DNA of 64,000 nucleotides, from NCBI RefSeq assembly GCF_050699935.1, contig NZ_JBOHGB010000021.1, forward strand, positions 3,245 through 67,244, in the 5' to 3' direction. The position numbers and the translations under genes were made by a program. This stretch comes from Actinophytocola sp. (GTDB taxonomy: Bacteria; Actinomycetota; Actinomycetes; Mycobacteriales; Pseudonocardiaceae). The notes beneath the pieces are model-generated. The model ran no database searches. It worked only from the letters and a program-made list of their open reading frames with translations, and was not told the origin of the DNA. This document shows positions 1 to 64,000 of the stretch, piece by piece (the first letter of the stretch is position 1; each line of letters begins with the position of its first letter).

Positions 1-114
1 GCCCGTGATCACGGCGGTGCCGCCCCCGGCGACCACCTGGTGGGCCGTGGCCAGGCCCATGCCGCTGCTACCGCCGACGACCACAACCTTGCGGCCCTCG
101 AAGCTCTCACTCAT
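1..114 (-). CDS. short-chain dehydrogenase/reductase, N-terminal 38 codons only (continues off the window)
   Basis: Reverse strand from ATG (complement of 112-114) reads MSESFEGRKVVVVGGSSGMGLATAHQVVAGGGTAVITG, a Rossmann glycine-rich dinucleotide-binding motif typical of SDRs. Cut by the window edge. Confidence 0.6.
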   Translation of the reverse strand, partial: MSESFEGRKVVVVGGSSGMGLATAHQVVAGGGTAVITG

Positions 115-519
115 GACAGTTGCTCTCTCCCCACCGAATCGCGGTGTTTGCAGAACCCGGCTCCCCGGGAGTAGCGCGACGTCCGTGGAGCTCGACGCCG
201 GTTGGTCCAGTCGCACAGTTCGTCGCTAGCGGAGGCACACAGGCGGACGACCCCGAACCTAGCCCCGGCATAACTGGTCGGTCAAGTCCACTATGAGATC
301 GCCGGGCGCTACCGCGCGTGGCGACGTACCCCAGGTCACATGTGCCGACCGCAGCATCAATGCCAAGCCGCTCCCAGCTATGGTTTCGGACTAAATAGTC
401 CACAGAAGGCAGGATCCGCGGGAATACGACCGGCCCGTGGGGTGTCTGTACATGTGCGTGTCCAGGTGCGTTTCACCTGGTTCCCCAGCTTCGCGCCGCA
501 AGGCCGGGAACGGAGAGCT

Positions 520-993
520 GTGCCCCAGCAGACCCAGTACCACAAGAACCCGGAAGCCGTTTCGCGGCTCGATCCGGAGCAGTACCGCGTGACCCAGCAG
601 GACGGCACCGAGCGCCCGTTCGTCAACGCCTACTGGGACAACCACGAGCCCGGTATCTACGTCGACGTCGTGTCCGGCGAGCCGCTGTTCGCATCGGTCG
701 ACAAGTACGACAGCAACTCCGGCTGGCCGAGCTTCACGACGCCGATCGCCGAGACGAACGTCGTCGAGCGCGAAGACTCCGGCCACGGGATGATCCGGAC
801 AGAAGCCCGCTCGCTGCACGGGGACAGCCACCTCGGCCACGTCTTCGACGACGGTCCCCCCGACAAGGGTGGACTGCGCTACTGCATCAACTCAGCGTCG
901 TTGCGGTTCATCCACGTCGACGACCTGGAGGACGAAGGGTACGGCGAATACCTCACCCTGTTCACGAGTGACACCGACACCGACGACAAGTAA
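520..993 (+). CDS. msrB: peptide-methionine (R)-S-oxide reductase MsrB
   Basis: ORF 340..993 contains [13 protein letters not shown]...[26 protein letters not shown]...[10 protein letters not shown]...[11 protein letters not shown] (SelR/MsrB signature). GTG at 520 after GGAACGGAGAG is the plausible start; start is uncertain. Confidence 0.85.
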
Positions 994-1002
994 GGAGACG
1001 AC

Positions 1003-1509
1003 GTGACCACCGAGAAGGCGATCCTCGCCGGCGGCTGCTTCTGGGGCATGGAGGAGCTGTTCCGCCACCAGCCCGGCGTCGTGTCCACGCGCGTCGGCTA
1101 CAGCGGCGGCGACGTCCCGAACGCCACCTACCGCAACCACGGCACCCACGCAGAGTCCATCGAGGTCGTCTACGACCCCGAGAAGACCGACTTCCGCGCG
1201 CTGCTCGAGTTCTTCTTCCAGGTGCACGACCCCTCGACGAAGTACCGCCAGGGCAACGACATCGGCACCAGCTACCGGTCGGCGATCTTCTACACCAGCG
1301 ACGAGCAGAAGCGGGTCGCCGAGGACACGATCGCCGACGTCGACGCCTCGGGCCTGTGGCCCGGCAAGGTCGTCACCGAGGTCACCCCGGCGGGCGACTT
1401 CTGGGAGGCCGAGCCCGAGCACCAGGACTACCTGCAGAAGTACCCCAACGGCTACACCTGCCACTTCCCCCGCTCCGGGTGGAAGCTTCCGAGGCGGGCG
1501 ACGGCCTGA
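1003..1509 (+). CDS. msrA: peptide-methionine (S)-S-oxide reductase MsrA
   Basis: 168 aa with the catalytic GCFWG motif and [17 protein letters not shown] core. GTG start lies 10 nt after the msrB stop. Confidence 0.9.
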
Positions 1510-2344
1510 CACCTCCGGCGCGTGGACCCGGGTCCGCGCGCCGGTCCGGGCCGAGGTGGTCGGCTTGGACGAGGAGTCAGCCAGATGGGTGCGGGCTCTC
1601 TTCGGCACCGGTGTCGAGCGAGACGTGGCATCCGATCGGTGCCGGTGGGTTTCTTGAGGCGGTGGACGGTGGCGCCGTCGAGCGGGGTGTCATCGTCGTT
1701 GACGGTCAGCCAGAGCACTGCGCACCCGGTGGCGAGGAGGCGGTCGAGGCGGGTTTGCGCGTCGCGGCGTTGGTCGGTGCTGTACTTGCCGTCGGAGACG
1801 ATCACAACGAGGCGGGCGGCGTTCGGGGTGGACAGGTCGAGCGCGCCGTCGAGGGCGTCGAGGGCGTTGCCGAGTTTGTGGCCGCCGCCGTCGGCGTGGA
1901 ACTCGGTCACCCGTGCGGACGCGGTGCCGGGTAGGTGATCGGGCGGACCTCGTAGTTGCAGGTCACGGTCGCGGTGGTCGCGGGCACGGTGGTGAGGCGG
2001 GCGGCGTTGGCCATGATCCACGCCGCTGAGGCGACCGGGCGGGTGAAGTCGGCCATCGACCCGGTCACGTCGCATGCGATCCCGAGCCGCAGTGGCGGGG
2101 TCGGGACGGTGGTGCGGGTGAACGGTTCGGCGGTCGGGATGCGACCGGCGACGAGTTGTGCCTCGCGGGCGAGGGCGCCTCGCATCCGCGACCGCCCGGG
2201 CGGTAGGGGCGCGGTCGCCTTCGTGGCGACCCGGTCACGGGTACCGGCAGTCGACAGTGCCCGGGCGAGCACGCGGGCGGCGGTGCGTTCGGCGGCGGTC
2301 GGTGCCCGGTGACCCGCCGGGGCGGTGGTGCCGCCGCCGAACAC
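1452..2344 (-). pseudogene. von Willebrand factor A (VWA) domain protein, frameshifted and N-terminally truncated
   Basis: ORF 1907..2344 carries a MIDAS-like start (LRLGIACDVTGSMADF...AAWIMANAA). The rest of the domain (VTEFHADGGGHKLGNALDALDGAL...RLVVIVSDGKYST...VLWLTVNDDD) is in another frame (ORF 1452..2075), so a frameshift lies near 1925-1945. The upstream end abuts the IS at 2391. The tail 1452-1640 is unverified. Confidence 0.6.
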
Positions 2345-2390
2345 CTGGCTTTGTCTGTGAGAAGTGACCGCACTCGGTGGTTGTGTGGTG

Positions 2391-4078
2391 GTCTGTCAGT
2401 GGCCAGTGGGAAGTGGCTCTGTCCCACATTCCGTGATTCGGTGGTCGTTAGTCGCTGAGGAGGATGCGGAGTCGGAGCAGGTCGGGTTTGGCTCGGCCGT
2501 ACATTTGTCGTTTGATGGCCTTGATTCTGGTGACGTTGCCTTCGACGCCGCCGGAGTTGTAAGGCAGGGTGAGTCCGGCTGTGACGGCGTGCCAGTCCTT
2601 GCGTAGTCCGGTGGCGAAGGCGCGTAGCTCGCGGACGGGGCCGTTTTCGGCTTTGCAGACCCATTCTTCGAGTTTGGCGCCGCCGAGGTGGCAGAGCATT
2701 TTCGCGAAACTGGCGACGAGGTCGCGGGTGGCCGCCAGCTCCGCGCAGCGACCACAGGCGTCTTCCAGTCCGGCGCGGTCGTCGTCGGTGAGGTTGTCGG
2801 GGTTGCGGACGATCCAGCCGACGACGTCGCGCGCCTTCGGCGCTGGTGGTGGCTCTGGTTTGGTGAGCGTGGCACGCAGCTCGGCGGTGTAGCGGCGCAG
2901 GGTGCGGATACTGCCGTGGAACCCGCGGTCGCGGATTTCCTCGAGCAGCTGGTTGGTGCTGGTGCAGCCCTCCTCCCAGCGTTGGCGTAGGTAGGGCTTG
3001 TAGGGCTTCAGGGTGCTGGTGCGCCCGGTCGGGTTCGCGCCGATGAGCTCGTCCGGGCTGGCGGCCTGGGCGTAGCGGCGGACGGTTTTGCGGTCCAGCC
3101 CGAGGGTGTGGCTGATCGTGGTCAGTGACAGGCCTCGGGCGAGTAGCGCGTGAATTTCGGCATGCCGGGCGCGGGTCTGCTCGGCGCGTAGTCCCTCGAC
3201 TGCGTCACCGATCGAGGGTGTTGCGATGGACTGAGCCGGGTCGGGTTCGGCGCGCAGGCAGCGGCGATGCCGTCCGACCACGCGTTTCACCGCGCCGGTG
3301 AGGTTGTGCAGCAGGTGCCAGCGGTCGGCGACCTGCACGGCCGCCGGAGCGCCACGGTTGGCGCCCTCGGCATAGCATCCGGCGCGGTCGCGGCAGATCA
3401 CCTCAACCCCAGGGTGGGCGTCCAGCCACGTCGCCAGCGAGTCGGCCGACCGATCAGGCAGGACGTCGACCGGCTTACCGGACTCGATGTCGATCAGCAC
3501 TGTGCCGTAGTTGTGCCCGCGCCGCAGGGCGAAGTCGTCCACCCCCAGCACGCGCGGTGTCGACATCTCGGGCTCGGGCAGGTTACGGATCAACCGCAGT
3601 AACGTCATCCGGCTCACCGCAGCGGCCAGGTGACTGGTCAGCCGTGCGCCAGCACGGCCTCCCAGAGCGAGCGCGACCGCACGCGACGCCGCGGTGAGCA
3701 CCGTGCTGCGACGTCCATAACGGACGGTCAATCCCGGGACCTGTTCCGCGAAGGTTTCTTGGCGCACTCGAAGTTGTCGCACAAGAACGACGCACCCGCA
3801 ACTGGACCAGCATTTCCCGGCCGCCGACCGCGGTGTCGGACAACCGCCGCTCATAGCTGCTATGCACCCGACCCGACGCAACCCCACAGCCAGAACACGA
3901 GGCCTCGGCAGCCTGCGTGCTCGCCTCGATCCGCACCGACCGGCCCCTCGCGCACACACCATCGATCCGCACACCAGCCAAATGCGGGAACAGGACCCCT
4001 ACCAGACCAAGATCATCGCACTTCGATCATGATCAACTATCTGGGAGGGTCAGCTCCGACTGGCCCGCACTGACAGAC
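2391..4078 (-). mobile_element. ISL3-family insertion sequence (about 1.69 kb) with long imperfect terminal inverted repeats
   Basis: Encloses an ISL3-type transposase. Ends are 2391-2429 GTCTGTCAGTGGCCAGTGGGAAGTGGCTCTGTCCCACAT and the reverse complement of 4039-4078, GTCTGTCAGTGCGGGCCAGTCGGAGCTGACCCTCCCAGAT (about 31 matches over about 40 nt with a 3 nt gap). Confidence 0.75.
2448..3981 (-). pseudogene. ISL3 family transposase, apparently disrupted by two 1-nt deletions in the N-terminal zinc-finger region
   Basis: Main ORF 2448..3974 has the ISL3 core (RVLGVDDFALRRGHNYGTVLIDIESGKPVDVLPDRSADSLATWL...VQVADRWHLLHNL). The N-terminus (CSGCGVASGRVHSSYERRLSDTAVGGREMLVQLRVRR) is in ORF 3583..3981. 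The expected FLCDNFECAKK segment sits in the third frame around 3750-3790. Confidence 0.75.
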
Positions 4079-4085
4079 TCTGGCC

Positions 4086-4655
4086 ATGAACGATGAGGCA
4101 GACGGTGACGGCCTGAGAGCGAGCGAACTCGTCCCGGCCACCGGTGGGCAGTGGGATGGGCTGCTGTTCGACAACCCGACGCTCGGCATGATGCCCTGGT
4201 TGAGTTGGAGTTTCACCTTCCTCTTCGCTGACGTGTCACGCGACGACGGGAGCAGCCCTGTGTCGCTGTGCATCGAATGGGTTCCCCTCACAACGGCAAC
4301 CTGGCGCGACATGGCCGGGCAAGCCCTGCGCAACTCGAGGTTTGCCGAACCTGCGGAGGCGAGCGTCTATTTCTTCGAACACCACCGCTATGACACAGTC
4401 GACCTACAAGTCGTTGAGCAGCACGGCCTGGAGATCCGTGTCGCCGCGACGGTCTCCGGTGACCTGGACGGACTCGGCGTCGACCAGCTCACTGTCGATC
4501 AATGGATGACCTTTGCCGGCATCCATGTGTCGCTCAGCACCGCACGGTCAGCTGAAGCGGCTTCGGCACGACTTAAGGACTTCACCGATGTTATCGGCCT
4601 GTCCTGCTCCCCGCGCCGTACAGCCGGCAACTTCATGTTTAGCCCAAGCGGCTGA
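4086..4655 (+). CDS. hypothetical protein (189 aa), lower GC, between the IS and a solo IS end
   Basis: Balanced amino-acid composition with no recognisable motif. ATG lies only 8 nt after the IS terminus with no obvious SD, so it may be a passenger gene or a 5'-truncated remnant. Confidence 0.4.
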   Translation: MNDEADGDGLRASELVPATGGQWDGLLFDNPTLGMMPWLSWSFTFLFADVSRDDGSSPVSLCIEWVPLTTATWRDMAGQALRNSRFAEPAEASVYFFEHHRYDTVDLQVVEQHGLEIRVAATVSGDLDGLGVDQLTVDQWMTFAGIHVSLSTARSAEAASARLKDFTDVIGLSCSPRRTAGNFMFSPSG

Positions 4656-4705
4656 AGCCGGGCCCAAGTGGAGTCCATGGTCACCGACATTGATCACCCG
4701 ACCTC

Positions 4706-4776
4706 GGTGACCACCACTGCCGAAGTCACGAAAAGTGGGACAGAGCCACTCCAGACTGGCCGCTGGCAGTGGTCAG
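4706..4776 (+). repeat. solo ISL3 terminal segment (third copy of the IS end), inverted relative to the 2391 end
   Basis: GACCACC..TCACG..GTGGGACAGAGCCACT..ACTGGCC.CTG.CAG matches the reverse complement of 2391-2447. This includes a 16/16 core and the non-coding stretch downstream of the transposase stop. Confidence 0.7.
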
Positions 4777-7099
4777 GGTTGGTGGGGCCAGCGGCTGTCG
4801 GCGATACTCCTGCCGGGGAGGCGCACCGGCTGTCGGAGCGCAGGCTGGTGGCGGTCGAGCAGTTGTTCACCGCTGAGCTGGCCTGTGCTCGTCATGCCGA
4901 GATCGTCGCTGAGCCGTCCGATGTGGTGCGAGAGCACCCGCTGCGTGAGCGGTTGCACGGCCTGTTGATGACCGCGTTGTACCGCGCTGGACGGCAGGGT
5001 GAGGCGCTGGCGGTCTATCGGGAGGTGCGGCGGACGCTGGTCAGAGAGCTGGGGTTGGAGCCGGGGCCGGACCTGCGGGCCTTGGAAGGGCGGATCCTGG
5101 CCGGTGAGCCGCTCGGTGCGCCGAGTACGGCGGCAACGCCTCTGCCGGCACCGGCTCAGCTTCCAGCCGATGTCTCCGACTTCGTCGGCCGAGCCGCCGA
5201 GTTGTCCAAAGTGGATGGTCTGTTGTGTGCGGGTGATCCGTCGGCTCGTCTGGTCGCGGTCACGGGCGCCGCTGGTGTCGGCAAGACGGCTCTCGCGGTT
5301 CGGTGGGCGCACCGGGTCGCTGGTCGCTTTTCCGGACGGTCAGCTGTATGTGGACCTTCGCGGTTATGGCCCGGACCAGCAGGTGACGCCGGGCGACGCT
5401 CTGGCGGGTTTTCTACGTTCCTTCGGCGTGCTGGGCGCCGCGATCCCTCCAGAGGACGCCGAGCGGGCGGCCATGTTCCGGACATTGGTCGCCGGCAGGC
5501 GAGTGCTGCTGTTGTTGGACAACGCGCGCACCGCGGACCAAGTACGGCCATTGCTGCCTGGATCCGCGTCGTGTTTCGTCGCGATCACCAGCCGGGACCT
5601 CCTGACCGGGCTGGCCGCGCGGGACGGGGTGCGCCGCATTGACCTGGACCGGATGACCCCTGCGGAGGCCGTCAGCCTGTTGGGCCGGTTGATCGGCGAC
5701 CACGCCCACGCCGACCAGGACGCGATCGCGCACCTGATCGAGCGGTGCGCCCGGTTGCCGCTGGCCCTGCGAATCGCCGCGGAGCGGGTCCGCGAGCGCC
5801 GGGGCAGGCGGGGTCGCCGACCTGGTTGCCGAACTCGGTGACGAGCAGGCCCGGCTGGACGCATTTGAGGTCGGGACCGACGCACACACCTCGGTGCGCG
5901 CGGTGTTGTCGTGGTCGTACCAGCAGCTAGAACCTGCCGCCGCCCGGCTGTTTCGGTTGTGCGGCCTGCATCCCGGCCACGATGTGGACGTCTACGCGCT
6001 CACCGCGTTACTCGGAGCCGACACGCCCCGGACGACTCGCCGCCTGCTCACCACCCTGACCCGTGCACACCTGATCGAGCGGACCGGCACGCACCAGGAG
6101 AGGTACCAACAGCACGACCTGTTGTGGGGGTACGCGGCCGAACTCGCCGAGTCCACTGACGGCGACGACAGCCGCGCCGCAGCGCTGACCAGGTTGTTCG
6201 ACCACTACCGGTACACCGCGTCGCTGGCAGTGGACTCCGTCTATCCCGACGGCGCGGACGCCAGGCCGCGGTTTCCGGAGCCGGCAACACCGGTGCCGGA
6301 TGTCCACACCACGAGCAGAGCCGAACACTGGCCGGAGGCAGAACACGCCAACCTGCTCGCCGCAGCCGTCCACGCCGGCAACCACGACTGGCCGCACTAC
6401 GCCGGCGACCTCTCGGCCACCCTGTACCGGCACATACGCCGCCGCGCCCGTCATGCCGACACCCACACCCTGCACAGCCAGGCGCTCGCGGTCGCCCGCA
6501 CGCTGGGCAACCGCGACAACGAGCAGACCGCACTAGCCGGGCTCGCGCACACCTACCAGCGGACCGGCCGTTACGAGAAGGCAGCCGAGCACTACCGGCA
6601 GGCTCTGACAGTGGCACGTGAGTGCGAGAACTCGCACGGCGAGCTGACCGCACTCGGCGGCCTGGCCGACAACCTGCTGCTCACCGGCAACTACCGACAA
6701 TCTGCCGAGTATTACCGCCAGGTACTCGCCGTCGCCAGCGAAACCGGCTCCCGGCTCGGCGGACTCAAGGCCATCGCCGGGCTCGGCCACTGCGACCTGT
6801 TGACCGATCGCTACGAGGACGCCGCCGGGCACTACCGGCAGTCGTTGGCCATGGCGCGGGAGATCGGGAACCGCTCCAGCGAGTTGTCCGCCATCGTCGG
6901 TCTGGGCCGCATCAGCAAGCGGATCGGCCACTACCAGCAGGCAGCGGACTACTACCAGGAAGCACTAGCCGGTGCCCGCGCGACTGGTCACCTCCTCGCC
7001 GAACTGTTCGCGCTGGCCCGCCTTGGCGACGTGTACGCGATGACCGGCCACTACGAGCAGGCGGAGGACAGATCGCGGACACGTCCACCGTCGGCATGA
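4777..7099 (+). pseudogene. AfsR/SARP-family regulator remnant (BTAD + NB-ARC ATPase + TPR), 5'-truncated with two frameshifts
   Basis: The BTAD region (PLRERLHGLLMTALYRAGRQGEALAVYREVRRTLVRELGLEPGPDLRALEGRIL), Walker A (VAVTGAAGVGKTALAVRWAH), NB-ARC continuation (LLLLDNARTADQVRPLL..CFVAITSRD) and TPR repeats are spread over three frames (ORFs 4668.., 4999.., 5894..). The shifts are at the T-run 5328-5331 and near 5800. The winged-helix DNA-binding domain is absent and the frame runs into the solo IS end. Confidence 0.75.
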
Positions 7100-7168
7100 C
7101 CGGTCATGTCAACCAGATCAATCCACCCGTGATCTGAAAGTCCACTTTGGACACTAGTGGGAGGTGTC

Positions 7169-7504
7169 ATGGGAATCCGGATGTCCTTGCTGCGCCAGCG
7201 AGTTCAGGAGCACGTCGCCCGAAGGATGGCGCTGGCCGAAAGCATCGACGCGGAGCTGTCCGGTCGGCGGTTCGCCGCGGCCTCGGACGGCGGGTTGGTG
7301 GTTGCCGAGGCCGACCACACCGCCCGCCTGGTCAACCTCCGGTTCACCGCAACCGCGTTGACCCGGAGCACGGGCCGTGCGCTGGGCACTCAGGTCGTGC
7401 AGGCAGTCACCCGCGCGCAGGCAGACGCACGCTCGGCGATCGAGAGTGCGGTACGGGCCAAGGCTCGGGAACACCAGATTGCGGTGTCGGAGCTTGCGCG
7501 ATGA
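7169..7504 (+). CDS. YbaB/EbfC-like nucleoid-associated protein (putative)
   Basis: ATG at 7169 follows GGGAGG. The pattern SDGGLVVAEADHTARLVNLRFTATAL....LGTQVVQAVTRAQADA resembles the YbaB/EbfC fold signature. Assignment is from motif memory only. Confidence 0.45.
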   Translation: MGIRMSLLRQRVQEHVARRMALAESIDAELSGRRFAAASDGGLVVAEADHTARLVNLRFTATALTRSTGRALGTQVVQAVTRAQADARSAIESAVRAKAREHQIAVSELAR

Positions 7505-7782
7505 GCCACTCGTACGAATTGCGCCTGTTCGACCACGACGACGTCGGCGACTACCGGGAAGATCGTTTCACGGTACGCAACGAACCGGCCGGCGACTACT
7601 TCGCGGCGGTGCCAGTCGACGCCAGTCTCGGCTGGGTCGGAGTCGACCGGACCGGCACGCTGACCGGCGTGGAACCGGACGGCCCGACGATGGCGAGAAT
7701 GCCCCAGGACCGTGTGGCGGGTCTGCTGATCGCCGCCATCAACCAGGCAGAACTCACGGCACGCCGCCACCTGCGACCGTGA
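7501..7782 (+). CDS. hypothetical protein (93 aa), translationally coupled to the preceding gene
   Basis: ATGA start/stop overlap at 7501-7504. Weak YbaB-like C-terminal pattern (VGVDRTGTLTGVEPD...RVAGLLIAAINQAE). Confidence 0.45.
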   Translation: MSHSYELRLFDHDDVGDYREDRFTVRNEPAGDYFAAVPVDASLGWVGVDRTGTLTGVEPDGPTMARMPQDRVAGLLIAAINQAELTARRHLRP

Positions 7783-8157
7783 TGATCCCGCGTCGGCCAG
7801 GAAGTTGACCGGTGAACACCCGGCAGGCCGGCCCGTGAACGGGACCGGCTTGCTGTGGAATGTCCCGACGGCACCGGTGCGGAGCCGCAGTGGCGCGAGG
7901 ACCGGATCGACGCGCTGTTGTGGCGGTCCGCCTGGACCTCCTCGGCCAATCGTTGCTTGGCTTCGTTGGCCAACTCGGCAGCGTGTCGATGCTTCCCTTG
8001 GGCTGAGGACGGCTCTTGCCGTCCTGCGGGCGCGAACGCGCCCGCAGCCCCGATCTTGTTCCCCCATAGATCGAGAGTAACCCCGGGTGATGTCACGGGC
8101 CCATGTCATGCGATCCCATCAAGATCGCTGACAGAGAGCGTTAGACCAGGTCAAAGG

Positions 8158-8205
8158 GGGCGCCCTTGGCAGGATTCGAACCTGCGACACCTGCCTCCGG
8201 AGGGC
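8158..8205 (-). repeat. 48 bp exact duplicate of the 3' part of tRNA-Arg(CCG): att-type direct repeat
   Basis: 8158-8205 is identical to 9293-9340 (tRNA nt 29-73 plus 3 nt of trailer). No 5' half of a tRNA is adjacent. Confidence 0.9.
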
Positions 8206-8275
8206 TACACCGGCACAGGGCGCCGCGAGTCTGACCAGCGGTTTTGGTGGTGGCCGGCGCCCGGTGACCCCGGCC

Positions 8276-8294
8276 TTGTTCACGCATTGTCCAC
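8276..8294 (+). repeat. about 20 bp direct repeat CTTGT(T/C)CACGCATTGTCCAC, copy 1 (possible operator or integrase arm site)
   Basis: Matches 9179-9198 with one mismatch. A third GCATTGTCCAC lies at 8343-8353, just upstream of the antitoxin gene. Confidence 0.6.
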
Positions 8295-8395
8295 AGCGTG
8301 CTCGACCGGGCATCATGCACGTGAGCGAGGCGACACGGATGGGCATTGTCCACTTGCCCACGTGTCCGTACTCTGTGTGTGGAGAGGAGGCTGCC

Positions 8396-8686
8396 ATGAC
8401 AGCAGTGGACGGGTTCCGCCCCATCGCGGAGGTCACCGCCGATGAGCGCGCGAGGATCGCCTTCGGCAAGGCCGGCGTGCACAAGGACGACCGCTACGCG
8501 CTGGCCGTCAACGACGAGGGCGCCATCCTGCTCACGCCGCTGGCGAGCATCCCCAAGCGCGAGCTGCTGGTCTGGGAGAACGAGGACCTGAAGGCGTCAC
8601 TGTTCCGCGGCCTGGCCGACGCCGCCGAGGGCAAGATCAAGCGCCTGGACTGGCTGACCGAGGATGAGGAAGACGAAGACGAGTGA
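8396..8686 (+). CDS. AbrB/MazE/SpoVT-type antitoxin (putative)
   Basis: ATG follows GGAGAGGAGG. The N-terminal ERARIAFGKAGVHKDDRYALAVNDEGAILLTPLASIP looks like a swapped-hairpin AbrB-like fold, with an acidic tail DEEDEDE. The stop overlaps the start of the downstream toxin-like gene. Confidence 0.55.
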   Translation: MTAVDGFRPIAEVTADERARIAFGKAGVHKDDRYALAVNDEGAILLTPLASIPKRELLVWENEDLKASLFRGLADAAEGKIKRLDWLTEDEEDEDE

Positions 8687-8985
8687 GTGCTCCTCCCTAC
8701 GTCCTCAAATACACCGCTGAGGCCGAGAAGGTCATCGAGGACCTGCAGAGCCCGCAGTACAAGACGAAGCTCAAGAAGGTTCGGAAGACGCTGCGCCTGC
8801 TGCAGAACCCAGGGCCGAGTCACCCGGGCCTGAACTCGCACCGCTACCAGTCGGTGCCCGGCCCCGGTGGCGCCGCGCTGTGGGAGTCCTACGTCGAGAA
8901 CAAGACCCCCTCAGCGTGGCGCATCTGGTGGATCTATGGCGCCGCCGACGAGATCATCATCGTCACGATCGGTCCGCACCCGTAG
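8683..8985 (+). CDS. RelE/ParE-superfamily toxin (putative)
   Basis: 100 aa. The C-terminal AWRIWWIYGAADEIIIVTIGPHP matches the RelE/ParE pattern (xRIIY....I.I..IG.H). GTGA overlap with the upstream antitoxin-like gene. Confidence 0.55.
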   Translation: MSAPPYVLKYTAEAEKVIEDLQSPQYKTKLKKVRKTLRLLQNPGPSHPGLNSHRYQSVPGPGGAALWESYVENKTPSAWRIWWIYGAADEIIIVTIGPHP

Positions 8986-9178
8986 GGCTGTGAGCTCGCC
9001 GGGATCGGGGACCAGCGGTGAGAAGTGCAACGAGTGCCTTGCCAAGCAACAGGCTGGCACGTGTCGCGCTGGATAGTGATCTCACGATGCCGGGTTCCTG
9101 CCATCTCGTCGACCGGACGGGTCAAGGAATGGCAGGCCTCCTTGCGCTCTGACAGTGATCGCCCAGACCGTTGATCGA

Positions 9179-9198
9179 CTTGTCCACGCATTGTCCAC
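9179..9198 (+). repeat. 20 bp direct repeat CTTGTCCACGCATTGTCCAC, copy 2
   Basis: 19/20 identical to 8276-8294. Lies about 95 bp inside the tRNA-proximal att copy. Confidence 0.6.
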
Positions 9199-9246
9199 GG
9201 GGAGCCGCAGGTGGCCGGGTTTCGTCGGACACAGCCGGATACGGCG

Positions 9247-9288
9247 AAACCGCCGCGACCAAGCGTTTTTGCTAGTCAGCGGCGGTTT
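9247..9288 (-). terminator. hairpin immediately downstream of tRNA-Arg
   Basis: AAACCGCCGC (9247-9256) pairs perfectly with GCGGCGGTTT (9279-9288), with a 22 nt loop. On the minus strand it follows the tRNA 3' end by 8 nt and is followed by TTTCGCC. Confidence 0.45.
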
Positions 9289-9295
9289 GACTGGG

Positions 9296-9368
9296 CGCCC
9301 TTGGCAGGATTCGAACCTGCGACACCTGCCTCCGGAGGGCAGTGCTCTATCCCCTGAGCTACAAGGGC
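9296..9368 (-). tRNA. tRNA-Arg (anticodon CCG)
   Basis: The reverse complement GCCCTTGTAGCTCAGGGGATAGAGCACTGCCCTCCGGAGGCAGGTGTCGCAGGTTCGAATCCTGCCAAGGGCG folds as a cloverleaf. It has a 7 bp acceptor stem (GCCCTTG/CAAGGGC), anticodon loop CTCCGGA and T-loop TTCGAAT. Confidence 0.93.
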
Positions 9369-9436
9369 CCTTGTCATGTGACCGGTACCTTAGCGTACTC
9401 GGTGGGGGCCGGCGGCCGGCGGCTACCGTGAGCCGC

Positions 9437-11158
9437 ATGGATGGGTTGCGCAGGCGGTGGGTGGAGTCCGGCGGGGTGCGGCTCCGCGTGGTCGAGCAAG
9501 GGGCCGGGCCCACGGTGATCCTCGTGCACGGCTACCCGGACAACCATTCCGTCTGGGACGGGGTGGCCGCGCGGCTGCGCGACCGGTTTCGGGTCGTGCG
9601 GTACGACGTGCGGGGGCACGGCTCGTCCGGGGAGCCCCCGAACAAGGACGGCTACCGGATGGCGGCGCTGGGCGACGATCTTCGTGCCGTCGCGAACGCC
9701 GTCTGTCCCGGTGAGGCCGTGCATCTCGTCGGGCACGACTGGGGGTCCATCCAGGGCTGGGCCGCGCTCGATCCGGACCTCGTCAAGTCCTTCACGTCCA
9801 TCTCCGGGCCCGACCTCGACCAGATCGGCGTCTGGCTGCGGGGCTGGCCCCGGCGGCCGCTCCGGGTCGGGCGGCAGGCGCTGCACTCCTGGTACCTCGC
9901 GGCCTTCCAGCTCCCCGTCATCCCCGAGCTGGTCTGGCGGCTGCCGCGGCTGCGGACGACGTTCCGCGCCGACTACCGGGACGCACGCAACGGCATCCAG
10001 CTCTACCGGGCCAACCTGATGAAGCCGCCGAAGGACCCGAAGACGATCACCGTCCCGGTCCAGCAGATCGCGCTCACCCAGGACCCCTACGTCACCCGCT
10101 CCCTGCTCGACGCCGCCGATCCCTGGTGCGAGAACCTCTGGCGCCGCGAGCTCGTCGCCGGGCACTGGGCACCCCGCACGCACCCCGACGCGGTCGCGCG
10201 GCTCATCGCCGACTTCGTCCGGCACGTCGACGGGGAACCGGCGCCGCGCGAGCTCGCCCGGGCGAAGCGACCGGCGCGGACGACTCGGCCGGGGAACGCG
10301 GGGCGGGTGACGCCGGGCAGGCGGGCGAGGAGGAGCGCAACGGTGCCGGACCTGGCGGGGCAGCTCGCCGTCGTCACCGGTGCCGGTAGTGGGATCGGCC
10401 GGGAGACGGCTCTCGCCCTGGCCGACGCCGGTGTCGAGGTCCTCTGCGTGGACATCGACCTCGACTCCGCCGAGGCGACCGCCCGCCGGGCGAACAGTGT
10501 CGCCTACCGGCTCGACGTCGCCGACGGGTCGGCCACCGAGAAGCTCGCCGCGCACGTCAACACCGAGCACGGCGTCCCCGACCTCGTCATGGCCAACGCC
10601 GGCATCGGGGTCAGCGGCTCCTTTCTCGACACCAGCGAGGAGGACTGGCGCCGCGTCCTGGACGTCAACCTGTGGGGTGTGATCCACACCCTCCGCGCAT
10701 TCCTCCCCGCCATGGTCGACCGGCGCGAGGGCGGCCACGTCGTGATCACGTCGAGCGCCGCCGGCTACCTCCCCACGCCGACGCTCCCGGCCTACAGCAC
10801 GACCAAGGCCGGCGTGCTGATGCTCGCCCAGTGCCTCGCCGGCGAGCTCCGGGAGGCCGGCATCGGGGTCAGCGCCATCTGCCCCGGCTTCGTGCACACC
10901 AACATCACCGCCACCACGCGCTTCGCCGGCGTCGGGCCGGAGGAGGAGCAGGACCGCCGGCGACACGCCTTCGCGATGTACGAGAAGCGTGGCTACGGCC
11001 CGGAGAAGGTTGCCCGGGCCGTGGTGGCCGCCGTCGGCGCGGGCAAGCTCGTCGTGCCGGTCACGCCGGAGGCCCGGGTCGGCGCGCTCGGTGCCCGGTT
11101 CGCACCCGCGGCCACCCGGGCGATCGGCCGCTGGCTCGGCTCGCTCGCCGCACGATGA
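9437..11158 (+). CDS. bifunctional alpha/beta-hydrolase / short-chain dehydrogenase fusion protein
   Basis: N-terminal half: VILVHGYPDNHSVWDGV...VHLVGHDWGS (alpha/beta hydrolase nucleophile elbow). C-terminal half: VVTGAGSGIGRETA...ITSSAAGY...YSTTKAG (SDR TGxxxGxG and YxxxK). Start at ATG 9437 or GTG 9428. Confidence 0.8.
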   Translation: MDGLRRRWVESGGVRLRVVEQGAGPTVILVHGYPDNHSVWDGVAARLRDRFRVVRYDVRGHGSSGEPPNKDGYRMAALGDDLRAVANAVCPGEAVHLVGHDWGSIQGWAALDPDLVKSFTSISGPDLDQIGVWLRGWPRRPLRVGRQALHSWYLAAFQLPVIPELVWRLPRLRTTFRADYRDARNGIQLYRANLMKPPKDPKTITVPVQQIALTQDPYVTRSLLDAADPWCENLWRRELVAGHWAPRTHPDAVARLIADFVRHVDGEPAPRELARAKRPARTTRPGNAGRVTPGRRARRSATVPDLAGQLAVVTGAGSGIGRETALALADAGVEVLCVDIDLDSAEATARRANSVAYRLDVADGSATEKLAAHVNTEHGVPDLVMANAGIGVSGSFLDTSEEDWRRVLDVNLWGVIHTLRAFLPAMVDRREGGHVVITSSAAGYLPTPTLPAYSTTKAGVLMLAQCLAGELREAGIGVSAICPGFVHTNITATTRFAGVGPEEEQDRRRHAFAMYEKRGYGPEKVARAVVAAVGAGKLVVPVTPEARVGALGARFAPAATRAIGRWLGSLAAR

Positions 11159-11216
11159 ACGTTGCAAGCATGCGCATGTGACTATATGTTGGCGCCCGGG
11201 TAGGAAGGAGCCGGGT

Positions 11217-12113
11217 ATGAGCCACGAGCACGCGAGCGCGTCCCGCCGCCACCTGGGCGTGCTGACCGCCGCGTTCGCGATCACGGCCGCGTTCATGGTG
11301 GTCGAGGTCGCCGCCGGGCTCGCGACCTCCTCGCTCGCGCTCATCTCCGACGGTGCGCACATGGTCACCGACGTGATCGGGGTCGGCCTCGCGCTCGTCG
11401 CGATCCTCGCCGCCGGACGCGCCCGCCGCACCCCCGGCCGGACCTTCGGCCTCTACCGCGCCGAGGTGCTCGCCGCCCTCGCCAACGCCGTCCTGCTCTT
11501 CGGGGTCGCCGGCTACGTCCTCGTCGAGGCCGTGCAGCGGTTCCGCGATCCGCCCGTGGTACCCGGCGGCACCGTGCTGGCCGTCGCGCTGCTCGGGCTG
11601 GTGGCCAACACGGCCGCGTTCCTGTTGCTGCGCAAGGGGTCCGCGGAGAGCCTCAACGTCCGCGGCGCCTACCTGGAGGTGCTCGCCGACCTCGTCGGCT
11701 CGCTCGGCGTGCTGCTCAGCGGCGCGCTGACGCTGCTGTTCGGCTGGCGCTGGGCCGACCCCGTCCTCGGTGTCGCGATCGGACTGTGGGTGCTGCCGCG
11801 CACCTGGGCACTGGCCCGCCGCTCGCTGCGCATCCTGTTCCAGCACGCCCCCGAGCGGGTCGACGTCGAGCGGCTCACCCACGCGCTGGGCGCGCTCGAC
11901 CGGGTCAGGGAGGTGCACGACGTGCACGTCTGGACGCTCACCTCGGGCATGGAGGTCGCCTCCGCGCACCTCACCGTGCTCGCCGGCGCCGACCGGGAGG
12001 AGATCCTGCGGGCCGCGCGCACGCTGCTCGCCGACGAGTACCAGATCGAGCACGCCACGCTGCAGGTCGAGACCGGCGAGTCCGCGGTGAGCTGCCACGA
12101 GCTCCAGTGGTGA
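11217..12113 (+). CDS. cation diffusion facilitator (CzcD/ZitB-type Zn/Co/Cd efflux)
   Basis: ATG follows GGAAGGAG. Six predicted TM segments. Motifs: LALISDGAHMVTDV, RTFGLYRAEVLAAL, LEVLADLVGSLGVL and HVWTLTSG..ASAHL. Confidence 0.85.
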   Translation: MSHEHASASRRHLGVLTAAFAITAAFMVVEVAAGLATSSLALISDGAHMVTDVIGVGLALVAILAAGRARRTPGRTFGLYRAEVLAALANAVLLFGVAGYVLVEAVQRFRDPPVVPGGTVLAVALLGLVANTAAFLLLRKGSAESLNVRGAYLEVLADLVGSLGVLLSGALTLLFGWRWADPVLGVAIGLWVLPRTWALARRSLRILFQHAPERVDVERLTHALGALDRVREVHDVHVWTLTSGMEVASAHLTVLAGADREEILRAARTLLADEYQIEHATLQVETGESAVSCHELQW

Positions 12114-12117
12114 CCGC

Positions 12118-12942
12118 TCAGGGGAACGGCAGGGGCTCGGCGCCGCGCTGGTTCAGGTACGCGGTCATCAGCCGGATCTCGTTGTCCTGGCTGGAGACGA
12201 CCTTCTGCGCGAGGTTGCGCACGTAGCCCTCGGACGCGTGCTCGGCGGCGTACTGCGCCATCTCCAGCCCACCCTGGTGGTGGCGGAGCATCAGCTGCAG
12301 GAACAGCACGTCCAGCTCCTTGCCGGACAGCGTGCGCAGCCTGTTGAGCTCCTCGGTGGTGGCCATGCCGGGCATCCGCTGCACGGCCCCGGTCGTGGTC
12401 CCGCCACTGCCGTCGCTGTGCGAGTGGGTACCGCCCTCGGACATCCAGCCCATGTGCGGGGCGCCCGGAGCGGGCAGGGCGGGCTGGCCCCACACGGTCA
12501 GCCAGCCCGACATCTCGCTGAGCTGCGCGAGCTGCGTGGACTCGATGTCGTACGCGATGCCGCGCAGCACCTGGTCGGTCGTACGGTCGCGCTCGATGCC
12601 CGCCATCGTCACCGCCTGCAGGTGGTGCACCCGCATGTCCTGCGCGAACCCGACGTCGACCGAGCCCGCGTCGGGCGGCGCGGACGAGTCGGTCCGGGAG
12701 AGCGTCACGAGCATCCCGACGGTGGCACCGACCAGCAGCAGGACGACCGCGGCGGCGACGTACACGAGCACCCGGGGACCGCGCGACTGCCCCTCGTAGT
12801 GACCGGCGTCGCCCGTGTCGCGGTCGTCCCCGTCGGGGATCTCGTCGGGGTCGTCGGCCGTGCGGTCGTTGTCGTCGGGGGCGGGGTCGCCGACGGTCTC
12901 GTTGGTGTCCTCCGGTGCGGCCGGTTCGCGTGACCCGGTCAC
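12118..12942 (-). CDS. DUF305 domain protein with acidic N-terminus and one TM helix
   Basis: GTG start overlaps the upstream stop (GTGA). Duplicated DUF305 helices: DVGFAQDMRVHHLQAVTMA and DVLFLQLMLRHHQGGLEMA. Confidence 0.75.
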   Translation of the reverse strand: MTGSREPAAPEDTNETVGDPAPDDNDRTADDPDEIPDGDDRDTGDAGHYEGQSRGPRVLVYVAAAVVLLLVGATVGMLVTLSRTDSSAPPDAGSVDVGFAQDMRVHHLQAVTMAGIERDRTTDQVLRGIAYDIESTQLAQLSEMSGWLTVWGQPALPAPGAPHMGWMSEGGTHSHSDGSGGTTTGAVQRMPGMATTEELNRLRTLSGKELDVLFLQLMLRHHQGGLEMAQYAAEHASEGYVRNLAQKVVSSQDNEIRLMTAYLNQRGAEPLPFP

Positions 12943-13829
12943 TGGCTCGGCGGGGGCGCGTTCGTGGCCGGGGCGGACGGGGGCACGGTGGCCGCTGGCG
13001 GCTGCTGGCCTGGCGGGAGCTGCTGGCCGGGCGGTGGCTGCTGGCCGGCCGCGCCCTCGTCCGTCGCCTCGATCGCGCCCTTGCCGTCCATGGTCACCGC
13101 GTCCTTGCCGGGCTTCTCGGCCACGAACGGCGGCGGGTTGATCGGGTCGAAGCCGGTGCCGTCGGAGTCGCAGCGCCCGCCCGGCTCGGGGTTCTGGTAC
13201 TGGTTCTCCCGCAGCGAGTTGGTGAACTGGTCGATCCGCTCGTCGTCGGCGCTGTCGAGCTTGAGCTGGTGTCCCCAGGACTGCAGTGAGATCGGCCTGT
13301 CGAGGCCGGGGTAGGGCGACAGCATCATGTACGGCTGGCCCTCGACCTTGCTCTTCAGCTTGTCGAGCGCGCCACCCTTGATCTCGTCCGGGTTGTACGC
13401 GATCCACACCGCGCCGTGCTCCAGCGAGTGGACCATGTTCTCGTTGCGGACGGCCTTGTCGTAGACCGTGCCGGAGCAGTTCGCCCACGCCTGGTCGTGC
13501 GGTCCGCCGAAGGGCGGGGTCTGGTCGTAGGCGACCCGCTGCTGGGGCGCGACGTGCTGGGCGCCGTCGTAGTTGACGCGCGTGACGCCGTCGATGTTCT
13601 CCGAGGGGTCCTGGTTCTCCTCCGACGCGATCCACTGCTCCTTCTCGTTGATCTGCGTGAAGGCGTAGGTGAACACGCCGCCCGCCAGCAGCAAGACGAC
13701 GGCCGCCCCGAGGATCGTGGCCCACGGGATGGGCTTACCCGCGCGCGAGATGGAGGTGCGCGTCCGCGCGTTCTTGGCGGAGCCGCCCTTGCCCTTGGGC
13801 TTGCCCTTGCTCTTCGTCCCGCTCGCCAT
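12939..13829 (-). CDS. DUF3105 domain protein, membrane anchored, Pro/Gln-rich C-terminal tail
   Basis: Contains [44 protein letters not shown]...[20 protein letters not shown], with tail [19 protein letters not shown]. Confidence 0.75.
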
Positions 13830-13908
13830 TCCGGTCTCGGACCTCGTCTCGTACAGGGAAGACAGACTGCAGCGGACAAGTGTAAGGAACGAGCATGTGG
13901 GGTCGGCG

Positions 13909-14568
13909 TCAGGGACCTTCGACCGGCGCCGCGTCCGGACCGGGTGGGCTCGGGTCGAACGGCGGCGGGTCGGTCACGTCGAACTGGCTGGGGTTCGTGC
14001 CGCAGGGCGCGCCGTGCTCGGGCGTGGTGTACGGGTTGTTCCGCAGCGCCGTGATGAACTGGTCGACCCGCTCGTCGTCGGCGCTGTCGAGCTTGAGCTG
14101 GTGTTCCCAGGACTGCAGCGAGAGCGGCGCGTCCAGCTCCGGGTAGGGGGAGAGCATCAGGTACGGCTGGCCGTCGACCTTGTCCGCGAGCCCGTCGAAC
14201 GCCGCGCCCGTCACGCGCGCGGGGTCGTAGGCGATCCACACCGCGCCGTGCTCCAGCGCGTGGACCATGTTCTCGTTGCGGACCGGCTCGGCGTAGACGG
14301 TCCCCGAGCAGTCCGCCCAGCTCGGGTCGTGCCGGCCGCCGTAGGGCGGGGCCTTGTCGTAGGCGACCCGCTGGCCCGGGTCGGCGTGCGAGGGCTCGTA
14401 CTCGGTGATGACCACGCCCTCGATGTCCTTGGACGGGTCCTGGTTCTCGTCCGACGGCTCGAACCCCGGCGCGCCCACCGCGGCCGACGTGGGGTCCCGC
14501 TCGTCGGACTCGCCACCGGTCCGGCTGCTGCAGGCGGCGAGCAGCGTGAGGCCGGCGGCGGCCACCAC
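13909..14568 (-). CDS. DUF3105 domain lipoprotein (paralogue of 12939..13829)
   Basis: LTLLAAC lipobox. Contains [43 protein letters not shown]...[20 protein letters not shown]. The start is uncertain because the signal peptide lacks a charged n-region with the GTG at 14568. Confidence 0.7.
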
Positions 14569-14691
14569 GAGCGCGCGGCGCGCGTACGACGTGTCGATGG
14601 TGCTCCACCCTCCCGGTCCGGGGCCCCACGCGACAGCCTATGGCCGAGGTCTCTCGGTCGTGTCGGGGGCGGGCTACCTAGACTTCCCAGG

Positions 14692-16368
14692 GTGACTCCT
14701 GCCGCGCTTGCCGACCTCGTCCGTGCCGTCGCCGTGGACGTGCTGACCAGCCGAGACCTCGATGACACCGCCCTGCCACGGACGGTGACGATCGAGCGAC
14801 CGCGTAACCGCGAGCACGGCGACTACGCGACGAACGTGGCCCTGCAGGTGGCCAAGAAGGTCGGGGTGGCGCCGCGCGACCTCGCCGGCTGGCTGGCCGA
14901 CGGGCTCGCCGGCCGGGACGGGGTGGCCTCGGCCGAGGTGGCAGGGCCCGGCTTCATCAACCTCCGGCTCGCCGCGGACGCCCAGGGCGTGATCGTCCGC
15001 CAGGTGCTCGACGCGGGGGAGCGCTACGGCCGGGGTGACGCGCTCGCCGGCCGGCGGATCAACCTCGAGTTCGTCTCGGCCAACCCGACCGGGCCGCTGC
15101 ACCTGGGCGGCACCCGCTGGGCCGCGGCCGGGGACGCGCTGGGGCGGGTGCTGTCCGCGCAGGGCGCCGAGGTGGTGCGCGAGTACTACTTCAACGACGC
15201 CGGCGCGCAGATCGACCGGTTCGTCCGCTCGCTGATCGCGTCGGCCAAGGGCGAGCCGCCGCCCGAGGACGGCTACGCGGGCGCGTACCTGTCCGACGTC
15301 GCCGCGGAGGTGCTGCGTACCGAGCCGAACGCGCTGTCGCTGCCCGAGGACGAGTGCGCGGAGACCTTCCGGCGCATCGGCGTCGGGCGGATGTTCGACG
15401 AGATCAAGCGCAGCCTGCACGAGTTCGGCACCGACTTCGACGTCTACTTCCACGAGGACTCGCTGCACGGCTCCGGCCAGGTGGGCGAGGTCGTGGCGGA
15501 GCTCAAGGCGCACGGGCACCTGTACGAGGCCGACGGCGCGTGGTGGCTGCGCTCCACGGAGTTCGGCGACGACAAGGACCGGGTCGTCATCAAATCCGAC
15601 AGCGAGCCGGCCTACATCGCCGGTGACATCGCCTACCTGCGGGACAAGCGCCGCCGCGGGTTCGACCTGTGCATCTACCTGCTCGGCGCCGACCACCACG
15701 GCTACATCGCCCGGCTCAAGGCCGCCGCGGCCGCGCTCGACGACGACCCGGCCGTGGTCGAGGTCCTCATCGGACAGATGGTGAGCCTCGTCAGCGAGGG
15801 CAAGCCGGTCCGGATGTCCAAGCGCGCGGGCACCGTCGTGACGATGGAGGACCTGGTCGACGCCGTCGGCGTGGACGCGGCGCGGTACGCGCTCATCCGC
15901 TCGTCCGTGGACGCCACGCTCGACATCGACCTGGACCTGTGGAGCCGGCGCACGAGCGACAACCCGGTGTTCTACGTGCAGTACGCGCACGCCCGGCTGT
16001 CCTCGCTGGAGCGCAACGCCGCGGAGCTGGGCATCAAGGTGCCGACGGCGGCCACCGGGCTGGACGACGACGTCGACCTCGGCCTGCTCGCCCACCAGCG
16101 GGAGGGCGAGCTGATCCGCACGATCGGCGACTTCGGCAAGGTCGTGGCCACCGCCGCGCAGCTGCGTGAGCCGCACCGGATCGCGCGCTACCTCGAGGAG
16201 CTGGCGAGCGCCTACCACAAGTTCTACGACAGCTGCCGGATCCTGCCGCAGGGCGACGAGGTGGCCACCCCGCTGACCACCGCCCGCCTCGCCCTGTGCG
16301 CGGCGGTCCGCCAACTGCTCGCCAACGGCCTCGCCCTGCTCGGCGTGTCCGCCCCAGAACGGATGTAA
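14692..16368 (+). CDS. argS: arginine--tRNA ligase
   Basis: Inside ORF 13669..16368. GTG at 14692 gives [13 protein letters not shown]...[16 protein letters not shown]...[19 protein letters not shown] (HIGH region) ...RMSKRAG (KMSK-like) ...[11 protein letters not shown]. Confidence 0.92.
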
Positions 16369-16449
16369 CCCGATGCCCACGCAAGCCTGGAAGGACGCCT
16401 TCCGGACGTTCAATGCCATGATGGGCCCCTTCCAGGCATTGGCCCGCTC

Positions 16450-17886
16450 ATGAGGGCGCATCCGGCAGGGCCGCTGCACGCCGAAGTCCTGCCGCCGGGC
16501 AACACGGCCGGACCGCGACCGTCCACAGCGGACGAGCTGGACGAGCTGCTGCCCGATGTCTGGCCGCGCAACGCCCGGCGCGACGAGGCGGGCGTGGTCC
16601 GCCTGGCCGGGGTGGACGTGCGGCGCCTCGCGGAGGAATACGGCACCCCGCTGTTCGTCGTGGACGAGGCCGACTTCCGGGCCCGCTGCGCCGAGCACGC
16701 CGCCGCGTTCGGCGACCCGGCCCTCGTGCACTACGCGGCCAAGGCGTTCCTCTCGGTCCAGGTAGCCCGCTGGGTCGCCGAGGAGGGCCTGTCGCTGGAC
16801 GTGTGCAGCGGCGGCGAGCTGGAGATCGCGCTGCGGGCCGGCTTCCCGCCGGAGCGGATCACCTTGCACGGCAACAACAAGTCCGCACCGGAGCTGGCCG
16901 ACGGGGTGGCCGCCGGGGTCGGCGCGGTCGTGCTCGACTCGTTCTACGAGATCGCCCGGCTGAACCGGATCGCCCTCGACCAGGGCCGGGTGCAGGACGT
17001 GCTCGTGCGCGTGACGGTCGGGGTGGAGGCGCACACGCACGAGTACATCGCGACCGCGCACGAGGACCAGAAGTTCGGCTTCTCGCTCGCCGGCGGCCTC
17101 GCCGCGGAGGCCGTGCGCCGGGTCCTCGGCTTGCCCGGGCTGCGGCTCGTCGGGCTGCACAGCCACATCGGCTCGCAGATCTTCGACGCCAACGCGTTCG
17201 AGGTGTCCGCGCACCGGGTCATCGGGCTGCTCGCGGACCTGCGCGACGAGCACGGCGCGGACGCCGTCGCCAGTGTGTCCACTGTGGACCTCGGGGGCGG
17301 GCTCGGCATCGCCTACACCGCGGCGGACGACCCGCCGCCGCCCGGCTGGCTCGCCGAGCAGCTGCGCAACATCGTGGCGAAGGAGTGCGAGCAGGCCGGG
17401 CTGGACCTGCCGAGGATCGCGGTCGAGCCGGGCCGGGCCATCGTCGGTCCCGGCACCGTGACGGTCTACGAGGTCGGCACGATCAAGGACGTCGAGCTCG
17501 GCCACGGTTCCGCTCGCCGCTACGTCAGCGTCGACGGTGGGATGAGCGACAACATCCGCACGGCGCTCTACGACGCGACCTACGACTGCCGCCTGCTGTC
17601 CCGGTTCTCCGACGACGGCGGCCGCGGCGGCGAGGCCGTGCTGTCGCGGGTGGTCGGCAAGCACTGCGAGTCCGGCGACGTGGTCGTACGGGACTGCTGG
17701 CTGCCGGAGAACCTGGGACCCGGCGACCTTATCGCGGTGGCCGCCACCGGTGCGTACTGCTACGCGATGGCGTCGAGCTACAACCGGCTGCCGCGGCCCG
17801 CGGTCGTCGCGGTGCGCGACGGTGCGGCGTGGCTGCTGCTGCGCCGGGAGACCGTGGACGACCTCCTGCGGCTGGAGGTCTCATGA
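16450..17886 (+). CDS. lysA: diaminopimelate decarboxylase
   Basis: Contains [17 protein letters not shown]...HYAAKAF...[12 protein letters not shown]...HSHIGSQIF...VEPGRAIVG...GKHCESGD...[12 protein letters not shown]. The N-terminal start may be further downstream. Confidence 0.9.
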
Positions 17887-17888
17887 AC

Positions 17889-18010
17889 GGAACCCGCGAG
17901 TCCAACCGTCAGAACCCGCGAGTCCAACCGTCCGGGCCCGCGAGTCCGGCATTCGGCACGGGCGCGAATGTTGGACTCACCCGTCGGGAACGTTGGACTC
18001 GCGGGTTGGG
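17889..18010. repeat. cluster of five about 22 bp units (3 forward, 2 reverse) filling the lysA-hom spacer
   Basis: Forward units: GGAACCCGCGAGTCCAACCGTC at 17889-17910, AGAACCCGCGAGTCCAACCGTC at 17911-17932, and a partial unit at 17933-17954. Reverse units lie at 17966-17988 and 17988-18010 (GAACGTTGGACTCGCGGGTTGGG). Nested long hairpins are possible. Confidence 0.85.
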
Positions 18011-18016
18011 GGCGTC

Positions 18017-19315
18017 GTGAGTATCAAGGTCGCCATGCTGGGGTGTGGAACCGTTGGGGCGGAAGTGGTCCGGCTGCTGCACGAGCAGGCCGGCGACCTC
18101 GCCGCGCGCGTCGGCGGGTCGATCGAGCTGGCCGGGATCGCCGTGCGGCGGCCCAACCGGCACCCGGACGTGCCCGCGGACCTGCTCACCACCGACGCCG
18201 CCGGGCTCGTCGCGTCCGATGTGGACATCGTGGTCGAGGTGATCGGCGGCATCGAGCCGGCCCGCTCGCTGCTGACCGACGCGCTGCGCGCCGGCAAGTC
18301 CGTGGTGACCGCGAACAAGGCGCTGCTCGCCGAGCACGCCGCGGACCTGTTCGCGGCCGCCGGCTCCGCGGGCGCGGACCTGTACTTCGAGGCCGCGGTG
18401 GCGGGTGCGATCCCGCTGTTGCGGCCGCTGCGCGAGTCGCTCGCCGGCGACCGGATCACCCGGGTGATGGGGATCGTCAACGGCACCACCAACTACGTAC
18501 TGTCCGAAATGGACGCGTCGGGCGCGGGCTACGCGGAGACGCTCGACGAGGCCTCCCGGCTCGGCTACGCGGAGGCCGACCCGACGGCCGACGTGGAGGG
18601 CTACGACGCGGCGTCCAAGGCGGCCATCCTCGCCTCGATCGCCTTCCACACCAGGGTCACCGCGGCCGACGTGTACCGGGAGGGCATCACCGCGGTCACG
18701 CCGGCGGACATCGCCGCCGCGCGGACGCTCGGCCGGACGATCAAGCTGCTGGCCATCTGCGAGCGGGTGAACGGCGGCCCGGACAGCGCTGCCGGCGAGG
18801 CGGTCGCGGTCCGCGTGCACCCGGCGATGATCCCGCGCGGCCACCCCCTCGCGACCGTGGGCGGCGCGTTCAACGCGGTCTTCGTGGAGGCCGACGCGGC
18901 CGGCTCGCTGATGTTCTACGGCCAGGGCGCGGGCGGCTCGCCCACCGCGAGCGCGGTGCTCGGCGACCTCGTCGCGGTGGCACGCAACAAGGTCGTGGGC
19001 GGGCGCGGGCCGGGGGAGTCCTCTTACGCCGCGCTCCCGGTCCGCCCGATCGCCCAGGTGGACACCCGCTACCACATCAGCCTGGACGTGGCCGACCGCC
19101 CGGGTGTGCTGGCTTCGGTGGCCACGGTGTTCGCCGAGCACGGCGTGAGCATCGCCGCGGTCCGCCAGCAGGGCCGCAGCGCCGACGCGAGCCTGGTCAT
19201 CGTCACGCACTCCGCCCCCGACGCCGCCCTAAGGTCCACTGTCGACAAGATCGCGGGGCTGGCGGTCGTGCACGAGGTAGTCAGCGTGATGCGGGTAGAA
19301 GGCGAGGAACCATGA
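18017..19315 (+). CDS. hom: homoserine dehydrogenase
   Basis: GTG at 18017 gives [21 protein letters not shown]...[10 protein letters not shown]...[10 protein letters not shown]...[10 protein letters not shown]...[18 protein letters not shown], plus a C-terminal ACT domain. Confidence 0.92.
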
Positions 19316-20505
19316 GGTCAGATCGGACCCCCGGGCTCTCCAACCGCACCTCAGGGGAACGTGACGCAACCCAGCCACAAGTACGTGACCAAACAGCACT
19401 TTCCCTCCCCCAAGGTGACCACAACAATGAATTTCGGGGAGGCGGTACTGCTTGGCCCGGGGTGATCCACGCCTACTCCGACCGGATCCCGCTCCCGGAC
19501 GGTGCGAAGGTGGTGACCCTGCAGGAGGGCGGCACACCGCTGCTGGAGGCCCACCACGTCTCGGCGGCGACCGGCTGCCGGGTGCTCCTCAAGATCGAGG
19601 GCGCCAACCCGACCGGCTCGTTCAAGGACCGCGGCATGACCGTGGCGATCACGCACGCGCTGGCCACGGGCGCCACCGCGGTGATCTGCGCGTCCACCGG
19701 CAACACGTCCGCGGCGGCCGCCGCGTACGCCGCGCGCGCCGGGCTGACCTGCGCGGTCCTCGTGCCGAGCGGCAAGATCGCGATGGGCAAGCTCGCGCAG
19801 GCCGTCGCGCACGGCGCGCGGATCCTGCAGATCAGCGGCAACTTCGACGACTGCCTCGAGCTCGCCCGCAAGACCGCCGCCGAGTACCCGGTGGAGCTGG
19901 TCAACTCGGTCAACCCGGTGCGCCTGGTGGGGCAGCGGACCGCCGCGTGGGAGATCTGCGACACGCTCGGCCGCGCGCCCGACGTGCACTGCCTGCCGGT
20001 CGGCAACGCGGGCAACATCACCGCGTACTGGCAGGGCTACCGAGACTACGCCGAGGACGGCGTGGTCGCGGGGACGCCGAGGATGTTCGGCTTCCAGGCC
20101 GCGGGCGCGGCGCCACTGGTGCGCGGGGAGCCCGTGCGTGACCCGGACACCGTGGCCACCGCGATCCGGGTGGGCAACCCCGCCTCGTGGGCGGGCGCCA
20201 TCGCCGCGCGTGACGCGTCGGGCGGGCTGATCGACGCGATCACCGACGAGCACCTGCTGGCGGCGTACCACCTGCTCGCCACGCGCGAGGGCGTGTTCGT
20301 CGAGCCGGCGGCGGCGATCAGCGTGGCGGGCGCACTGGCGACGGCCGCGGACGGCCGGCTGCCGGCGGGCTCGCTCGTGGTCTGCACGGTGACCGGGCAC
20401 GGCCTCAAGGACCCGGACACGGCGCTCGCGGGCATGCCGCCGGTGGAGCCGGTGCCGGTGTCGCCCGGTGCGGTCGCGGCCGCGCTGGAGCTGACTCGAG
20501 CGTGA
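19312..20505 (+). CDS. thrC: threonine synthase (start uncertain: ATG 19312 overlapping the hom stop, or GTG 19462)
   Basis: Contains [26 protein letters not shown]...[17 protein letters not shown] (PLP lysine) ...[16 protein letters not shown]. The reading frame is open back through the repeat element to the ATG at 19312 (ATGA overlap with hom). Confidence 0.88.
19340..19445 (+). repeat. MITE/MIRU-like repeat, copy a (106 bp)
   Basis: CCAACCGCACCTCAGGGGAACGTGACGCAACCCAGCCACAAGTACGTGACC...ACAACAATGAATTTCGGGGAGGCGG. About 88% identical to the reverse complement of 49076-49180. Confidence 0.9.
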
Positions 20506-21428
20506 GTGGAGCCGCGTCCGCCATGAGCGGCACGGTCCGGGTCACGGTTCCCGCCTCGACGGCGAACCTCGGCTCGGGCTTCGATGCACTCGGGCTCGCG
20601 CTCGGCCTGTACGACGTGGTCGAGGTGGCGGTCACCGACGAGGGCGTCACGGGCACGGTGACCGGCGAGGGCGCGGGCCTGCGCGTCGACGAGAACCACC
20701 TCGTCGTGCGCGCGCTGCTGGCCACCGCGAAGGAGCTCGGCCTCGACCTGCCCGGCGTGGAGTTGACGTGCGTGAACGCGATCCCACACGCACGCGGGCT
20801 CGGGTCCTCGGCCGCTGCCGTCGTCGCGGGCATCGCGGCCGGATACGCGCTCGCCGAACGTGAGCTGGACAGTGCGGCGCTGCGGCTCGCCGCCGGGTTC
20901 GAAGGGCACGCCGACAACGTCGCCGCGAGCCTGCGCGGTGGCCTCGCGTTGGCGTGGACCGAGTCGACGCCGAACGAGACCGGGCACACGTATCACGCGG
21001 TGCGCTTCGAGCCGCACCCGTCGCTGCGGCCGGTCGTGCTGATCCCGGCCGAGCACTCCGCCACGTCGCTGACCCGCGGCTTGCTGCCAGCCTCGGTGCC
21101 GCACGTCGACGCCGCGTTCGCGGCCGGCCGGTGCGCGCTCGCCGTGCACGCGCTCACCACGTGGCCGGAGCTGTTGCTGACCGCGACCGAGGACCGGCTG
21201 CATCAGGACTACCGCGCGCGGGCGTGGCCGAACACGATGCGCCTGGTGCGTGCGATGCGCGAGAACGCTGTCGCCGCAACGGTTTCCGGCGCCGGACCGA
21301 CCGTGTTCGCGGCGACGCTGGACGGCCGGTTGCCGGCCGGAGTGGACACGTCGGGCTTCCTCGTGCGCGAGCTGGCGGTCGACCGTGACGGGGTACGAAC
21401 CGAGCGGGTCGGAACAAATTCCAGGTAG
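20502..21428 (+). CDS. thrB: homoserine kinase
   Basis: Contains [21 protein letters not shown]...[19 protein letters not shown] (GHMP kinase motif). The start overlaps the thrC stop. Confidence 0.9.
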
Positions 21429-21814
21429 GCGGTGTTGTACAGGTCAGCCACGCCGGGCACCCGGTTGTTGCACGCGGATGCGGGGCCGTCTACCCTCAGG
21501 GGCGTTCAGTCACCGCGCGTACCGGCGCCCGGTGTCGTTCCCGGGGAACTCTTTCCGGGTCGCATCATCATCCGTTGAGATGCCGACTCGGCCCATGGCC
21601 GAAGTCGACGCTGGCGGATACCGAAAGCCGCGGTGACCGAGGTAGCTCAGCGTTGACGAACCGTCGTCCGCGATGGCGAAACTGCCAGGTGGCCACGGTA
21701 GTGATGGCGGTCGGTCAACCCGGGGCGTAGCGCCGTGCCGAGTTCGTCGGGCGGCGGTCCGCTGGTACACGGGTCCACCAAATGGAGGCGGGGACCTGGT
21801 CAGGAAGGACATGA

Positions 21815-23758
21815 GTGAGCAACACTGATCTGCTGGGTAGCGAATCCACAAATGGCACGGTCGAAGCCGCACCCGCGGCGGAGACCGATGCCACGCCACG
21901 CACCAGTGCAAACGGGGGTACGACCAAGCGACGCGCCGGCCTGTCGGGCATGGTGCTCGCCGAGCTTCGCGAACTCGCCGGACAGCTGGGCATCACCGGC
22001 ACGGCGGGAATGCGTAAGGGGGACCTGATCGCCGCGATCAAGGAGCGGCAAGGCAGTTCGTCCGGCGGTGCACAGGAGCGTGCCGTGACCGACTCGGGAC
22101 GTGGTTCGAAGACTGGTTCGGAGACACTGCCGCTCGGCATCGAGTCCGAGCGTGCGACCCCGGCCGAGAAGCCGGAGAAGCCCGCGACGGACAAGCCGGC
22201 CGAGTCCGGCGCGCCCGCCGAGCAGGCCGGCGGGGAGACCGGTGAGGACGGTGGCCGCCGCGAGGGCGGTCGGCGTCGGCGCGGGTCCGGCCGTGCGGCC
22301 GGCAGCCCGGACACCGAGCAGCGCGACGACAAGCGCGAGGACAAGCGCGAGGAAGGCAAGCGGGACAACGACCGCGGCGGGGACCGGGGTGAGCGGAACC
22401 AGGAACGCCAGGGTGGCGGCCGGGACCGCAACCAGGGCGGCCGCAACCAGGGCGGGCGCAACAACGACCGCAACAACGACCGCAACAACGACCGCGACAA
22501 CGGGCCGGACGACGACGACGAGGAGGGCGGCCGCCGTCGTGGCCGGCGCTTCCGAGACCGTCGTCGCCGCGGCGGTGGCGGCCGGGGCGATTCGCCGGAC
22601 ACCGAGGTGCGCGAGGACGACGTCCTGCTGCCCGTCGCCGGCGTGCTCGACGTGCTCGAGAACTACGCGTTCGTGCGGACCTCGGGCTACCTGTCCGGGC
22701 CCAACGACGTCTACGTCTCGCTCTCGCTCGTGCGCAAGTACGGCCTTCGCCGCGGCGATGCGATCACCGGCATGGTGCGCCAGCCGCGTGAGGGCGAGCA
22801 GCAGCGGCAGAAGTTCAACCCGCTGGTGCGCGTGGAGACGATCAACGGGCTCGACCCGGAGCAGGCGAGGAACCGTGCCGAGTTCACCAAGCTGACTCCG
22901 CTCTACCCCAACGAGCGGCTGCGCCTGGAGACCGAGTCGCACATCCTCACCACGCGCGTCATCGACCTGGTGATGCCGGTGGGCAAGGGGCAGCGTGCGC
23001 TGATCGTCTCGCCGCCGAAGGCCGGCAAGACCATGGTCCTGCAGGCCATCGCGAACGCGATCACCACGAACAACCCCGAGGTCTACCTGATGGTCGTGCT
23101 CGTGGACGAACGGCCGGAAGAGGTCACCGACATGCAGCGATCGGTGAAGGGCGAGGTCATCGCCTCGACCTTCGACCGCCCGCCGTCGGACCACACCACG
23201 GTCGCGGAGCTGTCCATCGAGCGGGCCAAGCGCCTGGTCGAGATGGGCCACGACGTGGTCGTGCTGCTCGACTCGATCACCCGGCTCGGCCGCGCTTACA
23301 ACCTGGCCGCGCCCGCGTCCGGGCGGATCCTGTCCGGTGGTGTCGACTCGACCGCGCTCTTCCCACCGAAGCGGTTCCTCGGCGCGGCGCGCAACATCGA
23401 GGACGGCGGCTCGCTGACGATCTTCGCCACCGCACTGGTGGAAACCGGGTCGGCGGGTGACACGGTGATCTTCGAGGAGTTCAAGGGCACTGGTAACGCC
23501 GAGCTGAAGCTGGACCGCAAGATCGCGGACAAGCGGACCTTCCCGGCCGTGGACGTCGACCTGTCCAGCACCCGCAAGGAGGAGCTGCTGCTCTCGCCGG
23601 ACGAGCTCGCGGTCACCGTGAAACTCCGCCGCGTGTTGCACGCGCTGGACAACCAGCAGGCCATCGACCTGCTGCTGACCCAGCTGCGCAAGACCCGCAC
23701 GAACATCGAGTTCCTCATGCAGGTGGCCAAGAACACGCCAACGGTCAATGACGACTAA
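21815..23758 (+). CDS. rho: transcription termination factor Rho with a long R/G/D/N-rich N-terminal insertion
   Basis: Has an N-terminal Rho_N helix (LAELRELAGQLGITGTAGMRKGDLIAAI), then about 200 aa of low complexity. This is followed by the cold-shock-like RNA-binding domain and the ATPase (GKGQRALIVSPPKAGKT; VLLDSITRLGRAYN). A 386 nt leader precedes it. Confidence 0.93.
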   Translation: MSNTDLLGSESTNGTVEAAPAAETDATPRTSANGGTTKRRAGLSGMVLAELRELAGQLGITGTAGMRKGDLIAAIKERQGSSSGGAQERAVTDSGRGSKTGSETLPLGIESERATPAEKPEKPATDKPAESGAPAEQAGGETGEDGGRREGGRRRRGSGRAAGSPDTEQRDDKREDKREEGKRDNDRGGDRGERNQERQGGGRDRNQGGRNQGGRNNDRNNDRNNDRDNGPDDDDEEGGRRRGRRFRDRRRRGGGGRGDSPDTEVREDDVLLPVAGVLDVLENYAFVRTSGYLSGPNDVYVSLSLVRKYGLRRGDAITGMVRQPREGEQQRQKFNPLVRVETINGLDPEQARNRAEFTKLTPLYPNERLRLETESHILTTRVIDLVMPVGKGQRALIVSPPKAGKTMVLQAIANAITTNNPEVYLMVVLVDERPEEVTDMQRSVKGEVIASTFDRPPSDHTTVAELSIERAKRLVEMGHDVVVLLDSITRLGRAYNLAAPASGRILSGGVDSTALFPPKRFLGAARNIEDGGSLTIFATALVETGSAGDTVIFEEFKGTGNAELKLDRKIADKRTFPAVDVDLSSTRKEELLLSPDELAVTVKLRRVLHALDNQQAIDLLLTQLRKTRTNIEFLMQVAKNTPTVNDD

Positions 23759-24183
23759 GGCTGACGACTGAGCTCACGCTCGTCGTCATCGGCATCGGCC
23801 TGCCGGCACAGGATCACGAGCGTGACCAGTGCCGGCAGGCCGACCGCTATCGCGGCCCAGGTCGGGATCGCCGGCCCGCCGAGCAGCAGGCCGGCGACGA
23901 AGATCGCGGTGGGGTAGGCGATCCGCAGGCAGCGGCGCCGGCAGTTCGGCCAGTGGGCCGGGTGCACGTCGATGAGCGCCGTCACCGCCGCGGCGGCGCC
24001 GCACAGGGCACTGGACAGCGTCGCCTGCCATTGCGCGTCGATGAGCACCCGCAGCACGGCGACCAGGCCGAGGACGGCGGCCGTGAAGAGGATCGGGATG
24101 GCCAGCCAGGCACGCAAGGAAAGCGGCCGGCCGGACAGGTCGAGGGGGCCGGGCAGCACCCCAGCAGTGTGTCCGCGGTCCAT
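23755..24183 (-). CDS. hypothetical integral membrane protein (142 aa, about 4 TM)
   Basis: Hydrophobic segments LAIPILFTAAVLGLVAVL, LCGAAAAVTALI, AIFVAGLLLGG and AAIAVGLPALVTLVIL. Convergent with rho. Confidence 0.5.
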   Translation of the reverse strand: MDRGHTAGVLPGPLDLSGRPLSLRAWLAIPILFTAAVLGLVAVLRVLIDAQWQATLSSALCGAAAAVTALIDVHPAHWPNCRRRCLRIAYPTAIFVAGLLLGGPAIPTWAAIAVGLPALVTLVILCRQADADDDERELSRQP

Positions 24184-24385
24184 GTACTCGATCGGGTGAC
24201 ATCGGTGAGTGTGCGACCAAGTGCGGCGGGCAGCCGCTCACGGACGACGAGCGGTCGGAATACGGCCCGAGCGGGGCGCGTTGAAGACTTCGCCAGGTCA
24301 TCTGGCAAACTGTTGGGTCGAGTCCCGGCTCCGGTTCACCCCGAACGAACGGGGACCCGGCGGCCACTGAGAAAGGGCAAGATCT

Positions 24386-24604
24386 GTGAAGACCGGTATC
24401 CACCCCGAGTACGTCGTGACCGAGGTCGTCTGCGGCTGTGGGAACAAGTTCACCACGCACAGCACGAAGAAGTCGGGCAGCATCCACGTCGAGATCTGCT
24501 CGAACTGCCACCCGTTCTACACGGGCAAGCAGAAGATCCTCGACACCGGCGGCCGGGTCGCCCGCTTCGAGGCTCGCTACGGCAAGCGGCAGAAGTCCAA
24601 GTAG
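24386..24604 (+). CDS. rpmE: 50S ribosomal protein L31 (Cys-containing, zinc-ribbon type)
   Basis: MKTGIHPEY....CGCGN.F.T.ST.....[26 protein letters not shown]. Confidence 0.93.
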
Positions 24605-24614
24605 CTTCGCGTTC

Positions 24615-24728
24615 GGCGCCTACCCGACGAGGCCTGTTCAAAACACTCCGGTTCGTCGACCTCTTCGCACCTGGTCGACAGTTTTGAATTGGCCTCGGCC
24701 GTGTCGGGTGGGCGCCGTTTTGTGTCTT
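24615..24728 (+). terminator. long imperfect hairpin plus U-tract between rpmE and prfA
   Basis: Left arm GGCGCCTACCCGAC..GAGGCC..TTCAAAAC..GTCGACC (from 24615) pairs with right arm GGTCGAC..GTTTTGAA..GGCCTC..GTCGGGTGGGCGCC (to 24716). It is followed by GTTTTGTGTCTT. Confidence 0.55.
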
Positions 24729-24745
24729 CCGGAGAGGAGGCCGCC

Positions 24746-25819
24746 GTGGACTCGTCGGCACTCGGTGAGCTGGTGAGCGAGTACGCCGAACTGGAGCGGG
24801 CGCTCGCCGACCCGGCCGTGCACGGTGACCAGGACCGAGCCCGCCGGCTCGGCCGTCGCTACGCCGAGCTGACCCCGACCGTGCGGACGCTGCGCGAGCT
24901 GGAGTCGGTGCGCGACGACCTGGCCGCGGCGCGTGAGCTGGCTGCCGAGGACGAGACGTTCGCCGTGGAGGCCGAGTCGCTGGCGGAGCGGGTGCCGGCG
25001 CTCGAGGCCAGGCTGACCGAGCTGCTGGCGCCGCGCGACCCGCACGACGGCTCGGACCTGCTGATGGAGATCAAGTCGGGGGAGGGCGGCGAGGAGTCGG
25101 CGCTGTTCGCCGGCGATCTGCTGCGGATGTACCTGCGCTACGCGGAGCGGCACGGCTGGCGGGCCGAGGTCCTGGACGGCACGGAGACCGAGCTGGGCGG
25201 GTACAAGGACGTCACGGTCGCGGTCAAGAGCCGAGCCGCCACACCGGACGGCGTGTGGTCGCGGCTGAAGTTCGAGGGCGGCGTGCACCGGGTGCAGCGC
25301 GTGCCGGTCACCGAGTCGCAGGGCCGGATCCACACGTCGGCGGCCGGTGTGCTCGTGTACCCGGACGTCGAGGACGTCGAGGTCGAGGTCGACGAGAAGG
25401 ATCTGCGGGTCGACGTGTTCCGGTCGTCGGGCAAGGGCGGCCAGAGCGTGAACACGACCGACTCGGCGGTGCGGATCACCCACCTGCCGACCGGGATCGT
25501 GGTGTCCTGCCAGAACGAGCGGTCGCAGCTGCAGAACAAGACCCGCGCCATGCAGGTGCTGCGCGCCCGGCTGGTGGCGATGGCCGAGGAGGAGGCGGCG
25601 AAGCAGGCCGCGGACACCCGGCGCAGCCAGGTCCGTACGGTCGACCGGTCCGAGCGGGTGCGCACGTACAACTTCCCGGAGAACCGGATCTCCGACCACC
25701 GGGTCAACTACAAGGCGTACAACCTGGACCAGGTCCTGGACGGCGACCTGGACGGCGTCCTCGACGCCCTCGCCGCCGCCGATCGCGACGAGCGCCTCTC
25801 CGCGCACCAGTCGGCCTGA
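24746..25819 (+). CDS. prfA: peptide chain release factor 1
   Basis: GTG follows GGAGAGGAGG. Contains the PxT-type decoding region and [25 protein letters not shown] (GGQ motif). Confidence 0.93.
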
Positions 25820-25884
25820 TCCCGCGTGCCCAACGAGGCTCGTGGCTCCGGCCGCCGCGAGCGTGGGTGTGCGAGGGTGAGCCG

Positions 25885-26748
25885 GTGACCCGACAGCCGC
25901 TGCGCCTCGCCGTGCTCGAGGCCGAGCGCATCCTCGCCGCCGCCGGTGTGGCGTCGCCGCGCGTGGACGCGGAGCTGATCGCCGCGCACGTGCTCGGTGT
26001 GGAGCGGGGCACGCTGCCGCTCGTGCCGCTGGTCGACCCGCAGGTGATCGACGCGATCGGCCAGCTCGTGCACCGCCGGGCCACGCGGGTGCCGCTGCAG
26101 CACCTGCTCGGCCAGGCGGCCATGGGCGGCATCGCCGTCGAGGTCGGCGTCGGTGTGTTCGTGCCGCGGCCGGAGACCGAGCTGCTCCTCGAGTGGGGCC
26201 TCGGCGAGCTCAAGGATGTCGCCGATCCGCTCGTCGTCGACCTGTGCACCGGCTCGGGCGTGCTCGCGCTGGCGTTCGCCCACGAGCGGCCGGATGCCAC
26301 CGTGCACGCCGTCGACGTGGACAGCTCGGCGCTGGCCTGGGCCCGGCGCAACGCCGACACCCGCGCCGCGGCGGGGGACCGGCCGGTCACGCTGCACAAG
26401 GGCGACGTCGCCGAGCCCGCGCTGCTCGCGGACCTGGAGGGCCGGGTCGACCTGCTCGTGTGCAACCCGCCGTACGTGCCGGTGGGCACCGAGGTGCCGC
26501 CGGAGGTGGGGGAGCACGACCCGTTCCGCGCCGTGTTCGCGCCCGGGGACGGGCTCGCGGTGATCCGCCACGTGGTGGCCGCGGCCGCGCGGCTGCTCGG
26601 GCCGGGCGGCCGCTTCGCGATGGAGCACGACGACTCACAGGCGGCGTCGGTGCCCGCGTTGGTCGCGGCGCGCCGGGTGCTGACCGACGTGGCGGACCAC
26701 CGGGACCTCGCGGGCCTGCCGCGTTTCGTCACCGCCTGGCACGTCTGA
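25885..26748 (+). CDS. prmC: release factor glutamine N5-methyltransferase PrmC/HemK
   Basis: Contains VPLQHLLG...FVPRPETELL...DLCTGSGVLALA...LLVCNPPYVP (NPPY motif). Alternative GTG start at 25867. Confidence 0.88.
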   Translation: MTRQPLRLAVLEAERILAAAGVASPRVDAELIAAHVLGVERGTLPLVPLVDPQVIDAIGQLVHRRATRVPLQHLLGQAAMGGIAVEVGVGVFVPRPETELLLEWGLGELKDVADPLVVDLCTGSGVLALAFAHERPDATVHAVDVDSSALAWARRNADTRAAAGDRPVTLHKGDVAEPALLADLEGRVDLLVCNPPYVPVGTEVPPEVGEHDPFRAVFAPGDGLAVIRHVVAAAARLLGPGGRFAMEHDDSQAASVPALVAARRVLTDVADHRDLAGLPRFVTAWHV

Positions 26749-26786
26749 TCCGCCGGGTCCACCGACGGACGGAGGTGCGCGGACAG

Positions 26787-27173
26787 ATGAGCGAGAACGA
26801 TCCGCATATCCACGTGGAGCGGAATGTCGCGCGGACCGACGCCGGCGTCCGCGACATGATCGCGTCGACATTCGGCCTCGCGGCCGACTCCCCGAGCGTC
26901 GTCACCACCGGGTGCGGCATAGCGGTTCCCTACGCGATGACCTCCCCGCGCCCGGGGAGCATCACCTGCCTGGCGTGCCAGGAACACGCCCACCGCGAGC
27001 ACCTGCGCTTCGCCGAGCAGGTCGAACGCCTGGGTGGGATGCCGGGCGTGAACGTCACCGGCGAGGAGGCGGCCAAGGTCGCGCAGTGGCACCGGGACCG
27101 CGCGGCGAGGTTCTCCGGCTGGCGCGCCCCGCGGCCGTGCTACGGGCGGGAGTGCGCCACCATCTCGTCGTAG
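26787..27173 (+). CDS. hypothetical protein (128 aa) with a CxxC motif
   Basis: Coding-like composition (MSENDPHIHVERNV...ITCLACQEHAHREHLRFAEQVERLGG). No family recognised. Confidence 0.45.
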   Translation: MSENDPHIHVERNVARTDAGVRDMIASTFGLAADSPSVVTTGCGIAVPYAMTSPRPGSITCLACQEHAHREHLRFAEQVERLGGMPGVNVTGEEAAKVAQWHRDRAARFSGWRAPRPCYGRECATISS

Positions 27174-27778
27174 ATCGGCCGCATCCGTGACCACCCCTCG
27201 TCGGGCCCGGACGCGAAGATGAAGTACTCGGTGCCGTCGACGAGCCAGTACAGCGCGCGGACGTGCTGCACGCCGCTGCCGTCGTGGTGCTCGTACTCCC
27301 ACTCGATCGCCGGATGGCCGCCGTAGGTCGCCCGGCTCAGGCCGAGGCGCTCGTAGCCGGTCGTGCGCTCGGCGAACAGCGTCTCGGACGTGAGGTGCAG
27401 CCGCTCGATGTCGGTCGACGCGGCCGGTGCGCCGCCGTAGCCGAGGGCGCGGCCGGCGTCGGACGGGTCGGACGCCCGCATCGCGCCCGGCCCGCCGGCC
27501 CGTGCTATCCGCCAGCCGACCGGGATCACGGTCTGGATCTCCGCCGGGCCGGACACGTGGCGGAAGCCCCGCGGCGGCGGACGTGTCGTGGCCGGAGTGC
27601 GCGCGCCCTCGTCCGCGACGTAGGTCGGCGAGGACGGCTCGGGGCTCGCGGCCGACGGAACCTGTGGCCGCATCAGCAGTGCCGCACCGAGCACCGTGCT
27701 GACCACGACGTACCCCGCCGCACAACAGACCGCCAGCCACCTCGTGCTCAGCGACCGCACGCTAGCCACCAATTTCAC
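27140..27778 (-). CDS. hypothetical membrane-anchored protein (212 aa)
   Basis: N-terminal TM helix (WLAVCCAAGYVVVSTVLGAALLM), a Pro-rich linker and a globular C-terminal domain (IEWEYEHHDGSGVQHVRALYWLVDGTEYFIFASG). Confidence 0.55.
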   Translation of the reverse strand: MKLVASVRSLSTRWLAVCCAAGYVVVSTVLGAALLMRPQVPSAASPEPSSPTYVADEGARTPATTRPPPRGFRHVSGPAEIQTVIPVGWRIARAGGPGAMRASDPSDAGRALGYGGAPAASTDIERLHLTSETLFAERTTGYERLGLSRATYGGHPAIEWEYEHHDGSGVQHVRALYWLVDGTEYFIFASGPDEGWSRMRPIYDEMVAHSRP

Positions 27779-27836
27779 CTATCACTACCCCCCGACACGG
27801 GTGTACTGAGAGTAACGTGCCGGCGGGGGTGATCCA

Positions 27837-28658
27837 ATGCTTCGCGCGTGGCAGGACGTGATCGTCAAGTGGCGGCTGGTGCCCGACGACCTTCCGGACT
27901 GGGACGTCGCGGGTCGCGAGCAGGCGTATTCGGCCAGGTCAGCCCTGCTCGACGGCCGCCTGGACGAGGCGCTGGAGAGGTTCGATGCCGCGGCCCGGCT
28001 GCGTGATCATCCGCTCGACCAGGTGGGGATCGGTGACGTGTATCTCGCGCGCGGCAAGTGGCGCACGGCGGAGGAGCACTACCGCCGGGCGCTGCCCGCC
28101 GGCGGGGTCGCGGCGTTGCTGGCCAAGCTCGGCATCGGCCAGGTGCTGATCGGCGAGGGCCGGGCCACCGCCTCGATCGCCGACCTGGAGCACCTCGTCG
28201 CCGACCGGCCGCAGGATCCGACGTTGCGGTACTACCTCGCGAGCGCCTGGTTCTCGGTGGCCGAGCAGAGCCGCTCCCGCACCGCCGACGACACCCTGGT
28301 GATCACGAGCGAGCAGCAGCTGCTGATCTGCGAGCAGGCGGCCGAGCGGATCCTGTCCCTGGAGGTCGACGACACCGAGCTCGACCGCGGCGCGGAGCAA
28401 CTGCGGGGCGAGGTCGCGTTGGGCCGTCGGTGGACCTGGGCGCCGGAGGGGATCGCGGTCAGCCTGGCCGTGCTGGTCGTCGCGATGGGACTGATCACGG
28501 TCGTCGCCGGCGGGCTGATGGGCAGCCCGGCCCTGGTGATCGCCGGCGTCGTGCTGGGGGCCCTGTTGCTGTTCGTGATCGTGTGGCGCTTCCGCCGGCA
28601 GACCTGGCGCCGCCGCGCCGACGAGATGGCCCCACGGATCACCCGGCCCGGGGTCTAA
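27837..28658 (+). CDS. TPR-like repeat protein with C-terminal TM helices
   Basis: Contains LDEALERFDAAARL...GDVYLARGKWRTAEEHYRRAL plus hydrophobic segments IAVSLAVLVVAMGLITVVAGGL and ALVIAGVVLGALLLFVIV. Confidence 0.55.
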   Translation: MLRAWQDVIVKWRLVPDDLPDWDVAGREQAYSARSALLDGRLDEALERFDAAARLRDHPLDQVGIGDVYLARGKWRTAEEHYRRALPAGGVAALLAKLGIGQVLIGEGRATASIADLEHLVADRPQDPTLRYYLASAWFSVAEQSRSRTADDTLVITSEQQLLICEQAAERILSLEVDDTELDRGAEQLRGEVALGRRWTWAPEGIAVSLAVLVVAMGLITVVAGGLMGSPALVIAGVVLGALLLFVIVWRFRRQTWRRRADEMAPRITRPGV

Positions 28659-28668
28659 GGTTTCGCCC

Positions 28669-29319
28669 GTGAGTGTGGTGTACGACTGCGGCAAGGAACC
28701 CGACCGTGCGGACGGGCTGGCCGCCGCCGCGAGCGCGGTGCGGGCCGGTCGGCTCGTGGTCATGCCGACCGACACCGTGTACGGCATCGGGGCGGACGCG
28801 TTCTCCTCGACCGCGGTGAAGGCGTTGCTGGCGGCCAAGAACCGCGGCCCGGACATGCCGGTCGGCGTGCTCGTCGGCTCGTGGTCGACGATCGACGGCC
28901 TCGTGCTGTCCGTGCCGCAGCCGGCCCGGGCGCTGATCGAGGCGTTCTGGCCGGGCGACCTGTCGATCGTGTTGCCACACGCGCCGTCGCTGTCCTGGGA
29001 CCTCGGCCGCAGCCACGGCACCGTCATGATCCGGATGCCGCTGCACCCGGTGGCGATCGAGCTGCTCCGCGACGTCGGCCCGATGGCGGTGTCGAGCGCG
29101 AACCGCTCCGGGCACCCGCCGGCCGTGAACGCCGGCGAGGCACGTGATCAGCTCGGCGAGTCGGTCGCGGTCTACCTCGACGGCGGCCCGTCGGGGGAGC
29201 CGGTGCCCTCCACCATCGTCGACCTGTCCGGCGACGAGCCGGTCGTGGTGCGCGAGGGCGCGGTCAGCGTCGCCGCCGTGTCCGAGGTGATCGGCACCGA
29301 GGTCCGGACCGCCGGGTAA
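28669..29319 (+). CDS. tsaC: L-threonylcarbamoyladenylate synthase (YrdC/Sua5 family)
   Basis: Contains VVMPTDTVYGIGADAF...AKNRGPDMPVGVLV...FWPGDLSIVL...IRMPLHPVAIELL...MAVSSANRSGHPPA...PSTIVDL. Confidence 0.88.
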   Translation: MSVVYDCGKEPDRADGLAAAASAVRAGRLVVMPTDTVYGIGADAFSSTAVKALLAAKNRGPDMPVGVLVGSWSTIDGLVLSVPQPARALIEAFWPGDLSIVLPHAPSLSWDLGRSHGTVMIRMPLHPVAIELLRDVGPMAVSSANRSGHPPAVNAGEARDQLGESVAVYLDGGPSGEPVPSTIVDLSGDEPVVVREGAVSVAAVSEVIGTEVRTAG

Positions 29320-29387
29320 CCGGCGTGACGCTCGGCCGGTAGGGATACTGACGTACGGATTGTTCAACCCACGAAAGGAAGTCCTTG

Positions 29388-29564
29388 ATGCCGGTCGACA
29401 AGAAGCGTCGTTCGTTCCGCATGCTCGCCGTCCTGGCCGCGATGTTCGCCACGCTCGTGCTCGCCGCGTGCAACGACAGCGAGGGGGATGACGACGGTGA
29501 CGACGACGAGGACGACGAGGGCATGCGCGCCCGGCCGGCGGTTGTCCTGACCGTGGCCGGCTGA
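29388..29564 (+). CDS. small acidic lipoprotein (58 aa), below the ORF-track length cutoff
   Basis: ATG follows GAAAGGAAG. Sequence: MPVDKKRRSFRMLAVLAAMFATLVLAACNDSEGDDDGDDDEDDEGMRARPAVVLTVAG. It has a basic n-region, hydrophobic core and LAAC lipobox. Confidence 0.5.
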   Translation: MPVDKKRRSFRMLAVLAAMFATLVLAACNDSEGDDDGDDDEDDEGMRARPAVVLTVAG

Positions 29565-29654
29565 CGCCGGTCCGGAGCGTCGGACTCGCGGGTCTGGAGC
29601 GGTGGACGCGCGGTAGCCTGGCCCGACAACAGCGCCGAGAAGAGAGCTACTGGC

Positions 29655-30941
29655 TTGGACACGCCGTTCTGGGGCCCGGACTTCGACGCCCTGGCCAGCA
29701 CGGATCCCGAGATCGCCGATGTCGTGCTCGGCGAGCTCGAGCGCCTCAGGGGCGGGCTGCAGCTGATCGCCAGTGAGAACCTGACGAGCCCGGCCGTGCT
29801 CGCGGCGCTCGGATCGACACTGTCCAACAAGTACGCCGAGGGCTACCCGGGTCGGCGCTACTACGGCGGCTGCGGGCAGGTCGACGTCGCCGAGGAGATC
29901 GGCATCGCGCGCGCGAAGGAGCTGTTCGGCGCGGAGCACGCGAACCTCCAGCCGCACTCGGGGGCGAGCGCGAACCTCGCCGCGTACGCGGCGTTCTGCG
30001 AGCCGGATGACGTCGTGCTCGCGATGGACCTCAAGCAGGGCGGCCACCTCACGCACGGGTCGAAGGTCAACTTCTCCGGCAACTGGTTCCGCCCGGTCGC
30101 CTACGGCGTGCGCGCGGACACCGAGCTGATCGACTACGACCAGGTCCGCGACCTCGCCATCGCGCACGAGCCGCGGATGATCATCGCGGGGGCCACCGCG
30201 TACCCGAGGCTCGTCGACTTCGCGGCGTTCCGCTCGATCGCGGACGAGGTCGGCGCGATCCTGATGGTCGACGCCGCGCACTTCGTCGGGCTGGTGGCCG
30301 GCAGGGCGATCCCGTCCCCGGTGCCGTTCGCCGACGTCGTGACGTTCACCACCCACAAGGTTCTGCGCGGTCCGCGCGGAGGCATGATCCTCTGCCGTGC
30401 CGAGCACGCGAAGGCGGTCGACAAGGCGGTGTTCCCGTTCGGCCAGGGCGGCCCACTGATGCACGCCGTCGCCGCCAAGGCGGTCGCGCTCCGCGAGGCG
30501 GCCACCTCGGAGTACCAGGACTACGCGGCCCAGGTCGTGGCGAACGCCGTCGCGCTGGCCAAGGGGCTGGAGGCCGAGGGCATGCGCGCGGTGTCCGGCG
30601 GCACCGACACCCACCTCGCGCTGCTGGACGTGCGGCCGCTCGAGCTCACCGGCGCGGAGGCCGAGCGCCGCTGCGACGCCGCGCGCATCACGCTGAACAA
30701 GAACGCGATCCCGTTCGACCCGGCTCCGCCGGCCACCGCGTCCGGCATCCGGATCGGCTCGCCGTGCGTGACCACGCAGGGCATGACCGAGCCGGACATG
30801 GCCGAGATCGCCCGGCTGATCGGCCGCGCCGTGCGCACCGAGTCGGGCACCGGCAGCGGTGACGCCGAGCTCGCGGACGTGGCGGCCGCGGTAACCCGCC
30901 TCACCGCCGCCCACCCCGCGTACCCGAGGGGCGTCGGGTGA
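29655..30941 (+). CDS. glyA: serine hydroxymethyltransferase
   Basis: Contains [38 protein letters not shown]...[12 protein letters not shown] (PLP lysine region). TTG start as given by the ORF track. Confidence 0.93.
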
Positions 30942-32092
30942 ACCTCGCGCAGGACTACCAGCCGGCCGGGCTCCCGATCAGGGAGTACATGCTGGTGGCG
31001 CTGACCACCGCGGTGGTGACGTTCCTGTGCACCGGCATGGTGCGGCGCCTCGCGATCCGCTGGGGCGCGGTCGCCCACCCCCGCCAGCGCGACGTGCATA
31101 CGGTGCCGATCCCGCGGCTGGGCGGACTCGCCATGTACGTCGGTGTGTGCGGCGGGATGTTCCTCGCCCACCAGTTGCCGGTGCTGCGCCGCGCGTTCGA
31201 GTACACCCTCGACCCGATGGCCGTGCTGATCGGCGGCGGGCTGATCGTGCTGGTCGGCATGCTCGACGACCGCTACGAGCTGGACTCGCTGACCAAGCTC
31301 GCCGGCCAGACCACGTGCGCGGGCATCCTGGTGCTGCTCGGCCTGCAGTGGGTCATCGTCTGGGTGCCGTGGGGCGCGGAGGACGGGCTCGGCTCGCGCC
31401 TGGTGCTCGACCAGAACCAGGGCGCGCTGATCACCGTGCTGCTCGTGGTCACCATGGTCAACGCGATGAACTTCGTGGACGGCCTGGACGGGCTCGCCGC
31501 CGGCATCGGGCTCATCTCGGCGACCGCGACGTGTGCCTTCTCACTCAACCTGCTCAAGCAGACCGGCGGCGACGTCAGCAACTACGCGCCGGCACTGATC
31601 GCGGCCACCCTCGCGGGCGCCTGCCTGGGCTTCCTGCCGCACAACTTCCAGCCGGCCAAGATCTTCATGGGCGACTCGGGCTCGATGCTGCTCGGGTTGA
31701 TGATGGCCGCCGCGACGACCTCGGCGTCCGGCCGGGTCGTCGAGTTCAACGCGAGCACGGCGATCGCCCTGCTCTCCCCGCTGCTGGTGGTCGCCGCGGT
31801 GCTGTTCGTGCCGCTGCTGGACCTGCTGATGGCGATCGTCCGGCGCACCCGCAAGGGGTTGAGCCCGTTCCACGCGGACAAGATGCACCTGCACCACCGG
31901 CTGCTGGAGATCGGCCACTCGCAGCGCCGGGCGGTCCTGCTGATCTACCTGTGGGCCGCCGTCCTGGCCTTCGGCGCTGTCGCGCTGACCCTTTTCGACA
32001 CGTTCGCGGTCGTCTGGGGGATGGGTATCGGGCTTCTCATCGCACTCGTCATCTCGGCCATCCCACGGCTGCGGGAGACCGGCAGATCCTGA
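30938..32092 (+). CDS. wecA: UDP-GlcNAc:undecaprenyl-phosphate GlcNAc-1-phosphate transferase (WecA/Rfe; MraY-WecA family)
   Basis: Polytopic membrane protein. Contains [41 protein letters not shown] and [11 protein letters not shown]. Located directly upstream of the atp operon, as in other actinobacteria. Confidence 0.85.
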
Positions 32093-32316
32093 CCTTGAAC
32101 ACCCCCGACTTCGCACCTCAGGCCGCCGAAAAGGGGGGGCGAATCGTGTGATAGCGTGCGATTCGTCCCCAAGGGAGGCATTGGGGACACGCCGGCCCGC
32201 GACGGCTGGATCCGCCAAGGGGCCTTGGCAGCACGACCGCCGTCGCTTCGACCGACAAGGAGCATGCGCATGAGTGATCATCACGTGCCTATAGCCGGCC
32301 GGTAGGCCTGGTCGTC

Positions 32317-32523
32317 GTGACACCAACGCCGCCCAGCCCCCGGGAGCTCCTCGGCGTCGGCTCCGCGATCGCCGTTCTGATCGCAGGCGGAATGTTGCTG
32401 GGTTGGTTCATCGACTCCAAGGCCAACACACTGCCGATATTCGCTCTTGTCGGTCTGGCGGTCGGAATCTCGACCGCATGTTTCTACGCGTATTTCAAGT
32501 TCCGGCGATTCATGAAGAATTGA
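32317..32523 (+). CDS. AtpZ/AtpI-family small membrane protein
   Basis: 68 aa with two TM helices (LGVGSAIAVLIAGGMLLGWFID; LPIFALVGLAVGISTACFYAYF). Lies at the head of the atp operon. Confidence 0.65.
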   Translation: MTPTPPSPRELLGVGSAIAVLIAGGMLLGWFIDSKANTLPIFALVGLAVGISTACFYAYFKFRRFMKN

Positions 32524-32538
32524 GGTCGAGGTTCAGTC

Positions 32539-32949
32539 GTGTCAGCCTTGCAAGCCGCGGCGGCCAACGTGCCGGCCGCGACCGTGGTGAACCTCCGGCG
32601 ACCGGTACTCATGGCCGCCGCGGTCGGTGCCGTCGGGCTGGTGGTGTGTGGCCTGCTCGGGCACATCGTGATGGGCATTCTCGGCGTGGTCGGCCTGGGT
32701 CTCGGGCTGCTCAACACGCGGCTGCTGCAGAAGTCCGTGGCCAAGGTCATCGCCAGCGATAACCCGAGCAAGAAGGCGGTCGGCTTCTCCTCCGTGCAGC
32801 GCCTGATCGCGATCACGGCGATCGCCGTCGCGCTCGGCATCTTCGTCCGGCCGGACGGCCTGGGCGTGTTCTTCGGGCTCGCGGTCTTCCAGGTGATCAT
32901 CATCGGCAACACGGCGATGCCGGTAATCAAGGAGCGGCGCACCTCATGA
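32539..32949 (+). CDS. atpI: ATP synthase protein I
   Basis: 136 aa hydrophobic protein immediately upstream of and overlapping atpB. Confidence 0.6.
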   Translation: MSALQAAAANVPAATVVNLRRPVLMAAAVGAVGLVVCGLLGHIVMGILGVVGLGLGLLNTRLLQKSVAKVIASDNPSKKAVGFSSVQRLIAITAIAVALGIFVRPDGLGVFFGLAVFQVIIIGNTAMPVIKERRTS

Positions 32950-33674
32950 GCGAAACCGTCCTCGCCGCCGAGACGATCGAGGTCGGCGTCCACTCGGAAT
33001 GGCACGTCTTCGGCATGACGCTGCACGCCGACACGATTCTCGGCACGCTCGTCGCGGCGGCCGTCGTGGTCGCCCTCGGGTTCTGGGTCCGCGCCAGGGT
33101 CACCGCGGGAGTGCCGAGCGGTCCGCAGCTGTTCTTCGAGGGGGTCACGAAGTTCCTGCGCGACCAGATCGAGACCAGCATCGGTGTGCGTACCGCCCCG
33201 TTCCTGGTCCCTCTGTCGATCGCCCTGTTCGTCTTCATCCTGGTCTGCAACTGGCTGGTCGTCCTGCCGCTGCACCACTACCTGCCGCCGCCGACCGCGG
33301 ACGTGAACCTGTGCTACCCGCTGGCCGTGATGGTGTTCATCTGGCGGCAGATCGCGGGTAGTCGCCGGCACGGCGGCGCGGGAGGGCAGTTCCTGCACAT
33401 AGCCAAGGGCCACAACCCCAAGCTCGCGCCGATGTGGATCCTCGAGGAGATCACCGGCGTCGTTTCGCATTCGCTGCGACTTTTCGGCAACATCTTCGCC
33501 GGCGGCGTGATGCTGAGCCTGTTCACGTTGATGCCCGCGTACATCATGTGGCTGCCTTCTGCCGGCTGGAAACTGTTCGACCTGTTCATCGGTCTGGTTC
33601 AGGCGTTCATCTTCGCCTTCCTGACCATCATCTACTTCAGCCAGTCGATGGAGGACCGGGAGGAAGCGCACTGA
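32946..33674 (+). CDS. atpB: F0F1 ATP synthase subunit a
   Basis: Contains LRLFGNIFAGGVML (essential Arg region) and multiple TM helices. Confidence 0.92.
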   Translation: MSETVLAAETIEVGVHSEWHVFGMTLHADTILGTLVAAAVVVALGFWVRARVTAGVPSGPQLFFEGVTKFLRDQIETSIGVRTAPFLVPLSIALFVFILVCNWLVVLPLHHYLPPPTADVNLCYPLAVMVFIWRQIAGSRRHGGAGGQFLHIAKGHNPKLAPMWILEEITGVVSHSLRLFGNIFAGGVMLSLFTLMPAYIMWLPSAGWKLFDLFIGLVQAFIFAFLTIIYFSQSMEDREEAH

Positions 33675-33740
33675 CCTTTCCGAATTCCCGACCGGTTCGT
33701 CCGTACACATTAGATCCGACCAGTACTTAGGAAAGATTAG

Positions 33741-34016
<276 letters not shown>

Positions 34017-34514
34017 ATGCCTGCCACGAGCGCGCTCTTTCTGGCGCAGGAAGAGGAGAAACCGAACTTCCTGCTGCCGAATGCCACCATCATCGTCGAA
34101 TCGCTGATCTTCGCGATCGTGCTGTTCGTGATGTGGCGGTTCGTCGTGCCACCCGTTCGCAAGGCCATGGCGGACCGCCGCGAGATGGTGCAACGGCAGG
34201 CCGACGAGAGCAAGAAGGCGGACGAGAAGTTCGCCGCTGCGGAGCAGCGGCACCGCGAGGCGCTGGCCGAGGCCCGGGCCGAGGCGGGCAAGATCCGCGA
34301 CACGGCGCGAGCCGAGGGCCAGAAGGTGCTCGACGAGCTGCGTGGGCAGGCCAGTGCCGAGGTGACGCGGCTGCGCCGCGCGGGCGACGAGCAGCTGGCG
34401 GCCCAGCGCGAGCAGGTCGTGCGCGACCTGGAGCCTCACGTGGCCGAGCTGTCGCGGACCCTGGCGAGCCGGATCGTCGGTGAGAACGTCGCTGCGGGTG
34501 GAAGGAAGCGCTGA
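34017..34514 (+). CDS. atpF: F0F1 ATP synthase subunit b
   Basis: N-terminal TM helix followed by a long charged coiled coil ([39 protein letters not shown]). Confidence 0.88.
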
Positions 34515-35041
34515 TGGCTGAGTGGATCGGTGAGTTCGTCGGCTTCCTGGTCGTCCTGTGGGTGCTCTGGCGGTTCGTCGTGCCGCCGGTGCGCAAGATC
34601 ATGAAGGGCCAGCGGGAGACGGTCGGCAAGCAGGTCGAGGACGCCCAGAAGGCCACCGAGCGGCTGGCCGCCGCGGAGAAGCAGTACAGCGAGGCGCTCG
34701 CCGAGGCGCGCACCGAGGCGGCCAAGATCCGTGACGCGGCCCGCGCCGACGGGCAGCGCATCGTCGAGGAGATGCGGGCGGCGGCCGAGCGGGAGATCGA
34801 GCGGATCAGGCAGCGCGGCCAGGAGGATCTGGCCACCCAGCGCCAGCAGGTCATCCGCGAGCTGCGTACGCGCATCGGTCAGCTATCCGCCGACGCGGCG
34901 GCCGACCTGGTCAACGCGCACCTGTCGCGCGACACCAAGCGCAAGGCGACCGTCGACCGGTTCCTCGACGAGCTCGAGGCCATGTCCGCGCCGGACGACA
35001 CGGTCGGTGCCGCCGCGACCGCCACCAGGGGTGATGCGTGA
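34514..35041 (+). CDS. second b-type subunit (b') of F0F1 ATP synthase
   Basis: Same architecture and sequence pattern as atpF ([29 protein letters not shown]...[15 protein letters not shown]). Overlaps both neighbouring genes. Confidence 0.8.
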
Positions 35042-35865
35042 TGGTGATGCAGGCCGCGAGCAGGGAAGCGCTGGCCACCGCCACGCTGCGGCTGGACGAG
35101 CGGATCGAGGGCACCGCCGCCGAGGGCGTGCGGGACCTGTCGACCGAACTGTTCGAGATCGCCGGCGTACTGGTCCGGGAGCGGGCGCTGCGGCGGCTGC
35201 TCGCCGACCCGGCGACCGCGCGGGCCGATCGGACCCGGTTGGCCGACACGGTGTTCGGCGGCAAGGTCTCCGGCGCCGCGCTGGAGACGTTCACCGGGCT
35301 GGCGACGGCCAGGTGGTCGCGGTCGATCGACCTGGTCGACGCGACCGAGGTGCTCGCCAGGCACGCGATGCTGGCGGTGGCCGCGCAGGACGGCTCGCTC
35401 GAGGACGTGGAGGACGAGCTGTTCCGGTTCGCCCGGGTCCTCGACTCCGAGACCCGGCTGCGGGAGCTGCTGGTCGACGACGCCCAGCCGGCCGACCGCC
35501 GCCTCGAGCTGCTCGACGGGCTGGTGGGCGGCAAGGTCCGGCCGGTCACACTGGCGCTGCTGCGGCAGTCGGTGCGGCTGCCGCGGGGTCGCTCGCTGGA
35601 GGCCGTGGTCAACGACCTGGCCGAGCTCGCCGCGGCGCGCCGGGAGCGATCGGTCGCGCGGGTCACCGCCGCCGTCCCGCTGACGGCCGCGCAGGAGCGG
35701 CGGCTCACCGACGCCCTGTCGAGGATGTACGGCCGGGCCGTCTCGGTGCAGGTGGAGCTCGACCCGGATCAGCTGGGCGGGCTCGTCATCCGGGTCGGTG
35801 ACGAAGTGATCGACGGCAGCGTCGCGACGCGGCTCGCGCGGGCCCGGCAGGAGCTGTCCGGCTGA
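35038..35865 (+). CDS. atpH: F0F1 ATP synthase subunit delta (OSCP), extended 275 aa form
   Basis: C-terminal [21 protein letters not shown] is the OSCP signature. Confidence 0.88.
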
Positions 35866-35928
35866 GTGCGGGTGCACTCCAGCCCCAAGAACCAAGTTGA
35901 GCAATCAGAGAGCAGGGACCAGAGAGCC

Positions 35929-37575
35929 ATGGCGGAGCTGACGATCTCCTCAGACGAGATCCGGAGCGCGATCGAAAACTACGTCTCCACCTTCTCGCCC
36001 GAGACCTCGCGCGAGGAGGTGGGCACCGTCACCCTGGCCGGGGACGGCATTGCCCGGGTCGAGGGCCTTCCATCGGCCGTCACCAGTGAGTTGCTCGAGT
36101 TCGAGGGCGGGGTGCTGGGCGTCGCGCAGAACCTCGACGTCCACGAGATCGGCGCGGTCATCCTCGGTAACTTCGAGAAGATCGAGGAGGGCCAGTCGGT
36201 CAAGCGGACCGGCCGGGTCCTCTCGGTGCCGGTGGGCGACGCCTTCCTCGGCCGCGTGGTGAACCCGCTCGGCGAGCCGGTGGACGGCCTCGGCGAGATC
36301 GCGGCCGACGAGCGCCGCGCACTCGAGCTGCAGGCGCCGAGCGTGATCAACCGGCAGCCGGTGAAGGAGCCGCTGCAGACCGGCATCAAGGCGATCGACT
36401 CGCAGACGCCGATCGGCCGCGGCCAGCGCCAGCTGATCATCGGTGACCGCAAGACCGGCAAGACCGCGGTCTGCGTCGACACGATCATGAACCAGAAGGA
36501 GAACTGGGAGTCCGGCGACGAGAAGCTGCAGGTGCGCTGCATCTACGTCGCGATCGGCCAGAAGGGCTCCACCATCGCCGGTGTCCGCCAGGCGCTCGAC
36601 GACGCCGGCGCGCTCGAGTACACGACGATCATCGCGGCGCCCGCGTCGGACTCGGCCGGCTTCAAGTGGCTCGCTCCCTACACCGGCTCGGCGCTGGGCC
36701 AGTACTGGATGTATCAGGGCAAGCACGTCCTGATCGTGTTCGACGACCTCACCAAGCAGGCCGAGGCCTACCGCGCGATCTCGCTGCTGCTGCGTCGCCC
36801 GCCGGGCCGCGAGGCGTTCCCCGGCGACGTGTTCTACCTGCACTCCCGCCTGCTGGAGCGCTGCGCGAAGCTGTCCGACGAGCTGGGCGGCGGCTCGATG
36901 ACCGGCCTGCCGATCATCGAGACCAAGGCCAACGACGTGTCGGCCTACATCCCGACCAACGTCATCTCGATCACCGACGGCCAGTGCTTCCTGGAGACTG
37001 ACCTGTTCAACCAGGGCGTCCGTCCGGCGATCAACGTCGGCATCTCGGTCTCCCGGGTGGGTGGTGCCGCGCAGATCAAGGCCATGCGCAAGGTGGCCGG
37101 CTCGCTGCGGCTGGACCTGTCCCAGTTCCGCGAGCTGGAGGCGTTCTCCGCGTTCGCCTCCGACCTCGACGCCGCGTCCCGCGCGCAGCTCGACCGCGGC
37201 GAGCGGCTGGTCGAGGTCCTCAAGCAGCCGCAGTACTCGCCGCTGCCGGCCGAGGAGCAGGTGGTGGCCATCTACGCCGGCACCCGGGGCCACCTCGACA
37301 CGGTCCCGGTCGGCGACGTGCGCCGGTTCGAGACCGAGCTGCTCGAGCACGTGCGTCACCACGAGGCCGGCGTGCTCGCGGAGATCCGCGACACCAAGGA
37401 CCTCTCCGACGACAACGAGGAGCGCCTGGTCAAGGCCATCAACGACGTCAAGCAGCAGTTCACCGCGTCCGACGGCAGCTCGGTGGTCAACGAGCCGGAG
37501 GCCGAGGCGCTGGACGAGAGCGAGATCGGCCGCGAGTCGGTCAAGGTCCGGCGCGCCGCACCGGCGCGGAAGTGA
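35929..37575 (+). CDS. atpA: F0F1 ATP synthase subunit alpha
   Basis: Contains [19 protein letters not shown] (Walker A), ...[11 protein letters not shown] and ...[11 protein letters not shown]. Confidence 0.95.
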
Positions 37576-37587
37576 CCGGGTAGACCC

Positions 37588-38538
37588 ATGGCTGCACAGG
37601 TACGCATCCTTCGTCGGCGGATCCGCGCGACCCAGTCGATGAGGAAGATCACCAAGGCGCAGGAGCTGATCGCCACCTCGCGCATCGCCAAGGCACAGGC
37701 GCGGGTGGAGTCGGCACGGCCGTACACCGACGGGATCATCGGTGTGGTCTCCGCGCTGGCCGAGACCGCCGCGCTGGATCACCCGCTGCTGGTCGAGCGG
37801 GAGAACCGCGACCTGGCCGCGGTGCTGGTGGTGACCAGCGACCGGGGACTGTGTGGCGGCTACAACGCCAACGTGCTGCGCAGGGCGGAGGAGCTGATGA
37901 CCCTGCTGCGCGAGCAGGGCAAGGAGCCGCTGCTGTACGTCATCGGCCGCAAGGGCCTCAGCTACTACAAGTTCCGCCAGCGCGCGATCGCCGGCTCGTG
38001 GACCGGTTTCTCCGAGCAGCCGAACTACCCGGCCGCCGCGGAGGCGGCGCGGACGCTGGTTTCCGCGTTCCTCGCCGGCACCGAGTACGCCGAGGACGAG
38101 TCGGCTCCGCTGGGCACCGGCGAGGGTGGTGAGCCGCTCAACGCGGACGAGATCCACATCGTCTACACCGAGTTCGCCAGCATGCTCACCCAGACCGCGG
38201 TGGCGCACCGGCTGGCGCCGATCGAGGTCGAGTACGGCGCGGAGGACGTCGGCCCGACGCCCTCGTACGAGTTCGAGCCGGATCCGGAGGAGCTGTTCGG
38301 GTCGCTGCTGCCGCGGTACCTGTCCGCCCGGGTGTGGGCGGCGCTGCTGGAGGCGGCGGCCTCGGAGTCCGCGTCCCGGCGGCGTGCGATGAAGGCCGCC
38401 ACGGACAACGCGAACGACCTCATCCGGGACCTGACCCTCGAAGCCAACCGGGCCCGCCAGGCCCAGATCACCCAGGAGATCAGCGAGATCGTCGGGGGCG
38501 TTGACGCGCTCGCGGCCGCCGCAGGAAGTGATGACTGA
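37588..38538 (+). CDS. atpG: F0F1 ATP synthase subunit gamma
   Basis: Contains [23 protein letters not shown]...[10 protein letters not shown]...[11 protein letters not shown]. Confidence 0.93.
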
Positions 38539-39984
<1,446 letters not shown>

Positions 39985-40026
39985 CGCCGGACGGTATCGA
40001 CCACCGCACCGAACGAGGAGACTCAC

Positions 40027-40395
40027 GTGGCTGACATGCGCGTCGAGCTGGTGGCGCCGGACCGGCTGCTCTGGTCCGGGCAGGCCACGTTCGTGTTCGC
40101 CCGGACCACCGCGGGCGAGATCGGCATCATGCCGCGGCACGTCCCGCTGGTCGCCGAGATCGTCGAGGGCGAGATGGTCCGGATCGACACGGTGGACGGT
40201 GAAGAGTTCCACGCCGCCGTCCACGGTGGCTTCCTCTCGGTCACCGAGGAGGGCGTGGCGATCCTGGCCGAGGGGGCCGAGCCCGCCGAGGAGATCGACG
40301 TCGACCAGGCGCAGCGCGACTTCCAGAGTGACGACGAGGAACTGCGGAGGAAGGCCCGGGCGCGACTGCGCGCGATGGGTCACTCGCCGGTCTGA
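40027..40395 (+). CDS. atpC: F0F1 ATP synthase subunit epsilon
   Basis: 122 aa: VELVAPDRLLWSGQATFVFARTTAGEIGIMPRHVPLV. Confidence 0.9.
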   Translation: MADMRVELVAPDRLLWSGQATFVFARTTAGEIGIMPRHVPLVAEIVEGEMVRIDTVDGEEFHAAVHGGFLSVTEEGVAILAEGAEPAEEIDVDQAQRDFQSDDEELRRKARARLRAMGHSPV

Positions 40396-40409
40396 CCGGC
40401 CTTCATCCA

Positions 40410-40446
40410 CGAGCGACGCCCCTGGCAATGGCCGGGGCGTCGCTCG
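40410..40446 (+). terminator. hairpin after atpC
   Basis: CGAGCGACGCCCC (40410-40422) pairs with GGGGCGTCGCTCG (40434-40446), an 11 nt loop, followed by TTGTGTCT. Confidence 0.6.
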
Positions 40447-40713
40447 TTGTGTCTACTTCGGACAACGAGCCTGGGTGACTGGTCTCACCCAGATGAAAAT
40501 CGGCCTGAGTGGTGACGTCGTCTCCAGACCAATTACACTGCGAAAGCCTCGGATCGATGCTCCGGACAAGGGAGGTACGGCGTGGCCGACATGTCTCTCC
40601 AGCTGACCGTGGTCGCGCCGAGTGGACGGATGAGCTTGTGTGCCAGAGTGATCCGCCGGCCCCGCGCCGCAGGGCAGATGGACTGAGGTCGGCGGGACGG
40701 GCAGGGACGGGCC

Positions 40714-41157
40714 GTGGACATCACCGTGATAACCGGAGCGGTCCTCTTCCTGGTCCTCGTCGTGCTGGGGTGGCTCACGGTGCGCAGGCTGCGCGCGCTG
40801 CGTTCGGGTGGCGTGCACACCGCGCTCCGCACCAGGCTGGACCCGTCGGGCAAGGGGTGGCACCTCGGGGTCGGCCGCTATCAGGGCGATGAGTTCGTCT
40901 GGTTCCGCGTGCTCAGTCTCCGGCTGGGCCCGGACCGCGTGATCCACCGCAGCGGCCTGGAGATCGCCGACCGCCGCGACCCGTCCGGCACCGAGCTGTA
41001 CGGCATGCCGCCGGGCTCGCGAGTGCTCCGCTTCTCCGACCTACATGCCTCGGCCGGCGAACCGGAGATCGAGATCGCCATGAGCCCGGACGCGCTCACG
41101 GGTTTCCTGTCCTGGCTCGAGTCCGCCCCGCCCGGCCGCCTCCCATGGGCGTCCTAG
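40714..41157 (+). CDS. DUF2550 family membrane protein (conserved downstream of atpC in actinobacteria)
   Basis: N-terminal TM helix, then ...GWHLGVGRYQGDEFVWFRVLSLRLGPD. Confidence 0.7.
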   Translation: MDITVITGAVLFLVLVVLGWLTVRRLRALRSGGVHTALRTRLDPSGKGWHLGVGRYQGDEFVWFRVLSLRLGPDRVIHRSGLEIADRRDPSGTELYGMPPGSRVLRFSDLHASAGEPEIEIAMSPDALTGFLSWLESAPPGRLPWAS

Positions 41158-41164
41158 GCACGGG

Positions 41165-41953
41165 CTAGACCGGAACGGTCAGCGTCGCGGCGTATCCGTT
41201 GGTGGCGTCGCCGGTCACGTCGGCCAGTTGGGTGTCCCACCCGTCGCTGAACACGCCGTCGCTCTCCAGCGAGGTCCGCGCCAGGTTCGCGACGCTCTGT
41301 TCGTAGCCGTCGGTGGCGTAGACGGCCTCGCACGCGTCCTGGGGGAGCGCGAGCTGCGAGGTGACGAGCCGCGTGCCGGCCGATGTCGCGTCGGCCAGGG
41401 CGGGGTAGACCTCGAAGTGGACGTGCGGCCACCGGCCCGCGTACGCCGCCGGGAAGATGCTGGTGAACGCCAGCGCGCCGGCGCCGTCGGCCTCTTGCAC
41501 GCCGCGCAGGTAGTTCTTCTCCTCGGCGCCCGGGGAGTACAGCGAGTAGGCCCCGCCACGGTCGCAGTGCCACGCGTACACCGCCACGCCGGGCAGCGGG
41601 TCGCCGGTGTCGGCCTCGACGACGGTCAGCTCGATGCGCAGCGGCACGCCGTCGGCGGTCCCGCTCGCGGAGCCGAAGCTTGGGCGGATGTCGGCGCGGA
41701 CGATGCCGCTCTCGGTGAGCACGTTGGGCCCGTTGGAGCCGTCGCCGGGGAAGGGGCCGGCGGTCTCCTCGCGGATCTCCTCGAGCCGGCCGCCGGTCGC
41801 ATCCGTGCCCTCCGTCGTGGGAGGCGGGGTCGGGTCCGTGCTGCCGCAGCCGGCGAGGGCCGCGAGCCCCGCGCCGCCGAGCAGGGTCAGGGCCGCGCGT
41901 CTGTCGAGCAGCGTCGCGAGGTCGAACTGGAGGCCCCGGTCGAGGGCGTGCAT
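41165..41953 (-). CDS. secreted intradiol ring-cleavage dioxygenase-like protein (Tat signal plus lipobox)
   Basis: Contains RRAALTLLGGAGLAALAGC, then ...TAGPFPGDGSNG...GVPLRIELTVVE..G.PLPGVAVYAWHCD..G.YS...FTSIFPAAYAGRWPHVHFEV. Confidence 0.65.
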   Translation of the reverse strand: MHALDRGLQFDLATLLDRRAALTLLGGAGLAALAGCGSTDPTPPPTTEGTDATGGRLEEIREETAGPFPGDGSNGPNVLTESGIVRADIRPSFGSASGTADGVPLRIELTVVEADTGDPLPGVAVYAWHCDRGGAYSLYSPGAEEKNYLRGVQEADGAGALAFTSIFPAAYAGRWPHVHFEVYPALADATSAGTRLVTSQLALPQDACEAVYATDGYEQSVANLARTSLESDGVFSDGWDTQLADVTGDATNGYAATLTVPV

Positions 41954-41957
41954 CGGC

Positions 41958-42530
41958 TCAGCGACCGCCGCCCGGGGCCCAGAGCACGTCGCCGCCCGGG
42001 TTCGCCACCCGGGACAGGACGAACAGCAGGTCGGAGAGCCGGTTGAGGTACTTTGCGGCGAGCGTGTTGGTGCGCTCGGCGTCGGTCTCGACGAGCCGCC
42101 ACGCGCTGCGCTCGGCGCGCCGGGTGACCGTGCGGGCGACGTGCAGCAGCGCCGCGCCCGCGGTACCGCCGGGCAGGATGAACGAGTTCAGCTTCGGCAC
42201 CCGGGCGTTGAAGTCGTCGCACCAGCCCTCGAGCCGCTCGACGTAGGGCTCGGTGATACGCAGCGGCGGGTACTTCGGGTCCGCCACCACCGGCGCGCAC
42301 AGGTCGGCGCCGACGTCGAAGAGGTCGTTCTGGACGGCGCGCAGCACGTCGGCGATCTCGTCGGTGAGCCCGCCCATGGCGACCGCGACGCCGATCGCCG
42401 CGTTCGCCTCGTCCACGTCGGCGTACGCGGCCAGGCGTGCGTCGGTCTTGGGCACCCGGCGCCCGTCACCGAGCGCGGTGGTGCCGTCGTCGCCGACCTT
42501 CGTGTACACGCGAGTGATGTGAACGGCCAT
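41958..42530 (-). CDS. ATP:cob(I)alamin adenosyltransferase, PduO type
   Basis: Contains ITRVYTKVGDDGTTALGDG.RV.K.D.R..AYADVDEANA..G...NDLFDVGADL...SFILPGG....ALLHVARTV.RRAER. Confidence 0.85.
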   Translation of the reverse strand: MAVHITRVYTKVGDDGTTALGDGRRVPKTDARLAAYADVDEANAAIGVAVAMGGLTDEIADVLRAVQNDLFDVGADLCAPVVADPKYPPLRITEPYVERLEGWCDDFNARVPKLNSFILPGGTAGAALLHVARTVTRRAERSAWRLVETDAERTNTLAAKYLNRLSDLLFVLSRVANPGGDVLWAPGGGR

Positions 42531-42547
42531 GACCCGACCTTACGGGC

Positions 42548-43495
42548 TCAGCCCGCTACCTCCAGGAGGGTCTTGCCCACTGTGGCGCGGGACTCGATCG
42601 CCGCGTGTGCGTCCGCCGCCTGCTCCAGCCCGAAGCGCTGGCCGATGACCGGGCGCAGCCGTCCCGCGGCCGCCTCCGCGAGCGCGCTGCGCGTGCAGTC
42701 GCGCAGCTCCTCCTGGGTCGGCGTGCTCCGCACCAGCGTGACGCCGCGCGCGGCCGCCTCCTCCTCCGTCACCGAGGTCCAGCTGCCGCTCGCCAGGCCG
42801 AAGCGCAGCATCCGCCCGCCGCGGGGGAGCAGCTCAAACGCCGCCCGGCCGACCTCTCCGCCGACCCCGTCGAACACGACGTCGACCGAGCCGGCCCGGT
42901 CCGGCCAGCCCGGCGACCGGTAGTCCACGGCCTCGTCGGCGCCCAGCGCGCGTGCCAGGTCGAGCTTGCGTGCCCCACCGGCCGCCGCGACCACGTGCGC
43001 GCCGGCCGCCTTCGCCAGCTGCACGAGCAGGGTGCCGACCCCGCCGGCGGCCGCCTCGACGAGCACCCGCTCGCCCGGCTTGGGCTCGGCCGTGCGGACC
43101 AGCATCGTCGCCGTGCGACCGTCCGCCAGCAGGGCCGTCGCCGTGTCGAGCGCGAGGCCGTCGGGCACCGGGTACACGCCGTCCGCGTCGACGGCGGCCC
43201 GGGACGCGTAGCCGCCCGAGCCGCCGGTGCCGCTGACCACCCGGGTGCCGACCAGGCCCGGGTCCACCCCGTCGCCGACCGCGACGACCACGCCGCCGAC
43301 ACCGTTGCCGAGGATCAGCGGCGGCGCCAGCCGGAACGGGCCGGTGCCGGTGGCCCGGAACTGCGTCTCGATGAACGTGATGCCGGCGTGCGCCACCTCG
43401 ATCAGCGCCTGCCCCGGCCCGGGCTCCGGGTCGGGTGTGTCCCGAGCGACGAGCACCTCCGGCCCGCCGAATTCCGTCAACCACACCGCACGCAT
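42548..43495 (-). CDS. NADPH:quinone oxidoreductase / zinc-type alcohol dehydrogenase family (MDR)
   Basis: Contains MRAVWLTEFGGPEVLV...GNGVGGVVVAVGDGV...RVLVEAAAGGVGTLLVQLAKAAGA (Rossmann fold). Confidence 0.8.
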   Translation of the reverse strand: MRAVWLTEFGGPEVLVARDTPDPEPGPGQALIEVAHAGITFIETQFRATGTGPFRLAPPLILGNGVGGVVVAVGDGVDPGLVGTRVVSGTGGSGGYASRAAVDADGVYPVPDGLALDTATALLADGRTATMLVRTAEPKPGERVLVEAAAGGVGTLLVQLAKAAGAHVVAAAGGARKLDLARALGADEAVDYRSPGWPDRAGSVDVVFDGVGGEVGRAAFELLPRGGRMLRFGLASGSWTSVTEEEAAARGVTLVRSTPTQEELRDCTRSALAEAAAGRLRPVIGQRFGLEQAADAHAAIESRATVGKTLLEVAG

Positions 43496-43541
43496 GCCGC
43501 AAGCGTGCAACCTCCACCTAAGTCGAGGTCAAGCCCGTCCG

Positions 43542-44213
43542 TCAGTCCGACTCGGTTCGGTCCTGCCTGGACCGCCAGATCGGCCCGGTCGACGGCCCGG
43601 GCGACCGACCGGTAGACGGAGGCCCGCTCCCGGGGAAGATCCGGTCCCGGTAGACGAAGCCCACGCTCGCCAGCACGAGCACCACCAGCAACACCATCGC
43701 GAGCCAGAAGCCGACCCCGGAGTGGACGAGCTGGGCGACGTCGTCCGCACTGGGCGGCGGCTGCTCGTCGGTGGCCAGGCCCCGCGCGTAGTCGGTGAGC
43801 CGAGCGGTCAGGTTCGACTGGGCGACGACCTGCGTGACGATCGCGACGATGCCGGCGACCACCGCGAGCGCGGCGCCACCGAACATCCGCAGCCGCACCT
43901 GGTGCGCCAGTCGCGGCAGGAACGGCAGCACGACGCCCGCCACGAGCACGACCGCGAGGATGATCGCGAGCACCTGCACCCCGGGATCCGGCGCCGGGTC
44001 ATCGGGTGAGCCGGGCAGCTCCTCCGTGATGCCCTCCAGGCCCTGCGGGACCTCGACCTCGGGCCGCGCGTCGGTCGCGAGCCCCGCCCCGGTGTAGTCG
44101 GCGCCGATGGTGCCCAGCCCCACGTCGCAGGACACCGACAGGAACGGCAGGAACAGGAACAGCATCAGCACCAAGGCGAACCCGGCCGGGCTCGCCAGTC
44201 TCGCGGCCTTCAT
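43542..44213 (-). CDS. hypothetical integral membrane protein (223 aa)
   Basis: Four hydrophobic segments and a Pro/Gly-rich C-terminal tail. No family recognised. Confidence 0.5.
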   Translation of the reverse strand: MKAARLASPAGFALVLMLFLFLPFLSVSCDVGLGTIGADYTGAGLATDARPEVEVPQGLEGITEELPGSPDDPAPDPGVQVLAIILAVVLVAGVVLPFLPRLAHQVRLRMFGGAALAVVAGIVAIVTQVVAQSNLTARLTDYARGLATDEQPPPSADDVAQLVHSGVGFWLAMVLLVVLVLASVGFVYRDRIFPGSGPPSTGRSPGPSTGPIWRSRQDRTESD

Positions 44214-44310
44214 CGCATCCTCTCTGCGCCCAATGGCCGCAGGGTAGCGGACCCGTGGCGGGCGACGCCCGGCGAAGGCGAACGCCGGCCGTGGGGCATG
44301 ATGGGCGCTC

Positions 44311-45585
44311 GTGACGGAGCACTTCCAGGTTCATGGTGGGGCGCGGCTGTCCGGCGAGGTCGACGTCGTCGGCGCCAAGAACAGCGTGCTGAAGCTGATG
44401 GCCGCCGCGTTGCTCGCGGAGGGCACGACCACGCTCACGAACTGCCCGCAGATCCTGGACGTCCCGCTGATGGCCGAGGTGCTGCGCAGCCTCGGGTGCG
44501 AGGTCGCCATCGCGGCCGACACGGTCACCATCACCACGCCGGCCGAGCTCAACCACCGCGCCGACTCGGCGGCGATGGGCAAGCTGCGCGCGTCGGTCTG
44601 CGTGCTCGGCCCCCTGGTCGGCCGCTGCAAGCGCGCGGTCGTCGCGCTGCCCGGCGGCGACGCGATCGGGTCGCGGCCGCTGGACATGCACCAGAACGGC
44701 CTGCGCCAGCTGGGCGCGCACAGCGAGATCGAGCACGGCTGTGTCGTCGCCGAGGCCGAGGGCCTGCACGGTGCGCAGATCTGGCTGGACTTCCCGAGCG
44801 TGGGGGCCACCGAGAACATCCTGATGGCCGCCGTGCTGGCGAACGGGACCACGGTGATCGACAACGCCGCGCGCGAGCCGGAGATCGTCGACCTGTGCAC
44901 GATGCTGCGGCAGATGGGCGGCAAGATCGAGGGTGCGGGCACGTCGACGCTCACCGTGCACGGCGTGGACGCCCTGCGGCCCACCGAGCACCGGGTCATC
45001 GGCGACCGGATCGTCGGCGCCACGTGGGCCTTCGCGGCGGCCATGACCCGCGGCGACGTCACCGTGCGCGGGGTCGATCCGCACCACCTCGACCTCGTGC
45101 TGGAGAAGCTGCGTACCGCGGGGGCCGAGGTGTCGATCCTGAACGGCCAGGCGTTCCGCGTGGTGCAGCACGACCGGCCCACCGCGATCGACTTCGTGAC
45201 CCTGCCCTACCCGGGCTTCGCCACCGACCTCCAGCCCTTCGCGATCGCGCTGACCTCCATCGCCGACGGCACGTCGATGATCACGGAGAACCTGTTCGAG
45301 GCTCGGTTCCGGTTCATCGAGGAGATGGTCCGCCTGGGCGCCGACGCCCGCACCGACGGCCACCACGCGGTGGTTCGCGGCGTGGAGCGGCTGTCCAGCG
45401 CACCGGTCTGGGCGTCGGACATCCGGGCCGGCGTGGGCCTGGTGCTGGCCGGCCTGTGCGCCGAGGGCGTGACCGAGGTGTGGGACGTCTTCCACATCGA
45501 CCGCGGCTACCCGGGCCTCGTGGAGAACCTGATCAACCTGGGCGCGGACGTCCGCCGGGTGGCCGCGGCGCCCGAGCGCTCCTGA
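44311..45585 (+). CDS. murA: UDP-N-acetylglucosamine 1-carboxyvinyltransferase
   Basis: Contains [18 protein letters not shown]...[15 protein letters not shown]...YPGFATDLQ. The active-site residue 117 is Asp (GAC at 44659-44661). Confidence 0.93.
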
Positions 45586-45589
45586 CCCG

Positions 45590-46183
45590 TCAGTGTGCGT
45601 TGATGGTCACCTCGGCGCGTGCATACCGCTCCCGCGACACGAGCAGCTTGACGTCGTCCACGAGCGCGGCGAGCACCTTGTCGTAGCTGATGCGGATCTC
45701 GTCGAGGTCGCTCTCCTGGATCTCGTCGATCTCCGAGTAGGTGAACATCTCCTGCCATTCGGTGCGCCAGTGGTTTCCCGCTGCCTCACGACGCCTGACG
45801 AAGCCGCTGCGGATGCGCGCGTCCGCGCCCCACCGTCCGAATGTTTCGAAGCAGTGGCCGAGGAAGTTCTCGTATGCCTCGACCGCACCCTGGCTGAACA
45901 GCGGTGAGACGGAGAAGAAGAGGCGGTCGGTGTCCCGCTTGATCGCCACCACTTGGGGCGGGGTCAGCTCCTTCCACCGGCCGATGAAGGTGAGGTAGCA
46001 CATCAGGTCGTTCAACATCGGCGCGAGCTGACCGAAGTACTGGAGTCTCGCCTTGATCAACTCCTGGTTGCGCCACTGGTCCGCCTCCAATTGCTTGAGG
46101 CGCCGGTTGAGTTGGTAGCCGACGACCGCCACGACGATCGGTACCGACACGGCGGCGAGCGTCCGCACGAGATCGATGATCAC
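45590..46183 (-). CDS. hypothetical protein (197 aa), N-terminal TM helix, lower GC (about 60%)
   Basis: This is the real part of shadow ORF 45590..48166. GTG (complement of 46181-46183) gives VIIDLVRTLAAVSVPIVVAVVGYQLNRRLKQLEADQWRNQELIKARL... No recognisable family. Confidence 0.55.
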   Translation of the reverse strand: MIIDLVRTLAAVSVPIVVAVVGYQLNRRLKQLEADQWRNQELIKARLQYFGQLAPMLNDLMCYLTFIGRWKELTPPQVVAIKRDTDRLFFSVSPLFSQGAVEAYENFLGHCFETFGRWGADARIRSGFVRRREAAGNHWRTEWQEMFTYSEIDEIQESDLDEIRISYDKVLAALVDDVKLLVSRERYARAEVTINAH

Positions 46184-46297
46184 GGGTCGATCGTGGCACG
46201 GGACTTGCCGGACCTCTTCCTCCCGGGTCGTTGTGCGCGGCCGTCCGGGCGGGTAAGACAGTGGGGCACTTTCGCGCCCACCCGAGAAGGAGTCGGC

Positions 46298-48133
46298 ATG
46301 CGCACTCGCCGGATCGGTTCGGCCCTGTCGGTAGGAGTTCTGCTCGTCTCCGCGCTCGCGGCCGGCGGTACCACGGCCGTTGCCGACCGGGCGCCGGCCA
46401 AGGAACCGGTGGCCGTCGGGTACGGCGGGGCGGTCGTGTCGGACACCGCCGAGTCGACCGAGGCCGGCCTGGCCGTGCTGCGCAAGGGCGGCACCGCGAC
46501 CGACGCGGCGGTCGCCGTCGCGGCGACGCTCGGCGTCACCGACCCCTACGTCGCGGGCCTCGGCGGGGGCGGCTACTTCGTCCACTACGACGCGCGCACG
46601 CACCGGGTGTCCACGATCGACGGCCGCGAGACCACCCCGCGGGCCGGCAGCGAGACGATGTTCGTCGATCCGGTGACCGGCGAGCCCTACCCGTTCCCGG
46701 TCGCGGTGACGAGCGGGCTCGGCGTCGGCGTGCCGGGCATGCTGGCGACCTGGGAGCGTGCGCTGCAGCGGTGGGGCCGCTTCGACCTGGCGGACAACCT
46801 GGAGCCGGCCATCGAGGTGGCCGACGAGGGGTTCACCGTCGACGCGACGTTGCGCGAGCAGACCCGGCAGAACGAGAAGCGGTTCCGGCAGTTCGGCTCC
46901 ACGCGCGAGCTGTTCCTGCCCGGCGGCGAACTGCCGGTGGTCGGCTCGACGATGCGCAACCCGGACCTCGCGGACACCTACCGCGAGATCGCCCGCCACG
47001 GCACCGGCGCGCTGTACGGCGGCTCGGTCGGCCGCGACGTGGTGGACGCGGTGCGCACGCCGCCGGTGGCCCCGGACGCGACGATCGACCCGCTGCCGGG
47101 CCTGATGACACTGCCCGACCTCAAGCGCTACCACACGATCGACCGCCGCCCGGCGCACGCGCGCTACCGCGGGTACGACGTGTACGGCATGGCGCCGTCG
47201 TCCAGCGGCGGCATCACGGTCGGCGAGTCGCTGAACGTCCTCGAGCGGTTCGAGCTGTCCGAAATGGACCCCGTACAGGCACTGCACCACTATCTGGAGG
47301 CGACCCGCCTCGCGTTCGCCGACCGCGGGCGCTACCTCGGCGATCCGGCCTATGTGGACGTTCCACAGCGGCAGCTGCTGTCGGACCGGTTCGCCAGGCA
47401 GCGCGCGTGCGAGATCGACCCGGCCGCGGCGGCCACGAGCCCGGTGCCCCCGGGCGACCCGTTCGGCCCGGGCACCTGTACCGCGCCCGGTGCCGCCACG
47501 CCGGACGCCAACCAGGGCGCGCACACGAACCACTTCGTGGTGAGCGACCGGTGGGGCAACGTGGTGTCCTACACCAACACCATCGAGCAGCTCGGCGGCA
47601 GCGGCATCGTCGTGCCGGGGCGCGGTTTCCTGCTGAACAACGAGCTGACGGACTTCAACTTCGCCCCGACACAGGGTGACGCCCCCGACCCGAACCTGGC
47701 GGCGCCGGGCAAGCGGCCGCGCTCGAGCATGTCGCCGACCATCGTGCTCGAGCACGGCAAGCCGTTCCTGGCCGTCGGTTCCCCGGGCGGCGCATCGATC
47801 ATCACGACGGTGGTGCAGATCCTGCTGAACCGCGTGGACCTCGGCATGACGCTGCCGGAGGCCATCGCCGCCCCGCGTGCCTCCCAGCGCAACGGGTCGA
47901 CCACGCAGGTCGAGCCGTCGTTCCTGGAGCTGCCGGTGGTGGCGGGCCTGGAGGCGCTCGGGCACGAGTTCGCGGTGAACACGACGTCGCCACTGGACCC
48001 GGACATCAGGACCAGCGGCGACATCGGCGCGGCGTCGGGCCTGGAGTTCCTGGGCCGTGGCGAGGTGCTGGCCGCCGGCGAACCGGAGCGCCGGGGCGGC
48101 AGCGCCGCCGGCGTGGTGTATCCATCGCAATAG
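46298..48133 (+). CDS. ggt: gamma-glutamyltransferase
   Basis: ATG follows GAGAAGGAG. Signal peptide present. Contains GGTATDAAVAVAATLGVTDPYVAGLGGGGYF...HTNHFVVSDRWGNVVSYTNTIE (autoprocessing Thr) ...PGKRPRSSMSPTIV...GSPGGASII. Confidence 0.9.
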   Translation: MRTRRIGSALSVGVLLVSALAAGGTTAVADRAPAKEPVAVGYGGAVVSDTAESTEAGLAVLRKGGTATDAAVAVAATLGVTDPYVAGLGGGGYFVHYDARTHRVSTIDGRETTPRAGSETMFVDPVTGEPYPFPVAVTSGLGVGVPGMLATWERALQRWGRFDLADNLEPAIEVADEGFTVDATLREQTRQNEKRFRQFGSTRELFLPGGELPVVGSTMRNPDLADTYREIARHGTGALYGGSVGRDVVDAVRTPPVAPDATIDPLPGLMTLPDLKRYHTIDRRPAHARYRGYDVYGMAPSSSGGITVGESLNVLERFELSEMDPVQALHHYLEATRLAFADRGRYLGDPAYVDVPQRQLLSDRFARQRACEIDPAAAATSPVPPGDPFGPGTCTAPGAATPDANQGAHTNHFVVSDRWGNVVSYTNTIEQLGGSGIVVPGRGFLLNNELTDFNFAPTQGDAPDPNLAAPGKRPRSSMSPTIVLEHGKPFLAVGSPGGASIITTVVQILLNRVDLGMTLPEAIAAPRASQRNGSTTQVEPSFLELPVVAGLEALGHEFAVNTTSPLDPDIRTSGDIGAASGLEFLGRGEVLAAGEPERRGGSAAGVVYPSQ

Positions 48134-48140
48134 GACAGAC

Positions 48141-48167
48141 GGTGGCCGGGTCGCCGACCCGGCCACC
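48141..48167. terminator. bidirectional stem-loop between convergent ggt and the SUOX-like gene
   Basis: GGTGGCCGGGTC-GCC-GACCCGGCCACC: a perfect 12 bp stem with a 3 nt loop. There is no U-tract, so function is inferred only. Confidence 0.4.
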
Positions 48168-48173
48168 GCCGGC

Positions 48174-49069
48174 TCAGCGGACGGTCACCGGGATCCGCTG
48201 CGCCAGGTTGTTCGCCATCCCCTGCACGTTCCACGGCTGCTCCACCGGCTGCACGCCCTCGGCGTCCGCCGCCCGGCAGCACAGGGTGTACTCGCCGGGT
48301 ACCGCGTCCCACGTGCACGACCACGGCCGCCACGCGTGGCGCGAGCGGCTCGGCCCGAGCGAGGCCGACGTCCACGTCAGCCCGTCGTCGACGCTCACGT
48401 CCACTCCGGACACCAGGGCACGGCCCGACCACGCGCGGCCGAACAGGGTCACCGGTCCCGCGTCCACGACCCGCCGCCGGGTCATGAAGTCCGGGAACCC
48501 CGGCGGGACGGCCAGCGCCCGCGGCTGGATCCGCGACACCGGCACGCCGGGATCCTCGGCCGAGGTGCGCAACCGGTAGGCGACCTCGTTCTGGAACCCG
48601 GTGAACGGCGTGAACAGCACCGTGATCTCCCGCAGCCACTTCACGTGCGCCATCCCGTACCAGCCCGGCACGATCAGCCGCACGGGCGCGCCGTGCTGCG
48701 GCGGCAGCGGCGCCCCGTTCATCTCGTACGCCAGCAGCACGTCCTCCGCCGTGGCGTCCGCGAGCGGCAGCGCCCGGCCGTAGTCCTGCTCGACCCCGCG
48801 CTCGGTCCCGTGGTCGAGCCCGGTGAACGCGACGTCGACCGCGCCGTCGAGCACGCCCGCCTCGGCCAGCAGCGCCGGCAGCGAGCAGCCGGTCCACGCC
48901 GCGGTCCCGACCGCCTCGTCCAGCCACGGCTGGCTGACCGGGCGGGGTGCAGCCGCGCCCGGCCGTTGCCCGCGCACTCCAGGGTCACCGTCCGGGTCAT
49001 GGCGGGCCGGGCCCGCAGCGCGGCGAGGTCGAGCGTCAGCGGGTCGCGGACGTGGCCGCCGACCCGCAG
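48174..49069 (-). pseudogene. sulfite-oxidase-family molybdopterin oxidoreductase, 5'-truncated with one frameshift
   Basis: The main frame carries AVGTAAWTG..L..LL..AGV...LLAYEMNGAPLPPQHGAPVRLIVPGWYGMAHVKWL and the Mo-co dimerisation domain. The segment LRVGGHVRDPLTLDLAALRARPAMTRTVTLECAGNGRARLHP is in another frame (shift at G-run 48944-48947). No upstream catalytic-domain start is present. Confidence 0.65.
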
Positions 49070-49075
49070 CCGGGT

Positions 49076-49180
49076 CCGCCTCCCCGGAATTCATTGTGTT
49101 GGTTGCGTTGGGGACGGAAGGGTCTGTTTGGTCACGTACTTGTGGCTGGGTTGCGTCACGTTCCCCTTAGGTGCGGTTGG
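49076..49180 (-). repeat. MITE/MIRU-like repeat, copy b (105 bp)
   Basis: The reverse complement is CCAACCGCACCTAAGGGGAACGTGACGCAACCCAGCCACAAGTACGTGACCAAACAG...ACACAATGAATTCCGGGGAGGCGG. Confidence 0.9.
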
Positions 49181-49285
49181 GAAGGCCTCGGCTTGGTTTG
49201 ATCTTGGGTGTCACAAGGGGTTTCATGACGGCCACCTCCCGGCACCAGGGTGCACCCGCGGCGGGGCGTCGGGCTAGGCCGGTGA

Positions 49286-49681
49286 CTATGGGGAGTTCCG
49301 CAACAGCACGTCGATCGCGGTCGCCTCGTCGGACGGGAAGACGAGGATGCGCAGTCCGACCCCGTCCTCGGCGGGGACCGTGGTGGCCGCGACCCCGGCC
49401 CGCTTGAGCTGGGACTCGACCACCCGGGCCGCGGTCGAGGACGGAACCTTGGCCACCTCGCGCAGCAGCCCGTAGTCCTTTCGGTGCGCCTTGTCCGTGT
49501 CGAGGCTGGACGCCCACCGCAGGACCAGCGCCAGCAGTCCGAGGACCACCAGCGGGATCAGCAGGGTGTAGTCGCCCACGCGACCATTGTCCGACTCCGG
49601 CGCCGAAAGGGCACCCACCAATGCGTCGCGAACGGTGCGAGCACGTGCCGGCACCGCCCGTCCTGTGAGGAATGGCACCAC
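49286..49681 (-). CDS. hypothetical small membrane protein (start uncertain)
   Basis: One TM helix (YTLLIPLVVLGLLALVLRW) followed by a soluble domain (DYGLLREVAKVPSSTAARVVESQLKRAGV...LRILVFPSDEATAIDVLL). Divergent from the mutase gene. Confidence 0.45.
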   Translation of the reverse strand: MVPFLTGRAVPARARTVRDALVGALSAPESDNGRVGDYTLLIPLVVLGLLALVLRWASSLDTDKAHRKDYGLLREVAKVPSSTAARVVESQLKRAGVAATTVPAEDGVGLRILVFPSDEATAIDVLLRNSP

Positions 49682-49740
49682 GGTGTCCGCGGTTACCGGC
49701 CAGTACTCTCGGTAGGTGCACCCGTCGACGGAGGTGTCCG

Positions 49741-51768
49741 ATGCCGTACCCGACCGATGACGAGCGGGACCGCCCGTGGGTGATGCGCACCTACGCCGGA
49801 CATTCCTCGGCGGCGGCCTCGAACCGGCTCTACCGGCGCAACCTGGCCAAGGGGCAGACCGGGCTCTCGGTCGCCTTCGACCTGCCGACCCAGACCGGCT
49901 ACGACCCCGACCACGTGCTGGCCCGCGGCGAGGTCGGCAAGGTCGGCGTCCCGGTCGGCCACATCGGCGACATGCGCCAGCTCTTCGACGGCATCCCGCT
50001 GGCCGAGGCGAACACCTCGATGACGATCAACGCCACCGCCATGTGGCTGTTCGCCCTCTACGTCTCGCTCGCGCAGGAGCAGGCCGACGAGCAGGGCGCC
50101 GACTGGCACGAGGTCGTCGCGAGGCTCACCGGGACCACGCAGAACGACATCATCAAGGAGTACCTGTCCCGCGGCACCTACGTGTTCCCGCCCGGGCCGA
50201 GTCTGCGACTCATCACCGACATGGTGGCCTGGACCGTCGCGAACGTGCCGAAGTGGAACCCCACCAACATCTGCAGCTACCACCTCCAGGAGGCCGGCGC
50301 CACGACGGTGCAGGAGGTGGCCTACGCGATGTGCACCGCGATCGCCGTGCTCGACGCGGTCCGCGACTCCGGCCAGGTGCCGCGGGACCAGATGGGCGAC
50401 GTCGTCGCGCGCATCTCCTTCTTCGTCAACGCCGGCGTGCGGTTCGTCGAGGAGATGTGCAAGATGCGTGCCTTCACGCGGCTGTGGGACGAGATCACGC
50501 GCGACCGCTACGGCGTGGCGAACCCGCGCCACCGTCGGTTCCGCTACGGCGTGCAGGTCAACTCGCTCGGGCTCACGGAGGCGCAGCCGGAGAACAACGT
50601 GCAGCGCATCGTCCTGGAGATGCTCGCGGTGTCCCTGTCCCGCGACGCCCGCGCCCGCGCGATCCAGCTGCCGGCGTGGAACGAGGCGCTCGGCTTGCCG
50701 CGCCCGTGGGACCAGCAGTGGGCGCTGCGCATGCAGCAGGTGCTCGCCTACGAGACGGACCTGCTGGAGTACGAGGACATCTTCGACGGCTCGGCCGTGA
50801 TTCAGTCCAAAGTGGACGAGATCGTCGCCGGCGCCCGGGCGGAGATCGAGCGGGTGCAGGACATGGGCGGCGCGGTCGCCGCGGTCGAGAGCGGGTACAT
50901 GAAGACCCGGCTCGTCACCTCGCTCGCGGAGCGGCGCCGGCGCATCGAGACCGGCGAGGAGGTCGTCGTCGGCGTGAACCGCTTCGACACCACCGAACCC
51001 GGCCCGCTGGCGGGCGAGGGTGTCGTCGAGACGATCGAGCCGCACGTCGAGCGGGAGGCCGTCCAGGCGATCAGGCGGTGGCGCGAGGGACGCAGTCAGT
51101 CCGAAGTGGATAAAGCGTTGGAGCTGCTGACGTCCGTGGCCCGCACCGACGCCAACCTCATGGAGGCCACGCTCGAGTGCGCGCGGGCCGGCGTCACCAC
51201 GGGGGAGTGGGCCGGCGCGCTGCGTGAGGTGTTCGGCGAGTACCGGGCGCCGACCGGGGTGTCCGGCGCCGCCGCGACAGGGGAGGTGTCCGGCGAGCTC
51301 GCGGCGGTCCGCGACCGGGTCCGGGCGACCGGGGAGAAGCTCGGCGGCCGGCTGCGCATGCTGGTCGGCAAACCCGGCCTCGACGGCCACTCCAACGGTG
51401 CCGAGCAGATCGCCGTGCGGGCCCGCGACGTCGGCTTCGAGGTCGTCTACCAGGGCATCCGGCTCACCCCGGCCCAGATCGTGGCGGCCGCCGTGCAGGA
51501 GGGCGTGCACGTGGTGGGCCTGTCGATCCTGTCCGGCTCGCACCTCGCGGTCGTGCCCGAGGTGGTGGACGGGCTGCGCGCGGCCGGCGCGGACGACGTC
51601 CCGGTCGTGGTCGGCGGCATCGTCCCGCCCAAGGACGAGGGGGTGCTACGCGAGCGCGGCGTCGCTAGGGTGTTCACGCCCAAGGACTACGAGCTCACCG
51701 AGATCATGAACGAGATCGTGGACGTGGTCCGCGAGGCGAATGGCATGCCCACGGAAGTCCCACGATGA
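49741..51768 (+). CDS. meaA: B12-dependent acyl-CoA mutase, MeaA/ethylmalonyl-CoA mutase type (catalytic and B12-binding domains fused)
   Basis: Contains RPWVMRTYAGHSSAAASNRLYRRNLAKGQTGLSVAFDLPTQTGYD...KWNPTNICSYHLQEAGAT...RFRYGVQVNSLGLTEAQPENN...LPAWNEALGLPRPWDQQW. C-terminal GKPGLDGHSNGAEQIAV is the DxHxxG B12 motif. Confidence 0.8.
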   Translation: MPYPTDDERDRPWVMRTYAGHSSAAASNRLYRRNLAKGQTGLSVAFDLPTQTGYDPDHVLARGEVGKVGVPVGHIGDMRQLFDGIPLAEANTSMTINATAMWLFALYVSLAQEQADEQGADWHEVVARLTGTTQNDIIKEYLSRGTYVFPPGPSLRLITDMVAWTVANVPKWNPTNICSYHLQEAGATTVQEVAYAMCTAIAVLDAVRDSGQVPRDQMGDVVARISFFVNAGVRFVEEMCKMRAFTRLWDEITRDRYGVANPRHRRFRYGVQVNSLGLTEAQPENNVQRIVLEMLAVSLSRDARARAIQLPAWNEALGLPRPWDQQWALRMQQVLAYETDLLEYEDIFDGSAVIQSKVDEIVAGARAEIERVQDMGGAVAAVESGYMKTRLVTSLAERRRRIETGEEVVVGVNRFDTTEPGPLAGEGVVETIEPHVEREAVQAIRRWREGRSQSEVDKALELLTSVARTDANLMEATLECARAGVTTGEWAGALREVFGEYRAPTGVSGAAATGEVSGELAAVRDRVRATGEKLGGRLRMLVGKPGLDGHSNGAEQIAVRARDVGFEVVYQGIRLTPAQIVAAAVQEGVHVVGLSILSGSHLAVVPEVVDGLRAAGADDVPVVVGGIVPPKDEGVLRERGVARVFTPKDYELTEIMNEIVDVVREANGMPTEVPR

Positions 51769-51779
51769 CGGGGTGACCC

Positions 51780-52673
51780 ATGGCCTGGACGCGGCGCCAG
51801 TTCCTCTACGGCACAACGGTTCTCGGCGCCGCGGTCACGGCGGGCTGCTCGTCGCGGGTCGGCGGTACCCCGCGGGCCGACCCCAGGGCGCGTCCGGCCG
51901 CGGAGGCGTCGAGCTCCGCGCCCGAGGCACCCGCCCAGATGATCATCGGCGTGCTGGAGCACGAGCCGTTCGTGACCCAGGAGGGACCCGCGGTCACCGG
52001 CCAGGTGCCCGAGGTGGCCCGTGCCGTGCTCGACCAGCTCGGTGTCGCCGATCCGGAGTTCAAGCTCATGCCCACCAGCGAGGTGCTCCACGTCGCGCTC
52101 GTGGCCGGGGAGCTCGACATGGTCGGCGGCATGATCATCACCAGGAACGCCTGCGCGGGCGTGACGTTCTCGGTGCCCGACTTCGTGTCCGGGACCGCGC
52201 TGATCGTGCCGCTCGGGAACCCGAAGGGCCTGGCCGACTACGCCGACATCAAGGCCAAGGGCGCGAAGGTCGCGGTCCTGGCCAACCTGCCTGAGCAGGC
52301 GGACGCCGCGGCGGCCGGCGTGCCCCGGGCGAACGTCATCCTGGTGCCCGACCCGACCGAGATGGTGGACTCGGTGCGCCGCGGCCGGGCGGACTGCGCC
52401 GCGTTCGACGACATCGGCTCGCGTTCGCTCATCAGGTCGGCCGGCAACGACCTGGCCGTCGAGAAGCCCTTCTCCCCACCGAAGCGGTTACCCACGGTGG
52501 GCGCGTTCGCGTTTTCCGAGAACGCGTCGGGCATGCTCGACTCGTTCAACAACCGGTTGCGGGACCTGCACGAGAGCGGCGACTGGCTCGCCATCTCCAG
52601 TCCGTTCGGCTTCACCGAGGCCAACGTACCGCCCCCGGATCTCACCACGGAGCGGGCCTGCACGGGCCCCTGA
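51780..52673 (+). CDS. ABC transporter substrate-binding lipoprotein (polar amino acid / EhuB-like), paralogue 1
   Basis: Tat-like RRQFLYG and a lipobox (AGCSS). Shares DSGDWLAISSPFGFTEANVPPPDLTTE with the paralogue at 52882. Confidence 0.75.
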   Translation: MAWTRRQFLYGTTVLGAAVTAGCSSRVGGTPRADPRARPAAEASSSAPEAPAQMIIGVLEHEPFVTQEGPAVTGQVPEVARAVLDQLGVADPEFKLMPTSEVLHVALVAGELDMVGGMIITRNACAGVTFSVPDFVSGTALIVPLGNPKGLADYADIKAKGAKVAVLANLPEQADAAAAGVPRANVILVPDPTEMVDSVRRGRADCAAFDDIGSRSLIRSAGNDLAVEKPFSPPKRLPTVGAFAFSENASGMLDSFNNRLRDLHESGDWLAISSPFGFTEANVPPPDLTTERACTGP

Positions 52674-52881
52674 GAGCGGGCGTTCCCGACAGGCCTCGCG
52701 GACACCTCGCGGACACGATTGGGCAGTTCAGGGCTACCGTTTTCGTCGGCGAGGTCTCGGTTTGCTAACGGCCCGTCGTGATCTTGCAGCTTGGCTTTGA
52801 CCCCGTCTGGACGATGGCCCTACGTTCGGGGCCCATCGACGACGTGAGAACGCCGGTTTCATCAGACAAGGGACATGACAA

Positions 52882-53790
52882 ATGGCGACCGACAAGTGGA
52901 CACGGCGGGATCTCTTCAGGCGCGGCGCTGCGCTGGGTGCGGTCGCTATAGGGGGACCGGTGTTGCTCTCGGCGTGCTCGGAGCGCGCGACGACCGGTAG
53001 TGGCGAGGGTGGCACGCTGCAGCGAATCAAAGACGCGAAGACGGTCAAGATCGGCATCGCCGGCGAGGTGCCGTACGGGTTCACCGAGGGCGGCGAGGTC
53101 ACCGGTGAGGCGCCCGAGGTGGCCAAGGCCGTCTTCAAGGCCATGGGCATCCCCGAGGTCGAGGCCGAGCAGGTCGAGTTCGGCCAGCTGATCCCGTCGT
53201 TGAACGCCAGCCGGTACGACATGGTGGCGGCCGGCATGGCGATCCTGCCCGACCGGTGCAAGGAAGCCGACTTCTCGGTGGTCGACTACGTCACGCCGAC
53301 GGCGTTCATGGTGCCCAAGGGCAACCCGGAGGGCGTCGCGAACTTCGAGGACGTCAAGGCCAAGGGCCTGGCGGTCGCGGTGCTCTCGGGCACGATCGAG
53401 CAGTCCGTCGCCGAGGCGACCGGCATCTCCTCGGACAACATCCAGCCCTATGACGGCCAGGCGGAGCTGTTCCAGGCACTGCAGGACGAGCGGGCCTACT
53501 GCGGCGCGCTGACCGACATCTCGCTCCGGCAGCTGATCAAGGACAACCCGGACGCGCCGCTCGAGGTCACCGACGGCTTCGTCCCGGTGCTCGACGGCAA
53601 GGACCAGATCCAGGCCGGGGGGTTCGTCTTCCGCAAGGGAGAGGACGACCTGCTCGACGCGTTCAACGCGGAGCTCACCAAGCTGCACGACAGCGGCGAG
53701 TGGCTGACGATCGTCGCGCCGTTCGGGTTCACCGAGGACAACCTGCCGCCCGAGGGCGTCACCACGGAGCAGCTGTGCGCCGGCGAGTGA
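52882..53790 (+). CDS. ABC transporter substrate-binding lipoprotein (EhuB-like), paralogue 2
   Basis: Contains RRDLFRRGAALG..LSAC and KIGIAGEVPYGF...DSGEWLTIVAPFGFTEDNLPPEGVTTE. Confidence 0.8.
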   Translation: MATDKWTRRDLFRRGAALGAVAIGGPVLLSACSERATTGSGEGGTLQRIKDAKTVKIGIAGEVPYGFTEGGEVTGEAPEVAKAVFKAMGIPEVEAEQVEFGQLIPSLNASRYDMVAAGMAILPDRCKEADFSVVDYVTPTAFMVPKGNPEGVANFEDVKAKGLAVAVLSGTIEQSVAEATGISSDNIQPYDGQAELFQALQDERAYCGALTDISLRQLIKDNPDAPLEVTDGFVPVLDGKDQIQAGGFVFRKGEDDLLDAFNAELTKLHDSGEWLTIVAPFGFTEDNLPPEGVTTEQLCAGE

Positions 53791-53821
53791 CGCTCGCACG
53801 GGCTCGATAGGCGGGCGCGCC

Positions 53822-54571
53822 GTGTTCGACAACCTGTCGCTGTTTCTTGAAACCATTCTCGAGGGTGTGCCGCTGACGGTGGGAGCGACCGTCGGCGGCA
53901 TCCTGATCGCCACGGTGATGTCCTTCATCGCCGGGCTGGCGATGCTGTCCCGGTGGTGGATCATCCGCGCGATCGCTCGCGTGTACGTGGAGATCTGGCG
54001 CGGCACGTCCGAGGTCGTGCAGCTGCTGTGGATCTTCTTCGTGCTCCCGATCTTGGTCGGCTATGACATCGTGCCGATGGCCGCCGGCATCGCCGTGCTG
54101 GGGCTGAACTTCGGCGCGTACGGGGCGGAGATCGTGCGCGGTGCCGTGCAGTCCGTCCCCCGGGCCCAGTACGAGGGCTCCATCGCGCTCAGCCTGACGC
54201 CGGCGCAGCGGATGCGGCGGGTTGTCCTGCCGCAGGCGCTGGTCGAGATGATGCCGCCGTTCAACAACCTGTTCATCCAGCTGCTCAAGGGCAGCGCGTT
54301 GCTGACGATCATCACCGTGCACGAGATCACCTACCAGGCGCGGGAGGTGCTGGACCGCTATCTGCCCAGCCAGGCCGCGCTCGTCTGGCTCGTCGTGCTG
54401 GTGTACTACCTCGTGCTCGCCATTCTGATCACGATGGGCATGCGGTGGATCGAGCGCCGGGCGGCCGCCCTGGTCGGCCGAAAGCCGTCGAAGCCGCGGC
54501 CCCTGCGGCGCATGCTCGCCGGGAGCAAGGAAACCCAGCTCGCCGCTAGCCAGAGTGGGGTGCGTGACTGA
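53822..54571 (+). CDS. amino-acid ABC transporter permease (EhuC-like)
   Basis: His/Glu/Gln/Arg/opine-family permease pattern: YVEIWRGTSEVVQLLWIFFVLP...GAYGAEIVRGAVQSVP..Q.E...AL. Confidence 0.85.
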   Translation: MFDNLSLFLETILEGVPLTVGATVGGILIATVMSFIAGLAMLSRWWIIRAIARVYVEIWRGTSEVVQLLWIFFVLPILVGYDIVPMAAGIAVLGLNFGAYGAEIVRGAVQSVPRAQYEGSIALSLTPAQRMRRVVLPQALVEMMPPFNNLFIQLLKGSALLTIITVHEITYQAREVLDRYLPSQAALVWLVVLVYYLVLAILITMGMRWIERRAAALVGRKPSKPRPLRRMLAGSKETQLAASQSGVRD

Positions 54572-55242
54572 TGCAGGGTGCCAACGACGTCTGGAACTGG
54601 GACTACGCCTGGGAAGTGCTCCCCGAGGTGGCCGGGGACGGACTGCTCGTCACGATCCAGGCCACGGTGATCGGGTCGATCGTCGCGTACGTGCTGGGCT
54701 TGGTGCTGGCGCTGCTGCGCCGGTCGCAAATCCGGGTCGTCAGCGTGGTGACCACGGGGTTCATCGAGCTCATCCGAAGTACCCCGCTGCTGGTGCAGAT
54801 CTTCTTCATGTTCTTTGTGCTGCCCGACATCGGACTGCGGTTCGACGCGCTGACGACCGGCATCATCGCGATCGGCCTGCACTACTCGACCTACACCGCC
54901 GAGGTGTACCGGGCGGGCATCGAGGCGGTGCCGGTGGGGCAGTGGGAGGCGGCGACCGCGCTGAGCCTGCCGAGGTCGCGCACCTGGATCGGGGTGATCC
55001 TGCCGCAGGCGATCCCGCGGGTGCTGCCGGCGCTCGGCAACTACACGATCTCCATGCTCAAGGAGACGCCGCTGCTGCTGACCATCGGCGTGACGGACAT
55101 CGTCGGCACCGCCTTCCAGGAGGGTTCGTCCGCCTTCCGGTATGTCGAGCCGATCACCATCGCCGGTGTGCTCTTCCTCGTGATGAGCTTCCTGGCATCC
55201 CTACTGACCCGATGGATGGAGCGCCGTGTCGGAACAATCTGA
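54571..55242 (+). CDS. amino-acid ABC transporter permease (EhuD-like)
   Basis: Contains FIELIRSTPLLVQIFFMFFVLP...STYTAEVYRAGIEAVP.GQWEAA.AL. Confidence 0.85.
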   Translation: MQGANDVWNWDYAWEVLPEVAGDGLLVTIQATVIGSIVAYVLGLVLALLRRSQIRVVSVVTTGFIELIRSTPLLVQIFFMFFVLPDIGLRFDALTTGIIAIGLHYSTYTAEVYRAGIEAVPVGQWEAATALSLPRSRTWIGVILPQAIPRVLPALGNYTISMLKETPLLLTIGVTDIVGTAFQEGSSAFRYVEPITIAGVLFLVMSFLASLLTRWMERRVGTI

Positions 55243-56050
55243 GGCCGTGGCGGACGGCGACGTGTCCGCACCGGACGGCGACGTCATGATCCACTTCGAG
55301 GACGTGGTCAAGAGGTTCGGCCACGTCACCGTGCTGAACGACCTGAACTTCGACGTGAAGCCGGGGGAGTTCGTCACGCTGATCGGGCCGAGCGGCTCGG
55401 GCAAGACGACGATCCTGCGGCTGCTGATGACCCTCGAACAGGTCACCGACGGCAAGATCTGGGTCGCCGGCGGGTGCCTGTCGCACATGAAGCGCGGCGA
55501 CAGGTTCGTGCCCGCGGACGACAAGCACCAGCGGGTCGTGCGCAAGCGCATCGGCATGGTGTTCCAGCAGTTCAACCTGTTCCCCAACATGAAGGTGATC
55601 CAGAACCTCACCGAGGCGCCGGTCCGGGTGCTCGGGCTGTCCCGGGCGGAGGCCGAGGAGCGGGCGCGCGAGCTGCTCGAGCTGGTGGGCCTGTCGGAGA
55701 AGATCGACGCGCACCCGACGCAGCTCTCCGGTGGCCAGCAGCAGCGGGTCGCGATCGCCCGTGCGCTCGCGATGCGGCCGGACGTCATGCTGCTCGACGA
55801 GGTGACCTCCGCGCTCGACCCGGAGCTGGTCTCCGGCATGCTGGCCCTGCTCAAGGACATCGCCCAGACAACGGACATCACGTTCCTCTGCGTGACCCAC
55901 GAGATGAACTTCGCCCGGGACGTGTCGGACCGGGTGCTGATGTTCGACGGCGGCCAGATCATCGAGGACGCGCCGCCGGACAAGCTGTTCACCGAGCCCG
56001 ACCACGAGCGCACCCGCTCGTTCCTGGCGGCGGTGCTCGACCGGGGCTAG
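55226..56050 (+). CDS. amino-acid ABC transporter ATP-binding protein (EhuA-like)
   Basis: Walker A GPSGSGKTT, Q-loop, signature LSGGQQQRVAIARAL and Walker B MLLDEVTSALD. Confidence 0.9.
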   Translation: MSEQSEAVADGDVSAPDGDVMIHFEDVVKRFGHVTVLNDLNFDVKPGEFVTLIGPSGSGKTTILRLLMTLEQVTDGKIWVAGGCLSHMKRGDRFVPADDKHQRVVRKRIGMVFQQFNLFPNMKVIQNLTEAPVRVLGLSRAEAEERARELLELVGLSEKIDAHPTQLSGGQQQRVAIARALAMRPDVMLLDEVTSALDPELVSGMLALLKDIAQTTDITFLCVTHEMNFARDVSDRVLMFDGGQIIEDAPPDKLFTEPDHERTRSFLAAVLDRG

Positions 56051-56060
56051 CGTCCTCGGT

Positions 56061-56828
56061 ATGTACTCCCACCTACTGGTCGGGACCGACGGGGACACGG
56101 TCCGGATCACGATGAACCGGCCGGCCCGGCGCAACTCGCTGTCGGCGGAGCACCTCGCCGAGCTGCTGGACGCCTTCCGGGCGGCCGGGGACTCGAAGGC
56201 CTCGGGCGTGGTGCTGGCCGGCGCGGGGCCGGTGTTCTCGGCCGGCCACGACTTCGGCGACGTGGCGGCCCGGGACCTGATGGGCGTGCGCGAGCTGCTG
56301 GCGCTGTGCACCGAGCTGATGCGCACGATCCAGTCGATCCCGCAGGTGGTGGTCGCGCGTGTGCACGGTCTGGCGACGGCCGCCGGCTGCCAGCTGGTGG
56401 CGTCCTGCGACCTGGCCGTCGCGGCGTCGTCCGCGGGGTTCGCGCTGCCGGGCGGGAAGGGCGGCTGGTTCTGCCACACGCCGGCCGTGCCGGTGGCGCG
56501 GTCGGTCGGCCGAAAGCGCCTGATGGAGCTGGTGCTCACCGGCGACGTGGTCGACGCCGCCACCGCCCTCGACTGGGGCCTGGTGAACCGCGTGGTCCCC
56601 GACGACGAGCTCGACGCCGCGGTCGACGAGCTGCTCGCGCGGGCCACCCGTGGCAGCCGGGCGAGCAAGGCGCTCGGCAAGCAGACCGTGTACGCCCAGC
56701 TGGACCGCCCGGAGGCGGACGCGTACGCCATCGCCCTGGAGGTCATGGCGGCGGCGTCGCAGCTCCCGGGCGCGCGCGAGGGCATGGCCGCCTTCCTGGA
56801 GAAGCGCAAGCCGGACTGGCTCGACTAG
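56061..56828 (+). CDS. enoyl-CoA hydratase/isomerase family protein
   Basis: Crotonase fold: ITMNRPARRNSL...VVLAGAGPVFSAGHD...VARVHGLATAAGCQLV..CD...EGMAAFLEKRKP. Confidence 0.85.
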   Translation: MYSHLLVGTDGDTVRITMNRPARRNSLSAEHLAELLDAFRAAGDSKASGVVLAGAGPVFSAGHDFGDVAARDLMGVRELLALCTELMRTIQSIPQVVVARVHGLATAAGCQLVASCDLAVAASSAGFALPGGKGGWFCHTPAVPVARSVGRKRLMELVLTGDVVDAATALDWGLVNRVVPDDELDAAVDELLARATRGSRASKALGKQTVYAQLDRPEADAYAIALEVMAAASQLPGAREGMAAFLEKRKPDWLD

Positions 56829-56829
56829 C

Positions 56830-56933
56830 CCGCCTCCCCGGAATTCAAAGTGTGGGTTGCGTTCCACCGGATGGTGGCGGTCAGGCGGTTGACTGTGGCT
56901 GGGTGCCGTCACGGTCCCCTGAGGTTGCGTTGG
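56830..56933 (-). repeat. MITE/MIRU-like repeat, copy c (104 bp)
   Basis: The reverse complement is CCAACGCAACCTCAGGGGACCGTGACGGCACCCAGCCACAG...GGAACGCAACCCACACTTTGAATTCCGGGGAGGCGG. It starts 2 nt after the TAG stop of the hydratase gene. Confidence 0.9.
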
Positions 56934-57018
56934 TCGGGACCAGACCTCGCACCGTGATCACGGGACACCAGCCTGGCGGTCCCCGGATGTGCCGGGGCGG
57001 TCGGCTAGCCTGCCCCGC

Positions 57019-57678
57019 GTGCGTCTCGTGATCGCTCGCTGCCAGGTCGACTACGCCGGCCGGCTCACCGCCCACCTGCCCATGGCGACCCGGCTACTGC
57101 TGGTGAAGTCGGACGGCTCGGTGTCCGTGCACTCGGACGACCGGGCGTACAAGCCGCTGAACTGGATGAGCCCGCCGTGCTGGCTGACCGAGGAGCCCGG
57201 CACGTGGACCGTGGCGAACAAGGCCGGCGAGAAGCTGGTGATCACGCTGGCGGAGATCCTGCACGACTCGAAGCACGAGCTGGGCGCCGAGCCCGGCCTG
57301 GTGAAGGACGGCGTGGAGGCCCACCTGCAGGCCCTGCTGGCCGAGCACATCACGACGCTGGGCGACGGCTACTCGCTCGTCCGCCGGGAGTACCCCACCG
57401 CCATCGGCCCGGTGGACATCCTGTGCCGCGACGCGGACGGTGCCACGGTGGCGGTGGAGATAAAGCGCCGCGGCGAGCTGGACGGCGTCGAGCAGCTGAC
57501 CCGCTACCTGGACCTGCTCAACCGCGACCCGCTGCTGGCTCCGGTGCGCGGCGTGTTCGCGGCCCAGCAGATCAAGCCCCAGGCACGCACCCTCGCCGAG
57601 GACCGCGGCATCCGCTGCGTCACCCTCGACTACGACGCCCTCCGCGGCATGGACTCCGACGAGTTCCGCCTCTTCTGA
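57019..57678 (+). CDS. nucS: endonuclease NucS (EndoMS; non-canonical mismatch repair)
   Basis: Contains [21 protein letters not shown]...[14 protein letters not shown]...YKPLNWM...GVEAHLQ.LLAEH...[39 protein letters not shown]. Confidence 0.92.
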
Positions 57679-57767
57679 CCCGTCCCCGGAGTCGGCGCCG
57701 ATCTCGCGGCGCTGACGAAACCGGGGTTCTCCCACCGTGCCCGGCGCCCACTGGCTACGGTGCACGT

Positions 57768-58760
57768 GTGAGGGGACTACGGCTCGCCGCCACCGCCGTC
57801 GTGTCGGTCGTCGTCCTCGCGGGCTGCGGGGGTGCGGTCGACACGGCCAAGGTGACCTTCCAGCGCACGACCGTGCCCGCCGGCCAGGGCGGGGGCAGCG
57901 GGGACGGCGCGACCACCGGGGAGCCCAGGACCAACGACCCCGCCTTCGCCGCCGCGAAGCTGCGTACCGTCGACCCCTGCGGCCTGCTGACCGACGACAT
58001 CCTCGCCAGCGTCGGCGAGCCGGCGACCAACGAGCGCGGCGACTTCGCCGAGTGCGGCAACTACATGACCGACGCCGCGGGTGAGGACCTCAACATCAGC
58101 CTGACCCTCGGCGACAACGTCAGCAACGCCGATCAGGCCAACCAGAACATCGGCGGCCTGCCCGCGCTCGAGAACGAGCTCGACTCCGGCGACGCCTGCT
58201 TCAGCACCGTCGTCACCTCGACCTCGCCCAACTTCGGCATCACCATCCAGGCCGGCGGCGACTCGAAGGACCTCTGCAAGGCCGCCCGCACGGTGATGAC
58301 CGGCGTCGTCGACCTCGTCCGCACCGACCCGCCCAGCTACGAGACGCCCCGGGGCACGCTGCTCGAGCTCGACCCGTGCGAGGTCGTCAAGGACGCCGCG
58401 CTGCGGACGGCGCTCGGCGAGAACGTCGATGCCGGCGCGCCGTACAACCTCCACTGGTGCAACTGGAGCGGCAGCACCGGCAACCTCGGCCTCTGGCTGC
58501 GCCTGGGCTACGACCCGGCGAGGGGCGGCTCCAGTGGCGACCCCGTCGACCTCGGCGGCGGCGTCACCGCCTACGAGCAGGCCACCAGGTCCACCGCCGC
58601 GAGCTGCGAGCTGCAGTGGCCGCACCGCCAGTTCGCCGGCGAGGACGCCGAGATCGTGCACATCTTCCTCGACAGGCGCGAAGCCGACGCGGGTGCGGAC
58701 CCGTGCGACCCCGCGCGGGCGCTCGCGAAGGCCCTGATCCCGACCCTGCCCAAGGCATGA
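57768..58760 (+). CDS. DUF3558-type secreted lipoprotein (two repeats)
   Basis: Lipobox VLAGCGG. Two modules begin VDPCGLLTDDIL and LDPCEVVKDAAL, with conserved Cys pairs. Confidence 0.7.
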   Translation: MRGLRLAATAVVSVVVLAGCGGAVDTAKVTFQRTTVPAGQGGGSGDGATTGEPRTNDPAFAAAKLRTVDPCGLLTDDILASVGEPATNERGDFAECGNYMTDAAGEDLNISLTLGDNVSNADQANQNIGGLPALENELDSGDACFSTVVTSTSPNFGITIQAGGDSKDLCKAARTVMTGVVDLVRTDPPSYETPRGTLLELDPCEVVKDAALRTALGENVDAGAPYNLHWCNWSGSTGNLGLWLRLGYDPARGGSSGDPVDLGGGVTAYEQATRSTAASCELQWPHRQFAGEDAEIVHIFLDRREADAGADPCDPARALAKALIPTLPKA

Positions 58761-58852
58761 CGTGCCCGTGAGGCGTACCACGGCGGACCCGCGATCTTAG
58801 TTACTCATAGGTAGCATCCGGCGTACCCGGTTCGTCGTCTCCGGAGGTTGCC

Positions 58853-60634
58853 ATGGCCCGCGAGTTCGGATGTGTCGGAGTGGTCGGGCTGGGCACGATG
58901 GGTGCCGGCATCGCCGAGGTCGTCGCCCGCACGGGCATCCGGGTGATCGGCGTCGAGCTCGACCGGGACTGCGTCGCCCGCGCCCGCGAGCACCTCGAGC
59001 ACTCCACCGAGCGGGCGCGCTCGGGCGGCAAGCTGGACGAGGCCGCCCGCGCGGCGCTGCTCGACCGGATCACCTACACCACCTCGCTCGCCGACCTGGC
59101 CGACGCCGACCTCGTCGTCGAGGCGATCCCGGAGAGCCTCGAGCTGAAGGCCCGGGTGTTCACCGAGCTCGAGGAGGTCTGCCGGCCGGACGTGATCCTG
59201 TGCTCGAACACGTCCTCGCTGTCGGTCACCGAGATCGGCGTGCACACCGGGCGGCCGGGCAAGGTCGTCGGGCTGCACTTCTTCAACCCGGCGCCGGTGC
59301 TGCGGCTCGTGGAGATCGTCCGCACGGTCGTCACCGAGCCGGACGTGATCGCCGACGTCGAGGCGTTCGCCCGCAAGCTCGGCAAGGAGCCGGTGGTGAT
59401 CGGGGACCGGGCCGGGTTCATCGCGAACGCGCTGCTGTTCGGCTACCTCAACCACGCCGCGTCGATGTACGAGTCCCACTACGCCACGCGCGAGGACCTC
59501 GACGCGGCGATGCGGCTGGGCTGCGGTTACCCGATGGGGCCGCTCGCGCTGCTCGACCTGATCGGGCTGGACACCGCGTACGAGATCCTCGAGACGATGT
59601 ACCGCCAGTCGCGCAACCGCCTGCACGCGCCGGCCCCGATCCTGCGGCAGATGATCACGGCCGGGCTGCTCGGCCGCAAGTCCGGGCGTGGCTTCTACTC
59701 CTACGACGGCCTGGACTCGCCGACGGTCGTGCCGGACGCGCTCACTCCCGTCCCGGCGCCGGCGGCCGCCGTGTCCACACGGGACGTCACGCGGGTCGGC
59801 GTGGTCGGCACCGGGACGATGGCGACCGGCATCGCGGAGGTGTTCGCGCGCAATGGGTTCGACGTCGTGCTGCGGGCGCGGTCGGGGGAGCGGGCGGACG
59901 CGGCGCTCGCGGCCGTGCGCAAGTCCATGGACCGCCAGGTCTCGAAGGGCCGGCTGTCCGAAGAGGATGGTGTGGCGGTGCTCGGCCGGGTCCGCGGCGT
60001 CGTCGAGTTCGACGAGCTGGCCGACTGCGACCTGGTGATCGAGGCGGTGGCCGAGGAGCTGGGGGTCAAGCGGGCGGTGTTCGGCGCCCTCGACGAGGTG
60101 GTCAAGCCGGGCGCGGTCCTCGCGACCACCACGTCGTCGCTGCCGGTGATCGAGTGCGCGGTGGCCACCTCGCGGCCGGCGGACGTCGTGGGGCTGCACT
60201 TCTTCAACCCGGCGCCGGTGATGAAGCTGGTGGAGGTCGTGTCGACGATCTCGTCGGCCGACGACGTGGTGGCGACCGCGCGTGCGGTGTGCCAGCGGGT
60301 CGGCAAGCATCCGGTGCACTGCGCGGACCGGGCCGGGTTCATCGTGAACGCCCTGCTGTTCCCGTACCTGAACGACGCGGTCAAGATGCTGGAGGCGCAC
60401 TACGCGGACGCCGACGACATCGACACGGCGATGAAGGTCGGCTGCGGGCTGCCGATGGGCCCGTTCGAGCTGCTGGACGTGGTCGGGCTGGACGTGTCAC
60501 TCGCGATCGAGCGCGCGCTGTACTACGAGTTCCGGGACGCCGGGTTCGCGCCCGCGCCGCTGCTGGAGCACCTGGTCACCGCGGGCCGGCTGGGCCGCAA
60601 GGCGGGCAAGGGCTTCCGGGACTACGGCGTGTGA
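58853..60634 (+). CDS. tandem 3-hydroxyacyl-CoA dehydrogenase (two complete HAD modules)
   Basis: Two NAD-binding starts (VGVVGLGTMGAGIAEV; VGVVGTGTMATGIAEV). Each is followed by S.TSSL...GLHFFNPAP...DRAGFI.NALL and a C-terminal dimerisation domain. Confidence 0.88.
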   Translation: MAREFGCVGVVGLGTMGAGIAEVVARTGIRVIGVELDRDCVARAREHLEHSTERARSGGKLDEAARAALLDRITYTTSLADLADADLVVEAIPESLELKARVFTELEEVCRPDVILCSNTSSLSVTEIGVHTGRPGKVVGLHFFNPAPVLRLVEIVRTVVTEPDVIADVEAFARKLGKEPVVIGDRAGFIANALLFGYLNHAASMYESHYATREDLDAAMRLGCGYPMGPLALLDLIGLDTAYEILETMYRQSRNRLHAPAPILRQMITAGLLGRKSGRGFYSYDGLDSPTVVPDALTPVPAPAAAVSTRDVTRVGVVGTGTMATGIAEVFARNGFDVVLRARSGERADAALAAVRKSMDRQVSKGRLSEEDGVAVLGRVRGVVEFDELADCDLVIEAVAEELGVKRAVFGALDEVVKPGAVLATTTSSLPVIECAVATSRPADVVGLHFFNPAPVMKLVEVVSTISSADDVVATARAVCQRVGKHPVHCADRAGFIVNALLFPYLNDAVKMLEAHYADADDIDTAMKVGCGLPMGPFELLDVVGLDVSLAIERALYYEFRDAGFAPAPLLEHLVTAGRLGRKAGKGFRDYGV

Positions 60635-60643
60635 GGTCTTGGG

Positions 60644-60751
60644 CCGACCATGGTGACCTCAGGGGTACCGTGACGGCACCCAGCCACAATCAGCCGGACA
60701 TCCGCAGCGTTCGCTGGGACGCAACCGACGCATTGAATTCCGGGGAGGCGG
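60644..60751 (+). repeat. MITE/MIRU-like repeat, copy d (108 bp)
   Basis: CCGACCATGGTGACCTCAGGGGTACCGTGACGGCACCCAGCCACAATCAGCC...GGGACGCAACCGACGCATTGAATTCCGGGGAGGCGG. It begins 10 nt after the dehydrogenase stop. Confidence 0.9.
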
Positions 60752-60863
60752 ACTGGTTCGGGTGACCGTCCGGGCAGATTGCGGGGTCGGACGACGCGCT
60801 CGTCGGGCGCTGGACGTCGAACGTCACGGCGCACTCGTGGCAGCGGAACTCGTAGGTCGGCAC
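60690..60863 (-). CDS. FmdB-family zinc-ribbon protein whose C-terminus is replaced by repeat copy d (possibly a pseudogene)
   Basis: GTG (complement of 60861-60863) gives VPTYEFRCHECAVTFDVQRPTSASSDPAICPDGHPNQ, then SASPEFNASVASQRTLRMSG encoded by the repeat. The usual ...VFKGSGFY tail is absent. Confidence 0.5.
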   Translation of the reverse strand: MPTYEFRCHECAVTFDVQRPTSASSDPAICPDGHPNQSASPEFNASVASQRTLRMSG

Positions 60864-60910
60864 GGGACCATTGTGCCCTGCCGCCTCGCCGGTCAGTACC
60901 GTGATCGACC

Positions 60911-61207
60911 GTGCCCCGCCGCAACCGTCACCGGACCCGGCGCGCCGAGCCACCCGGCCCGCCGGTCGTTGGCTGGCAGCAGCCCGAGTCCGCCCCGGAC
61001 GGCGAGTGGCTGGTTCGCCGGATCCCCGGCGACCGGTCGACGAAGCAGTACCGCTGCCCCGGCTGCGACCACGAGATCCGCCCCGGCACCGCGCACGTCG
61101 TGGTCTGGCCGGCGGACGACACGGGCGGCGTGGCCGACCGCCGCCACTGGCACGAGTCCTGCTGGCAGACCCGCCACCGGCGCCGCCCGACGAGCCGGTA
61201 CTGGTGA
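60911..61207 (+). CDS. conserved hypothetical zinc-ribbon protein (98 aa)
   Basis: Contains EWLVRRIPGDRSTKQYRCPGCDHEIRPGTAHVVVWPAD...RRHWHESCW (CxxC...H..C pattern). Basic termini. Confidence 0.55.
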   Translation: MPRRNRHRTRRAEPPGPPVVGWQQPESAPDGEWLVRRIPGDRSTKQYRCPGCDHEIRPGTAHVVVWPADDTGGVADRRHWHESCWQTRHRRRPTSRYW

Positions 61208-61273
61208 GCTCGCCAGAACGAGAGTCGCCTGGAGGCAGCGGGTCACGACCCGCCGCCACCAGGCGACGCCGCC

Positions 61274-61444
61274 TTACGGCGGCTTGCGTCCGCGCCTGAT
61301 GCTGAGCTGCTGGAGGATCTTGATCGCGTGCTCGCGACCAGCCTTGTCAGCCCGCAACGACCAGATGATGACCACGATCTCGGTCAGAATCCGGAGCGCC
61401 AACGCCGCACTCACCAACACACCAACGAGCCACAGCTCACCCAC
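61274..61444 (-). CDS. small membrane protein (56 aa) with a strong RBS, lower-GC region
   Basis: GAGGAGAAAGGAG lies 8 nt upstream of the GTG. Sequence: VGELWLVGVLVSAALALRILTEIVVIIWSLRADKAGREHAIKILQQLSIRRGRKPP, one TM helix plus a basic tail. Confidence 0.5.
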   Translation of the reverse strand: MGELWLVGVLVSAALALRILTEIVVIIWSLRADKAGREHAIKILQQLSIRRGRKPP

Positions 61445-61679
61445 GGCGGGGGTGCTCCTTTCTCCTCTGATCCGGCCGATCGACCCCCAAGTCGCGACGG
61501 GCCGGCCCAGTAGGAGATGCGCTCGCGCTGTGTAGTTGTGCGTTTTCAGGATGCCCGAGGTTCGTCGCCACGGCAACGACGGGACGCGGCCGAGAAAATC
61601 TTGTGGGCGGGTGTCGATTCGGTCGTCGCTGCTTCGACGTATGGGTGAAGGAGCAAGACGGCACAGATCGGAGAGTTCG

Positions 61680-61982
61680 GTGTCTCACCCACTCGGTTCG
61701 CTAGCGGACAACCTGACCGCCTACGCGATCTACGCGACCGCGCAGGCCGAGATGCGGCACGCCTACTCGCTGATCGACGCGGGTGACTTCGCCGCCGCGG
61801 CCGCGGAGATCGCGTCCGCGGCGCGGGCCGCGGACGTGCTGGCCAACTTCAGCGCGTCGGCCGCCGTGGCACGGACGGCGCACTGGCGGCGCGTCGCCAC
61901 CGCCCGTCGGCAGTTCGCCGTGCGCGCCCGCGCGCATGCCGATTCCGCACACAACGACCGGCCGCGACTGGCAGCCGCCTGA
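61680..61982 (+). CDS. hypothetical Ala-rich protein (100 aa)
   Basis: GTG follows GGAGAG. Sequence: VSHPLGSLADNLTAYAIYATAQAEMRHAYSLIDAGDFAAAAAEIASAARAADVL... Low-complexity helices with no family recognised. Confidence 0.35.
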   Translation: MSHPLGSLADNLTAYAIYATAQAEMRHAYSLIDAGDFAAAAAEIASAARAADVLANFSASAAVARTAHWRRVATARRQFAVRARAHADSAHNDRPRLAAA

Positions 61983-61996
61983 GAGACAAGGGAATT

Positions 61997-62078
61997 CCGT
62001 GACCTCAGGGGACCGTGACGCAACCCAGCCGCACCATCCGCCGGAACGTAACCAACACTTTCAATTCCGGGGAGGCGG
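61997..62078 (+). repeat. MITE/MIRU-like repeat, copy e (about 82 bp, shortened core)
   Basis: CCGTGACCTCAGGGGACCGTGACGCAACCCAGCCGCACCATCCGCCGGAACGTAACCAACACTTTCAATTCCGGGGAGGCGG. The left boundary is uncertain. Confidence 0.85.
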
Positions 62079-63134
62079 GAATGTGCGGGCCGCCGCCAGG
62101 AACGCGTCGTTCTCCTCCGGGAGCCCGATCGTCACCCGGGCACCGTCCCCGACGAACGCCCGCACGACGATCTTCTGCTCCAGGCAGTGCTGGTTGAACG
62201 CGGCCGTCCGGTCGCCGAGGAGCAGCCACACGAAGTTCGCCTGCGACGGCGGCACCTCGTAGCCCATCTCCAGCAGCGCCGAGCGCACCCGCTCCCGCTC
62301 GACGGCCACCGGCCCGCACCGGGCCAGCAGCTCGTCGGCGGCGTCCATGGCCGCGATCGCCGCCGCCTGCGCCATCCGGTTCACCGCGAACGGGATGCCG
62401 ACCTTGCGCACGGCGGCCGTCACTGCGGGCGGCGCCACCGAGTAGCCGACTCGCACCCCGGCCAGCCCGTACGCCTTCGAGAACGTGCGCAGGACCGCGA
62501 GGTTCTCCCGGCCCTCGGCCAGCGCGAGCCCGTCGGGCACGTCGGGGTCGGTGGCGAACTCGCGGTACGCCTCGTCCAGGACGACCAGCACGTGGTCCGG
62601 CACGCGGTCGAGGAAGCGCTCCAGCTCCGCGGTGCGCAGCGCGGTGCCGGTCGGGTTGTTCGGGTTCGCGATGAACAGCACCCGCGTGTCGTCCGTGACC
62701 GCGCCGGCCATGGCGTCGAGGTCGTGCCGGTAGTCCGCGGTCAGCGGCACCCTGACGTCGCGTGCCCCGACGATCTGCGTGATGATCGGGTACGCCTCGA
62801 ACGACCGCCAGGCGAACACGACTTCCTGGCCCTCGACGCACATCGCCTGGAGGACCTGCTGGGCCAGCGCCACCGAACCGGCGCCGATCGCCACTCGTTC
62901 CTCGGGCTGGCCCAGGTACGCCGCCGTCTTGGCCTGCACGTCGTCGTTGGCCATCTGCGGGTACCGGTTGACGTCGGCGGCCGCGTCCGTGATCGCGGCG
63001 AGCACGGACGCCGGCGCGTGCGTGGAGACTTCGTTGCTGGACAGCACGATCGCGCCGGGGATCTTGCGGCCGGGCACGTAGTCCGGGAGTTCGGCGAGGT
63101 CGGCTCGGACGGAGATGGGCATGCCCCGCATCAT
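62061..63134 (-). CDS. class-II (HisC/Pat-type) histidinol-phosphate/aromatic aminotransferase
   Basis: Contains LSSNE.....P.SVL.AI......NRYP...GAGSVAL...VLFIANPNNPTG...VVLDEAYREF...LRTFSKAYGLAGVRVGY (PLP Lys). Start at ATG 63134 or 63122. The last 6 codons and the stop lie inside repeat copy e. Confidence 0.85.
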   Translation of the reverse strand: MMRGMPISVRADLAELPDYVPGRKIPGAIVLSSNEVSTHAPASVLAAITDAAADVNRYPQMANDDVQAKTAAYLGQPEERVAIGAGSVALAQQVLQAMCVEGQEVVFAWRSFEAYPIITQIVGARDVRVPLTADYRHDLDAMAGAVTDDTRVLFIANPNNPTGTALRTAELERFLDRVPDHVLVVLDEAYREFATDPDVPDGLALAEGRENLAVLRTFSKAYGLAGVRVGYSVAPPAVTAAVRKVGIPFAVNRMAQAAAIAAMDAADELLARCGPVAVERERVRSALLEMGYEVPPSQANFVWLLLGDRTAAFNQHCLEQKIVVRAFVGDGARVTIGLPEENDAFLAAARTFPPPRN

Positions 63135-63276
63135 GTCACCCGGCGATGGAGGATGGTGACGTGCATTTGTCTGATCCTGTGGTTCTGTCGCACGCGTTTC
63201 CACTCGACTCGCGGATGTGGGACGGCCTGGTCGAGGTCAGCTGCGTGCCCGGCGCGCGCACCGTGTTCGGCTGAGG

Positions 63277-63822
63277 TCACTCCAGGGGCAGCGCCGGCTC
63301 GATCAGCTCCGCGAGCCGTAACGCCATCCGGCAGGAGTCGAACTCGTCCAAGGTGCTGGTGTCAGAGCCCACGGCGCTGGCGTCAGCGCGTGAGCTCTCG
63401 CTCACGTACATGATGATCGAGCACACGTCATACGTTTCCACCTGGACCGCCTCCCGCGAGCCGACGGTCAGCGGTGTCCGGTCGAGGTCCGAAGGCAGGT
63501 CGTCAAGCCCCCGCGTCTCGTCGACGGAGATGGCAACCGTGTAGGCGTCGCCCTCCTGTCCCCAGTTGTCGACGAACCAGCCGCACCCCCGGCTGATCTT
63601 GGAGGGACGGCCCGCACCGACATCCTCGACGCCGACCTCCACCGCGATCTCCTCGGTGAGCAGCGCACAGGGATCCACCTCGGCCAGCGACACCGGTCGT
63701 GCGGATGGTGTGCCAGTGCTACCGGGTGCGCTCGGCTCGGCCACGGGCGTACCGCCGGTCTCGGCCGAACACCCCACCAGTACCGCGGCCAGCAGCGGCA
63801 GAACGCGTGCCCTCATGCCCAC
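63277..63822 (-). CDS. DUF3558-type secreted lipoprotein
   Basis: Signal peptide plus lipobox (LLAAVLVGCSA), then VDPCALLTEEI and conserved Cys residues, as in 57768..58760. Confidence 0.7.
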   Translation of the reverse strand: MGMRARVLPLLAAVLVGCSAETGGTPVAEPSAPGSTGTPSARPVSLAEVDPCALLTEEIAVEVGVEDVGAGRPSKISRGCGWFVDNWGQEGDAYTVAISVDETRGLDDLPSDLDRTPLTVGSREAVQVETYDVCSIIMYVSESSRADASAVGSDTSTLDEFDSCRMALRLAELIEPALPLE

Positions 63823-63891
63823 AGCCCTTCACGCTGAGTGTGTTCGGCGGTGACCGGAAACTAGCGTTCGGTGAACAACCGCGTCCACGTC

Positions 63892-64000
63892 TCACCCACA
63901 GATCTGGAAATTCTGGAAGTCAGCCGCCGGCCCGGCGCGGTGCACGACGCCTTCCTCGCGTGGGGCGTCGGCGGTGAGGGCGGCGATCCTCGTCGTCGGG
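63892..64000 (-). CDS. C-terminal 35 codons of an unidentified protein (runs off the window)
   Basis: The reverse frame reads ...PTTRIAALTADAPREEGVVHRAGPAADFQNFQICG, then a stop (complement of 63892-63894). Function unknown. Confidence 0.3.
   Translation of the reverse strand, partial: PTTRIAALTADAPREEGVVHRAGPAADFQNFQICG

Follow-up and report, generated by a model that had tools for sequence, protein, structure and literature searches.

An in-frame repeat element at the hom-thrC junction of Actinophytocola sp. probably encodes an N-terminal extension of threonine synthase

Analysis of a 64,000-nt stretch of Actinophytocola sp. DNA (the window) and comparison with related genomes strongly support a repeat-encoded extension of threonine synthase (ThrC) in which the translational coupling of hom and thrC is kept. 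The original prediction had weighed such an extension against a truncated start, and maintenance of the reading frame in relatives favours the extension. Because relatives with the same insert always keep the frame, the repeat copy lying between hom and thrC (copy a) appears to be translated as a tail of about 45 residues. The features concerned are listed in Table 1.

Table 1. Features of the hom-thrC junction and repeat copies in the window
Feature	Position	Strand	Remarks
hom (homoserine dehydrogenase)	17750..19315	+	Longest ORF; Pfam Homoserine_dh, NAD_binding_3, ACT
Shine-Dalgarno-like GAGGA	19304..19308	+	Within the hom 3' end; 4 nt separate GAGG from ATG 19312
thrC (threonine synthase), long form, 397 aa	19312..20505	+	ORF and Pfam PALP
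Proposed thrC start ATG	19312..19314	+	ATGA overlap with the hom stop; translational coupling
hom stop TGA	19313-19315	+	Overlaps ATG 19312-19314
Element-derived insert (repeat copy a)	19315..19450	+	Residues 2 to ~46 of ThrC; from filled versus empty junctions
Repeat copy a	19325-19450	+	nhmmer; between hom and thrC
Most conserved family block (ACCTCAGGGGAACGTGACGCAACCCAGCCACAA)	19348..19380	+	Alignment of 60 copies and genome scan
GGAGG	19438..19442	+	Element 3' end; 19 nt before GTG 19462; read as Gly-Gly
W-P-G-V-I	19453..19467	+	Start of the ThrC body (homologous, high-confidence fold)
GTG (Val51), alternative start	19462..19464	+	Would give a 347-aa form
Repeat copy b	49071..49194	-	Upstream of molybdopterin oxidoreductase gene; TAA in copy a frame
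Repeat copy c	56822..56949	-	Between two + strand genes, antisense to both; stop in copy a frame
Repeat copy d	60632..60758	+	Directly after the stop of the 3-hydroxyacyl-CoA dehydrogenase gene
Repeat copy e	61998..62084	+	5' end truncated

The window gene is a threonine synthase of PLP fold type II. Its product matched PF00291 (PALP) at residues 68-362 (E=3.8e-66) and M. tuberculosis ThrC (2d1f) over query residues 47-393 (E=1e-148), and the PLP-lysine motif S-F-K-D-R-G was invariant in 42 aligned sequences including that of the window. The gene is flanked by hom and a GHMP kinase gene, in the operon context hom-thrC-thrB, and its stop codon (TGA, 20503-20505) overlaps the GTG of thrB at 20502; in the relative L001, synteny gave the order lysA-hom-thrC-thrB. 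The true start of hom is probably near 18017, as judged from a 432-aa call in L001. W-P-G was present in 114 of the 120 closest homologues, 3-19 residues in from the annotated N-terminus, and forms residues 12-14 of the M. tuberculosis protein (2d1f), in agreement with the place near the N-terminus of actinobacterial ThrC given in the original prediction; homology to solved ThrC structures starts there.

Reading of the sequence at 19310-19317 (ccATGAgg) revealed that the hom stop does overlap an ATG in the thrC frame. This frame was open through the repeat copy of about 130 nt to W-P-G-V-I, the translation of 19312-20502 containing no stop and yielding the peptide noted originally. From the hom stop to the ThrC body, ATG 19312 and GTG 19462 were the only ATG, GTG or TTG codons in frame, as had been claimed, and the GGAGG said to lie about 20 nt before the latter was located at a distance of 19 nt. 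The GAGGA site is kept in relatives with the element at this junction (filled) and without it (empty), where it aligns as GGCGAGGA(A/G)C(C/A)ATGA, and the ATGA overlap was found in every relative, filled or empty, whose contig includes the hom stop, with GTGA in its place in the outgroup L004. The repeat itself is genuine, with five copies in the window and no chance match to a 43-nt piece of copy a in 100 shuffles.

We infer that ThrC starts at ATG 19312, which would be the ancestral start, overlapping the hom stop and preceded by the ancestral Shine-Dalgarno site near the end of hom. The Pseudonocardiaceae element, of about 110-140 nt, lies in frame directly behind this ATG, no further in than the first two ancestral codons. 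Ribosomes ending hom, or binding GAGGA, would initiate at ATG 19312, read about 45 element codons and run on into W-P-G-V-I and the PLP enzyme, giving a 397-aa threonine synthase whose N-terminal tail would be disordered, unconstrained in sequence, dispensable and presumably neutral.

The element was found at the hom-thrC junction of the window and of close Actinophytocola-like relatives (L002, L003, L103, L121/L122 and L123), the carriers besides the window being five other assemblies with four distinct sequences; remnants of it were found in L001 and L005. Close relatives also have empty junctions, ATGAC(A/T)GC.., which read MTAA(A)(G)VRPGWPGVI, and because of these the extra sequence is an insert and not an ordinary conserved ThrC N-terminus, the case that might have overturned the original prediction. 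The 3' boundary of the insert is uncertain by about 5 nt.

Frame maintenance was evident in both kinds of junction. The distance from the hom stop to the Trp codon was 140, 158, 155, 140, 140, 59 and 23 nt in filled and remnant junctions (L003 was left out, its contig beginning inside the element) and 26, 29 and 8 nt at empty sites, all 2 mod 3, and in none of the filled or remnant junctions is the thrC frame interrupted by a stop. Different lineages reached these lengths by different indels: 18 nt are missing at the 3' junction in the window and 18 nt inside the core in L123, and in L001 and L005 large deletions leave the frame intact overall. In L103, +3 is followed by -1 and -2 separated by about 67 nt, and another frame (PQGNVTQTSHKYVPKQH) is therefore used for most of the element; L121, with changes of about +2 at its 5' junction and +1 at its 3' junction, uses that same other frame for the element core and 3' end. 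The W-P-G codons of filled and remnant lineages, TGG CC(C/G/T) GG(G/C/T), vary only at two four-fold sites. Stops in the copy a frame are present in copies b, c and d elsewhere in the window. Any probability placed on this maintenance is only approximate, because the lineages are not fully independent.

A start at GTG 19462, which we consider quite unlikely, would give a 347-aa protein beginning M-I-H-A-Y, without W-P-G, and would leave the element as an intercistronic spacer that is untranslated or only incidentally translated. Initiation would then depend on the GGAGG of the element, or on reinitiation following termination of a +1-frame mini-ORF inside copy a, the TGA of which (19463-19465) overlaps GTG 19462 as GTGA; the continuation of the hom frame runs through the element without a stop and ends at this TGA. 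Other copies often have GGAGG 7-10 nt before the downstream start, and in many of them it is the Shine-Dalgarno site for that gene. In the window, however, the spacing of 19 nt greatly exceeds the customary 5-10 nt, and in L002, L103, L003 and L123, which are similarly arranged, it is 34-37 nt. Moreover, the conserved internal GTG of L103 is in frame with thrC and would break the mini-ORF relay, and a GTG start does not explain why all indels preserve the frame, why L103 and L121 have compensating frameshifts or why W-P-G varies only synonymously. As a separate observation, counting against the long form, the mini-ORF could in principle feed reinitiation at GTG 19462. Thermus ThrC has next to no sequence ahead of the position matching Val51, its N-terminus lying just two residues before the counterpart of Pro49, and therefore a Val51-start form might still fold.

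Public annotation of the window's thrC exists in both the 397-aa and the 347-aa form. The ATGA start is already used in one annotation of the gene, and also for P0003 and P0138. Gene callers took GTG 19462 in another, and the equivalent GTG in several relatives, which speaks for the short form and against the long one. However, the equivalent GTG was called at the empty sites L004 and L124-L126 too (345 aa), which have a plain ATGA or GTGA start; for this reason the call is regarded as a habitual gene-caller error, and the 345-aa annotations were rejected as evidence for a GTG start.

It is likewise improbable that both forms are made, with most ribosomes initiating at ATG 19312 and some internally at GTG 19462 to give long and short ThrC. 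The GGAGG and GTGA that favour the truncated protein would serve here as well, and fused copies in other genes (L110, L075 and L065) keep an in-frame start just past the Shine-Dalgarno site of the element; against this, the spacing at the window's junction is poor and the comparative signals require the long form only. Hardly credible is an assembly artefact, conceivable as the window comes from a cave-metagenome MAG and repeats can yield chimeric joins, or a decaying thrC: synteny is intact on both sides and the junction recurs in five independent assemblies from different samples, and the thrC body is free of stops, retains every invariant ThrC residue and has a GC3 of 0.97.

For the long form starting at ATG 19312, structure modelling (AF2) gave a pLDDT of about 30 for residues 1-45 and above 90 for the body from about residue 47, and the tail of about 45 residues is thus predicted to be disordered. 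Two properties of the extension count against its translation: its GC3 is 0.51, versus 0.97 in the body, indicating no codon adaptation, and its amino acid sequence is not conserved. A phmmer search for a domain encoded by the insert, with the 54-residue N-terminus against 1.84 billion representatives, returned only three weak matches, one of them a 100-aa ORF call through another copy of the element; given these matches and the different frame used in L103 and L121, a conserved protein domain was rejected. Since relatives with 95-98% identical thrC are without the insert, the tail appears from this comparison to be dispensable.

The filled L123 and the empty L006 are 98% identical in thrC, and this pair has no clear target-site duplication (at most AC(T/C)). 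A common clade of the filled and remnant sequences was rejected by the AU test (p = 7.6e-5), and the thrC tree needs at least five changes of state; one insertion with nothing but decay afterwards was therefore rejected as the whole history. Precise loss, repeated gain or allelic recombination may account for the pattern. Metagenome contigs scanned with the hom end plus ATGAG, and with the element 3' end plus WPGVI, gave no match.

The element belongs to a multi-copy, dispersed family without transposase coding that is spread across Pseudonocardiaceae, with at least 145 copies and at least 112 loci in at least five genera. Cultured carriers include Saccharopolyspora indica KCTC 29208, S. oryzae WRP15-2 and Actinophytocola xanthii 11-183. 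Its 33-nt core is nearly invariant across genera and evolves two to three times slower than synonymous sites. Empty and filled orthologous sites were found at hom-thrC and also at window position 56050 versus L045, and copies occur in tandem at L021, L062 and L018. Of 115 copies, 69 have their upstream gene on the same strand and 35 both neighbours; an opposite-strand gene lies upstream of 18 and downstream of 53. Of the features that characterise MITEs, neither terminal inverted repeats, looked for in the copy alignments, nor a stable stem-loop was found. The RNA fold of copy a was not significant against shuffles (z = +0.78), RNAalifold on 60 copies gave -4 kcal/mol with no covarying pair, and Rfam had no match to the element at the site at gathering threshold or E<=1; a structured cis-regulatory RNA or riboswitch leader was rejected on the lack of an Rfam match and of a consensus structure. 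A promoter or terminator brought by the element was looked for and not found. In Saccharopolyspora many copies have (C)ATGA at either boundary, and the boundaries of one Actinophytocola subfamily are cTA(A/G) ... ACTAG; a target-site duplication or an IS630-like TA/CTAG mechanism is only a lead.

The family appears to be built to be translated. A relay ORF with [AG]TGA at both ends was found in 21 of 127 analysed copies, including copy d of the window, where it has 44 codons and runs from GTG 60631 (GTGA with the upstream stop) to TGA 60763-60765 (GTGA again). The ORF at 60762-61535 was considered as the coupled gene after copy d and rejected, having no coding signature and no Pfam match. Copy a has the same 5' stop/start overlap, and its ORF is fused to thrC instead of being terminated. 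In-frame fusion was also found in other genes, among them that for an epimerase of Saccharopolyspora oryzae (L102), in which the Rossmann motif has no other possible start. Tentatively, the element might be a mobile operon-junction cassette for coupled boundaries, inserted at or beside ATGA/GTGA overlaps, whose core would be a sequence-specific site for a partner (a transposase, a recombinase or a host factor) and not an RNA structure or a peptide. On that reading the open frame and the element's own GGAGG would mean that the downstream gene is still translated, by relay ORF or by in-frame fusion.

A start at ATG 19312 would fix the start codon of an essential amino acid biosynthesis gene now annotated two ways, at 397 and 347 aa. 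It would also provide a natural case of a housekeeping gene accommodating a selfish repeat, two lineages carrying compensating frameshifts, and doing so because the reading frame alone, and not the sequence, is selected. As the insert is present in some close relatives and absent from others at 95-98% thrC identity, the tail is in effect a natural dispensability experiment. The findings bear on start-site annotation in antibiotic-producing actinomycetes and on how repeats invade operons without polar effects.

The junction resembles an ordinary actinobacterial hom-thrC-thrB operon in gene order, in its GAGGA/ATGA junction and in the ThrC body, and differs in having about 45 extra repeat-origin codons between Met1 and W-P-G. 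The original prediction called either outcome unusual for an essential operon. That the arrangement is out of the ordinary has to be toned down, as repeat ORFs fused in frame to gene ends, and stop/start overlaps of the MIRU type, are documented (Delihas 2011, PMC3184786). The same review covers in-frame repeats within genes, namely the Rickettsia palindromic elements (RPE; Ogata et al. 2000), RUP, BOX and SPRITE of pneumococcus (Croucher 2011) and BRE of Bordetella (Hot 2011). Like these, the element is a non-autonomous repeat lying in frame within genes, housekeeping genes included, as a tolerated surface or terminal peptide. RPE and classic MITEs, however, are palindromic and form hairpins, whereas the element has no significant fold; and RPE-type insertions are internal, whereas that in thrC is at codon 2, at a stop/start overlap. 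REP2 of Neisseria, in the review's account, has no terminal inverted repeats and carries a ribosome-binding site and a promoter (Morelle et al. 2003, via PMC3184786). The element likewise has no terminal inverted repeats and supplies the downstream gene with a ribosome-binding site and, in many cases, its start region, but no promoter was found in it, and REP2 is not described in that account as bridging stop/start overlaps.

A close likeness is to the MIRUs (mycobacterial interspersed repetitive units), described as short interspersed repeats within operons whose ORF ends overlap the upstream stop and the downstream start (Supply et al. 1997; Delihas 2011, PMC3184786). Both are short (40-140 nt) and actinobacterial, with an ORF bridging stop and start and some copies in tandem. 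MIRUs lie within operons, co-transcribed and oriented with their neighbours, an arrangement that a part of the present copies would share. The likeness is one of working in the same way and not of membership, and was drawn from organisation. The element differs in its host family (Pseudonocardiaceae), its strong 3' GGAGG, its near-invariant 33-nt core and the many copies that lie in non-operon contexts or antisense, and the ORF of the thrC copy is fused to the gene. This copy would be a variant in which the element ORF runs into the downstream gene rather than ending before it, and by analogy the family appears to be a Pseudonocardiaceae counterpart of the mycobacterial MIRUs, with recurrent N-terminal fusions.

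In the window, the hom stop codon overlaps an ATG at 19312-19314, as the original prediction had it and as the sequence and the ORF list bear out; the 19300-19470 region contains GAAGGCGAGGAACCATGAGGTCAGATCGG. The frame opened by this ATG gives exactly the peptide predicted and runs without a stop into the ThrC body, yielding a 397-aa threonine synthase with a Pfam PALP domain at residues 68-362 and a match to M. tuberculosis ThrC (2d1f) at E=1e-148; the nearest ThrC proteins belong to Actinophytocola and to further members of the Pseudonocardiaceae. GTG 19462 was correctly named as the sole alternative start, since the frame contains no further ATG, GTG or TTG from the hom stop up to the body, and the GGAGG said to lie about 20 nt before it was found at 19438-19442, 19 nt upstream. 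The repeat itself is genuine: the window contains five copies, which occur on both strands. Public records carry the identical ThrC (19312-20505) in 397-aa and 347-aa versions, from a 27-kb and a 67-kb contig; one gene is thus annotated publicly with two different starts. Contigs from a cave-metagenome run match the window almost exactly, which makes it a metagenome-assembled genome (MAG).

The ancestral state of the junction was sought in relatives. The W-P-G motif was said to lie near the ThrC N-terminus, and it does so within 3-19 residues of the annotated N-terminus in 114 of 120 homologues; three of the other six have Q/H/R-P-G and three are called from a Val codon (345 aa). The 345-aa annotations were rejected as support for a Val start, because the insert-free L004, L124, L125 and L126 are called there too, with the internal GTG annotated although a plain ATGA/GTGA start is present. 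In close relatives with an empty junction (L006, L007, L008, L124-L126) the site reads GA(A/G)GAA(C/G)CATGAC(A/T)GC... and encodes M-T-A-A-(A)-(G)-V-R-P-(G/S)-W-P-G-V-I, so that ancestrally an ATGA overlap stood about 8-10 residues before the Trp. The proposed comparison with element-free relatives thus found a short, ordinary N-terminus and no repeat sequence.

The element is present at exactly the same site in five further assemblies representing four distinct sequences, mostly from metagenome contigs, and as a remnant in L001 and L005 (Table). The hom stop and the Trp codon are 140 nt apart in the window, 158, 155, 140, 140, 59 and 23 nt in the other filled and remnant junctions, and 26, 29 and 8 nt at empty sites. 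All these distances are 2 mod 3, as required for an ATGA start in frame with thrC, and the thrC frame is stop-free in every junction sequence compared. The indels underlying these lengths are separate events: the window has lost 18 nt between element and Trp, and L123 18 nt within the conserved core; L103 and L003 are each 3 nt different from L002; in L103 the 5′ junction is longer by 3 nt, and deletions of 1 and 2 nt lie about 67 nt apart, so that most of its element is read in the other open frame (PQGNVTQTSHKYVPKQH) before the frame is restored; L121 is longer by about 2 nt at its 5′ junction and by 1 nt at its 3′ junction (GGCGG-to-TGG spacing 11 nt versus 7, 22 or 25 nt elsewhere), its element being in the other frame from the core onward; and L001 and L005 carry large deletions that are net in frame. 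If untranslated, each net length change would have a one in three chance of being in frame, and for at least six distinct histories, all in frame, the chance is roughly 1e-3, an order of magnitude only for lineages that share ancestry. Copies b, c and d in the window have stops in the frame used at thrC. These comparisons show a reading frame across the insert that is evidently maintained by selection.

The W-P-G codons, which lie upstream of GTG 19462, provide a signal independent of frame maintenance. In the filled and remnant junctions they are TGG CCC GGG, TGG CCG GGC, TGG CCG GGT, TGG CCT GGC, TGG CCG GGG, TGG CCT GGG and TGG CCC GGG; variation is confined to two four-fold-degenerate positions among nine bases, with at least four changes required (chance about (2/9)^4 = 0.002). 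As only silent changes are seen, these codons are under protein-level selection in the insert-carrying genomes, and translation must start upstream, for which ATG 19312 is the sole candidate in the window. Initiation at GTG 19462, whether ribosomes are recruited by the GGAGG of the element or reinitiate once a +1-frame mini-ORF has ended at the overlapping TGA, is improbable: it accounts neither for frame maintenance across indels nor for the silent-only codon variation, and its Shine-Dalgarno (SD) spacing, 19 nt in the window, is 34-37 nt in relatives. A minor short ThrC isoform made beside the long form is about equally unlikely.

Location and character of the main features
Feature	Location	Strand	Description
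hom ORF stop	TGA 19313-19315	+	ORF with Pfam Homoserine_dh, NAD_binding_3, ACT
Junction L002			filled; JGI metagenome
Junction L003			filled; ENA contig starting within element
Junction L103			filled; Actinophytocola sp. MAG SMAG_U3958
Junction L121/L122			filled
Junction L123			filled
Junction L001			remnant MRRDQAALSLPRGDHTAHPGWPGVI; annotated from ATGA
Junction L005			remnant, AGGTCG alone left; peptide MRSVVRPAW
Element part 1			nearly invariant block ACCTCAGGGGA(A/C)CGTGACG(G/C)(C/A)A(C/A)CCAGCCAC
Element part 2			variable middle
Element part 3			ACGCAACC
Element part 4			3′ end CGG(G/A)GAGGCGG
Copy b	49071-49194	minus	upstream of molybdopterin oxidoreductase gene
Copy d relay ORF	60631-60765		GTG 60631 overlaps 3-hydroxyacyl-CoA dehydrogenase stop; 44 codons; TGA 60763-60765 within GTGA, next GTG 60762
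argS-lysA, L004	7258-7260		junction of 3 nt
argS-lysA, L103	~6988-7126	minus	element copy, 45-codon ORF ending at lysA ATGA
argS-lysA, L001	7142-7272		element copy, 45-codon ORF ending at lysA ATGA
argS-lysA, window	16369-16449		80-nt spacer; old lysA start relic (CCGATGCCCACGCA vs CCGATGCGCGCGCA), new start ATGAGG

Alignment with the empty sites shows the ancestral initiation region GAGGA-N4-ATGA untouched and the insert placed in frame after the start codon. Ribosomes ending hom or binding GAGGA would initiate at ATG 19312 and then translate the element; the resulting ThrC of 397 aa would bear a floppy tail, probably neither beneficial nor much harmful.

The amino-acid sequence of the tail is unconserved, the window and L002 differing at many non-synonymous sites and L103 and L121 using other frames, and its codons are unadapted (GC3 0.51 versus 0.97 in the ThrC body). 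AlphaFold2, with a 42-sequence alignment, gave pLDDT of about 30 at residues 1-45, with values above 90 starting near residue 47. When the N-terminal 54 residues were compared by phmmer with 1.84 billion representative proteins, no domain-like match emerged; the sole hits were an ORF call of 100 aa running through another copy of the element and two weak, repetitive ones, one of them junk on reading. In the 2616-aa protein P0123, 9 separate stretches match the element peptide (29% identity, E=2e-10); this protein could be a tandem array that is translated, or else a spurious ORF. The most fitting description of the tail is a predicted disordered appendage of which the frame alone would be selected.

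Filled L123 and empty L006 are 98% identical in thrC, and filled L121 and empty L008 95%, both being well-supported sister pairs. A single clade of filled and remnant sequences was rejected by the AU test (p = 7.6e-5), and at least five filled/empty state changes are needed on the thrC tree. The tail is evidently dispensable; precise loss, repeated gain at a hot spot and allelic recombination would fit its history alike. Most thrC copies share an A(A/G)GGTGACC variant, versus AACGCAACC in the family consensus, which hints at their common descent.

The element is 110-140 nt long, and 145 copies were found by nhmmer in the DNA examined. Scanning its 23-nt core against one genome per species gave at least 112 loci, among the matches listed, in Actinophytocola, Saccharopolyspora, Amycolatopsis arida, Actinocrispum and Actinosynnema. 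At thrC (window 19315-19445, L002, L103) the element diverges by 11-17% and thrC four-fold sites by 27-30%; hence the core is either under constraint as nucleotide sequence or homogenised by conversion. Divergence of the L001 remnant, in which neither conserved block survives, is close to the neutral rate. Neither a significant RNA fold (z = +0.78) nor a promoter- or terminator-like site was found in the element, nor consensus structure or covariation across 60 copies, nor an Rfam match even at E<=1. A palindromic MITE/REP was rejected for lack of a fold or consensus structure, and a structured RNA for lack of a fold, covariation or Rfam match. Between two co-directional genes, one site is filled in L045 (5183-5373) and empty in the window (56049-56070); the insert is antisense to both genes with CTAG at both ends, and many Actinophytocola copies have cTA(A/G) ... 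ACTAG borders. By analogy with IS630/mariner-type elements, this hints at a TA/CTAG target.

Of 115 copies with classifiable flanks, 69 share their strand with the upstream gene and 35 with the genes on both sides. In 21 copies an [AG]TGA start codon lies at the element 5′ edge, mostly with the upstream gene's own TGA stop; at the second copy in L103 the argS stop is TAG, a few nt farther upstream. This start is usually preceded by an SD-like motif, and opens a relay ORF of 44-63 codons through the element, ending at a TGA that overlaps the following gene's ATG/GTG, 7-10 nt past the element GGAGG. No coding signature or Pfam match was found for ORF 60762-61535 after copy d, and 60760-62060 is without an obvious gene. 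Copy b has SD-ATGA at its 5′ edge and a relay frame interrupted by TAA; the first in-frame ATG of the adjacent oxidoreductase ORF (49094, CAATGAATTC) is within the copy, with about 50 Arg/Pro-rich residues ahead of the domain. The argS-lysA spacer of the window may be a decayed element copy. The lysA-hom spacer (17889-18010) has direct and inverted copies of a different, ~22-nt unit (CCCGCGAGTCCAACCGTC) and is also complementary, as inverted repeats, to a stretch at 29565-29613.

In-frame fusion to the downstream gene, as at thrC, is seen in other copies. In cultured Saccharopolyspora oryzae WRP15-2 (L102:1916-3088, minus), the Rossmann motif of the Epimerase domain of an NAD-dependent epimerase begins three residues past 44 element-encoded residues; the next in-frame start comes 88 nt further on, past the GxxGxxG motif, so that the fusion is apparently obligatory, the second such N-terminal fusion by this family. 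Further in-frame copies precede KdpB (L109), a xanthine-dehydrogenase-type subunit (L044), a histidine phosphatase (L083), CbiX (L111), an NRPS (L110), an E2 acyltransferase (L075) and an ABC-2 permease-like membrane protein (L065, named by sequence only); most of these have an alternative start just past the element SD site.

No description of this Pseudonocardiaceae family was found in the literature searched. Its relay arrangement in 21 copies is that of MIRUs, in which an ORF runs through the unit with stop/start overlaps (Supply 1997, reviewed in PMC3184786). Tandem head-to-tail copies with a period of ~145 nt and 2-3 units (L021 ~3040-3460, L062 ~7330-7530, L018 6087-6254, L078 3855-4070) resemble MIRU-type VNTRs. 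Documented cases also include repeat ORFs joined to a gene at its 5′ or 3′ end, Rickettsia RPEs in frame within genes and REP2 repeats that carry an RBS (PMC3184786). What stands out at thrC is the unusually clear evolutionary signature, compensating frameshifts included, and the presence/absence polymorphism within an essential gene.

Follow-up and report, generated by a model that had tools for sequence, protein, structure and literature searches.

Short interspersed repeats at stop and start codons in Pseudonocardiaceae: a probable non-autonomous mobile family with MIRU-like behavior

The 64,000-nucleotide stretch of Actinophytocola DNA analyzed here (the window) carries a short sequence that recurs at gene boundaries, raising the question of what kind of element it is, how it spreads, and how the genes on either side of it remain functional. 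A sequence-only reading had recognized five copies and described them as a non-autonomous MITE/MIRU-like repeat of 82-108 bp with conserved ends, belonging to no described RNA family. The evidence presented below suggests that they are members of a lineage-specific, non-autonomous mobile repeat of Pseudonocardiaceae, which probably behaves like the MIRUs of mycobacteria; this family is previously undescribed.

The five copies and the anatomy of the unit

The window contains exactly five copies (Table 1), all at the places given earlier, as established both by block matches and by a profile HMM built from 85 copies (E = 6e-20 to 5e-31, with the next match at E > 5). The first of two invariant blocks (block 1, GGGGAnCGTGACGnnACCCAGCC) has five matches in the window with at most one mismatch, against 0.03 expected, and block 2 (AATTCCGGGGAGGCGG), again with at most one mismatch, falls at the same five places. 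Copies a and b are 89% identical (approximately 88% by the earlier estimate), and the remaining pairs are 64-78% identical. A GAATTC site, previously ascribed to the 3' block of the family, is present in block 2 of copies b, c, and d, which account for three of the six such sites in the window. The extent proposed earlier was too short: the repeated unit additionally includes a 5' arm reaching ~10-55 nt upstream of ACCTCA and runs 5 nt past GGCGG (consensus R-M-C-W-G, most commonly ACTAG), both being common to the copies in other genomes. What had been taken for conserved ends are family-wide subterminal blocks. A candidate sixth, decayed copy at 21417-21432 (AATTCCAGGTAGGCGG, at the thrB stop) was rejected, as it is conserved in a relative and represents the native end of thrB.

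Table 1. Positions of the repeat copies and associated features in the window
Feature	Position	Strand	Evidence for span	Remarks
Native ATGA (overlap of hom stop and thrC start)	19312..19315	+		
Copy a	19316-19450	+	block matches, profile HMM	within first thrC codons; block 1 at 19348-19376, block 2 at 19430-19445
Empty site, TAAggtttcgcccGTG	28656..28671			orthologue filled in L096 (5590-6010)
Copy b	49071-49226	-	block matches, profile HMM	start-codon type; Shine-Dalgarno GGGAGG (49240-49235), then ATGA (49226-49223) at 5' end
Copy c	56825-56975	-	profile HMM	full-length, stop-codon type; 3' end GGCGGGCTAG abuts echA, TAG stop (56826-56828) shared
Copy d	60626-60756	+	profile HMM	5' arm truncated; fadB stop TGA (60632-60634) supplied by element's GTGTGA
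Copy e	61998-62078	+	profile HMM	nearly no 5' arm, internal core deletion; convergent aminotransferase stop (62061-62063) in block 2
Element ends				TAGGGCCTGTCCCGTGGATC ... CCGGGGAGGCGGAC(TAG)

A full unit measures ~135-165 bp, with the members of the family ranging roughly from 80 to 155 bp. It begins with a variable 5' arm that opens with a stop codon, namely TAG or TAA in the stop-codon type and (C)ATGA or GTGA in the start-codon type. The arm is followed by the invariant block ACCTCAGGGGAnCGTGACGnnACCCAGCC, a core variable in sequence but fixed in length, rich in C and A and poor in G (A 30%, C 40%, G 18%, and T 11% on the forward strand), and a 3' end comprised of an invariant Shine-Dalgarno-like block, CCGG(G/A)GAGGCGG, and the terminal RMCWG. 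Despite the high variability of the core, block 1 through block 2, measured from the start of the former to the end of the latter, span 87-92 nt in 111 of 115 copies; this pair of invariant blocks, with its fixed spacing, most likely constitutes the recognition target of the mobilizing machinery. The 3' end is constant, while the 5' extent is broadly distributed and often truncated; a few copies are truncated at the 3' end (L014, L088, and copy e). The last 12-15 nt are duplicated as short tandem repeats in L060, L076, and L050, and head-to-tail tandem arrays occur in L096, L015, L011, and L055.

Since the conservation is at the nucleotide level and the sequence is read in two different frames, it does not reflect conservation of a protein; a protein-coding repeat was accordingly rejected, the peptides of the element having no match in Pfam. 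A structured small RNA, riboswitch, or ribozyme present in multiple copies would account for the invariance of both blocks and for local core hairpins in some subfamilies (e.g., GGTCC...GGACC), whose A.C mismatches on the forward strand would become G.U pairs on the reverse strand. However, Rfam has no match either at gathering thresholds or at E ≤ 10, in agreement with the sequence-only reading; RNAalifold, run on 85 copies and both strands, recovers no covarying pair (covariation term 0), with a consensus of 8 invariant pairs at ~-5 kcal/mol on either strand; the mean folding z-score against shuffled sequences is +0.15 on both strands; and the Saccharopolyspora copies lack the core hairpins. 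With all three approaches negative, we rejected this disfavored interpretation, which we hold to be exceedingly improbable.

Distribution and insertion polymorphism

Many further copies are found in related genera. Both invariant blocks occur in at least 113 genomic stretches, which together with the window hold 124 exact cores at gene junctions. The carriers among the matches listed are all Pseudonocardiaceae, viz., Actinophytocola, Saccharopolyspora, Amycolatopsis arida, Actinocrispum, and Actinosynnema, and include cultured strains (Actinophytocola xanthii, A. algeriensis, and Saccharopolyspora indica). A BLAST search for plasmid or phage carriage was negative, and the single pattern match in IMG/VR was discarded as block 1 alone within a 782-aa ORF.

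Copies a, c, d, and e are missing at the orthologous sites of relatives, with flanking protein 91-92% identical, and the element is therefore mobile. The orthologous site of copy a is empty in three relatives (L114, L115, and L116) and retains a 30-nt remnant in a fourth (L117). Four syntenic relatives (L118-L121) have empty sites in place of copies c, d, and e, and 43 kb of their sequence holds no copy as against three in the corresponding 10 kb here. Copy c was simply inserted at the GAC TAG native to echA, a sequence preserved in L118 and L120; at the site of copy d, the two stop codons of the relatives overlap or lie 1 nt apart. Beyond these, the orthologue of a site that is empty in the window holds one full unit and three tandem 5'-truncated units in another Actinophytocola MAG (L096), and the trpB-trpA junction carries a copy in Amycolatopsis arida and none in L090. 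Some subfamilies are young: the 27 full-length copies in one MAG show 91% identity at the median and 98.7% at most. The beta-galactosidase adjoining one very young copy (L103) has no database homologue above 70% identity.

The view that the element is non-autonomous is supported. In 0.9 Mb around 113 loci, we found neither a transposase or recombinase linked to the element nor solo 5' arms, solo 3' ends, or a recurrent transposase-like ORF; the only ORF families recurring near copies are ABC transporters, LacI-type regulators, and similar ones. The direct repeats that flank the element (for the stop-codon type, TA or (C)TAG; for the start-codon type, 4-8 nt around (C)ATGA) are inseparable from the intrinsic ends of the element or from the similarity of Shine-Dalgarno-spacer-ATG sequences. 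At sites a, d, and e, the junctions coincide with microhomologies, and target DNA has been lost: the 5' junction of copy a falls in GAGGTC(A/G)G, with GGCGG+TACTG as its 3' end, and the junction of copy e at GGCG. Such junctions, like the broad spread of 5' extents, are atypical of classical cut-and-paste transposition, and may reflect later deletions.

Copies lie exactly at stop codons or start codons

The ends of individual copies fall on stop codons, as (C)TAG, or on start codons, as (C)ATGA, in line with the gene-boundary habit and fusion to reading frames noted earlier. In 11 of 17 young copies, the upstream gene terminates at the TAA or TAG found at the 5' end of the element; in 27 copies, the convergent gene has the CTA of ACTAG as its stop codon. 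Of 26 copies, 19 can be read through without a stop in the frame that the 5'-junction start codon sets, as against 7 of 26 in the other possible frame, although these counts are not independent, since copies within a subfamily share their length, and GC-rich DNA is poor in stop codons by chance. Among 22 start-codon-type copies, most with a gene start just downstream, nine have as their endpoint the TGA within an ATGA or GTGA that overlaps the start codon of the gene, seven are fused to it in frame, and six stop earlier; none of the start-codon-type copies shows the out-of-frame relation to the downstream gene. In-frame fusion as the rule was discarded, as most start-codon-type copies, rather than being in frame with the gene, end at the overlapping TGA.

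The copies in the window illustrate these outcomes. The ATG of the native hom-thrC overlap reads in frame through copy a into ThrC, with a net gain of 39 residues. In copy b, ACCTCA has mutated to ACCTAA, which closes the element ORF. The 5' end of copy c faces the nucS start, this copy being antisense to both neighbors. At copy d, a convergent ORF for an FmdB-type zinc-ribbon protein now stops inside the element (60690-60692) and lacks ~35 C-terminal residues. Insertions are hence not always harmless, as seen in this shortened protein and in the gene downstream of copy b, which looks broken from its translations.

Based on this organization, we propose that some enzyme acting in trans would move the element into (C)TAG at gene ends or into (C)ATGA at gene starts and stop/start overlaps. 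The ends of the element would rebuild the stop codon on either strand, so that the flanking genes would keep their termination signals. At gene starts, ribosomes recruited by the original Shine-Dalgarno sequence and start codon would translate an ORF running through the unstructured element up to a TGA that overlaps the start codon in its duplicated form (the -4 ATGA arrangement), with re-initiation then aided by a Shine-Dalgarno sequence that the element itself supplies 6-14 nt upstream; or else the element ORF would be fused in frame to the gene. Either coupling or fusion would render insertions tolerable in operons and at gene boundaries.

The same positions could instead mean that the element is a cis-acting RNA module, spread or retained for its effect: in one version, a C-rich, G-poor unstructured tract would load Rho after the upstream stop codon, and in another, an unstructured leader with a strong Shine-Dalgarno sequence would set the translation of the downstream gene. 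Consistent with this are the C-rich composition of the core, whose forward strand has YC dinucleotides 2.5 times as commonly as the reverse strand, its folding no better than shuffled sequence, the constrained block spacing, and the placement of the unit, which begins at stop codons and brings its GGAGG end to within 6-14 nt of many start codons. Yet copies occur in both orientations relative to their neighbors, including antisense to both as in copy c; the orthologous genes of close relatives manage without the element; many copies are truncated or decayed; and the flanking genes are functionally unrelated. A promoter or intrinsic terminator was also rejected, as no consensus sites for either were found in copies c, d, and e. 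We accordingly regard a cis-acting role as the reason for its spread or retention as rather improbable.

Relationship to known repeats and possible modes of movement

The proposed family compares best in its behavior with MIRUs, the interspersed repetitive units of mycobacteria (Supply et al., 1997, as summarized in PMC12548453 and PMC3184786), which are mobile, insert at start codons, carry an internal ORF coupled at -4 nt, and show direct repeats of tetranucleotide length, terminal inverted repeats that are imperfect, and units in tandem (PMC12548453; PMC3184786). By the published description, both are short, non-coding, interspersed repeats of Actinomycetes that are intergenic in operons, with filled and empty orthologous sites, tandem head-to-tail units, imperfect inverted repeats only, and flanking repeats on the tetranucleotide scale (here inseparable from the intrinsic element ends). 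Both insert at start codons and operon junctions, and the ends of their internal ORFs overlap the flanking genes, the -4 ATGA coupling being predicted in our case; the reading-frame behavior matches the MIRU descriptions. A string search of the literature returned no MIRU consensus sequence. The differences lie in the host family (Pseudonocardiaceae), the size of the unit (~135-165 bp versus 40-100 bp), a far higher density in some genomes (five copies in the 64 kb of the window versus 40-50 in a genome of mycobacteria), an additional class of copies located at TAG stops and between genes that converge, and the strong Shine-Dalgarno-like 3' block.

Hence, the MIRU-like part of the earlier description, along with its non-coding and interspersed nature, stands, whereas the MITE part is not established in view of a weak terminal inverted repeat, an ambiguous target duplication, and the lack of a same-ended partner in 0.9 Mb. 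The imperfect inverted repeat reported earlier amounts to 11 matches in 16 columns with two gaps, and this in copies of the a/b type only. As a classical MITE, the element would be an internally deleted DDE insertion sequence (e.g., IS630/Tc1-like, targeting the TA in CTAG) mobilized by a transposase in trans, with the stop-codon, Shine-Dalgarno, and ORF features being by-products of selection on where insertions survive. Several features of the stop-codon type speak for this: young copies are flanked as N-TA|(A/G)GGCC...GGCGGAC|TA-G; the nucleotide preceding the 5' TA may be C, T, or G, which a 2-bp TA duplication in TAG or CTAG would predict; copy c is a simple insertion; head-to-tail dimers have one CTAG common to both units; and, in a by-eye alignment, 12 of 21 positions agree between the outer 5' end and the reverse-complemented 3' end. 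Set against these are the weakness of the terminal inverted repeat together with the subterminal location of the invariant blocks, the start-codon-type junctions with (C)ATGA repeats of 4-8 nt in place of TA, and the absence of any same-ended insertion sequence in the 0.9 Mb of carrier DNA, leaving this origin unlikely, if the more plausible of the alternatives. Comparison with the bacterial MITEs Correia/CREE, ERIC, and RUP concurs: these are of similar size, non-coding, multi-copy, and intergenic, vary in insertion between relatives, and can alter the ends of neighboring genes, and Correia and ERIC duplicate a TA in the target, as our stop-codon type possibly does. However, our family shows no convincing terminal inverted repeats, no long hairpin (z ~0), no TA at the start-codon-type junctions, and no cognate insertion sequence in 0.9 Mb.

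Other repeat classes share fewer features. The Rickettsia palindromic elements (RPEs) are likewise repeats of ~100-150 bp that can add residues by in-frame insertion (compare ThrC), but they are palindromic and generally lie within ORFs, whereas the element described here is non-palindromic and confined to the first or last codons and intergenic junctions. The stable imperfect palindrome of 20-40 nt required of the RAYT-mobilized REP/BIME elements is lacking, given the z-score of +0.15 and the absence of a consensus helix. The IS200/IS605-derived PATEs would fit the lack of convincing terminal inverted repeats and the tetranucleotide-specific junctions of our family; membership among them was nevertheless rejected, as they are expected to bear subterminal hairpins at both ends, to produce no target duplication, and to insert 3' of a fixed tetranucleotide, whereas our copies show no excess hairpin stability, have direct repeats of 4-8 nt in the start-codon type, and are of mixed orientation within 64 kb.

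IS900, which belongs to the IS110 family and occurs in actinobacteria, inserts in the interval separating the ribosome-binding site from the ATG, a highly sequence-specific target beside a start codon that is comparable to that of our start-codon type. It has neither inverted nor direct repeats (PMC8141618), and our family has no convincing terminal inverted repeats. Elements of this family are, in contrast, autonomous, ~1.4 kb in length, and encode a DEDD transposase, no such gene or common ends being found here; the relation is only a lead to a possible mobilizer. A reverse-transcribed (SINE-like) or sequence-guided (IS110/IS900-like) homing element might integrate from its constant 3' end, or a circular 3'-5' junction (Shine-Dalgarno-spacer-CATGA or CTAG) might cross over with a matching target. 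Such routes would fit the constant 3' end with its variable and often truncated 5' ends, the microhomology junctions with small target deletions, the tandem 5'-truncated units, the short terminal tandem repeats of 12-15 nt, the lack of a convincing terminal inverted repeat (compare IS900), and the 4-nt palindromic targets CTAG and CATG. Against them, neither a reverse transcriptase nor a DEDD transposase was identified, later deletions would explain the truncations equally well, and some 3' ends are truncated too, making this class of mechanism, judged from such sequence features, very unlikely. A broader formulation, wherein an amplifying homing element would recognize the palindromes CATG (at starts) and CTAG (at stops) by a sequence-guided or reverse-transcription route rather than via an inverted-repeat transposase, is a doubtful proposition to which we give a little more credence. 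If it were true, the young subfamilies would expose machinery that also moves MIRU-type repeats.

To our knowledge, the mechanism by which MIRU-type repeats move has been unknown since 1997, and the MIRUs of Mycobacterium tuberculosis are few and old. The probable mobile family described here, with a density of about one copy per 13 kb in this contig, is abundant, polymorphic, and present in cultured strains, has subfamilies up to 98.7% identical, and thus renders both the mobilizing enzyme and the proposed coupling-preserving design experimentally testable. In addition, MAG assemblies are broken by these repeats, which could be of use for marking strains. In genome annotation, they create false N- or C-terminal extensions and shift predicted start codons; examples from the window include the 39 residues gained by ThrC, a FadB with ...GV at its end, an aminotransferase with PPPRN as its last residues, and the truncated zinc-ribbon protein.

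Copies in the window and anatomy of the family

The five repeat stretches named in the sequence-only reading are present as described. The 5' block (GGGGAnCGTGACGnnACCCAGCC) has five matches in the window at ≤1 mismatch against 0.03 expected, the 3' block (AATTCCGGGGAGGCGG) falls at the same five places, and a profile HMM of 85 copies recovers exactly these five (E = 6e-20 to 5e-31), with no sixth window match below E = 5. Copies a and b are 89% identical, close to the value of about 88% given for them at first, with 64-78% among the remaining pairs; three of the six GAATTC sites in the window lie in the 3' block, where such a site had been pointed out. The window belongs to an Actinophytocola sp. 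MAG, and its FadB matches an NCBI Actinophytocola protein at 100% identity; a second assembly (GCA_974430075.1), 99.97% identical over 10.1 kb, has the same copies. The expected copies in related genera were also found: a scan for the 5' block across a collection of species-representative genomes gave at least 113 stretches, and the carriers among the matches listed include many Actinophytocola isolates and MAGs, six Saccharopolyspora species, Amycolatopsis arida, Actinocrispum, and an Actinosynnema strain. These listed loci and the window together hold 124 exact cores, or 136 at ≤3 substitutions. One MAG, with 27 full-length copies in the fetched loci (median pairwise identity 91%, maximum 98.7%), displays recent amplification.

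Measured from the first base of the 5' block through GGCGG, 111 of 115 copies span 87-92 nt, and despite this spacing the inter-block sequence differs strongly among subfamilies. The unit length originally proposed was too short, as a 5' arm upstream of ACCTCA and five bases 3' of GGCGG (R-M-C-W-G, most often ACTAG) are also common to copies of different genomes. The arm defines two classes, viz., a stop-codon type common in Actinophytocola, (C)TA(A/G)GGCCTGTCyCGTrGATC...GTGTGAAGTCC..., and a start-codon type (including the copies from Saccharopolyspora and, in the window, a and b), in which (C)ATGA or GTGA opens the arm and the flank immediately before it has a genuine Shine-Dalgarno sequence and a spacer. 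The forward strand of the core is 30% A, 40% C, 18% G, and 11% T, compared with 35% C and 36% G in the window, and has 2.5 times the YC dinucleotides of the reverse strand.

Features of the window and of fetched loci from other genomes (L-numbers)
Feature	Location	Position (strand)	Remark
Copy a	window	19316-19450 (+)	start-codon type
Copy b	window	49071-49226 (-)	start-codon type
Copy c	window	56825-56975 (-)	stop-codon type
Copy d	window	60626-60756 (+)	
Copy e	window	61998-62078 (+)	
GGGAATTCCG	window	61985-61999 (+)	just upstream of copy e
thrB end	window	21383-21432 (+)	not a decayed copy
Empty site	window	28656-28671	filled in L096
Tandem array	L096	5590-6010	Actinophytocola MAG
Element fragment	L117 (MAG MFD05684.bin.1.374, contig_54092)	1501-1600	within annotated ThrC N-terminus (MRRDQAALSLPRGDHT...)
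Tandem 3'-end duplication	L060	about 3260-3310	directly before downstream start/stop codon
Tandem 3'-end duplication	L076	about 3640-3680	directly before downstream start/stop codon
Tandem 3'-end duplications	L050, L028, L042, L073, L104		directly before downstream start/stop codon
Block 1 (5' block) match	L123 (IMG/VR UViG_3300037873_000028)	6676-6698	23 nt, exact
Sulfite-oxidase-like gene	window	48174-49094 (-) / 48719-49000 (-)	molybdopterin oxidoreductase, downstream of copy b
FadB-like gene halves	window	59088-59572, 60009-60493	
L31-Actinobacteria ribosomal-protein leader	window	24325-24365 (+)	Rfam, 50.6 bits; unrelated to repeat
tRNA gene	window	9296-9368 (-)	unrelated to repeat

The sequence-only reading recognized no described RNA family, and Rfam likewise gave no match at gathering thresholds, nor any for copies c, d, and e at E ≤ 10. 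RNAalifold on 85 non-redundant copies returned a consensus energy of about -5 kcal/mol and a covariation term of zero, with eight invariant pairs only, on either strand. No stable structure emerged, with minimum free energies not below those of dinucleotide-preserving shuffles (mean z +0.15, both strands); a local core hairpin is present in some subfamilies and absent from the Saccharopolyspora copies. A protein-coding repeat was rejected, the blocks being invariant at all codon positions and read in two frames in different copies; the element peptides matched no Pfam family. Copies c, d, and e contain no sigma-70-type promoter or intrinsic terminator consensus, and the plasmid and phage collections gave nothing similar to the element. 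The one IMG/VR pattern match was dismissed as an element copy, comprising the 5' block alone within a 782-aa ORF of a viral contig that has no other part of the element; the ORF peptide (...GDRDDTQP...) resembles the element's frame-A peptide.

Orthologous sites with and without the element

The family is mobile, judging from several orthologous sites that have the element in one genome and lack it in a relative. At hom-thrC, three metagenome contigs with 92% identical ThrC are empty, reading ATGAGGTCGGTCGTCCGGCCCGCCTGGCCC (L114) or ATGACTGCGGCACGAGTCCGGCCTTCGTGGCCC (L115 and L116), and the window is filled, reading ATGAGGTCAG[ATCGG...GGCGGTACTG]CTTGGCCC; this alignment therefore places copy a inside the first ~eight codons of thrC. 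Here, ~12 nt of target are gone and the 5' junction lies within a GAGGTC(A/G)G microhomology. In L117, a closer relative, only a 30-nt internal element fragment is left, in frame and with neither conserved block. The end of thrB (...CCGTGACGG...GGAACAAATTCCAGGTAGGCGG) resembles both blocks, but is native, since its sequence and C-terminus (...GTNSR*) are conserved in L117. The element occupies the trpB-trpA junction of Amycolatopsis arida (agtccGTGA[gacacc...GGCGGCACT]GTGAGCGAG) and is missing from that of an Actinophytocola MAG; conversely, a site empty in the window holds one full and three tandem 5'-truncated units (~86 nt each) in L096.

Four syntenic relatives (FadB 91-92% identical) lack the element at sites c, d, and e and have zero copies in 43 kb. 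Copy c is a simple insertion directly 3' of the native echA stop (GAC TAG in two relatives). The native arrangement at site d is a convergent pair, fadB and a zinc-ribbon gene, whose stops either overlap or lie 1 nt from each other; in the window, the fadB stop is a TGA supplied by the element and the zinc-ribbon protein is shorter by ~35 C-terminal residues. At copy e, whose junction is within a GGCG microhomology, three terminal codons of the aminotransferase are missing, and the gene now terminates in TCAATT of the element. Just upstream of copy e, GGGAATTCCG repeats the AATTCCG of block 2 (3' block); an earlier tandem unit, since deleted, may have left it behind. The sulfite-oxidase-like gene is split over two frames with no in-frame start codon after the element and is probably a pseudogene or an assembly frameshift.

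Junctions at start and stop codons

In the start-codon type, the (C)ATG(A) of the gene lies 0-4 nt beyond the 3' end. These copies have 4-8 nt direct repeats, which may stem from target duplication, from a shared recombination core, or from intrinsic ends beside a similar Shine-Dalgarno-spacer-ATG region. The ORF from the 5'-junction start codon was traced in 22 such copies, most of which have a gene starting shortly 3' of them: in nine it spans the whole element and stops at a TGA overlapping the downstream start (ATGA or GTGA, -4 overlap), in seven it runs in frame into the gene, in keeping with the fusion to reading frames first suggested, and in six it ends earlier. Copy a belongs to the fused group, with a net 39 extra residues on ThrC. 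In no start-codon-type copy is the frame relation such that ribosomes would enter the downstream gene in the wrong frame, and the start-codon frame is open across the element in 19/26 copies versus 7/26 for the sole alternative frame. A C/A-rich tract that is unstructured and closes with GGAGG suits the passage and re-initiation of ribosomes. When untranslated, such a core would also suit Rho loading, a reading that we rank as a minor rival on the grounds that copies take all orientations with respect to their neighbors and that close relatives lack the element.

Stop positions of the flanking genes derive from a crude gene call by third-position GC. The stop of the upstream same-strand gene is the element's 5' TAA/TAG in 11 of 17 young stop-codon-type copies. 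In 27 copies the CTA of the terminal ACTAG serves as the stop for a convergent gene, and in about ten more that stop lies 18 nt inside the 3' block. In the stop-codon type, the base preceding the 5' TA varies (C, T, or G) and the 3' end is always ...GGCGGAC-TAG, a pattern that fits, without proving, insertion into the TA of TAG or CTAG; the outermost bases of the element, A or G at the 5' end and C at the 3' end, would then restore a stop codon on either strand. Head-to-tail dimers and trimers have a single CTAG in common.

MIRU-like behavior and mode of movement

MIRUs are mobile, insert at start codons, and have an internal ORF coupled to the gene at -4 nt (2025 review, PMC12548453), which minimizes insertion impact (PMC12548453, citing Supply et al. 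1997); an earlier review describes empty and filled sites, tetranucleotide direct repeats, imperfect inverted repeats, and ORFs overlapping adjacent genes (PMC3184786). The present family matches the behavior in both reviews, with its flanking repeats as candidate direct repeats, and its start-codon insertion, -4 overlaps, and empty/filled sites support the MIRU-like reading originally put forward. With moderate confidence, our main explanation is a non-autonomous mobile repeat of Pseudonocardiaceae behaving like a MIRU. The family appears undescribed, and neither Rfam nor the literature searched, where the block sequences were not found, offers a match; the MIRU-like kind of element is already known. 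Its value lies in its abundance, recent activity, and presence in cultured strains, which together make the proposed coupling-preserving design and the mobilizing machinery testable.

Across 0.9 Mb around the 113 listed loci, copies had no transposase or recombinase beside them, and neither solo ends nor a recurring family of transposase-like ORFs turned up. The imperfect terminal inverted repeat of the sequence-only reading is weak. IS900-like IS110-family elements of actinobacteria insert between the ribosome-binding site and the ATG. These elements, e.g., IS900, have no inverted or direct repeats (PMC8141618). The IS900/IS110 likeness serves as a lead and falls short of a result.

How far copies extend in the 5' direction varies widely. 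At different loci, truncated tandem units begin close to one and the same GTGACG position, later units of the arrays in L096, L019, L039, and L069 begin inside block 1 (...ACTAG/CGACGGCACCCAGCC..., slash at the junction), and one MAG has the same truncated array junction at two different loci. In some copies the 3'-terminal 12-15 nt (GGAGAGGCGG plus spacer) recur two or three times in tandem. The variable 5' extent, truncated tandems, and 3'-end duplications may point to a 3'-end-first or a site-specific mechanism, or may reflect microhomology-mediated deletion after ordinary insertion; decay by such deletion after ordinary insertion is our preferred reading for copies d and e. Separately, the halves of the FadB-like gene (593 aa) are 74% identical in DNA, which indicates that the 3-hydroxyacyl-CoA dehydrogenase module is internally duplicated.
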